Virus record (IMG/VR): IMGVR_UViG_3300034356_002097
Coordinates: 1-36,783 of that record
Length of the DNA stretch: 36,783 bases
DNA from: a virus
Lineage: Duplodnaviria > Caudoviricetes
Reading direction: 5' to 3' (one strand)
Shown here: one piece after another, positions 1-36,783 of the stretch
Layout of the letters: each line of letters begins with the position of its first letter
Numbering within the stretch: the first letter of the stretch is position 1
Position numbers and translations under genes: made by a program
Notes under the pieces: model-generated
Told to the model about the DNA's origin: nothing
Databases searched by the model: none
Seen by the model: the letters and a program-made list of their open reading frames with translations, nothing else

Positions 1-114
1 GTGCGCCAGATGGCTCAACGTGAGCCAATGTGTGTACTATACACACCTAATTTTGTATTGTCAACAGTTTTTTGCAAAATAATCTAATCATATTATGGTC
101 GTCGCCAAAACACG
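1..114. repeat. Exact 114-bp terminal direct repeat (left copy); circular assembly overlap
   Basis: 1-114 is identical to 36670-36783. Confidence 0.95.
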
Positions 115-367
115 CCAGAGCATTGCCGACGCGCCGCCTAGTGTCGGCGCTGTCGCACTCGATCCAAGCACCAAAACCTGTGTGCATAGCCTCAAAGCTG
201 CGTCCATCTAGGATCTCGCCAGATTTGCCGCGGAGCAAAACGCCGGCCCCGTAATTGCTCGCGCCGTGCTGAGTGGTGAGGCGCAGTGTTTCGGGGTTTG
301 TTTGGCGCAGGCCTAACGCGTTAATTGCCTCAATACCCGCGGGCGGGAAATAAAGTTTTATTTTCAT
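47..367 (-). CDS. Small early hypothetical protein (MKIKLYFPP...)
   Basis: ATG at 367 inside ORF 47..625; LTTQHGASNYGAGVL resembles a motif I recall in small phage proteins; 3' end runs into the promoter cassette at 36-64. Confidence 0.55.
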   Translation of the reverse strand: MKIKLYFPPAGIEAINALGLRQTNPETLRLTTQHGASNYGAGVLLRGKSGEILDGRSFEAMHTGFGAWIECDSADTRRRVGNALACFGDDHNMIRLFCKKLLTIQN

Positions 368-379
368 TCGATAAATATG

Positions 380-399
380 GGGGCCGCTTCCGCGGCCCC
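380..399 (-). terminator. GC hairpin with GGAA (GNRA) loop between early genes; weak or bidirectional terminator
   Basis: ggggccgc-ttcc-gcggcccc; T run follows on +, only atattt on -. Confidence 0.45.
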
Positions 400-410
400 G
401 GCCTTTTTTG

Positions 411-701
411 TTAATCTTTGACCAAGTCGCCATAGGCGTGCGAGTATGTATTGCCGTTGCGGTCAATAACCGTTGGCGCGTACCCTTGCCGCACCAGTTT
501 TTTAACCGCGCCCAAAGCGCCGCCGAATGTATTGTGACGGGTTGGCGTGGCGTTAAAGTAGGCTGGCAGAACAACAACATACTGAGTGGGCTTGCGGAGC
601 AGCACGCACCGGCCATATTGGTCACTTGCCAAATCGTGAGCGCTGCCCGTGCCGCTCATTTTGCGCGTGATGATAAGTTGGTTGTTTTGGACGTTAAGCA
701 T
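411..701 (-). CDS. Early hypothetical protein (MLNVQNN...)
   Basis: AGGAG RBS before ATG at 701, downstream of a consensus promoter. Confidence 0.7.
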   Translation of the reverse strand: MLNVQNNQLIITRKMSGTGSAHDLASDQYGRCVLLRKPTQYVVVLPAYFNATPTRHNTFGGALGAVKKLVRQGYAPTVIDRNGNTYSHAYGDLVKD

Positions 702-811
702 TTTGATCTCCTGCACCAAGCTCTGCGGTGCGCCAGTTGAGTCACGTTGACCCAATGTGTGTACTATACGCACCCGCTTTTGGTTTGTCAACACCTTTTT
801 GCAAAATAATC
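699..811 (-). promoter_or_regulatory. Promoter-stem-loop-RBS cassette, copy A
   Basis: TTGACA (791-786)-N17-TATAGT (768-763), two hairpins, AGGAG, ATG; imperfect repeat of 36641-36753. Confidence 0.8.
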
Positions 812-1007
812 AAAATATTTTTATGTCTCGCCGATCCGGTGGCGGATCTTGTCAAAACCGCAACACGCGCAAAAAAAATCGAAACTAAAAACGTTTGAGA
901 GTGTTGCGGATATTGACTAATATCCGTGGCATGGTGGTTATAGGACTAAGCAGCCATCGAACGAACGCAGAACACAACCGACGCGACGGAATCGCGGAAC
1001 CGTAAAG

Positions 1008-1316
1008 GTGATGGAAATGGCGGCCACGTCAACCGTATTTAAAAAAGGCGAAAAAAAGCGCGGCCAAGGTCAGCGCGGCCCCGGTAGGGCTACTGTAAAC
1101 GCGAGGGAAGCTATCGCGCGGCTGGTGGACGGCAACGCCGAACGGATGCAGCAGTGGCTGGATGACATCGCAGAGCAGGATGGCCCGTTAATGGCGTGGC
1201 GTTGTATGGCAGACGTTATCGAGTACCACGTACCAAAGCTGTCTCGCTCAGATGTGAACCTAAAGGCTACGGGCGAGTTCAAGCTAACGCTGAATAGTGA
1301 TGACGCAGCATTGTGA
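1008..1316 (+). CDS. terS: Probable terminase small subunit
   Basis: Immediately upstream of and overlapping terL; basic N-terminus, helical C-terminus (EYHVPKLSR); start may be ATG 1017. Confidence 0.65.
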   Translation: MMEMAATSTVFKKGEKKRGQGQRGPGRATVNAREAIARLVDGNAERMQQWLDDIAEQDGPLMAWRCMADVIEYHVPKLSRSDVNLKATGEFKLTLNSDDAAL

Positions 1317-2650
1317 GATTAACGGACAGGCAGCAAGCGGCGCAAAAGGTACTAGCCTCAAGCGCAACGCACGTAATGCTGTTTGGGGGAAGTCGAAGCG
1401 GTAAGACGTTCTTGCTAGTCCGCAATGTAGTGATGCGGGCGATCAAGGCTTCGCGCAGCCGCCATGCAATCTTGAGGTTCCGCTTTAACGCGGTCAAGGC
1501 CTCGATTGTGTTTGATACCTTCCCAAAGGTAATGCAGCTTTGCTTCCCGCAGATCAAGCACGAGCTGAATAAGACGGACTGGTTTGCTCAGTTTGAGAAC
1601 GGCTCGCAGATATGGTTTGGTGGGCTGGATGACAAAGAGCGCACCGAGAAGATTTTGGGCCAAGAGTACGCAACCATCTATCTAAACGAATGCTCACAGA
1701 TTCCGTGGGGATCGGTAGGCATTGCGGTTACTCGTTTGGCGCAGAAGGTTGAACAGACAATAGACGGTGTAACTAAGGTTATGGCGGTTCGCATGTATTA
1801 CGATTGTAACCCGCCGTCTAAGGCTCACTGGTCGTACAAGCTGTTTCACGACAAAGCCGACCCTGAGACCGGGATAAAGAAAAACGACCCGCAGGAGTAC
1901 AACTGGTTCCAGATCAACCCGCAGGACAACGCGGTCAACTTGACTAGCAACTACTTAGACACGCTTAAAAACCTGTCCGCGAGGTTGCAGAAGCGATTTT
2001 TAACGGGTGAGTTTGCAGACGCAACGCCGAACGCGCTATTCCATGACGAAACGATAGACAAGTGGCGCAACATTGACGGCGAACTGCCTGACTTTGTGCG
2101 GGTGGTCATAGCGGTTGACCCTAGCGGCGCAAGTGACACAGACAACGCAGATAACGACGCAATTGGTATTGCTGTGGCTGCGCTCGGTACGGATGGCAAC
2201 GCCTACGTGCTGGAAGATTTGACGGTAAAGGCTGGCCCAGCCACATGGGGCAAGGTTGCAACTGACGCCTACGAACGGCACAAGGCTGATGTGATTGTGG
2301 GTGAAACGAACTACGGCGGCGAGATGGTGCGCTTTACGGTACAAGCAGCAAGGCCGAGAACCCATTTCAAAGCGGTCAATGCCACTAGAGGCAAGGTGGT
2401 ACGAGCTGAACCAATAAGCGCTTTATACGAACAGGGTAAGGTGCGACACGCTGGCATCTTCCGTGAGTTGGAAGATGAGTTGTGCGCCTTCTCAACGAAT
2501 GGCTACACGGGCGAACGCAGCCCTAATCGAGCAGACGCCGTTATTTGGGCGCTTACTGAATTGTTCCCTGGCATTGTTGCTGAGAAACGTAAACCAACAG
2601 ACGAAAGAAAGCCCCGCCCACGAGTTAGTCACGGCTGGCTCGGCGCATAA
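1313..2650 (+). CDS. terL: Terminase large subunit
   Basis: LTDRQ adenine motif, Walker A GGSRSGKT, Walker B-like IYLNE, motif III DCNP, nuclease IAVDPS, NRADA. Confidence 0.93.
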   Translation: MRLTDRQQAAQKVLASSATHVMLFGGSRSGKTFLLVRNVVMRAIKASRSRHAILRFRFNAVKASIVFDTFPKVMQLCFPQIKHELNKTDWFAQFENGSQIWFGGLDDKERTEKILGQEYATIYLNECSQIPWGSVGIAVTRLAQKVEQTIDGVTKVMAVRMYYDCNPPSKAHWSYKLFHDKADPETGIKKNDPQEYNWFQINPQDNAVNLTSNYLDTLKNLSARLQKRFLTGEFADATPNALFHDETIDKWRNIDGELPDFVRVVIAVDPSGASDTDNADNDAIGIAVAALGTDGNAYVLEDLTVKAGPATWGKVATDAYERHKADVIVGETNYGGEMVRFTVQAARPRTHFKAVNATRGKVVRAEPISALYEQGKVRHAGIFRELEDELCAFSTNGYTGERSPNRADAVIWALTELFPGIVAEKRKPTDERKPRPRVSHGWLGA

Positions 2651-2652
2651 AC

Positions 2653-4920
2653 ATGAGTAAAATTACAGACGTTAAAGGCAAATCCAAGGAAGACGACGAC
2701 GCCGCATTCCTAGACGAAGCCCGCAAGCGGTTCAGGTTATGCGAGGCCGGCTGGAAAGATAACCGTCTGGCGGCGCTTGAGGATATGAAATTCCGGGCTG
2801 GCGACCAATGGCCGGAAAAAATCAAAGAGAGCCGCGAGAAATCGGGGCGTCCGTGTCTTGTGGTGGACAAGCTTAACCAATATGTGCGGCAAGTGGTTAA
2901 TGATGGTCGTCAGAATCGCCCGATGGTCAAGGTTAGGCCGATTGATGACTACGCTGACGACGAAGTAGCAGAGGCGTTTCAGGGCATCATTCGGCATATC
3001 TGCGACCGTTCAAACGCTGACGAGGCGTTCGACACTGCGTTAGAACAAGCAGTTGTAGGCGGTTGGGGCTGGTTCCGTGTCGCGACTGACTACGCTCACG
3101 AAAACACGTTCAACCAAGAAATAGAAGTCATCCGCATCCCTAACCAGCTTGCGGTAGTCTGCGATCCGTTCACGCAAAAAGCAGACAAGAGCGACATGCG
3201 CTTTTGCTTCGTCGTTGATGAGATGGCAAAGGATGAGTTCAAAAAACAATATCCCGATGCCAAGTTCACCAATTGGGAATCAGACGGCAAGAACTACGGT
3301 GAGGATGGCTGGTTAACGGCTGAGTCTGTCCGCGTTGCTGAATACTGGCACGTCGTTGAGGAACCAACAAAACTACTCCTGTTGTCCGATGGTACTAGCG
3401 TACCGGAGTCGCAATATCTTGAGGCAGTAGCCGAACAAGTTACCGACCTACCGACTATCGTTGATGAGCGCGAAGTCACCACTAAAAAGGTCAAGTGGTG
3501 TCGTATGTCGGGCGCTGAGAAGCTAGAGGAAATCGAATGGGTTGGTAAGTACGTGCCTTTGGTGTTCGTCGGTGGTAACGAGTACAACGTAGACGGCAAG
3601 GTTATCTACTCCGGCCTGATTCGCTCCGCTAAAGACGCGATGCGCCTGTATAACTTCTCACGGTCCGCCTATGCTGAACGTGTGGCTCTGACGCCTAAGG
3701 CTCCGTGGGTGGCCGATGTTAAGGCTATTGAGGGATATGAAGGCGATTGGACAGACGCCAACGTAGAGAACCAATCTGTTCTACGGTACAACAGCACAGA
3801 CGAAGCCGGGAACCAGCTTCCAATACCACAGCGCAACAATCCTAGCGACATTCCAGCGGGTTTTGCACAGGATATGCAACTGTCTGAGCATGACATTCAG
3901 GCAGCATTGGGGATGTATAACGCATCTCTCGGCGAAAAAAGCAACGAGAAGTCAGGTCGGGCGATTATGGCTCGCCAACGTGAAGGCGATACCGCAACCT
4001 TCCACTTTCAGGACAATCTATCTCGCGCTATTCGCTATCTTGGCCGTATTTTGGTTGACCTGATACCGAAGATTTACGACTCTCGGCGTGTTGTTCGCAT
4101 CTTGGGTGAGGATGGCGAGTCGAAACCCGCTATCGTTGACCCGCAGATTTCAGGCGCAACAGAGAAGCAAGGGAACACTTACATATACAACCTAAACGCG
4201 GGCTTGTATGACGTGTCGGTAGCCGCTGGCCCTAACTACACGACCAAGCGCATGGAAGCAGCGGACGCCATGATGCAACTGGCGCAGGGGAACCCTAACC
4301 TGTTCCCGCTTATAGGCGATGTCATGGTAAGAAACATGGATTGGCCCGGTGCTGATGCCATTGCTGACCGTCTAAAGTTAATGCTACCGCCTGAAATCAA
4401 GCAAGCCGAAGAGAACGACGACGAATCACCAGAAGTTGTGGCTCTAAAGCAGCAAGCACAGCAAATGCTAGACCAAGCCACACAGCAGATTCAAGCCGCA
4501 GAGCAAGGCATTCAAGAACGCGACCAAGCTATTGCACAGCTTCAGCAGGAATTACAGCAAGCCAAGCAGACGAACGACCTGAAAGCGCAAGAGATACAAG
4601 TCAAGGTGTTTGAGGCTGAGACTGAGCGTATGCAAGTCGAGGCATCGTTGATGCAGCCCGTTGAACAAGGCGTACAGCAAGCCGCACGGCCAAGCCAGCC
4701 CGCAGCAATGGTCATGGTTGATGGCAGAGAGGAACTAATGGCCGCCGCTAGTGAGATGCAGTTGGCGAGCGCAAGCATACAAGAAGTCGCCCTGCAAGCC
4801 TCGCAAGTGACCGCACAAAGCGCACAAGCGTTAGCTGAAGCCCTGCAAATGATGGCGCAAGGCCAAGCGATGCTGGCTGAAGCGATTGCTACACCTAAGC
4901 CGTCGCTATTTGAAATGTAA
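2653..4920 (+). CDS. P22-like portal protein
   Basis: 755 aa after terL; F.AGDQW, RPCLVVDKL, EKSGRAIMARQREG motifs; Gln-rich coiled-coil C-terminal barrel. Confidence 0.9.
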   Translation: MSKITDVKGKSKEDDDAAFLDEARKRFRLCEAGWKDNRLAALEDMKFRAGDQWPEKIKESREKSGRPCLVVDKLNQYVRQVVNDGRQNRPMVKVRPIDDYADDEVAEAFQGIIRHICDRSNADEAFDTALEQAVVGGWGWFRVATDYAHENTFNQEIEVIRIPNQLAVVCDPFTQKADKSDMRFCFVVDEMAKDEFKKQYPDAKFTNWESDGKNYGEDGWLTAESVRVAEYWHVVEEPTKLLLLSDGTSVPESQYLEAVAEQVTDLPTIVDEREVTTKKVKWCRMSGAEKLEEIEWVGKYVPLVFVGGNEYNVDGKVIYSGLIRSAKDAMRLYNFSRSAYAERVALTPKAPWVADVKAIEGYEGDWTDANVENQSVLRYNSTDEAGNQLPIPQRNNPSDIPAGFAQDMQLSEHDIQAALGMYNASLGEKSNEKSGRAIMARQREGDTATFHFQDNLSRAIRYLGRILVDLIPKIYDSRRVVRILGEDGESKPAIVDPQISGATEKQGNTYIYNLNAGLYDVSVAAGPNYTTKRMEAADAMMQLAQGNPNLFPLIGDVMVRNMDWPGADAIADRLKLMLPPEIKQAEENDDESPEVVALKQQAQQMLDQATQQIQAAEQGIQERDQAIAQLQQELQQAKQTNDLKAQEIQVKVFEAETERMQVEASLMQPVEQGVQQAARPSQPAAMVMVDGREELMAAASEMQLASASIQEVALQASQVTAQSAQALAEALQMMAQGQAMLAEAIATPKPSLFEM

Positions 4921-4930
4921 AGGACAAAGC

Positions 4931-5239
4931 ATGCCCGGAATTAAGAACACACAATACAACTGCGGCTATCAGCAAATTGCAGCGTCTACCCTCGCAACTT
5001 CAACCGCGCTGACCATCCCAACAGTGCCAGGCAACGGTGAGCAGTCTGCCCGCTACGCCGTGATCCAATGCGAAGGTGGTGAGGTTCGCTGGCGTGATGA
5101 CGGCACAGCACCGACGTCCACGGTCGGATTTTTGTTAGCCCGCTACCCTGACCAACTTGTCTATGATGGCGACCTAACCGCTCTGAGATTTATCCGCACA
5201 TCCGCATCATCGATTCTGAATGTCTCGTATTACTTCTAA
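4931..5239 (+). CDS. Small beta-rich virion-associated hypothetical protein
   Basis: AGGA RBS, ATG 4931; VRWRDDGTAPT..VG motif; head module position. Confidence 0.65.
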   Translation: MPGIKNTQYNCGYQQIAASTLATSTALTIPTVPGNGEQSARYAVIQCEGGEVRWRDDGTAPTSTVGFLLARYPDQLVYDGDLTALRFIRTSASSILNVSYYF

Positions 5240-5287
5240 GCAGTAAAGGCACTAGCGCCCAGCTAGGATTCCTAAAAGGAACTGTAA

Positions 5288-6103
5288 ATGTCTGATGTAT
5301 TTGACGGCGCAATTGCGCCCGTAGAAACGCCGGTAGCTACACCGGAACCCGTAGCGCCAACTCAGGAAACCACGGCGGCTCCTGAAGTTACAGAAACGCC
5401 GGAAGCCCATGAAAAGATGCTATCTCAATCTGAGGTAGACAAGATCGTTCAGAAACGGCTCGCAAAAGAATCTCGACGGTTCGAGCGAGAGGCTAACGAA
5501 CGCGCACAACTGATGGCACGGGCACTTGCTGCCGAACGTCAGTTAGAAGTGACGCAACCAAAGCCACAAGCCGCACCGGATGGGAAACCTAACCTGTCTC
5601 AGTTTCAAGATTACGAAAGCTACACCGAAGCCCTAACCGATTGGAAAACCAATCAAGCTATCGAGAGGCGTTTTGCCAACGAGAATCAAAGACTGCTGCA
5701 GTTTCAAGAACAGCAGTTAAACGCCAAACGTGCTGAAGCATTGCGCCCCAAGATTGATGAGGCCATTAGCAAGTATGACGATTGGGCTGAAGTTGCGACT
5801 ACCTTTGCCATGCCTCAGATGATGGAAGAGGCGGTTTTGGAGTCGCCATTGGTGGCTGAAGTTGCCTATTTCCTCGGGCAAAACCCGAACGAAGTAAACC
5901 GCATCGCAAGGCTGTCACCAGCCGCGCAAGTTCGTGAGATTGCCAAGATTGAGACAAAGTTAAGTGCGCCCGTCACACCAACCAACGCACCACCGCCCAT
6001 TAAACCCAATGGCACAAAGGCAACTGTCAAGACAGACACCTTTAATCTGCCGTGGGATCAGTTTGTTGCTAATCGACGCAAAGAGATGGCGCGGTTTAAG
6101 TAA
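5288..6103 (+). CDS. Capsid scaffolding protein
   Basis: Acidic/Pro-rich N-terminus, coiled coil, FQDYESYTEALTDWK, directly upstream of coat. Confidence 0.8.
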   Translation: MSDVFDGAIAPVETPVATPEPVAPTQETTAAPEVTETPEAHEKMLSQSEVDKIVQKRLAKESRRFEREANERAQLMARALAAERQLEVTQPKPQAAPDGKPNLSQFQDYESYTEALTDWKTNQAIERRFANENQRLLQFQEQQLNAKRAEALRPKIDEAISKYDDWAEVATTFAMPQMMEEAVLESPLVAEVAYFLGQNPNEVNRIARLSPAAQVREIAKIETKLSAPVTPTNAPPPIKPNGTKATVKTDTFNLPWDQFVANRRKEMARFK

Positions 6104-6125
6104 CCTCTAAACCAAAGGAAAAGAA

Positions 6126-7355
6126 ATGAGTAATACATTAAGCACCATTGATATGGTGGCCAAAGAGGCGCTGCGTATCGCGCACGAAAAGGCCACCTTC
6201 GTGGGTACAACTACCCGCAGCTACGACGATTCTTACGCCAAAACAGGCGCAAAGATCGGCGACACACTCCGTTTGCGTAATCCTAACCAGTACACGGTAA
6301 CAACTGCTTCGCGTGTTATGGACGCGCAAGACCAGGAAGAAACCACGCAATCGTTGACCGTTGCGTCTCAGTACCACGTTGACATGCGTTTCAATTCGAC
6401 CGAACTTGCTTTGTCTATCGACGAACTGAGCAAGCGTTACATTGAACCCGCTATGTCTGTCTTGACCTCACGTATTGACGGTGATTGTCTGTTGGCCGCT
6501 ACCCAAGCCACCTACAACGTCGCTGGTACAGCAGGCACGGCAGTCGGCACGGTGACTTCTGGCTTCTCAGACACCTCCGCTATCGGTATTGCCCGCGCTC
6601 GTTTGAATCAGGGCTTGGCTCCGAAAGACGGCAACCGCTTCTTGCAGTTGGATTCCGGCACGATGGCATCCCTGACCAACGGTATCAAGCCACTGTTTAG
6701 CCCACAAGGTACAGTGGAGGAGGCATTCCGCGAGGGTTACATTGGCAAGAATCAGATGGCGACCTTTTACGAGAATGACCGCACCTACACGCATACCACG
6801 GGTTCGGACGTTACCGTTAACACATCGGCCTCGGCTGCAGTGACCAACGGTGGTACAAACATCACGATGAACTCGACGGACGGCAACATTAACAAAGGCG
6901 ACGTATTCACCGTTGCTGGCGTGTTTGCTTGCCACCCTGAGACAAAGCAGTCTCTCGGGTACTTGCAGCAGTTTGTTGCGACCGCCGCGTCTACTGGTGC
7001 TGTTGCTGTTTCGCCGCCTACTTTCTTGTCCGGTGCGAAGCAAAACGTCTGCTCCTCGGCAGGTGCTGTCTTGGCAACTACCGACTTCAACAGCAAGGCA
7101 ATGACCTTCGTAGGGACGGCAAGCACCGCCTACCGTCAAAACCTCATGTACCACAAAGAAGCGTTTGCTTTTGTTACAGCTGATTTGCCGCTGATGGACG
7201 ACGCGATCAAGTGTACCCGCATGAATCAAGACGGTCTCTCGCTGCGTGTGTGGCAAGCCTCGGATATTCGCAACGACGAAATGTTGATGCGTATTGACAT
7301 CTTGTGGGGCTTCCTCGCAATGCGTCCGGCTTGGGCTTCGCGTATCACGAACTAA
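6126..7355 (+). CDS. Major capsid protein, P22 gp5-like
   Basis: AKIGDTLRLRNP N-terminal and RIDILWG..A.RP.W C-terminal motifs; strong RBS. Confidence 0.9.
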   Translation: MSNTLSTIDMVAKEALRIAHEKATFVGTTTRSYDDSYAKTGAKIGDTLRLRNPNQYTVTTASRVMDAQDQEETTQSLTVASQYHVDMRFNSTELALSIDELSKRYIEPAMSVLTSRIDGDCLLAATQATYNVAGTAGTAVGTVTSGFSDTSAIGIARARLNQGLAPKDGNRFLQLDSGTMASLTNGIKPLFSPQGTVEEAFREGYIGKNQMATFYENDRTYTHTTGSDVTVNTSASAAVTNGGTNITMNSTDGNINKGDVFTVAGVFACHPETKQSLGYLQQFVATAASTGAVAVSPPTFLSGAKQNVCSSAGAVLATTDFNSKAMTFVGTASTAYRQNLMYHKEAFAFVTADLPLMDDAIKCTRMNQDGLSLRVWQASDIRNDEMLMRIDILWGFLAMRPAWASRITN

Positions 7356-7357
7356 TC

Positions 7358-7380
7358 ACGGGGGCTTCGGCCCCTGTTTT
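7358..7380 (+). terminator. Intrinsic terminator after coat gene
   Basis: acgggggc-TTCG-gcccctgt followed by ttt; C(UUCG)G tetraloop. Confidence 0.75.
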
Positions 7381-7400
7381 CCACCTTTTAGGAGCAAATC

Positions 7401-7649
7401 ATGGCAATTGCAACATCTTTTGAATCGTTGGGCTATAACAGCCCGGACGGTATGCAAATGGGCATCAGTTCAACCGACAAAATTGCGTTTTTTGGGACAA
7501 CCCCCGTTACGCAACGCGCCGGAGCATCACAAGCAACTTCCGTTATTGGCACGGCATCCACTACCGCCCTGTCAACAGCGCAGATGGCATATCTGATCGA
7601 AATTGGTAACACACTGCAAGCGCTTGGACTTTGGAAAGGCGCGGCTTGA
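7401..7649 (+). CDS. Small virion protein (possible decoration/head fibre)
   Basis: AGGAG RBS; KIAFFGTTPVTQ...L.ALGL pattern; follows coat. Confidence 0.65.
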   Translation: MAIATSFESLGYNSPDGMQMGISSTDKIAFFGTTPVTQRAGASQATSVIGTASTTALSTAQMAYLIEIGNTLQALGLWKGAA

Positions 7650-8308
7650 GGGTTGCTCTATGCAGCCCTACTAGGGATAGACCGAATCCAGCCAATTTAG
7701 CGGCTTGGGAACGGTCTGTTCCTGCTCTTGACGCGGCGGGGTGGGAGCACTCCGCTGTGTGGGAGATTGGTTGCCCTTACATTTCGGGGGCAAGGGCTAC
7801 GGCTCTGGGTAAGTGTTTGAAATGGGGCGCTACGCACGTTGTCTTTATTGATGACGATATGTCGTGGGAACCCGAAGATTTAATTACCATTCTCGAAACA
7901 GAGGGCGACGTTGTAGCGGGGAATTATCGCTACAAAACACACGACGAAGTGCGCTTTATGGGCATACCGTTACTTGGCCCCAATAAACGCCCGATGGTGC
8001 GTGAGGATGGCTGCGTAGACATGCTCGCTGTCCCTGCCGGCTTCCTTCGTGTGTCAAGATTGGCAATTGCTCAGTTTCTTGTGGCATACCCTGAACTGCG
8101 TCTAGGCGATGAGGGGAACGTGGATTTATTCAACCACGGCGCACATAACGGCATTTGGTACGGTGAAGACTTTGCCTTTAGTCGCCGTTGGCATGAGATG
8201 GGTAACACGATTTGGTGTCCGCCCCGCTTGAATCTTGTTCACAACGGATCGAAGGGCGAGACCTACGGCGGCACGTATCACGACTACCTCGTTAACTACA
8301 AACCATGA
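7646..8308 (+). CDS. GT-A fold (GT2-like) glycosyltransferase
   Basis: HVVFIDDD DxD motif, AGFLRVSR, GEDFAFSRR, C-terminal His; TTG start overlapping upstream TGA. Confidence 0.75.
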   Translation: MRVALCSPTRDRPNPANLAAWERSVPALDAAGWEHSAVWEIGCPYISGARATALGKCLKWGATHVVFIDDDMSWEPEDLITILETEGDVVAGNYRYKTHDEVRFMGIPLLGPNKRPMVREDGCVDMLAVPAGFLRVSRLAIAQFLVAYPELRLGDEGNVDLFNHGAHNGIWYGEDFAFSRRWHEMGNTIWCPPRLNLVHNGSKGETYGGTYHDYLVNYKP

Positions 8309-8316
8309 GATAAACA

Positions 8317-8490
8317 ATGATTCTCAGATTGATTCACGAAGAAAACGGGGCAACCCATGTCTACGACTACACGCAGCTTAACTTGCATTTAGAGCGCGAC
8401 TGGAAAGTAGACCCCAATTCGCCTGAGAACGCTTGGTATTTGCCGAAACCCACCCAAGCCCCTAAACGCGGGCGTCCGTTCAAGAAATAA
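8317..8490 (+). CDS. 57-aa hypothetical protein with C-terminal KRGRP (AT-hook-like); missing from ORF track
   Basis: MILRLIHEENG...PKRGRPFKK; fills the gap and its TAA overlaps the next ATG. Confidence 0.65.
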   Translation: MILRLIHEENGATHVYDYTQLNLHLERDWKVDPNSPENAWYLPKPTQAPKRGRPFKK

Positions 8491-9188
8491 TGGCTACTTC
8501 AACCACTCTGATCGACCGTGCGTTACGTCTTTTAGTCCAGACCAACGCCGGCGAAGCGCCCACCACACAAGAGCGCACTGACGCCCTAGAAGCGTTGAAC
8601 GCCATGTTGGATTCTTGGCGCAATGAACGGCTGATGTGCTACGCGACTCGCACGGAAAACTTAACGCTAGTCGCCAATCAGTCAAGCTACACCATTGGCC
8701 CTGCGGGGAATTTGGCCACAACACGGCCAGTCGAAATACTAGACGCATACGTGCTGAACAACGGCTATTCGTATGACGTCCGGATGCTTAACCAGCTCGA
8801 GTACGCGGCCATTTGTGCCAAGGCTTCGTCATCGACATGGCCGGAATTTGCCTACTATCAGCCGTCAATGCCAACTGGCACAATATACGTCTATCCCGTA
8901 CCCACAACTGGCTCTACGCTTGTTCTGCTGACTCGTACACCTGTTTTAGCCTTCGCGCTTGGGGATACCGTGACGCTTCCTCCCGGATGGGAGGATGCGC
9001 TGGCGTACAACCTTGCTATCCGTCTTGCCCCTGAATTTCAGGCGACAGTAACGCCCGATTTAATGCAAATTGCAAAAGAGACAAAAAACAATATCAAGCG
9101 CATGAACTCGCAAGCAATTAAAGCCTACACCGAATTGCCAATTTTAATTGGCGTGTATCGTTCTAACATCATTACCGACGAACCGTGA
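8490..9188 (+). CDS. P22 gp4-like head-tail adaptor
   Basis: LIDRALRLL..GE.PT..E..DALEALNAMLDSW; AL.YNLAIRLAPEF. Confidence 0.8.
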   Translation: MATSTTLIDRALRLLVQTNAGEAPTTQERTDALEALNAMLDSWRNERLMCYATRTENLTLVANQSSYTIGPAGNLATTRPVEILDAYVLNNGYSYDVRMLNQLEYAAICAKASSSTWPEFAYYQPSMPTGTIYVYPVPTTGSTLVLLTRTPVLAFALGDTVTLPPGWEDALAYNLAIRLAPEFQATVTPDLMQIAKETKNNIKRMNSQAIKAYTELPILIGVYRSNIITDEP

Positions 9189-12100
9189 GAACGCCTTTAG
9201 CAACATCTATCCAGTCTGAAGACGGCACATTAGCTAAAGGTGGCCGCGTTCAAAATGGACTGGTTGAGGCTATTGGTGAGTTTTCGGTAGTTCGTAAGCG
9301 TCCGGGCTTGGCGATTGGCTCGCTGATTCGCGTTGGTGTGGCGCAGTTGTTGTATTGGTGGTCGGGCGTACTTAATAGCGTGATTGGGGACATATTCAAC
9401 CAAGGCGCGGCTCCCACTTCATACCCGTTAGCCACGCTAAACCCCTCAGACAAGGCTGCGACGATTACGCTTTCTGGCAACAACCTTACGGCATCCGTTT
9501 TGACTAGCGGCTCAGTCAGGGCAACGCAGGGCATCACAACCGGACAATGGTACTTTGAGGCAAAGTTTACCACGCTATCCAACATCAACGATGTGATATG
9601 CGTAGGCGTTGCAAATTCTTCGTTTGATTTAACAAATTACGCCTTCCAAAGCCCCGACGCGATTGGCTACCAGCTAAGGACTAGCTTTAACGATAGCAGG
9701 ATAAATTACAACAGCACTTTCCTTGCTAGTGGTTCGGTGTTTGCTTCTGGCACTACAATCGCGGGCTTGCTGATTAACGCTGACGCTAGAACGATTAAGT
9801 TTTATCGTGATGGCGTTTTGGTTTACACCGCTTCGGGTTCTAACGTACCAACAGGCGCATTGTTCCCCACGCTGTCAATATCAGCAACGGGCATTGCTTC
9901 AACGATGGTTATGAATTTTGGCGCAACCGCGTTTTCTTACACGCCCGCCTTAACTTCTGCCAACCTCTCCCCGACTAACGCTGGCTTACAATTCACCGCG
10001 CAAGATTCAGGAAGCAACGCTGCGTCCTCGTTGCTGATGATTAAGAACGCATCACAGGCGTGGACAGTTACTCCTGCTGGTGTGGTTACACAAATCACCG
10101 ATGTTGACTATCCGGGCACGTACACGGTCACGGCAACAAGCCTTACACGCGTAGGAACGGTGGCGACGGTTACACTGCCGATTGATGCTAACTTTCAGGT
10201 CGGGTCAACAGTTACGATAGCGGGGGCGACTCCGAGCGCGTACAACGGCGCGCAGACGGTTACAAGCGTAACTTCGTCAACTGTGATTTCTAGTAATCCG
10301 ATTCTGCTTTCCATTACACGATCAAGCACAACCGCAACAGCAACCGCCACAAACAGTCCACACGGCTACAAAAACGGGGATAGCGTAAAAATTATTGGCG
10401 CAAGCCAGCCGGAATATAACGGCACTTTTACCATTGCCTATATTAGCGCAACGCAGTTTAGTTACACCGTAACCACTAGCACATCTGTCTCAACCTCTGA
10501 GACCTTTAATTCCGTAACAAGCCCCGCGACGGGTTTGCCGAAACTGGCTAATCGTTTTTATTCTGCTGGGTCGGCTGTAACTTTTTCATCAAGTCCTGGC
10601 CTAGACGACCAAACTAGAATTTACTGTACAGACCCGCGCTTTCCTTGGCTGCCAGTCATTGGGGAAACGGTAAGAATTAACTTTTTCAATCTTGGCAATT
10701 CAACTTTTACAGTTACCGATGTAAATGAGACGGAAAGATATTTCCAATTTAACAACGGCCTTTACCCAAGCCCCGACGCTTACATTCAATACTATGGTTC
10801 GTTTAATACTTATCAGGCAGACGCAAGTTCAGTTTCAATATCGTCAATCACATCATTTGGCAGTACGGCAACCGTAACAACATCGGGGGCGCACGGCAGG
10901 GTTAACAATGAAATCGTAGTCATAAGCGGGTGTACTCAAGAGGCGTACAACGGCGCATTCGCTTGCACCGTTATTAACAGCACTTCGTTTTCGTACACCC
11001 TTGCTAACGGCGCGACCGCGACCTCAACAACAACAACAACTAACCCAATAACACCAGCGACGGGAACCATTCAGTCAGTTTTAGCTGGCACTCCAATAGG
11101 CGCATCGTTTACCTTTACCATTGCGGGAAGCCCTACGACCCCAGCTACCGGAACAATAACCGCCGCAGGCGGGAGAAACACTGTCCCCGGCATTGCGTAC
11201 CTAAACGGCTATTTCTGCGTGATGGACGTTAACGGCGTGATTTACAACTCGGAGGAAGATAACCCCGCAAGCTGGACGGCGCTGGAATATGTGGCCGCCC
11301 AAGCGGAAAACGGCGCGGGCAAGGCGATAGCGAAGTCTCTAAATTACCTTGTTGCATTCAAAGAGTGGTCAACAGAGTTTTTCTACGATGCAAAGAATGA
11401 ACCGCCCGGTTCCCCATTCTCTCCGGTCGATAACGGGTTCACGCAGGTTGGCTGCGCTTCTGGCGACTCACTAGCAGAAGTTGACGGCGCGTTAATGTGG
11501 ATTGCACAAGTCAGACAGCGTGGCCGTTCTGTATATGTGATGCGCGGTACAGACCAACAAAAAGTATCAACGCCGGATATTGAACGGATATTGAACCTTT
11601 CGACATTGGCGTCCGTTTTTGCGTACGGTTTGAAAGTTGACGGGCACACGCTGTACGTGCTGACTCTTGTGGACTTGAACGTAACGCTAGTCTATGACGC
11701 ACAAAGTGGGACTTGGGTGCAATGGTCAACACTCACTGCGGCGGCATCGGTAAACGTCTCTAGTATCACGCGGGTGGGAACAACGGCTACGGTTACAACG
11801 GGAACCGCGCATGGTTTAAGTGACGGCGATCCGGTGACTATCGCAGGGGCGTCACAGTCGGACTATAACGGGACATTTCAAATCAGTTATGTGTCCACCA
11901 CTGTCTTTACGATTGAAGTTGCTAACAGCCCCGTGACTCCGGCGACCGGAACGATTACGGCAGTGCCGTACACGGAAAGCTACTTTAAGTTGACCAAGTA
12001 CGCGAACGCGGGCGGGACTAATACGTTCCTGCATGAGTCGAACGGCTACACGTCAACGATGAGTAGTTCTGTGTATCAGGACAACTCCGCGCCGATTAAC

Positions 12101-12370
12101 TTCACCATGCGGACGGCAAGGCTTGATGGTGGAAGCCTAAACCGTAAACAGCTAGGTCAGTTGTGTTTAGTCGGTGAAACTACGGGTGATACGGTGATGA
12201 TTCGGTTTAGTGACGATGACTACACCACGAATTCGATTTACCGCAGATTAAGCATCGCAACAGAACGCCCCGCCCTTCGTCGGCTTGGGGCTTTTCGTCG
12301 TAGGTCATTTGAAGTCAAACACACGGGAAACACCGACCCACGTTTAGAAGCAATGGAGATAGGCCAATGA
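9185..12370 (+). CDS. P22 gp10-like tail hub/DNA stabilization protein with inserted SPRY-like and repeated beta domains
   Basis: N-terminal RKRPGL; C-terminal STEFFYD, VSTPDIERIL, DGHTLYVLT..TLVYD...W, RRLGAFRRRSFEV; SPRY-like GQWYFE..CVGVA..IKFYRDG..NFG. Confidence 0.75.
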   Translation: MRTPLATSIQSEDGTLAKGGRVQNGLVEAIGEFSVVRKRPGLAIGSLIRVGVAQLLYWWSGVLNSVIGDIFNQGAAPTSYPLATLNPSDKAATITLSGNNLTASVLTSGSVRATQGITTGQWYFEAKFTTLSNINDVICVGVANSSFDLTNYAFQSPDAIGYQLRTSFNDSRINYNSTFLASGSVFASGTTIAGLLINADARTIKFYRDGVLVYTASGSNVPTGALFPTLSISATGIASTMVMNFGATAFSYTPALTSANLSPTNAGLQFTAQDSGSNAASSLLMIKNASQAWTVTPAGVVTQITDVDYPGTYTVTATSLTRVGTVATVTLPIDANFQVGSTVTIAGATPSAYNGAQTVTSVTSSTVISSNPILLSITRSSTTATATATNSPHGYKNGDSVKIIGASQPEYNGTFTIAYISATQFSYTVTTSTSVSTSETFNSVTSPATGLPKLANRFYSAGSAVTFSSSPGLDDQTRIYCTDPRFPWLPVIGETVRINFFNLGNSTFTVTDVNETERYFQFNNGLYPSPDAYIQYYGSFNTYQADASSVSISSITSFGSTATVTTSGAHGRVNNEIVVISGCTQEAYNGAFACTVINSTSFSYTLANGATATSTTTTTNPITPATGTIQSVLAGTPIGASFTFTIAGSPTTPATGTITAAGGRNTVPGIAYLNGYFCVMDVNGVIYNSEEDNPASWTALEYVAAQAENGAGKAIAKSLNYLVAFKEWSTEFFYDAKNEPPGSPFSPVDNGFTQVGCASGDSLAEVDGALMWIAQVRQRGRSVYVMRGTDQQKVSTPDIERILNLSTLASVFAYGLKVDGHTLYVLTLVDLNVTLVYDAQSGTWVQWSTLTAAASVNVSSITRVGTTATVTTGTAHGLSDGDPVTIAGASQSDYNGTFQISYVSTTVFTIEVANSPVTPATGTITAVPYTESYFKLTKYANAGGTNTFLHESNGYTSTMSSSVYQDNSAPINFTMRTARLDGGSLNRKQLGQLCLVGETTGDTVMIRFSDDDYTTNSIYRRLSIATERPALRRLGAFRRRSFEVKHTGNTDPRLEAMEIGQ

Positions 12371-12756
12371 ACGCGCTCGCGCAATATTTATCAATGTCAT
12401 CTTACAAGCCGATTACTTCCGCGTGGGGTGGCTTTAATTCTGGTTCTGTTCCCGTCTTTAACAGCGCGGGGCCGGAGTTTTACCGAGATTCCGAGTTAGA
12501 CAGGGCAAATTTGTTGCGCAGCCGAGACATCGAGGCGGAGGATAGGCGCTCAATGATTGAGGCTCGTAATCGCTTTTCTCAGTCGTTTGGACAAATGCCA
12601 AATTTCTACGGCGAAGGCCCACGGATGCCGGAATATCAACAGCAGCCAATGTATCAATTTGGCGGGTTTAATCAACAACGGCAAATGCAGCCAATGGGTG
12701 ATAACAACGCTTCCGCGTTTAATGCTCTTGCGGCTCTTGCTCGCCAGGGTTCGTAA
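12367..12756 (+). CDS. Hypothetical protein, probable internal/ejected virion protein
   Basis: Coupled to both neighbours; low-complexity Q/G/M/F. Confidence 0.6.
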   Translation: MNALAQYLSMSSYKPITSAWGGFNSGSVPVFNSAGPEFYRDSELDRANLLRSRDIEAEDRRSMIEARNRFSQSFGQMPNFYGEGPRMPEYQQQPMYQFGGFNQQRQMQPMGDNNASAFNALAALARQGS

Positions 12757-13520
12757 TGGAAGCCCGTAACCGTCTCGCAGCACTTCTCAACGACCCGTCT
12801 AGTTTTGAGAACGACCCGTCATACCAGTTTGCCCGCGATCAAGGGCTATCTGCTACGGCTCGGTCTAACTCTGCACAACGCGGCTCCGGCAACGCTCTTG
12901 CGGCTTTGGCTCGGTATGGTTCAGGACTCGCCACGCAGGGCTATAACCAACGTGTAGACAGCCTTGGGCGTATTGCGGGACAAGATCAGCAGTACGACTT
13001 AGGCCAACAGCAGAACGCGAACACTCGCATTCGTAACGCTAATGATTTCACGCTAGGCCAAGCGCAAAACGAGAACACCCGCACACGTAACGCTAATGAT
13101 TTCACGCTAGGCCAAGCGCAAAACGAGAACACCCGCACACGTAACGCTAACGACTTTACAATGGGTACGCAGAGAAACCAGTTTGACTACTCTCTAGGCT
13201 CCCAGCGCAACGCGAACGACTTTACAATGGGTACGCAGAGAAACCAGTTTGACTACTCTCTAGGCTCCCAGCGCAACGCGAACGACTTTACAATCGGAAC
13301 ACAGCGCAACCAAAATGACCGCGAGAACAATCTGTTTAACTACGACTTGGGTATGGGTAGCAATTACAACCAATTCCTGAACAATCAGAACCAGTACAAC
13401 TTAGGCTTGCAGCGTAACGCTACAGACGCTTACGGCGCACAGACGCAGCGCGGCTCGACTAACGCTAACAACTACTTTAACCAACAGCGTAATGCGCTGT
13501 CCTTTATGGGGCGTACTTGA
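12756..13520 (+). CDS. P22 gp7-like DNA ejection protein
   Basis: DPSYQFARDQG...RGSGNALAALARYGSGLATQGY motif; N/Q-rich repeats. Confidence 0.7.
   Translation: MEARNRLAALLNDPSSFENDPSYQFARDQGLSATARSNSAQRGSGNALAALARYGSGLATQGYNQRVDSLGRIAGQDQQYDLGQQQNANTRIRNANDFTLGQAQNENTRTRNANDFTLGQAQNENTRTRNANDFTMGTQRNQFDYSLGSQRNANDFTMGTQRNQFDYSLGSQRNANDFTIGTQRNQNDRENNLFNYDLGMGSNYNQFLNNQNQYNLGLQRNATDAYGAQTQRGSTNANNYFNQQRNALSFMGRT
13032..13293 (+). repeat. In-frame tandem repeats: two 54-bp units then two 66-bp units
   Basis: RNANDFTLGQAQNENTRT x2, then NDFTMGTQRNQFDYSLGSQRNA x2. Confidence 0.9.
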
Positions 13521-13567
13521 AGGCACTACAGCAAGCCGCAAATTTGTCAGGCTTACGTTAAGGGATT

Positions 13568-14830
13568 GTGATGGGATTGTTAGACGCTTTCGGCTCCTCG
13601 TCATTCTGGACGGAGGACGTACCTAACTCGGCTAAAGGCTTGCTGTCGTTTAAGCCCGATACCCGCAATGTGTTAACCCGTGTGCTGATGGAATACGCTA
13701 AAGATACGCCCAACCGTGTGCGCGAGAATATCGCCACTAACTTCCCCGACCCTAATCTACTAACCCCGCAGGGCATGAAAACGCCGCAGGGACAACAAGC
13801 GAGAAACGCCCTTGCCGATGTGCTAATGGGATTTGCGGGAACGACTACGCCCGTTAGAGGGCTGATGGCCAGAATAACCAAGGAATTGCCTGTTGGGATG
13901 AGTATTAAAAGCATCGACGAATTAGCAGCAAAATATCCAGATGTGAAAATTGATGCTTTTGTTACTAAAGACGATTTAAATTTAAGTCGGATTGTTGTCC
14001 CAAAAGAGATGAGAAACCAAGGACTTGGGACTCAAGTTATGAATGATTTATCTGAATATGCAGATAACATTGGGAAAAGAATAACGCTAACACCGTCAAG
14101 TGATTTTGGTGGAAATGTCAAAAGGTTAAAAGAATTTTATAAAGACTTTGGATTTGTTGAAAACAAAGGAAAGAATAAGGATTTTTCTATTAGCGAAACA
14201 ATGTATAGGGAGCCAAAGCCTCAAGCCATGATTCCGCAAGGACAACAAGCGAGAAACGCCCTTGCTGATGTGATGATGGGAGTTGCGGGGACTACTAAAC
14301 CGATAAAAGCGGCGGGGGGATTGCTTGGCGATCTTAATCAATTTAGGCAAGTGGATATGTTTGGCAATGGCTCAAGAGTGCAATATTTTGACGATGCCAA
14401 AAACTTGTACTACGAAAGTCAAAAATACCCATCGGGTCGCGTGGGGTGGAAAGCTGGTGAGGTTGTGGACGGAAACACTAACTGGCTTTCTGATAAAGAA
14501 TTTTCCTCTATGGCAGAAGCGGCAGCCTCGGTTCGCGGACAAAGAATTTCCAATAGCCTGAACGAAAGAAATGCGTCGCTATACGGAGATATACCTAAAT
14601 TATGGGATGCAGACGCCAAGAAAGTGGCAAAGGGCCTAATTGACGCGGGAGTTCCGATAGAGAGGTTCTCTCAGTCTACGCAATCCCCGTCCAAATACAT
14701 TTATCTTCAAGACGGCAGAAAGGTTCGCGTTTCTAATCACGACTTGCCATTAGGGTATGAGCAGCCAGACTACAACTTTATGTCTGGCGAAAACGTTGCG
14801 AACTTTGTAAAAAAGATAACCGCCCCATAA
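13568..14830 (+). CDS. Multi-domain putative injected protein with GNAT acetyltransferase domain
   Basis: SRIVVPKEMRNQGLGTQVM acetyl-CoA loop and LKEFYKDFGF; second domain with S.SKY..KVRVSNH; lies in ejection module. Confidence 0.7.
   Translation: MMGLLDAFGSSSFWTEDVPNSAKGLLSFKPDTRNVLTRVLMEYAKDTPNRVRENIATNFPDPNLLTPQGMKTPQGQQARNALADVLMGFAGTTTPVRGLMARITKELPVGMSIKSIDELAAKYPDVKIDAFVTKDDLNLSRIVVPKEMRNQGLGTQVMNDLSEYADNIGKRITLTPSSDFGGNVKRLKEFYKDFGFVENKGKNKDFSISETMYREPKPQAMIPQGQQARNALADVMMGVAGTTKPIKAAGGLLGDLNQFRQVDMFGNGSRVQYFDDAKNLYYESQKYPSGRVGWKAGEVVDGNTNWLSDKEFSSMAEAAASVRGQRISNSLNERNASLYGDIPKLWDADAKKVAKGLIDAGVPIERFSQSTQSPSKYIYLQDGRKVRVSNHDLPLGYEQPDYNFMSGENVANFVKKITAP
13784..14300 (+). repeat. Imperfect ~67-bp direct repeats (13784-13850, 14234-14300) flanking the GNAT domain
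   Basis: PQGQQARNALADVLMGFAGTT versus PQGQQARNALADVMMGVAGTT. Confidence 0.9.
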
Positions 14831-14982
14831 CAGCGCCGATTTAATCGAAGCGCCTAGCTTGGCTAGACATTAGAGCGACCGTGAGAGCCGTTTCCGGGGC
14901 GGTGGAACTAATGCAGATGATGGGGCGGCAAGTAATGGTCACACAAGCAGCAAAAAAAGTCAACTCAACTCAAGGATTCGAA

Positions 14983-15081
14983 ATGACAACCATCGTTGCT
15001 TGCGCTTTACAACACGGCCAGATTTACAACACGCCACGCGGTCGGGCGGTGTGGACTGGCGACAGATTTGAGGTGGTCTAA
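14983..15081 (+). pseudogene. Short chimeric ORF: MTTIVACA fused to a copy of the next gene's C-terminus
   Basis: AAGGA RBS and ATG 14983; last 24 codons duplicate the end of 15081..16304. Confidence 0.45.
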
Positions 15082-16308
15082 TGGCATACATGCGAGGCAA
15101 TACGTTGCGTGAGTTCTTGGCGCAAAACGGTATTGATGAATCTGAATTGAGCCAAGTTGCGCTTCAGGTCGGCAATCAAGGTGTGCGCCCTGTGACTGGC
15201 CCGCAGATTTCCGCAGAAGAGTTTTTGCGCGGCCAAGAGGAAGGTAGATACGCGACTGGTAACCCATTTCAAGTTGACCCAAGCAAACAAGGCTACGGCG
15301 CTTTGTTTGACGAGAACACGGGAAAGTTTCGCTCTGGTGGTTACGTGCGCGACGAGTCAACCGGACAAACGACAACTTTTCTGCAACCGCAGCGGCCTCG
15401 TGGTGTGCGGACGTTCGGCGTAGACTTACAAGCGGGCGCGATTAAGGACATGGGCGCGGCTCCGATTGATGGCGATCCTATCGACTATTCATACGGCGAC
15501 GGTGGCAGACAAGGCGTGAAAAGGGTCGTCGTTCCCGGTCTAGGCGAGGGCGTGATGGGTAAAGACGGCTTTGTATATGGTCGCGATAACGCTGGCAATC
15601 CTATTTGGCGGGCGCAAGCGTTTAGCCAACAGCAGGAAATGGCGAACTACGATCAGGATTTGAAGCGGCAGAAGATGGAAGCCGAAATCGGCAAGCTGCG
15701 CGGCGAGGGTATGCAAACACGGGAAAAGCCAGCACCAACGGGTTATCGCTGGACGCAAGACGGATCACGTTTAGAGCCAATCCCTGGCGGCCCCGCTGCT
15801 GAAGGCAAAGCCCTTACGGACGCACAATCTAAGGCGCTGCTGTTCGGCAATCGTATGGGAGCGGCAGAACAGATTTTTGGCGAACTCGCAAAAGACGGCG
15901 TAAACGCATCCGTTCCCGGTTCCCGCGCCCCGTTTATTGGCGGGGTTATCAATGCGCTCCAACCTGAAAGCAGACAACGCCTAGACCAAGCCAAGCGAGA
16001 CTTTATCAATGCGGTGCTGCGTCGTGAGTCGGGCGCGGTTATCACGGAAGCTGAATTTGCCAACGCTGAACAGCAATATTTTCCGCAGATTGGCGACGGC
16101 GAAAAGGTTATTGAACAGAAGCGCAAAGCCCGTGAACTTGCACAGCGCTCGATTGAGATTGAAGTGCCTGAAACACAACGGGGCAAAGGGCGCGAGCCAA
16201 CGCAAGGCGGGCTTCCTCCCAAGTCACAATTACAACGCGGCCAGATTTACAACACGCCACGCGGTCGGGCAATGTGGACTGGCGACAGATTTGAGGCGGT
16301 CTAATGGC
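15007..16308 (+). repeat. 79-bp direct repeats (15007-15085, 16230-16308) bracketing one gene
   Basis: 4 mismatches in 79 bp; each copy includes the TAATG stop/start junction. Confidence 0.92.
15081..16304 (+). CDS. Putative ejection protein (gp20-like position)
   Basis: PTGYRW..DG..LEPIPGGPA and FINAVLRRESGAVI...EF....QYFPQ.GD motifs; synteny. Confidence 0.65.
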   Translation: MAYMRGNTLREFLAQNGIDESELSQVALQVGNQGVRPVTGPQISAEEFLRGQEEGRYATGNPFQVDPSKQGYGALFDENTGKFRSGGYVRDESTGQTTTFLQPQRPRGVRTFGVDLQAGAIKDMGAAPIDGDPIDYSYGDGGRQGVKRVVVPGLGEGVMGKDGFVYGRDNAGNPIWRAQAFSQQQEMANYDQDLKRQKMEAEIGKLRGEGMQTREKPAPTGYRWTQDGSRLEPIPGGPAAEGKALTDAQSKALLFGNRMGAAEQIFGELAKDGVNASVPGSRAPFIGGVINALQPESRQRLDQAKRDFINAVLRRESGAVITEAEFANAEQQYFPQIGDGEKVIEQKRKARELAQRSIEIEVPETQRGKGREPTQGGLPPKSQLQRGQIYNTPRGRAMWTGDRFEAV

Positions 16309-17920
16309 GTCATTTTCTTATGAGGAAGCATTTGCCCCGACGGGTACAAGTAAATCATTCTCGTATGAGGATGCTTTGGGGGACGCAAAGCCTACTCCGG
16401 CTAAGATTGGTCGTGAGGGGTTTAAGGACATTCTCAAAAAAGAGTTAGCGGACGCTAACCCGTTCACTCGTAACATCGCAGGTGCGGGTACGGCTCTTTC
16501 CAATCTCTACGAGGGCGCAAAACAATTTGTAGGCGCTGGCGATCAGAGCCGCATTGAGGAAAACAAGATTATTGAACAAGCGGCTCCCGTTGGCGCGTTC
16601 CTCGGTAACGCTGCGCTTGCTGCCGTTCCCTTTGCTGCTGTTGGCAATAGCCTAAAAGCGGCTGGTGCGGTGGGTGCTGGATTTGGTGCGCTAAACCCAG
16701 TCGAAGGCGAACAGACGCTAGGCAACATCGTACAAGGCAAGCTGCAAAACGCGGCTATTGGCGGTGCGCTCGGTGCGGGCGGTCAAGCATTAGCGAACAA
16801 GGCGGGCAACTACTTTGCTGGCAAGATTGCAAACCGGGCAGATGAGGCAGTAAGGAACGCCCCGATTGATAAGACATTGCAAGACGCAATTGACGTGGGG
16901 CTAGTCGTTCCTCTATCCGCTGCAAAGCCTACGCGGTTCAATAACCTACTGGATAGCATTGGTGGCAAAGCACTAACCTCGCAAGAGTTTTCCAACAAGA
17001 ACGCCGGAATTATTGACGCGCTCGCCCGGAAGTCAGTAGGGCTTGGCGAGAATGTGCCTTTGACTGGTGACGCTATGCGCTCGGTACGTCAAGCGGCTTT
17101 TGACCGTGGTTATAAACCGTTGCAGGAAATTGGTGATGTTCCGGTAGATACCGCATACGCTTCTGCGCTTGATAAGATTGCAGCCAAATACACTGGCCCT
17201 GCAAAATCATTCCCTGGCGCAATTGATTCTGAAGTTCCGGCGCTGGCTGAGTCTTTCAAAGTGGCAAACTTTGACGCGGGCGAAGGCTTGCAAGCCATTC
17301 AATTTTTGCGAGACAAAGCAAGCGAAGCGTTCCGCAAGGGTGATGCCTCAGTCGGCAAAGCTAGTAAGGAAATTGCCAACGCACTGGAGGATCAATTAGA
17401 ACGCCGATTAGAGTCCGCAGGGCAAAATGGCGCTGTGCTGTTAAAACAGTTCCGTGACGCCCGTAAGTTGATGGCTAAAGCGCACACGGTAGAAGATGCG
17501 ATTGTAGAAGGCGGCGGTTCGATCAACGCTAAAAAACTCGGCAGCATCGCGCAGAGCAAACTCGGCAGACTGTCCGATGAGTTGGCAATAATTGGTAACT
17601 TTGCCAACAACTTCCCAAGTGCTGTAAAACCCGCACAACAGATTCAGGGGCCTGGCGTGAGTGCGCTCAATTTCCTGTCCGGTGGTGGCTTTGGTGCTGT
17701 CGGCGGGATGGCTGGCGGGCCTGTTGGTGCGGCTTTGGGTGTGGCTGCGCCGTTCGTTGTTCGCCCTATGGCTCGTTCGTTGGCAATGTCACGCGGTATG
17801 CAAAACGCACTAGCCCAACGGAGGCTAGGACTGTCTGCGCCGGAGGCGAGCGTTAACGCACTCGCTCGCTATCTTCCCGTTGGCGGCACTGTATTGGGAC
17901 TTGACACGTTCGGCCAATAG
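16304..17920 (+). CDS. Putative ejection protein (gp16-like position)
   Basis: Ala/Gly-rich hydrophobic segments at both ends, helical middle; coupled TAATG. Confidence 0.65.
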   Translation: MASFSYEEAFAPTGTSKSFSYEDALGDAKPTPAKIGREGFKDILKKELADANPFTRNIAGAGTALSNLYEGAKQFVGAGDQSRIEENKIIEQAAPVGAFLGNAALAAVPFAAVGNSLKAAGAVGAGFGALNPVEGEQTLGNIVQGKLQNAAIGGALGAGGQALANKAGNYFAGKIANRADEAVRNAPIDKTLQDAIDVGLVVPLSAAKPTRFNNLLDSIGGKALTSQEFSNKNAGIIDALARKSVGLGENVPLTGDAMRSVRQAAFDRGYKPLQEIGDVPVDTAYASALDKIAAKYTGPAKSFPGAIDSEVPALAESFKVANFDAGEGLQAIQFLRDKASEAFRKGDASVGKASKEIANALEDQLERRLESAGQNGAVLLKQFRDARKLMAKAHTVEDAIVEGGGSINAKKLGSIAQSKLGRLSDELAIIGNFANNFPSAVKPAQQIQGPGVSALNFLSGGGFGAVGGMAGGPVGAALGVAAPFVVRPMARSLAMSRGMQNALAQRRLGLSAPEASVNALARYLPVGGTVLGLDTFGQ

Positions 17921-18040
17921 CTGACGTTTGAACCACGAATCGGGCATATATCGGGCTATTGCTAGGCGAGTGGCTAGACCGATTACACCGAAAAGAATGA
18001 ACGCAAATAGCGGCCCGAAAAAGATTCCCCAGTAACTCAT
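17825..18040 (-). CDS. Small antisense membrane protein
   Basis: N-terminal TM helix then basic tail; occupies the 17921-18051 gap. Confidence 0.55.
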   Translation of the reverse strand: MSYWGIFFGPLFAFILFGVIGLATRLAIARYMPDSWFKRQLLAERVKSQYSAANGKIASECVNARLRRRQS

Positions 18041-18051
18041 AGGCTAAGTAT

Positions 18052-18438
18052 ATGGCAAAATTGCAACCGCCGCCCGCTACCGGGAACGACGGCTTTGACC
18101 GCTGGCTGCGACTGTTTGTGGCTGCTGCTTTGGTTCCGACAGATATTCGTGTTGATAACAGTCGTAGCGCCCGTGAAATTGCAGTTACAGAGACCACAGA
18201 TCATACGCTATTGCAAAACTTGAATAGCGACAGCTACACGCATTTAACGGCTGCACAAGCTCAAAGGCTGACCAGTAACGCATCGACTGTTCTGCATTTT
18301 CATAACGCAGACCGTGATAGAACTAATCACACGGGAACGCAGACTAGCGACACAATTAGCGATTTTGCTTCAGCAGTACAGGCTAACTCCACCAACAACG
18401 CCGGATTCTTTCTGGCATTTGCAGCGGCTAACGGATGA
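18052..18438 (+). CDS. Tail-associated hypothetical protein
   Basis: DRTNHTGTQTSDTISDF motif seen in phage fibre proteins. Confidence 0.6.
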   Translation: MAKLQPPPATGNDGFDRWLRLFVAAALVPTDIRVDNSRSAREIAVTETTDHTLLQNLNSDSYTHLTAAQAQRLTSNASTVLHFHNADRDRTNHTGTQTSDTISDFASAVQANSTNNAGFFLAFAAANG

Positions 18439-19142
18439 TTCGACTAGACACCACCACGCGGACGTTGCAAGCCCTGCTATCAGGAGCGATAACGACCAAC
18501 CAGCTAAATGTCACAACGTCTTATTCTGACGCGAGTTCTAGCAGCTTCACGGGCGCTACGACTGTTATCAACACGAATAACACTACGGCGGTTACTTTGG
18601 CTGCGGCTCCGTCTGCGGGGTTGGTACGCACTATTGACTCGGTGACGGTTTACAACGCTGACACAGTTGCAGCGACGGTTACGGTTCGTTTCAACGACAA
18701 CGGCACAGTTTACCCGCTAGTTCGTACCACACTGCTAACAGGTGAGACGCTAGGCTATACGCACGGCTTTGGGTGGTTCTCGCTCGATGTGAACGGGAAC
18801 CGCAAACAAGTCACAGCTTCCATTTTCTCGGCAGTTACCACTGGTGCGCTGTCTGTTGGGTATATCACCAATACAGCAGCGACTTACGCATGGACAGCAA
18901 GTGACCACACGGTAAGACAGACAACGATTGCATCGGTTCACACGCTCCCGTCTGCTTCTGCCAATCCCAACAGGAAAATCCGCGTAGGCACTGAATTTGC
19001 CGGAACGGTAACTAGCGCATCTTCCAACGTCGTGCCTTTGGCGGGTGGTGCAGCGGGTACGGCTATCTTGTCTGCTGTGGCGGGGCGGTGGGCTGACCTT
19101 CAATCAAACGGAACCAACTGGATTATTACGGCGGCTAACTAA
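18435..19142 (+). CDS. Thr/Ser-rich tail/fibre protein
   Basis: Beta-rich; ends LQSNGTNWI; coupled ATGA. Confidence 0.65.
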   Translation: MIRLDTTTRTLQALLSGAITTNQLNVTTSYSDASSSSFTGATTVINTNNTTAVTLAAAPSAGLVRTIDSVTVYNADTVAATVTVRFNDNGTVYPLVRTTLLTGETLGYTHGFGWFSLDVNGNRKQVTASIFSAVTTGALSVGYITNTAATYAWTASDHTVRQTTIASVHTLPSASANPNRKIRVGTEFAGTVTSASSNVVPLAGGAAGTAILSAVAGRWADLQSNGTNWIITAAN

Positions 19143-20578
19143 TGAACAGATCACGCATCTCTCGCGCTATTTGCAACACCGGAGTTATCGGTTCGCATTA
19201 CCTCTACGCGGCAGCGATACTCGATCAGCTTTCAGCGCCGTCCGCAGCCGCCTACAGCTTGCGTAAACTACGCAATGCGTACACGGGCAACGCCATTCGG
19301 GTGCGCCGGTCGAGCGACAATGCCGAAGCGGACATTGGTTTTACGGCAAACGGTGATTTAGACACAACGGCGTTACTGGCGCACGTCGGATCGCAGAACC
19401 TTCTGCTGCGATCCCAGGAGTTTGAAAACGCGGCGTGGGAGGGGCTGGCAGGGTCAGCCGAAACCATTGCCGCAAACTCGGAAATAGCCCCCGATGGCAC
19501 ACTGACCGCAGAGAGATGCACAGTGCTGTCATCAACGTCTGGCAGATATCAAACCCTCACGCTCGCTGCGGCGGGGCAGATCACATGCTCGCTCTTTATC
19601 AAAGCCGGTTCAACTGGCACTTGGGCGCGTATCGGGTTTTTTGATACGGCAGTCGTCACCAACCAAGCCCGCTGCTGGGTGAATATGCTAACCGGCGCGA
19701 TTGGCACTGTTTCGACAGTAGGCTCTGGCTGGAGTAATGCAACGGCAAGTTCAACGCCTGTTGGCAATGGTTGGTATCGTATATCGCTCACCGCGACGTC
19801 AACGGCTACGGCAATATCTGTGATCAATACAGCCGCCGATGCGGATAATAGCACCAGCAGAACTATCGGACAAAACCGCATTATCTGGGGCGCGCAACTG
19901 AATACGGGTGCGACCGCACAGCCGTATTACGCAACAACGAACGTAGTCCGCACAACAGGCGACGGCTTTGTTACCACTTGGTATGACCAATCAGGCAATG
20001 GGCGCAATGCCACGCAGACCACGGCAGGACAGCAGCCGCGCATTGTTAGCAATGGTGTACTTGATATTTCCAACGGCAAACCCGCTATCAGATTTAACGG
20101 GTCAAATACGTTTTTCAGTGGTGTATCCCTTCCACTTTCTCAGCTTACCTTGTCATCTGTGTTGAATGACGTAACACAAGCAGGAGATATTCGCTATTCT
20201 ATTGGGACGGGCAGCGGCCTCCTAGGAAGGGGAATATTCAGCAGCTTTCAGTTCAGCTCAAACAAATCATTGGGATACATTCCAGACGCAGGGGTTCCGG
20301 TAGTGCAGACAGGCTTCTTACCAACAATAGGACAGTCTTATGTTGTGAGCTTAACCACGACTGCGACAGCATCAAGCATTTGGGCAAACGGTGGCAATAA
20401 TGCAACAGGTGGAATAATGACCCTGAACCAGCTTTTTATTGGTCAACGCGGTGACAATTTTTGGTATTACGATGGGTATAACTCAGAAACTATCGTATTC
20501 CCATCGGCACTCTCCACCACCGACCGCCAAACGCTTGAGCGTAATCAGGGCGGTTACTATACAATTTCAGTATCATGA
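19142..20578 (+). CDS. Receptor-binding/fibre protein, concanavalin/LamG-like with inserted carbohydrate-binding-like domain
   Basis: AAYSLRKL..AIRVRRSSDNAEADIGF, VTTWYDQSGNGRNATQ; insert NLLLRSQEF...IWGAQL. Confidence 0.7.
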   Translation: MNRSRISRAICNTGVIGSHYLYAAAILDQLSAPSAAAYSLRKLRNAYTGNAIRVRRSSDNAEADIGFTANGDLDTTALLAHVGSQNLLLRSQEFENAAWEGLAGSAETIAANSEIAPDGTLTAERCTVLSSTSGRYQTLTLAAAGQITCSLFIKAGSTGTWARIGFFDTAVVTNQARCWVNMLTGAIGTVSTVGSGWSNATASSTPVGNGWYRISLTATSTATAISVINTAADADNSTSRTIGQNRIIWGAQLNTGATAQPYYATTNVVRTTGDGFVTTWYDQSGNGRNATQTTAGQQPRIVSNGVLDISNGKPAIRFNGSNTFFSGVSLPLSQLTLSSVLNDVTQAGDIRYSIGTGSGLLGRGIFSSFQFSSNKSLGYIPDAGVPVVQTGFLPTIGQSYVVSLTTTATASSIWANGGNNATGGIMTLNQLFIGQRGDNFWYYDGYNSETIVFPSALSTTDRQTLERNQGGYYTISVS

Positions 20579-20598
20579 CTCAAAAATAAGGGACAGAC

Positions 20599-20919
20599 AT
20601 GAATAAATTTTTTATTACTACACCGGAAATTGCGAGTGCGCTTGAGATGGCGACTGGCATCAGCGCGGAGAAAGCTCGTCAGCAGGGGTGTGAAGGCGTC
20701 ACCTCATTTTGGTGGAGTGTTGTACGGCATCCGGACGGAGAGCAGGCCGCGCTGGAAATACATGACGCGCCGGAGGCAAGCGATATTGAAATCGGCGACC
20801 AATCGGCAGCGCCGAACATCGTGTATCAAAACGGCGACCTCGTTATCACGACCGACGATTTAGTCGACGAGCTGCCGGCGGATTGGCATACGGTTGATCC
20901 TAGTGCAGATGCACCATAG
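20599..20919 (+). CDS. Acidic hypothetical protein (possible fibre chaperone)
   Basis: AAGGGA RBS; follows fibre gene. Confidence 0.6.
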   Translation: MNKFFITTPEIASALEMATGISAEKARQQGCEGVTSFWWSVVRHPDGEQAALEIHDAPEASDIEIGDQSAAPNIVYQNGDLVITTDDLVDELPADWHTVDPSADAP

Positions 20920-21075
20920 GACGCCTCCCGCATGATTGAAATTAAAACTACCGGACTGGCGTCACGGTGGCAGACGGTCATCGCGCCATCGTTTATAGCG
21001 ATGGAACAAAAATTGTTCGCGTGACGGCTGATGTATAGTTATAATTGTTTGAGTTTTTTTTAATAGGGGACACGC

Positions 21076-21336
21076 ATGGACGGATTTTATTTAATTGCAG
21101 TTTTGCTAATCACGATCATTATTTTGGCGGTGATTTTTTTTGCTGATCGCGAAGACAAAAAAACTACGCTTAAAGGTGGGCCGGGCGAGGGCCCCGGCGG
21201 GCACCCGTTGAGCGGTCGTCAAACTGACATTACTCCCGGTGGCCCCGGCGAGGGGCCCGGCGGCCATCCGTTGAGCGGTCGTCAAACTAACATTACTCGC
21301 GGCGGCCCGGGCGAAGGCCCCGGCGGGCACCCTTGA
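21076..21336 (+). CDS. Membrane-anchored/secreted peptide precursor with 3 x GGPGEGPGGHP
   Basis: AGGGG RBS; about 20-aa hydrophobic N-terminus; 63-bp repeats at 21175-21333 with only synonymous changes in the core. Confidence 0.8.
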   Translation: MDGFYLIAVLLITIIILAVIFFADREDKKTTLKGGPGEGPGGHPLSGRQTDITPGGPGEGPGGHPLSGRQTNITRGGPGEGPGGHP

Positions 21337-21728
21337 AAAGTGTCGCAGCCGCGCTTGCTATAGGCGCGGTTTTTTTTAATTTTTCAGCGGAATGGGCGCT
21401 GCCAGGATTCAGCCCGTATGCAACTTGGTACATCCAGCAGAGCATTTGGGTAGCCATTTTGTGTGTGGTGGTGCGTTTGCTTATTGACTCATACCCGCGA
21501 TCCGCCGTGTGGGCGCTCGCGGCGACGGCGTGCTTTGTAGGCGCGTCTGAGGGGTTACAAAACGCGACATGCAGGCTGCTTGTCAACAATAGCAGCAGCA
21601 TACCGCGTGGCACGACCGTATGCGATTATGTGACCGGACTACCCATGCAGGCGACGTCGGTCACGCTGTACCTATTATTCTTTTTGTGGAGCGTCTACAA
21701 ATGCAGACCGAGCCGCAGGATTTTATAA
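21333..21728 (+). CDS. Multi-pass (about 4 TM) membrane protein with a Cys-containing loop
   Basis: TTG start overlapping TGA of the peptide gene; four hydrophobic stretches. Confidence 0.7.
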   Translation: MKSVAAALAIGAVFFNFSAEWALPGFSPYATWYIQQSIWVAILCVVVRLLIDSYPRSAVWALAATACFVGASEGLQNATCRLLVNNSSSIPRGTTVCDYVTGLPMQATSVTLYLLFFLWSVYKCRPSRRIL

Positions 21729-22087
21729 CCGTCGTCGTTGCCATATTGGCGCTGGTGACGAGTAAGGAACTGGCCGGGCTTGTCGGCCCATACGCCGGGA
21801 TCGCGGCCTGCGCGTGCGCTGGCGCAGCCGTCTCTCTGTCCGGCAATGACGAGTCGATGACGGTGCCTCAGGCGCTTGGCTATGTGTTGTTGCGCGTCTT
21901 GCTCGCGACCATCCTCACGGTAGGACTCGCCGAGCTATTGCAGCACGTCATGCCGGCCATTAAACCGCGCTATTCGCTCATTCCGCTGGCGTTCGGTATC
22001 GGTTGGATTCGGGACTACTCTAGCCTGCGTTCGTGGCTCGGCGACACCATACAAACCATAATCTCACGCCGGGTGGATCGACCATGA
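21701..22087 (+). CDS. Putative holin
   Basis: GGAG RBS and ATG 21701; multiple TM segments, charged C-terminus; lysis position. Confidence 0.6.
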   Translation: MQTEPQDFITVVVAILALVTSKELAGLVGPYAGIAACACAGAAVSLSGNDESMTVPQALGYVLLRVLLATILTVGLAELLQHVMPAIKPRYSLIPLAFGIGWIRDYSSLRSWLGDTIQTIISRRVDRP

Positions 22088-22380
22088 CTCAGGAGCTGCT
22101 CACTGCGGTCAATTTTTTTATATGCTCCCTCGGCGGATTTTGTTGTATTTGCCGCTTGCGAATTATGGGCACGTCAACAAAAAAACCAATCCGATTTCAA
22201 TACGCGATATGGTTTGCGGTGTTTTTTTATTCGGCCTTTAGTTGGACGTATGGCGACCACCCAACCGGGATCCAAATCGTGCTAGGCGCTGCTGTGCTCG
22301 CGCATATTTTGCTTGGGTTTAGCGCGTGGCGCGACGGCCTGCCCAAGTATGCAAAAAAAGAGGAGTTGAAATGGAATTAG
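22084..22380 (+). CDS. Putative second holin/antiholin (3 TM)
   Basis: ATGA coupling; three hydrophobic segments, basic tail; precedes endolysin. Confidence 0.55.
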   Translation: MTQELLTAVNFFICSLGGFCCICRLRIMGTSTKKPIRFQYAIWFAVFFYSAFSWTYGDHPTGIQIVLGAAVLAHILLGFSAWRDGLPKYAKKEELKWN

Positions 22381-22829
22381 AATTAAGACGCCGCTCGTCA
22401 TCGGAGACCTGCACCGTCGGAGAGTTGTTTGTAGACGGGCATTTTGAGTGCTACATACTAGAGGACGTGGTGCGAGAGATTGAGGGCGTTTCGGTCGCCG
22501 ATTGGAAAACGCACGGCGCGACGGCCATACCTGTAGGCACCTATCAAATCACCCTCACACAGTCCCCGCGTTTTAAGCGCGTTTTGCCATTGCTCAATCG
22601 CGTCCCCGGTTTTAGTGGCGTCCGCATCCACCCGGGCAACGATGCCGATGACACCGAGGGGTGTTTGCTGCCTGGCTTGACCGTTGACGACGACGGCGAG
22701 GGTGTTGCGTATTCTCGCGCTGCGTTTGATCGATTGTTTGACAAACTCACGCGGGCGGACGCGATAGGTCAACCGATTTTTATCACAATCGAAAACAGTT
22801 CCACGACCGACGACGAGGCTGTCGCGTGA
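22371..22829 (+). CDS. DUF5675-like putative endolysin (L,D-transpeptidase-like fold)
   Basis: T.GEL..CYILED, TAIP.G.Y, GVRIHPGN..DTEGCLLPG; GAGGAG RBS; between holins and spanins. Confidence 0.75.
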   Translation: MELELRRRSSSETCTVGELFVDGHFECYILEDVVREIEGVSVADWKTHGATAIPVGTYQITLTQSPRFKRVLPLLNRVPGFSGVRIHPGNDADDTEGCLLPGLTVDDDGEGVAYSRAAFDRLFDKLTRADAIGQPIFITIENSSTTDDEAVA

Positions 22830-23395
22830 TCTCCGCGCTCCGCATGTGGCTCGATGTTGTGCTGCCGTTTTGGCGCATCGCTGCGGCATTGGCCGCCGTC
22901 GCCGCGCTCGCTGGTGCGGTGTGGTGGGTGCGCGATACTGGAGTGCAGGCAGAGCGCGCCCGCTGGCAAATTAAAATGAGCAAATCAGACGCGCACTGGC
23001 AGGCTCAATTAGACGCTGCCAATGCGTCAAACCGCTCGAGCGAGCGGCGCAGCGCCCAAGCAATTGCAAACGTGTCAACCAATTATCAACGCGAGATTAA
23101 AAATGTCGATGAGAAAAAAAATTATGATCGTAGCAGTGTGCGGCGCGGCAGCCTCCGGCTGTTCGACCGTCCCGATGACGCCACTGAGCAAAACGATTGT
23201 CGAGCGCTGTCCGCAACCAGTGACCCTACCGCCTCCACCCTCGGACGTGATGGTAGAGAGGCAACCGAACTTTCGCGAGCGACTGCTGAAAATCTTTTTG
23301 ACCTCGTCAACGACGCCGACGCCGTCGTCGCACAACTGGCAGCCGCGCAGTCCGTGATTTTGGAATATCAAAAATTATGTGGCTCCGGCTTGTGA
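22826..23395 (+). CDS. Rz: i-spanin (Rz-like)
   Basis: N-terminal TM, coiled coil, VRRGSLRL, DADAVVAQL..Q. Confidence 0.8.
   Translation: MISALRMWLDVVLPFWRIAAALAAVAALAGAVWWVRDTGVQAERARWQIKMSKSDAHWQAQLDAANASNRSSERRSAQAIANVSTNYQREIKNVDEKKNYDRSSVRRGSLRLFDRPDDATEQNDCRALSATSDPTASTLGRDGREATELSRATAENLFDLVNDADAVVAQLAAAQSVILEYQKLCGSGL
23109..23357 (+). CDS. Rz1: o-spanin lipoprotein (Rz1-like) embedded in Rz
   Basis: +1 frame; MRKKIMIVAVCGAAASGC lipobox; Pro-rich mature part. Confidence 0.75.
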   Translation: MRKKIMIVAVCGAAASGCSTVPMTPLSKTIVERCPQPVTLPPPPSDVMVERQPNFRERLLKIFLTSSTTPTPSSHNWQPRSP

Positions 23396-23635
23396 TCAGT
23401 CATCGCAGACCGCCCTCCGCGCTTTAAGCTGCCATTGCTGGCAGCGCGTAGGCGCTGCGCTTATCGCCACCATCGCGCCTCGTGCATAGGCCGATTCGGC
23501 CCGCCTGTCTGCGGCTGCGTCAATCTCCGGGACTACAAAAAAATAAAATGTCATTGAGGCTATGGCCGCGCCAAGCGCACAAAAAATCGTGAGGAGCGCG
23601 AGCGCAAAAATTGTGCGTTTATTGTGGTTTTTCAC
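23396..23635 (-). CDS. Small single-TM hypothetical protein
   Basis: Coupled to upstream gene; hydrophobic N-terminus. Confidence 0.55.
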   Translation of the reverse strand: MKNHNKRTIFALALLTIFCALGAAIASMTFYFFVVPEIDAAADRRAESAYARGAMVAISAAPTRCQQWQLKARRAVCDD

Positions 23636-23838
23636 AATTTCTGTAACCTCATTTTGACAATTTTTATTTTTTTGTTTGCGATTTTGGTTTTGATTAAACC
23701 GATCTCGCGTTCAGTGTCGAAAATTTTTGTCTGCACTCGCCGCATCTCGCTCGCGTAGTCGGCAAGCAGGCGCGTATACGATGCGCGGTGACACTGTTCG
23801 CGCCATTGCAAAAACGTCAAATATATTTTTGTAATCAT
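23632..23838 (-). CDS. Small basic coiled-coil hypothetical protein
   Basis: GAGG RBS; operon context. Confidence 0.55.
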   Translation of the reverse strand: MITKIYLTFLQWREQCHRASYTRLLADYASEMRRVQTKIFDTEREIGLIKTKIANKKIKIVKMRLQKL

Positions 23839-23862
23839 TTAGTCACCTCGTCAAGTTTGTCA

Positions 23863-24096
23863 TCATATCCCCCACACGCGCTCTGCCGAATATTTCAGCT
23901 TTGGGTGCGCTCTGCGCCCATCTTCCGGCCTGTTCCCTGCGCGAATATAGACGCCCTTTGATAAGCGTTTAAGGCATCCGTCCTGCGTCATTAGGCATAG
24001 GTTTTTCTTCAAATCTCGGTACTCCATCAAGTGTTTAAGGTCGGCCATCTCGGTGCGGTGTTCGCACGCGTCCCAAATTTGTTGCGCGTAGGTCAT
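23863..24096 (-). CDS. Small hypothetical protein, possible winged helix
   Basis: L..MTQDG.LKRLSKGVY pattern; ATGA coupling. Confidence 0.55.
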   Translation of the reverse strand: MTYAQQIWDACEHRTEMADLKHLMEYRDLKKNLCLMTQDGCLKRLSKGVYIRAGNRPEDGRRAHPKLKYSAERVWGI

Positions 24097-25727
24097 GCGG
24101 CTTGGTCGCCGCTGATTGATTCAATAAATGCAAAAACTTCCTTTAGCTGCGGGAGCGATAGAGTTTGTAATTCGCTGTTGATCGCTGCAACTAGACGCTC
24201 TCGCGCACCCGGCATCGGCGGCGCTACGGTCGTAACCGGCACCACCGCGGCAACTGTCGTAATCGGTGCCACTGGCGTTACCAGTGGCACAACCATCGGC
24301 TCCGGCGCTTTTGCTTGTGCCTCGGCTTGGGCTTTGACTTCGGCAGCGATCCGCGTACGCTCGGCTTCGTCGGCCAGTCGTTTCGCTTCGGCTGCGATCT
24401 TCGCGGCTTGCTCCTGCTGGTGTTTGGAAATGCGCGATCCGATGACGGCGATTAGGTCGTCATTCGCTTTCAACACCAAGTCTTTGATGTCACCGGCAAA
24501 CAGCGTTTGATATCCGTCCGCCAACTCTTTGAGCGTGAGTAGGTTCTTCTCGATGCGGTTGGCAATCCTGTCAGCTTCGATCTTCGCCCTGGCGACTTCA
24601 TCATTCACGGCGCTGTTCATGCTGTCCAAGTTCCGCTTGGCCTTGGTGACGCCGGCAAAGTCGGTATTGATCTGCGGCATGTACGGCTTGCCGATACGCG
24701 CCTCAAGTGCTGCGATGTGTGCGGCGACTTCACGCGGTCCACGGTCGCGGATTTCTTGCTTGATCTGCGATTCCTTGGCCGTCACCAACCGGTCCAGCGT
24801 GAGGCGCTTCTGGCGTACCTGTTCCTTTACGTGGTCGACCGCGCGCATGATTTCGTCAACGCTTGTCATCTGGCTCAACACCATCTTCCTGGTGAGTTCC
24901 AGCTGGTCCTCGGCTTCCTGGCAAAACTTGACCATGCCTTTGGCGTTCGCAAAATCCTCGTCGGTCTTTAGGTCGGTGTTGATGCTGTCGATCAGGGCGA
25001 AGGCGCTTTCCTGGTAAACAACCAGGTTCGAGGCTTCGACCTTGCCGAACACTTCAACGACCAGCGCCGGCAGTTTCTTGATGGGCTCGGCCACAACTTC
25101 GACCGCTGGCGCGGCGGGTTTGTATGCGGCGACGTCTTTGAGAAACTGTTTCCAGCCAGCGACCAATTCGGCGAAACGCTCGGGGCTTGATTCGTACCAG
25201 GTGTGAAACGCCGTGTCCTCGGTGCCGTTGGACGCCATGAACAGAATGCGATTCGCACCCGTGACGAGTAGCTGCTGGTCTAGCTGCCAGCGATGCGAGA
25301 CGGGCACTTCTCCGGCCGCAAATGACGCGCGAAGGTCTTTGTTCAGGCTCTTGTGTTCCCAGCCGGTTTCTTCGCCCATCGTCAGCCCGTCCTGCGATGC
25401 TGATAGCGGGAGGCTGTCCGCCTCACAGGACATCACGACGGGGTACAGGTCGTCGCCGATGATCCTCTCGGCGATGACACGCGCGCTGGCTTCGTAGTCG
25501 TGACCAGCGTCGAACAAGGATTGAAGGTGCGCGGAGACTTCTTTTGTTTCGCCGGTTGCGTATTCCGCAATGAGTTGGTCCCGCGTCTTGTAGGGCGATA
25601 CGCCCATCATCGCCGGGGCGTCGCTGGCGTTGAGTCGGCGAATGCCGTTGATGACGGCATTGCGGTAGGCGTGCCATTCAGGTGAGCCCTGAACAAGATT
25701 GTGTGTTTGTCTGTTGGTGATGTTCAA
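24093..25727 (-). CDS. YqaJ/lambda-exonuclease family recombination nuclease with long helical C-terminus
   Basis: QGSPEW..R, ASDAPAMMGVSPYKT, GHDYE, SASQDG, WEHK, WQLDQQLLV; probable TTG start 25727. Confidence 0.88.
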   Translation of the reverse strand: MNITNRQTHNLVQGSPEWHAYRNAVINGIRRLNASDAPAMMGVSPYKTRDQLIAEYATGETKEVSAHLQSLFDAGHDYEASARVIAERIIGDDLYPVVMSCEADSLPLSASQDGLTMGEETGWEHKSLNKDLRASFAAGEVPVSHRWQLDQQLLVTGANRILFMASNGTEDTAFHTWYESSPERFAELVAGWKQFLKDVAAYKPAAPAVEVVAEPIKKLPALVVEVFGKVEASNLVVYQESAFALIDSINTDLKTDEDFANAKGMVKFCQEAEDQLELTRKMVLSQMTSVDEIMRAVDHVKEQVRQKRLTLDRLVTAKESQIKQEIRDRGPREVAAHIAALEARIGKPYMPQINTDFAGVTKAKRNLDSMNSAVNDEVARAKIEADRIANRIEKNLLTLKELADGYQTLFAGDIKDLVLKANDDLIAVIGSRISKHQQEQAAKIAAEAKRLADEAERTRIAAEVKAQAEAQAKAPEPMVVPLVTPVAPITTVAAVVPVTTVAPPMPGARERLVAAINSELQTLSLPQLKEVFAFIESISGDQAA

Positions 25728-25728
25728 A

Positions 25729-26907
25729 TTAATCTCCCATTGGGTTGGCAATGTATTTCAAAACGTCATCGACCATGGATTCGAGCGTTTGCTCAATGGA
25801 TTTCACGTCGAACTTCTTGAGGATGTCGGCCTCGTTGATTGCTGCCGCTGCCGCGTGTTCTCGGATCACGGCAACCTGTTCGGTGCTGGCGACTTGGCCG
25901 ACCGGTGCCGCCAAATCGTTGATGCGTTGCTTTTGTGGTGCCGTGAGTGGTGCCTTTGTCTCGGCGGTGGTGATAATCTCGGCTGGGGTTTTATTTTTCT
26001 TCTCGATCAGCTTTGCCCAGTTGGGTAGCGCCTTATCAAAATCGGCGTCCGTCCAGGCAGGTTTGCCAGTGTCGGCGTCTTTTCGCGCGGCTTCGGCCCT
26101 GTTGTCAATGACTGATTGCCAGGTGGCTTCGCCCTGACTGATCGCGCCGTAGATGCCGCGCAGGTTTACAATCTCGGCGGGCGAGCATGTGTCGATCGAA
26201 TGGTTGAGATAAGTCGTGAGGTCGCTTGCGCGGACGCCAATCTCGCCGAATGCGTCAATGATCTTCTTGCGCTCTGCCGCTGGGTCCTTGGCGGCTTCGT
26301 CGGCGCGGATTCGCTTGATCATCGCCACGGCTTCGTCCTGGATGTCGCCGGGAATCAATCGCAGCGCGAGGGTGCGCTGGGCCTTGGAAATCAGGGCGGA
26401 CCGCTTGTTCAGCATTTCGTCCTCGGTCGCCGGTACGGTGTAGACCGCCTTGTTCCAACTGTTTTTCCGCACGCTGATGTAGCTACCATCCGAGAGTGGC
26501 TTGGACCGCTCCACCGACTTCGCAATCAAAATGTCGGAGTCGTAGGCGAGTGTGCTTTCCAAGTCCTCGACGGTGACGCGGATAATTTCTTTCTCCGAGT
26601 CCTCGAACAGTACGGCGGTGCGAACCTGAATGTTCTTCATGCAGCGCAGCGCGACTTCGGTAAACCGGATGCCAAGCCCTTCAACGCCTTCGCCAATCGG
26701 CTTGATGTAGAAGGCGCTCTTGTTGTGGGCGAATGATGGGCGCCGACACTCCATCATTACGTCTTGCCGTACTTGGTCCCAGTTGCGCGGGTTCCGTAGC
26801 GCAATGACATAGCGCGCCTCGGCCAGGGCCTTTGCTTGTGCCGACATTGCTGTTGATGCCGTTTCGGCACCGAGTGCCATTTGTTGATTTACAACGATAT
26901 CGTTCAT
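25729..26907 (-). CDS. Putative single-strand annealing protein (recombinase partner of the exonuclease)
   Basis: Directly upstream of the exonuclease; AGGA RBS, ATG 26907; family not identified. Confidence 0.55.
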   Translation of the reverse strand: MNDIVVNQQMALGAETASTAMSAQAKALAEARYVIALRNPRNWDQVRQDVMMECRRPSFAHNKSAFYIKPIGEGVEGLGIRFTEVALRCMKNIQVRTAVLFEDSEKEIIRVTVEDLESTLAYDSDILIAKSVERSKPLSDGSYISVRKNSWNKAVYTVPATEDEMLNKRSALISKAQRTLALRLIPGDIQDEAVAMIKRIRADEAAKDPAAERKKIIDAFGEIGVRASDLTTYLNHSIDTCSPAEIVNLRGIYGAISQGEATWQSVIDNRAEAARKDADTGKPAWTDADFDKALPNWAKLIEKKNKTPAEIITTAETKAPLTAPQKQRINDLAAPVGQVASTEQVAVIREHAAAAAINEADILKKFDVKSIEQTLESMVDDVLKYIANPMGD

Positions 26908-26991
26908 GTGTTTTTTCCTTGAATCTGTAATTCTTCTCGCGCCGGCGGTTGCTCGCGCCAATCCAAAAATGTCAAATCATAAGATGATTGC

Positions 26992-27177
26992 TTAATTGTC
27001 AGTATCCTCCTCGTCCAGCAAATCACGAACGGCGGCAGAGTACACGCTCAAATACTCGGTGACCTCGTATTTGATGTCGAGCGCGCCAGCTCTGATCGAC
27101 TCGCGGATCACGTCAACAGTCCGTCCGTGCAGCGCGTTGATTTGGTCAAAAAATTTAACACGGTCGTGCGAAGTCAT
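26992..27177 (-). CDS. Small hypothetical protein (MTSHDRVKFF...)
   Basis: GGGAGG RBS; first gene of leftward operon. Confidence 0.6.
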   Translation of the reverse strand: MTSHDRVKFFDQINALHGRTVDVIRESIRAGALDIKYEVTEYLSVYSAAVRDLLDEEDTDN

Positions 27178-27375
27178 TTGTCGCCGCCTCCCTATAAAAA
27201 AATTTTGTGCTGTGCAATTTTGCTGCTGGTCGCGCTTGCTTTCTCCGCAGATTCGCCAGATCGGTGGCCCCGTAGGGTTTCGCTCACGCCGCACCGTCGC
27301 GCTGTCCCCGCGCTCGCTCGCCTATTGGCCACACTCCTGCGGGGAGCCGATGCAATACTGTGCATCGACAACAAC

Positions 27376-27405
27376 ACTATAATCCAACGCGTCGCCGATT
27401 GTCAA
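27376..27405 (-). promoter_or_regulatory. Leftward sigma70 promoter (PL-like)
   Basis: TTGACA-N18-TATAGT. Confidence 0.7.
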
Positions 27406-27430
27406 CAATTTTTTATAGAGTTTTTGAGCG

Positions 27431-27459
27431 TTGACAAAATCGCAGCGCGAGCGTAAAAT
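27431..27459 (+). promoter_or_regulatory. Rightward sigma70 promoter (PR-like)
   Basis: TTGACA-N17-TAAAAT upstream of the Cro-like gene. Confidence 0.75.
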
Positions 27460-27490
27460 ACGGTCAACACAATAACCTGAGCAAAAAAAA

Positions 27491-27784
27491 ATGGTACCTA
27501 TTATAAAATTAGACAAAAATTGTCCCGAGATTGACCTGATCATCCACGAGCATTTTTACGGCAAATCCCGCCTACTACAGGAGGCGCTCGGCGTCACTCG
27601 CGCCTGCGTCTCAATCTGGCGTAGGCGCGGCATCCCGGCGATGAGGCGGTACCATATAGACGCGGTGATCCGGGAGCGTTCCGAGGGCCTGAAGAGCGAG
27701 GGCGATGGCAAGAGCGAGGGCGATGGCCAAAGCAAAAAAAAACCGCTCCCCTCTGTTGAGGACATAATCGGAATTTATTTATAA
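27491..27784 (+). CDS. Cro-like HTH regulator
   Basis: LQEALGVTRACVSIWRRRGIP HTH; C-terminal 18-bp tandem repeat KSEGDG x2 (27692-27727). Confidence 0.75.
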   Translation: MVPIIKLDKNCPEIDLIIHEHFYGKSRLLQEALGVTRACVSIWRRRGIPAMRRYHIDAVIRERSEGLKSEGDGKSEGDGQSKKKPLPSVEDIIGIYL

Positions 27785-27870
27785 ATCGACACACGCGCTG
27801 CGGCGTACCTTCGGATTGTTAGTCCGCTGGGAGTCGGTAGTACCCTGCCGCAGGCGTGGAGCGGCAGGGC

Positions 27871-27899
27871 TTGACAATGTTATAAAAATATGGTTTAAT
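27871..27899 (+). promoter_or_regulatory. Sigma70 promoter with extended -10 upstream of replication genes
   Basis: TTGACA-N17-TTTAAT with TGG before the -10. Confidence 0.7.
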
Positions 27900-27906
27900 C
27901 TTTTAG

Positions 27907-28011
27907 TTGATTGCACAGTCAGCATCAAACGATTTTTAGGCGAGAGTTAAGGGGCTTAGGCCCTGCCCGGCGTTGTGCACCGGGCCTCTCCCCTAAAGGT
28001 CGTTTTTTTTT
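27907..28011 (+). ncRNA. Structured leader/attenuator RNA ending in a terminator-like U tract
   Basis: Long stem cgatttttaggcgagag/ctctcccctaaaggtcg enclosing two hairpins, followed by T9. Confidence 0.55.
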
Positions 28012-28244
28012 GTCTTAAAATCCCTCAGCAACAAATCAGCACGAGGGAGCCATGCGCGGGCGTGGGCTGGGCGCGAGCAATCGCGGGGCTGCAAAGCCGG
28101 GGGTCCGCAGGGGCGCTGTCCGACGTCAACTCAGGGTCAGGTGCCTGCTCTCTCTCCCCCTGGGGGGTAGGGGGGGCATGGGAGCGGCGAACCGCGCAAT
28201 CTAGGGTCAAGCAGGACAAACAAACAAGCAAACATGAGGCGACT

Positions 28245-28523
28245 ATGAGCAAAAAAACACTAATAGGAGATTGGGCACCAGATGCAAAACTATTGGCGTG
28301 GTGCCATGCAAACGGGTACGACGCGGACGCGCATTACGATTTTTTTAGGGATTATTGTTTGGCAAACGGTGCGAAATATGCAAGTTTTGACGCCGCGTTC
28401 AGAAATTGCTGCCGAGCTGATTGGGGCGGAGTCCGAAAAAATCAAACGCTCGGACAAAATCAGCAAACAAAACAGGATCGGCGAGCCAGTACAATCGCAG
28501 GTCTGGTCGGTGGCGAGATATGA
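28245..28523 (+). CDS. Minimal replication protein, DnaT-like/O C-terminal-like domain
   Basis: DWAPD, FFRDYCLANGAKYASFDAAFRNC; GAGG RBS; coupled to the P-like gene. Confidence 0.6.
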   Translation: MSKKTLIGDWAPDAKLLAWCHANGYDADAHYDFFRDYCLANGAKYASFDAAFRNCCRADWGGVRKNQTLGQNQQTKQDRRASTIAGLVGGEI

Positions 28524-29047
28524 GCGTCAACACCAGACTAGACGCGGCGACCGCGACCAAAACCGTTGAGCGGTTATTCGCTCGCATGGCGCTGATGTAC
28601 GGCTCTAAATTTGCCGATCAATGGGCGGGCATCAACCCCGCCGACGTTAAAAAATGCTGGTCGGAGGAAATCGCTGCCTATCCGATTGACCAAATCGCCG
28701 CTGCCGTCAACGCGCTCACGACCAAAAAATGGCCGCCGACCCTGCCGGAGTTTCTTGAGCTAATTCAGGATCAGCGCCCTGCGCTTACTACAGCGGCCTA
28801 CAAGCCATCAAAATCCGTTGACGCGGTAGACACTCGAGCCCCTGACGTTTTGGCCGCTAAGGCCCGCTGTATGGCGTCTGTAGCGCGTGGATTTAGCGCC
28901 CCGACGCTCGCTTGGGCGTATCGGGCTAAACGCCGCTGGCTCGATGGTGAGGTCAAACATTCGCCAGACGTGAAGGCCATGATCAATCGCGTCATTGAGC
29001 GCGACCGAGGTGTGCACGACCCATTTTTACAAATCGAGAGGGGCTGA
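28520..29047 (+). CDS. Lambda P-like helicase loader/inhibitor
   Basis: LFARMALMYGSKFADQW...WPPTLPEFLEL. Confidence 0.65.
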   Translation: MSVNTRLDAATATKTVERLFARMALMYGSKFADQWAGINPADVKKCWSEEIAAYPIDQIAAAVNALTTKKWPPTLPEFLELIQDQRPALTTAAYKPSKSVDAVDTRAPDVLAAKARCMASVARGFSAPTLAWAYRAKRRWLDGEVKHSPDVKAMINRVIERDRGVHDPFLQIERG

Positions 29048-29052
29048 AAAAA

Positions 29053-29238
29053 ATGAAAATTGTGTTGGAAATTGACAACGATTGCATACCCAAAATCAAC
29101 GGGCGCGACGTTGGCCCAATTATTTTTCAGGCTATAAAAACCAATCCAAAATGGTGGTTTGACTCTGCCGATGTTGTGCAGATCGAGGGCACGTTTGGCC
29201 GGCATACGGAGGATCGGTACGAGTTGGGGCTGAGATGA
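29053..29238 (+). CDS. Hypothetical protein
   Basis: GAGGGG RBS; operon tiling. Confidence 0.6.
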   Translation: MKIVLEIDNDCIPKINGRDVGPIIFQAIKTNPKWWFDSADVVQIEGTFGRHTEDRYELGLR

Positions 29239-29468
29239 AAGCGGCGATTAAAAAATTGGTCGAGCAGGGCATTACCGACCCCGCCCTCATCGCCTGCACC
29301 TTGCACATTAAACGCGCACGGGTAGAGACCGCGCTTGCGTGGATTGCGCGGGACGCAGATCGAGCAAAACAAGACGCGACAAAAAAATCAACGCGATTGC
29401 AGAGGCAAATTTGTTGGTCGACCATGCCGCTGGTAGTCCGAGAGGAGCGCGGCCATGCCGTCGATTAA
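29235..29468 (+). CDS. Hypothetical protein, possible HTH
   Basis: ATGA coupling; PALIACTLHIKRARVETAL. Confidence 0.5.
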   Translation: MKAAIKKLVEQGITDPALIACTLHIKRARVETALAWIARDADRAKQDATKKSTRLQRQICWSTMPLVVREERGHAVD

Positions 29469-29835
29469 ACGCAACCTCACTCCGCTGGAGACGCATGAGC
29501 AAATCGCTTTTATCCAGTGGTGCCTCATGGCAGGCGCGCCCTACAACACGATTTTTGCCATACCCAACGGCGGCAAACGACATATCACCACAGCGGCGCG
29601 ACTCAGGCGCGAGGGGGTACGCCCTGGCGTCCCCGATTTGTTTTTGCCGTTTGCCGCCGGCGGAGCGCATGGGTTATTTGTTGAGCTAAAGCGCATCAAG
29701 GGCGGCTCGGCTACAAAACATCAAAAATTGTTTGAGGATGTGGTGCGTAAAAACGGTTATGCACACGTCTACGCCATGGGGTGTGAAGACGCTATTAAAA
29801 AAATAAAATTGTACGTCAACGGCGGAGCGAAATGA
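29455..29835 (+). CDS. VRR-NUC domain nuclease (possible resolvase)
   Basis: E..EQ, FAIPNGGKR, GVRPGVPDL, GLFVELK. Confidence 0.85.
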   Translation: MPSIKRNLTPLETHEQIAFIQWCLMAGAPYNTIFAIPNGGKRHITTAARLRREGVRPGVPDLFLPFAAGGAHGLFVELKRIKGGSATKHQKLFEDVVRKNGYAHVYAMGCEDAIKKIKLYVNGGAK

Positions 29836-30797
29836 CCAAAAATCTTCAAGCACCGTTTCCTTATTTCGGCGGGAAATCCAACGCGTGTGGCGTGGTTTGG
29901 CAGGCGTTGGGAGCAGTACAAAACTACGTTGAGCCGTTTGCGGGCAGCGCCGCCATGTTGCTGGGAGCCCCTGAGGGCAAACGGATTGAGACGATCAACG
30001 ATGCGGATGGATTTGTGGCCAATTTTTGGAGGGCGATCCATGCTGACCCTGAGGCAGTGGCGCGTTATGCAGACTGGCCGTGCAATGAGGTCGATTTGTT
30101 TTCGCGGCACTCTTGGCTGGTGCGGCACTCTGAGGATTTAACCAAAAAATTACACGCCGACCCAGAGTTTTTTGACGCCAAAATCGCAGGATGGTGGTGC
30201 TGGGGGGCATGCAATTGGATTGGCTCCGGTTGGTGCAGTGGCGACGGCCCTTGGGTTCTGGGAGACGACGACAGGTTTGTAAAAAGTGCTGGGCAGGGTA
30301 TCAACCGACAACTTCCGCACCTGAGTGCGGGGCAGGGCATCAACCGACAAACCGATGGCGAGCGCAGCGCCTTCATTCATTCGTGGTTTTGGGCGTTGCA
30401 CGAGCGTCTGCGCGATGTGCGCGTGGCATGTGGCGATTGGTCGCGAGTGGTCGCGGATTCGGTGACCGTCCGGCACGGCCTGACTGGTGTGTTTTTTGAC
30501 CCGCCATATTTCCGAGGCGGGATGGATTATGCGGCTGGAGGCGTTGGTACCAATTTGGCTGCAGAGGTAGGCGCATGGTGCGCGGCCAATGGCAACAACC
30601 CGATGCTGCGCATTGTGATTTGTGGCCACGCCGGGGAGCATGACGCCCTGCTGGCTCACGGCTGGACTAAGCGCAAATGGGCGGCGCGGACAGGCTATGC
30701 CACCACCGATGAGGCTGTGGCTAATAGTGCCGGCGAGACGATTTGGTGCAGTCCGCATTGTGAGCCGGAGACCAAAATTCAAAATTCACTTTTTTGA
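29832..30797 (+). CDS. DNA adenine methyltransferase (D12/Dam-like)
   Basis: PFPYFGGKS, YVEPFAGS, ETINDAD, FFDPPY. Confidence 0.88.
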   Translation: MTKNLQAPFPYFGGKSNACGVVWQALGAVQNYVEPFAGSAAMLLGAPEGKRIETINDADGFVANFWRAIHADPEAVARYADWPCNEVDLFSRHSWLVRHSEDLTKKLHADPEFFDAKIAGWWCWGACNWIGSGWCSGDGPWVLGDDDRFVKSAGQGINRQLPHLSAGQGINRQTDGERSAFIHSWFWALHERLRDVRVACGDWSRVVADSVTVRHGLTGVFFDPPYFRGGMDYAAGGVGTNLAAEVGAWCAANGNNPMLRIVICGHAGEHDALLAHGWTKRKWAARTGYATTDEAVANSAGETIWCSPHCEPETKIQNSLF

Positions 30798-30823
30798 CAA
30801 AAATTTTTCAAGAGGGCTATTTC

Positions 30824-32335
30824 ATGGACGCAGCAATGAAATTTGGTTCTGTTTGTAGCGGCATTGAAGCCGCATCAGTGGCATGGCATCCGCTCGGGTG
30901 GCAGGCCGCATGGCTGTCAGAGATTGAGCCTTTCCCCTCCGCGGTGTTGGCCCACCACTACCCCAATGTTCCCAACTTGGGCGACATGACCACACTGCCA
31001 GAGCGCATCCTATCGGGCGAGATCGAAGCCCCAGACGTGTTCTGTGGCGGCACACCCTGCCAGGCCTTTTCGGTGGCAGGACTTCGAAACTCCCTTGATG
31101 ACGCTCGGGGAAATCTTTCACTCACTTTTGTAGGTATCGCAAATGCAATTGACCATGCTCGATCTGTTCGAGGAGAGCAAGCCTCAATCGTCTTCTGGGA
31201 AAACGTGCCCGGAGTCCTCAGCACCAAAGACAATGCCTTCGGGTGCTTTTTGGCTGGAGTTGCCGGCGAAGATGGCGAGCTTGAGCCGTCAGGGGGAAAA
31301 TGGACGAACGCTGGTTATGTGTCTGGCCCCAAAAGAGCAGTCGCGTGGCGCGTCCTCGACGCCCAATATTTCGGAGTGGCCCAACGACGCCGCCGTGTGT
31401 TCGTTGTCGCAAGTGCTCGAGACGACTTCGATCCCGTCAAGGTTCTTTTTGAGCTCGACGGCGTGCGCCGGGATTCTGCGCCGAGCAGAGAAGCGCAAGA
31501 AGGCATTGCCAGAGGCGTTGGAATTGGCCCTCCTTTCAGTCGCACAAACAACGAAAGAGTAGAGGCCGAGGCGATGGTGGTGCAGCCTTATGAGGTCGGC
31601 AACTGCTTGACCGCCCGGATGCACAAGGGCATCAACAGCACATTGGATGAGGGGCAGACGCCAGTGATCAGCATTCACCCTCACTGCATAGGCCGCGCTC
31701 CAGAGGCTGGCCCACAAGGCAAAGAGTATTTGCTTGATGGGTCGGCTTATTGCATGGACGGCCGAGGGCAGCCGCAGGCGGTGGCGCAGCCAATCGCCTT
31801 CCCCCCTACGCAAGACCCGTCCAGCAGCACGGACGGCACTACGCACGGACTGGGGTGCGGGTCGGGAGGTGGACAGGCGAGTGTGGCCGTCAGTTATGGC
31901 ATCAGAACCGCCAACACGAGCAGCAACGGATGGGGCATTCAAGAAGAAGTCACGCACACACTGGACTGCGCTCAAGGTGTCGCCGTGGCGCAGCCAATTC
32001 TCGCCATGCGAGAGAGCGGCTTTGGCTGCTGGATGGAGGACGCAGTGGCTGGGACGCTTGATGCCAGCATGGGAATGAGTGGTCACGCAAACCGCCCTGC
32101 CGTGATGACCGTTCCTCGATCAATGGCCGTGCGCCGCCTCACCCCCGTGGAGTGCGAGCGACTTCAGGGATTCCCTGACAACTACACCAACATCCCCTGG
32201 CGCAGCAAGCCAGAGTCACCAGACGGCCCCCGCTACAGGGCCTTGGGCAACTCATGGGCCGTGCCCGTGGTGGCTTGGATTGGGAAGCGCATCGCAGCCG
32301 CTACGCTTCAAAACTCACTTCCCAAAATTTTTTAG
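30824..32335 (+). CDS. DNA cytosine-5 methyltransferase
   Basis: SVCSGIEA, GGTPCQAFS, WENVPG, QRRRRVF, RRLTPVECERLQGFP, GNSWAVPV. Confidence 0.92.
   Translation: MDAAMKFGSVCSGIEAASVAWHPLGWQAAWLSEIEPFPSAVLAHHYPNVPNLGDMTTLPERILSGEIEAPDVFCGGTPCQAFSVAGLRNSLDDARGNLSLTFVGIANAIDHARSVRGEQASIVFWENVPGVLSTKDNAFGCFLAGVAGEDGELEPSGGKWTNAGYVSGPKRAVAWRVLDAQYFGVAQRRRRVFVVASARDDFDPVKVLFELDGVRRDSAPSREAQEGIARGVGIGPPFSRTNNERVEAEAMVVQPYEVGNCLTARMHKGINSTLDEGQTPVISIHPHCIGRAPEAGPQGKEYLLDGSAYCMDGRGQPQAVAQPIAFPPTQDPSSSTDGTTHGLGCGSGGGQASVAVSYGIRTANTSSNGWGIQEEVTHTLDCAQGVAVAQPILAMRESGFGCWMEDAVAGTLDASMGMSGHANRPAVMTVPRSMAVRRLTPVECERLQGFPDNYTNIPWRSKPESPDGPRYRALGNSWAVPVVAWIGKRIAAATLQNSLPKIF
31143..31562 (+). CDS. Nested alternative-frame ORF, M.EcoHK31I beta-polypeptide-like arrangement
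   Basis: 139-aa frame inside the C5 MTase ending CSLSQVLET..PSRFFLS..AC.GILRRAEKR.K.LP..L..AL. Confidence 0.6.
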   Translation: MQLTMLDLFEESKPQSSSGKTCPESSAPKTMPSGAFWLELPAKMASLSRQGENGRTLVMCLAPKEQSRGASSTPNISEWPNDAAVCSLSQVLETTSIPSRFFLSSTACAGILRRAEKRKKALPEALELALLSVAQTTKE

Positions 32336-32346
32336 GAGGTTGAAAA

Positions 32347-32688
32347 ATGTTGAACGTGAAACAGCTCACCATCGACGAGGCGACGCAGCATGCACAGCTT
32401 ATGATCGACGCGGCAGCGGGCCGGGCGGATCGTGAATACAGCGGCTGGTCGAGTTTGGCGTATGCGTTTTTGAGGCATTTTGTCCGAGATAAAAAAAATT
32501 TTTGGCCGTGGGAATTGATTCAGGCGTCCGTAGATTTTGGCCTAGTACAACCTAAAAACCTGCGGGCGTGGGGAGGTGTGTATCAACGCGCATCGCGCGA
32601 AAAATTAATTATTCGCGGTTCGCAGCTAGGCAAACATCCTAACCGCCACGGGACTCTAGTCCCAATCTGGGACGTCGTGCAAAAATGA
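32347..32688 (+). CDS. Hypothetical protein
   Basis: AGGAGG RBS; P...RAWGGV motif. Confidence 0.7.
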   Translation: MLNVKQLTIDEATQHAQLMIDAAAGRADREYSGWSSLAYAFLRHFVRDKKNFWPWELIQASVDFGLVQPKNLRAWGGVYQRASREKLIIRGSQLGKHPNRHGTLVPIWDVVQK

Positions 32689-33188
32689 CTACGCCAATTT
32701 TTTCGGACGAGGTGCAGCTCGCCGGGTGGAGCGAGAGTCACACTTCGGGAGCTAAAATTACGTTTTGGCTTTCAGACCCCGCACAGTTGAGCGCGTTCCG
32801 CGGCATGACGGAGCGGCGCGGCAAAACGGCAGGGCAGCGTCTGGCAATGGTGCTCGTCGAGATCAACGACGATGAGACGCTGGCCGATGAGCCGCCATCA
32901 ACCACAAAGCTAGGCCCGTTGTGTGCGCTGGCGGTGGCGTGGTGCAGTGATGCGCCATTTTTGGCGTGGTGGCAACGGCAGCGCGGTCACATGGCTGGCG
33001 ATGTTGATGTACGCGGCGACATTTTGGCGACGTGCGGCATTAAATCACGCCGAGAGTTGGACGCGGACGCGAGGGCGGCAGCGGTGTTTAATGATGTTTT
33101 TAGGCTGCCATACATGGCGCACTGCCGCGAGGCGGCGATGGTCGAGTACGGTTTTGACAAGCTCAGCGCGAAACAATCTCGCTTCTAA
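32685..33188 (+). CDS. Hypothetical nin-region-like protein
   Basis: ATGA coupling; CGIKSRRELD motif. Confidence 0.65.
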   Translation: MTTPIFSDEVQLAGWSESHTSGAKITFWLSDPAQLSAFRGMTERRGKTAGQRLAMVLVEINDDETLADEPPSTTKLGPLCALAVAWCSDAPFLAWWQRQRGHMAGDVDVRGDILATCGIKSRRELDADARAAAVFNDVFRLPYMAHCREAAMVEYGFDKLSAKQSRF

Positions 33189-33639
33189 TCCGTCTGACAT
33201 AAGCCGTTGTCACCCCTGCCGCCGCCGCGATATACCGCGTTTTCCATGTTGGCTTAGTCTCCAATAAGGTGATCACTTGCGCTTTTCCGGTTGGCTGGCT
33301 GAACCTTGCCGCGAAATCATCAATGGCCGCTTGTAGGTTTACACAATACTCAGCACCGCCCATGCGCCGGAATTTGTGCGAGCGTAGATAGAACTCGTTG
33401 ATCAGCACCATCTTGGGGAGCATTTCCATTGTCCCGATGATCTCGTCCGCCCGTTCTGCCAGCGCGACGTTGATAGGCGGTCTCGCGGGTTCCGGTGCAG
33501 CTTCTGAGTCACCCCAGCCCGGATCGCTGAACTTTGGGTGATTGGCAAACATAGGCGACGTTGACGGGTAGCCTTGCGGCTTGCCTGTGTCTACGCGGTT
33601 CCAGTTGCCCCAGTTCTCCAGAATCATTTTCGGCGTCAT
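33163..33639 (-). CDS. Antiterminator Q-like protein
   Basis: LENWGNW, A..ADEIIG.M...KMVLINEFY pattern; extra C-terminal HTH-like segment; GGAG RBS. Confidence 0.55.
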   Translation of the reverse strand: MTPKMILENWGNWNRVDTGKPQGYPSTSPMFANHPKFSDPGWGDSEAAPEPARPPINVALAERADEIIGTMEMLPKMVLINEFYLRSHKFRRMGGAEYCVNLQAAIDDFAARFSQPTGKAQVITLLETKPTWKTRYIAAAAGVTTAYVRRIRSEIVSR

Positions 33640-33808
33640 ACGTTCTCCGTTTTGGCCCTCTAATTGCCATAATTTTTTTTCATTTGTCCAAAGTGTTGCC
33701 CAATGTTAACAGATTTCTCACCCCCGAGGGGCAAAATTTGCGCGTGCGTTTTTTGGGTACACTCAACGGTCTCCCGGCAGTTGGCCTAAAGGATTTTGCC
33801 CCCCTACC

Positions 33809-34381
33809 CTATCCCACACGCCTGAACTCGACCACCCAAACCCACGGGTTGGCTGCCCATGATCCGGGGCCATTGATGGACTCCCAAAGATAAATAAAAG
33901 AGTCGCGGGCGTCAGGCTGCGGGTTGAGGCAGCCGCAGTTGGTTTCAGATTCCCCACAATTTAGACACCCGCCATCTGTGATCCCCTCTGCCCGCGCATC
34001 GTCTTCACTGATGTCCACCAGCCGCTCCACGCGCACGCCGGTGATTTCCAGCGTGATGCGGCTGGCCCAGCGGGGCATAAACATGCCAGGGCGCGGCTTT
34101 GTCCAGTCGCCGCAGCTTGGGCGGCCGTCAGCCCAATAGTGGATCTCGTCCGTGCTGTGCCAGTCTTGAGGCGGGTGGCGCTCCTGATGGTGCGGGCCGC
34201 TGAACGCCTCGCGCACCCACAGCCGGTCGCCGGGTTGGCCGTAGGGGCAAAGCACACGGCCGCTGAAGTCTTGTTCTAAAAGATAAGGCTGGGGCTTCAC
34301 CACCCGCCGCGTCTGCGTCTTGCTGCCGTCCATCAAGGCCCGCACCATCGGCGAGCTGAAAAGGATTGGACGCTCCTTCAT
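33809..34381 (-). CDS. Conserved phage ASCH/PUA-like protein
   Basis: ERPILFS..MVRA..DG.KTQTRR, CPYGQPGDRLWVRE, MPRWASRITLEITGVRVERL, NPWVWVVEF. Confidence 0.8.
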   Translation of the reverse strand: MKERPILFSSPMVRALMDGSKTQTRRVVKPQPYLLEQDFSGRVLCPYGQPGDRLWVREAFSGPHHQERHPPQDWHSTDEIHYWADGRPSCGDWTKPRPGMFMPRWASRITLEITGVRVERLVDISEDDARAEGITDGGCLNCGESETNCGCLNPQPDARDSFIYLWESINGPGSWAANPWVWVVEFRRVG

Positions 34382-34710
34382 GCTGCCCCCTGCGTGCGTG
34401 TGGTTGTGCATTTGCCGTCGTCGTCGTAGGCGTAGTCCTCTCGATAGCCACTATTGGTGCGCCACGTCAACACGCGGCCTGCATCGTCGCGAGTGTACTT
34501 GCACCAAAACCCAGAGTCGTCGCTGTAGCTCAACACGCCTCCGTTGTGGTCGTATGTGTAAGCGTGCCAAAATCCAGACTCGTCGCGATACGTCAACACG
34601 CGACCAGCGCCGTCGTGGGTGTACCCGAGCGGGATTTGTAGAGCGTCAAAATTAGGGTCGATCATGCTGCATCCGGGATGGCCGCATGGGCGAGGCGCGC
34701 TACTCGGCAT
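34378..34710 (-). CDS. YD-like repeat protein copy D with HNH-like N-terminal stub (alternative start 34665)
   Basis: MPSSAPRPCGHPGCS-MIDPNFD; three 21-aa repeats. Confidence 0.75.
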   Translation of the reverse strand: MPSSAPRPCGHPGCSMIDPNFDALQIPLGYTHDGAGRVLTYRDESGFWHAYTYDHNGGVLSYSDDSGFWCKYTRDDAGRVLTWRTNSGYREDYAYDDDGKCTTTRTQGAA

Positions 34711-35371
34711 AAGGTGCCCCCTGTGCGTTGTTGTCAATTTTGATCAGTCGCTCGAGCAACCCACATGGGTCAAAATTTGCCCACACATCCTCCCCCGCCT
34801 CCGCCGCCCTCGCCTCCGCCGCCCTCGCCGCCGCCCACGTCGCCTTTGCCACCCGGTGCGCCGCCTCCGCTGCGTTTGCCACTCCCGTTGCCTCCGCCGC
34901 CGCCCACGTCGCCCTCGCCACCCAGTGCGCCTCCGCCCACGTCGCCATCGCCGCTGCGTTTGCCGATTCGGCAGTCCGTTCGGTAGTCATTTTTTGCCAT
35001 TGCTCGCCAAAACCCTGCTGATCCGCCAGCGGCTGGAGCGATGGCAGAACGGTACCCCACATCCAGTCTAAAATAATTTTCAGCCGCTCTTGTTCTTGCT
35101 CCCGTCCAGTTCCAGCCGCGAGCGGCAGCAGGGATTTCCATTTTGCCGAGTTACGCAACTCCCCCGGCATCGCGTCTTGGATTACGATGATCCAACAGCC
35201 AATGACCTCCGACATGCAATCGGGGATCTCGTCTGTGAGTCTGCCTGACAGCGCCAAATTTATGGCTGCAATTGAGCACGCCGATTGCTCGTTGCCTAAT
35301 CCATATGGCAGGCGCATGGATGCCAGTTTTGACGCGATTGATGCCTGTTGTTCAGTTGTGATTGTGCTCAT
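34700..35371 (-). CDS. Ala-rich helical hypothetical protein
   Basis: AGGAGG RBS, ATG 35371; ATWAAA repeats. Confidence 0.75.
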   Translation of the reverse strand: MSTITTEQQASIASKLASMRLPYGLGNEQSACSIAAINLALSGRLTDEIPDCMSEVIGCWIIVIQDAMPGELRNSAKWKSLLPLAAGTGREQEQERLKIILDWMWGTVLPSLQPLADQQGFGEQWQKMTTERTAESANAAAMATWAEAHWVARATWAAAEATGVANAAEAAHRVAKATWAAARAAEARAAEAGEDVWANFDPCGLLERLIKIDNNAQGAPYAE

Positions 35372-35609
35372 GCTGCCTCCTGCGTGCGCGTGCGTGTGAT
35401 TGTGTGTTTGCCGTCGTCGTCGCATCGTCGACACCGGCATACGTGTACCAATGGCCGTCGCTGTTGACGCACGTCACTACGCGGCCGTCGTCGTCGTAGG
35501 TGTAAACAAACCAAAATCCAGACTCGTCGCGATAGCTCAACACGCGGCCGTCGTCGTCGCGTGTGTACCCAAGCGGGATTGTCATCAGGTCAAAATTAGG
35601 GTCGATCAT
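35352..35609 (-). CDS. YD-like repeat protein copy C (frameshifted C-terminus)
   Basis: Two repeats; canonical DDDGKHTITRTRTQEAA-stop tail present in another frame. Confidence 0.7.
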   Translation of the reverse strand: MIDPNFDLMTIPLGYTRDDDGRVLSYRDESGFWFVYTYDDDGRVVTCVNSDGHWYTYAGVDDATTTANTQSHARARRRQHEHNHN

Positions 35610-36025
35610 GCTGCCTCCTGCGTGCGCGTGCGTGTGATTGTGTGTTTGCCGCCGTCGTCATAGGTGTAGTCCTCTCGGTAGCCGCTGTTGGTGCGCCACG
35701 TCAACACGCGGCCTGCATCGTCGCGAGTGTAGGCATACCAATGACCGTCGCTGTTGACGCACCTCGCTACGCGACCGTTGTGATCGTAGGTGTAGGCGTA
35801 CCAAAATCCGCTGCTGTCGCGGCACGTCACTACGCGGCCTGCATCGTCGCGAGTGTAGGCATACCAACGACCGTCGCTGTTGATGCACTTGACTACGCAG
35901 CCGTTGTGGTCGTATGTGTAAGCGTACCAAAATCCGGCTTTGTCGCGGTACGTCAACACGCGACCAGCCTTGTCGTAGGTATACCCAAGCGGGATTGTCA
36001 TCAGGTCAAAATTAGGGTCGATCAT
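35606..36025 (-). CDS. YD-like repeat protein copy B
   Basis: 139 aa, five 21-aa repeats YT(Y/R)D..GRV.....G.W.A. Confidence 0.85.
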   Translation of the reverse strand: MIDPNFDLMTIPLGYTYDKAGRVLTYRDKAGFWYAYTYDHNGCVVKCINSDGRWYAYTRDDAGRVVTCRDSSGFWYAYTYDHNGRVARCVNSDGHWYAYTRDDAGRVLTWRTNSGYREDYTYDDGGKHTITRTRTQEAA

Positions 36026-36252
36026 GCCGCCCCCTGCGTGCGCGTGCGTGTGATTGTGCATTTGCCTGCGACGTCGTAGGTGTAGTCATCTCGGCAGCCG
36101 TCGCTGTTGACGCACGTCACTACGCGACCGTTGATGTCGCGGAAGTAGACGTACCAAAATCCAGAGTCGTCGCGGTAGGCCAAAACGCGGCCAGCAGCGT
36201 CGCGGATGTACCCGAGCGGGATTTGTAGAGCGTCAAAATTAGGGTCGATCAT
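36022..36252 (-). CDS. YD-like repeat protein copy A
   Basis: 76 aa, two repeats; AAGGAGG RBS. Confidence 0.85.
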   Translation of the reverse strand: MIDPNFDALQIPLGYIRDAAGRVLAYRDDSGFWYVYFRDINGRVVTCVNSDGCRDDYTYDVAGKCTITRTRTQGAA

Positions 36253-36334
36253 GCTGCCTCCTTCCTATATCAGTGCGTCCCGCAGCGCGGGAATGGGCGG
36301 GTAGGGATATATAACCCTGCCCGCGTTTTTTTGG

Positions 36335-36643
36335 TTAAAAATGCGAGAGATTGCATTCGAGAACATAACGCACGTCGCCAAAATCCACAACTGACAGCGA
36401 GCGGCGTGCATCGCCGCGACGAGCTTGCATTTTTGAGTACGACACAAACGGGAATCCAGCGATGACCCCGTGGTTCGCCGTGCTTTTGTCAGCCCAGCCT
36501 TTGGCGCTGTCAATAATTTGATCAAGCGTTTCGCTGGTTTCGACAGCGTCGATCATCCATGTGCCGCCGTTGTAGTCTGCGTCGAACAGTTCGTTTTTGG
36601 TGGCGGCTGCGAATGCTGCGATGTTTTGTTGTGCGTTGTGCAT
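36335..36643 (-). CDS. Early hypothetical protein (MHNAQQN...)
   Basis: First gene after promoter cassette B, AGGAG RBS. Confidence 0.7.
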   Translation of the reverse strand: MHNAQQNIAAFAAATKNELFDADYNGGTWMIDAVETSETLDQIIDSAKGWADKSTANHGVIAGFPFVSYSKMQARRGDARRSLSVVDFGDVRYVLECNLSHF

Positions 36644-36753
36644 TTTAATCTCCTGCACCAAGCTCTGCGGTGCGCCAGATGGCTCAACGTGAGCCAATGT
36701 GTGTACTATACACACCTAATTTTGTATTGTCAACAGTTTTTTGCAAAATAATC
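36641..36753 (-). promoter_or_regulatory. Promoter-stem-loop-RBS cassette, copy B
   Basis: TTGACA (36733-36728)-N17-TATAGT (36710-36705), same two hairpins, AGGAG, ATG 36643. Confidence 0.8.
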
Positions 36754-36783
36754 TAATCATATTATGGTCGTCGCCAAAACACG
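36670..36783. repeat. Exact 114-bp terminal direct repeat (right copy)
   Basis: Identical to 1-114. Confidence 0.95.

Follow-up and report, generated by a model that had tools for sequence, protein, structure and literature searches.

A Gly/Pro-rich tail peptide and a four-helix membrane protein paired at the lysis genes of uncultured phages: a candidate module for timing lysis

Described peptide and lysis signals compared with the locus

Peptide systems of the RRNPP/arbitrium and agr types are described, in the portions of the literature cited here, from Gram-positive hosts, with secreted peptides that are read by cytoplasmic or kinase receptors (PMC10075063; PMC10196373), and a phage-borne agr copy is reported for phiCDHM1 (PMC3901668). 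Lysis can also be delayed by sensing in the periplasm, through holin T and the antiholin RI in T4 (PMC11413866) and through TeaA/ArrA in ICP1 (PMC7182436). In necrosignalling, the host efflux protein AcrA, released by dead cells, acts on TolC (PMC7438516). In the main text of a 2026 review on phage communication, a term search returned none of the words 'Gram-negative', 'holin' and 'membrane' (PMC13389391).

We analysed a complete virus record with terminal repeats (36,783 nucleotides, or 36.8 kb, hereafter the window), whose head and connector genes are P22-like by family profile matches and whose nearest capsids, at 51-53%, come from uncultured spring phages. After the tail genes, and before a cassette that encodes a pair of small membrane proteins, a DUF5675 protein and two spanins of Rz type, lies an 86-aa ORF carrying three copies of a Gly/Pro-rich tag, followed by a gene for a 131-aa membrane protein. 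Spanins indicate a Gram-negative host, and because they are present in this cassette the window's host is implied to be of Gram-negative type, probably a Gram-negative bacterium. No tyrosine integrase or resolvase was found in the complete record.

As in arbitrium AimP/AimR, a small peptide gene adjoins its partner, the core is C-terminal and it has been duplicated within the gene (PMC10075063, as far as the cited account extends). From the same account, a propeptide of 10-100 aa (86 aa here) and adjacency of the genes (28/30 contigs, see below) are found in the module, whereas a Sec-secreted propeptide and a 250-500-aa TPR receptor, which make up two of the five criteria as we grouped them, have no counterpart (PMC10075063). 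Unlike AimR, which is a 250-500-aa cytoplasmic TPR protein, the partner is a 131-aa membrane protein with no TPR match. Arbitrium differs further in that our module sits in a Gram-negative-type lysis cassette, in a window with no integrase and no evident lysis-lysogeny switch. The likeness to AgrD/AgrB lies in a membrane-seeking N-terminal helix and a charged tail on a small peptide encoded beside a small membrane protein; however, in the cited account the agr peptide carries a ring-forming Cys, and its membrane enzyme has an R70/G75/H77/C84-type site and six helices, compared with four here (PMC10196373). Also unlike agr, the module has no AgrC/AgrA, its peptide gene precedes the membrane gene, and one carrier can be exchanged for another; none of the 58 four-helix members searched matched AgrB. 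On these sequence comparisons, the module is neither AimP/AimR nor AgrD/AgrB.

Closer parallels are found in the proposed function. Lysis inhibition in T4 and ICP1 resembles the way in which the module would work: a regulator in the membrane, next to the holin or acting on it, reads an external cue in the periplasm and alters the time of lysis. The cue described in the cited texts is, however, a superinfecting phage, with no phage-made peptide ligand, whereas the module encodes a portable tag (PMC11413866; PMC7182436). Necrosignalling likewise relies on a molecule that comes from dying cells only and is read at the envelope of living neighbours; as described there the signal is a host efflux protein, whereas here a short tag and its partner would both be phage-encoded (PMC7438516). 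By analogy, the module most likely works like lysis inhibition combined with a dead-cell signal, while apparently belonging to neither. The four-helix protein gave no PHROG, Pfam, PDB or BFVD match, although absence from a list of folds would leave room for a kinship with RI/ArrA-type antiholins.

A cultured and testable analogue is provided by Cellulophaga phage phi10:1 (KC821618), in which a tail gene is followed by a Pro-rich-tailed ORF (gp096) overlapping a small membrane protein (gp097) and then a holin-like gene; the same layout (gp096-gp098, L229:48884-49948) is also present in phi19:1 and Nekkels. gp097, for which the record describes no function, has a weak fold match to the four-helix protein (Foldseek E 1.4, TM 0.58), and the tail motif is different; with an hhalign probability of 0.6% we treat it as an analogue and not as a homologue. 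Our literature searches, which covered few subscription journals and no supplements, returned no description of the pair and 0 papers containing GGGPGEE. The module is real, widespread in uncultured phages and undescribed as far as the literature was searched.

The tag, its carriers and their linkage to the membrane gene

All features of the locus lie on the + strand. The tag-carrier ORF (21076..21336) is preceded by a Shine-Dalgarno-like AGGGGA (21065..21070) 5' of its ATG and by the -10-like hexamer TATAAT (21040..21045); the hexamer noted in the initial annotation is present, but the promoter scan paired no -35 with it and listed no + strand promoter there. A single run examined for expression covered 142 bases and is uninformative on it. 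The ORF encodes a membrane anchor (residues 6-22, 21091..21141), a charged linker and three exact copies of GGPGEGPGGHP (21175..21207, 21238..21270 and 21301..21333), the last of which reaches the stop. With no K/R before the anchor and four in the next 12 residues, the predicted orientation is N-out/C-in. The length of the ORF, its hydrophobic stretch and the number and placement of the copies were re-derived and had all been counted correctly, as had the differences between the cores, 5 for copy 1 vs 2 and 7 for copy 2 vs 3; copies 1 and 3 differ at 4 sites. Every one of these core changes is synonymous and falls on a third codon position, and the 2 sites at which the spacers differ each change an amino acid.

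The same ORF occurs in six close relatives, with two cores in five and three in one, so that copy number varies as anticipated. In the window and five of these relatives, 14 cores represent 10 DNA versions of one peptide, and all 10 variable core sites are third positions, while 8 of the 11 variable sites of the leader are first or second positions. Since the core changes only synonymously while leader and spacers change amino acids, we conclude, in agreement with the initial annotation, that the core is under selection as a peptide. What did not hold is the full 11-mer (917 Da) as the core: the motif of the wider family is GG(G)PG(E), represented in each copy of the window by its first part, GGPGE. 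An extra viral scan for the window's nearest subfamily recovered only the close relatives again.

Directly 3' of the carrier stop lies a terminator-like hairpin with a U run (21347..21371), overlooked at first and confined to the window's own clade. We considered a conserved RNA structure where carrier and partner meet and rejected it (z -0.34, with the hairpin being clade-specific). Upstream of the carrier, positions 20959-21038 retain a remnant of the 3' end of a tail gene, of which L001-L004 and L009 have the intact form. In the window and L005 a different module, common to these two, stands upstream, and they are also the two genomes with three tag copies. This arrangement suggests a swap of the tail module just 5' of the carrier gene.

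The initial annotation expected homologues of the membrane protein to have a linked peptide gene, and this proved to be the case. In distant loci fetched via the membrane protein, the upstream ORF ends in GG(G)PG(E), mostly as GGGPGEE. Counting each contig once, such an ORF is directly upstream in 28 of the 30 protein-first contigs and nearby or displaced in the other 2, compared with 1/164 when the same test is applied to other ORFs of the same loci; the pattern was composed after the data had been seen, 7 of the 30 contigs are the window and its near copies, and 6 were found via an alignment built from motif-first loci. Among fully independent distant loci, found with no input from the motif, the tag is adjacent in 16/17. 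L006-L008 and L045, where the contig ends before the upstream gene, and duplicates from one contig (e.g., L039, L029, L031-L036) had been dropped before the counts. In the reverse direction, GGGPGEE occurs in at least 121 viral loci. Among the matches listed, 30 have the motif within 12 residues of the stop and 91 of 121 have it internally or in shadow frames. The partner directly follows 14 of the 30 terminal motifs listed and is elsewhere in the contig for 2 (16/30 together); 13 have no partner in the contig and 1 was not searchable, many of these being partial contigs or shadow-frame motifs. The whole-record search left out L071, L063, L086 and L117. No partner was found in any of 31 searched internal-motif contigs (from 34 taken out of the 91 listed).

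The tag could in principle be a neutral repeat of low complexity, borne by a small membrane protein that is otherwise ordinary, as Gly/Pro runs and GC-rich codons arise readily and most listed motif matches are internal or in shadow frames. The two-way linkage already contradicts it, and together with the synonymous-only change of the core and the 22 distinct DNA strings that encode GGPGE it leaves this reading almost certainly wrong. That so many DNA strings encode GGPGE also means that the constraint does not act at the RNA or DNA level. The tag lies 2 to 11 residues from the C-terminus, at no fixed distance, and contains no Cys; neither a conserved cut site near the tag nor a conserved Arg before the motif was seen across the tagged ORFs examined. 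Among GTDB contigs, searched with one pattern, the single genome match was L046 (JBAZTM010000199.1), a 3.1-kb phage-like contig with a two-copy tag in a Gemmatimonadaceae MAG, whose bin may not reflect the host. A cultured-phage match, sought for three members of the four-helix family, was not found.

The carriers themselves are mutually unrelated and comprise membrane anchors, bare helices (31-59 residues), longer helical proteins and small beta proteins (3/37), the classes being assigned by eye. In the 33 examined their length is 31-104 aa, and one displaced carrier has 146 aa. On a tree of 37 partners the carrier has switched class no fewer than 14 times, the membrane-anchored carriers do not group as a single clade, and tandem tag copies occur beyond the window's clade in L046 and L059. 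Hydrophobic moments, for which no null was computed, are 0.5-0.9 in many carriers; the window's carrier differs in having a complete membrane anchor. The idea of an AimP-like secreted precursor was not borne out: 21 of the 33 carriers have no hydrophobic segment at all, and no Sec signal peptide was recognized among the 33 as judged by charge and hydropathy, the window lacking a basic n-region. In all 11 clear anchors K/R residues follow the helix, and in 10 of them none precede it (L042 is a twelfth, borderline anchor). Because positive charge follows the anchor helix and does not precede it, the tag is predicted to be on the cytoplasmic side; these topologies, like that of the partner, come from charge counts, not from a dedicated predictor.

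In most loci tag ORF and partner overlap by 4 nt. This overlap, with a Gly/Pro-rich tail near the stop, might suggest a nascent or arrest peptide that acts in cis and determines how the overlapping membrane gene is translated, as the RAPP/RGPP-tailed arrest peptides are described to do for downstream genes (PMC10987492; PMC12992588, in the cited portions). We consider this extremely improbable. In L022 the tag ORF is 279 nt upstream of the partner; in L171 it lies 2.3 kb downstream, behind the spanins, and in L053/L227 the distance is about 2 kb, again downstream. None of these partners has an adjacent tag. The three cases do not form one clade (single-clade hypothesis p-AU 2e-36), so the tag gene was displaced independently three times, twice to the downstream side of the partner; tandem copies, a variable distance to the stop and a motif that no conserved Arg precedes also speak against arrest. 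The displaced genes therefore argue against a cis-acting leader and show that the mutual requirement is between the products and not at the gene junction. Tag and membrane protein are very probably functional partners acting in trans.

The four-helix protein and the lysis cassette

The partner gene (21333..21728, 131 aa, TTG start) overlaps the carrier stop by 4 nt (TTGA), as had been described, and encodes a candidate receptor for which four helices are predicted (AlphaFold, pLDDT 93), in line with the some four transmembrane segments and the Cys...Cys loop read from the sequence at first. At the 50% cluster level 68 relatives were found, and a second branch, of 87 proteins, aligns with this first branch with a probability of 99%. 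Across an alignment of 142 sequences, the most conserved residues are E73 (97%; 21549-21551), C80 (96%) and R81 (92%; together 21570-21575), C97 (95%; 21621-21623), P104 (92%) and G102 (91%), followed by Y33 (86%), D98 (85%), Q76 (77%) and H16 (50%), the last of which is absent from the window's protein. Charge counts put loops 1 and 3 on the outer side of the membrane and loop 2, like the N- and C-termini, on the inner side. The conserved polar residues (H16, Y33, E73, Q76, R81, D98) sit at the outer ends of the helices, whereas the cytoplasmic loop 2 varies in length and sequence, and the protein has no cytoplasmic domain. The conserved face (E73, R81, Cys80-Cys97) is accordingly predicted to be periplasmic. 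Both cysteines are kept in 135 of the 142 sequences, both are lost in 6 and one is lost in 1; because they are lost together, C80-C97 is predicted to be a structural disulfide in the periplasm.

Sequence searches of this protein against Pfam, PHROG and PDB gave no match. Fold searches were equally empty, with no PDB Foldseek hit at E <0.001, a best BFVD hit at E 0.28 and, in VIA, generic bundles at a best Z of 7.3. Two candidate identities were rejected on shallow templates, DUF2809 (an Atlas lead, 0.88; hhalign 4.5% against 8 DUF2809 proteins) and a VanZ-like protein (hhalign 0.2% against 6 VanZ proteins). One 213-aa family member (P0013) has a carrier-like N-terminus fused to the four-helix protein and a tag that appears to be in another frame; it is probably a frameshift or a gene-call artefact.

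The protein might instead be an AgrB-like or sortase-like processing or export enzyme, which would cleave or translocate the tag and leave the mature peptide to act on a target elsewhere. A leader that may be amphipathic, with an acidic tail, does recall AgrD, as the cited account presents it (PMC10196373), E73 and R81 are near-invariant and the distance from tag to C-terminus is not fixed. The conserved residues, however, point away from a cytoplasmic substrate, no protease fold or family match was found in sequence, profile and fold searches, H16 is present in only half of the sequences and not in the window, and the tag has no Cys. AgrB-type processing, suggested in the initial annotation, is further made unlikely by the two cysteines, which are co-lost as in a disulfide and leave no unpaired conserved Cys. 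We regard an enzymatic role as improbable.

A contact between tag and partner is at present a lead only. Loss of the first Glu of the tag pairs with loss of R81 (4/5 vs 0/31), which was the best of 192 tests (family-wise P 0.0005) and a post hoc observation; a prior covariation test (EE vs other) was not significant. After phylogeny is taken into account one supported independent pair is left (sign test p 1), a single clade of the members with Glu/R81 loss is not rejected (p-AU 0.23), and L041 is an exception to the pattern. Prediction of a complex between the four-helix protein and a 32-residue tail scored 0.01 with controls that were not folded, and carries no weight either way.

The partner gene is overlapped by a gene for a holin-like membrane protein (21701..22087), which in turn is followed by a second one of 98 aa (22084..22380, no family match). 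Position and hydrophobicity of the two agree with the holins named in the initial annotation, but no Pfam or PHROG holin model was matched. Next come the DUF5675 protein (22371..22829, E 4.8e-32), which stands at the endolysin position and is a putative lytic endolysin on that ground, and the spanins, which both match Rz-type models as stated: an Rz-like inner-membrane protein (22826..23395) and an embedded Rz1-like frame (23022..23357, phrog_3198, E 1.4e-5).

Association with lysis genes, also proposed earlier, extends beyond the window. The gene after the four-helix gene encodes a membrane protein in 30/33 loci, mostly overlapping, and Pfam families of lysis type or endolysin position (endolysin, spanin-like, holin) lie close downstream in 13 loci, a tally that rests on a scan of 70 of the 108 ORFs picked. 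Several unrelated families are represented among the downstream membrane genes, none of the genes adjoining the module matches a holin model, and a universal third gene of the module was rejected because the downstream genes vary. The N-terminal half of the 21701 protein resembles a 2-helix unit of other phages (hhalign 92.5%), which occurs as a free gene of 40-50 aa, as a C-terminal fusion on the four-helix protein or as the N-half of the next holin-like protein (L022:4283-4423, L024:3651-3788, L025:4252-4398, P0024, P0029, P0034, P0041, P0048, P0054 and P0071).

How the pair may act

We tentatively favour a mechanism in which a peptide released by lysis is read on the periplasmic face of a holin-coupled receptor and times lysis. 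The tag, facing the cytoplasm on its carrier, would be set free as the infected cell bursts and might then be trimmed by general proteases, which would explain both the absence of a cut site and the indifference to the carrier. The freed tag would cross the outer membrane into the periplasm of other infected cells and bind the periplasmic face of the four-helix inner-membrane protein, which would then act directly on the neighbouring holin-like protein and shift the time of lysis. Since the tag is predicted to be cytoplasmic and the receiving face of the partner periplasmic, lysis is the simplest route by which they could meet; direct action on the holin is suggested by a partner that has no cytoplasmic domain and by the membrane gene that comes next and is sometimes fused. 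The shift would most likely be a delay, like that of lysis inhibition, and the extra tag copies of the window may raise the dose per protein.

The limit of porins is about 600 Da. GGGPGEE (601 Da) would be near this limit, and the 917-Da 11-mer of the window would be above it unless trimmed. That the tag is near-identical across distant phages counts against the proposed signal, as it would offer little kin specificity. A bolder version, which we advance a shade more guardedly, is a phage-to-phage death signal of Gram-negative hosts: a protease-resistant Gly/Pro peptide released by lysis with no export machinery, and a minimal four-helix receptor wired to the holin. As a part of this version, and with equal reserve, the inner membrane may keep the tag apart from its own receptor until death.

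The main rival, although rather unlikely in our view, is control within the same cell, with the tag binding the four-helix protein inside the producer, either to inhibit it in the manner of an antiholin or antitoxin or, after holin lesions have allowed the tag across, to trigger a feedback; cells would then exchange no signal. The upstream position of the tag gene with its 4-nt overlap, and carriers that are mostly membrane-seeking helices or anchors, fit this rival, as does a near-universal tag, and cytoplasmic antiholins exist (PMC7182436, in the part cited). The hairpin at 21347-21371 could in addition yield an excess of tag over partner, but it is limited to the window's clade; moreover, the cytoplasmic loop 2 of the partner is variable and it is the outer face that is conserved.

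A periplasm-facing sensor that adjoins tail genes in many loci, together with the few small beta proteins among the carriers, could also point to superinfection, the partner detecting tag from incoming virions or debris and shutting the envelope to further phage. Most carriers are, however, anchors or bare helices that are unlikely to be virion parts, the module occupies a late-operon position, and the window, having no integrase or resolvase, presumably has no lysogen to protect. We hold this to be decidedly improbable.

If the favoured reading is right, the module would give lytic phages a new route to gauge the number of burst neighbours and would be their first peptide communication system. 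A portable tag grafted onto any convenient gene, with a tiny membrane partner at the holin, would then be a novel design, and possibly one family among a wider class of modules that combine a tail peptide with a membrane partner at lysis cassettes. Even under same-cell control, it would be an undescribed lysis regulator with at least 150 distinct protein clusters. The module is cheap to test, consisting of a 7-11-residue peptide, a 131-residue protein and one lysis cassette.

Further genes were observed elsewhere in the window. Within the virion block, a 420-aa ORF (13568-14830) has a weak acetyltransferase match (phrog_1758), and a hydrophobic 71-aa ORF on the opposite strand (17825-18040, -), with no family match, could be a separately expressed membrane accessory gene. 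On the - strand (24093-26961), a RecE-like exonuclease lies beside a 410-aa protein of phrog_3657, and the two are likely a recombination pair. Two DNA methyltransferase genes are neighbours at 29832-32335.
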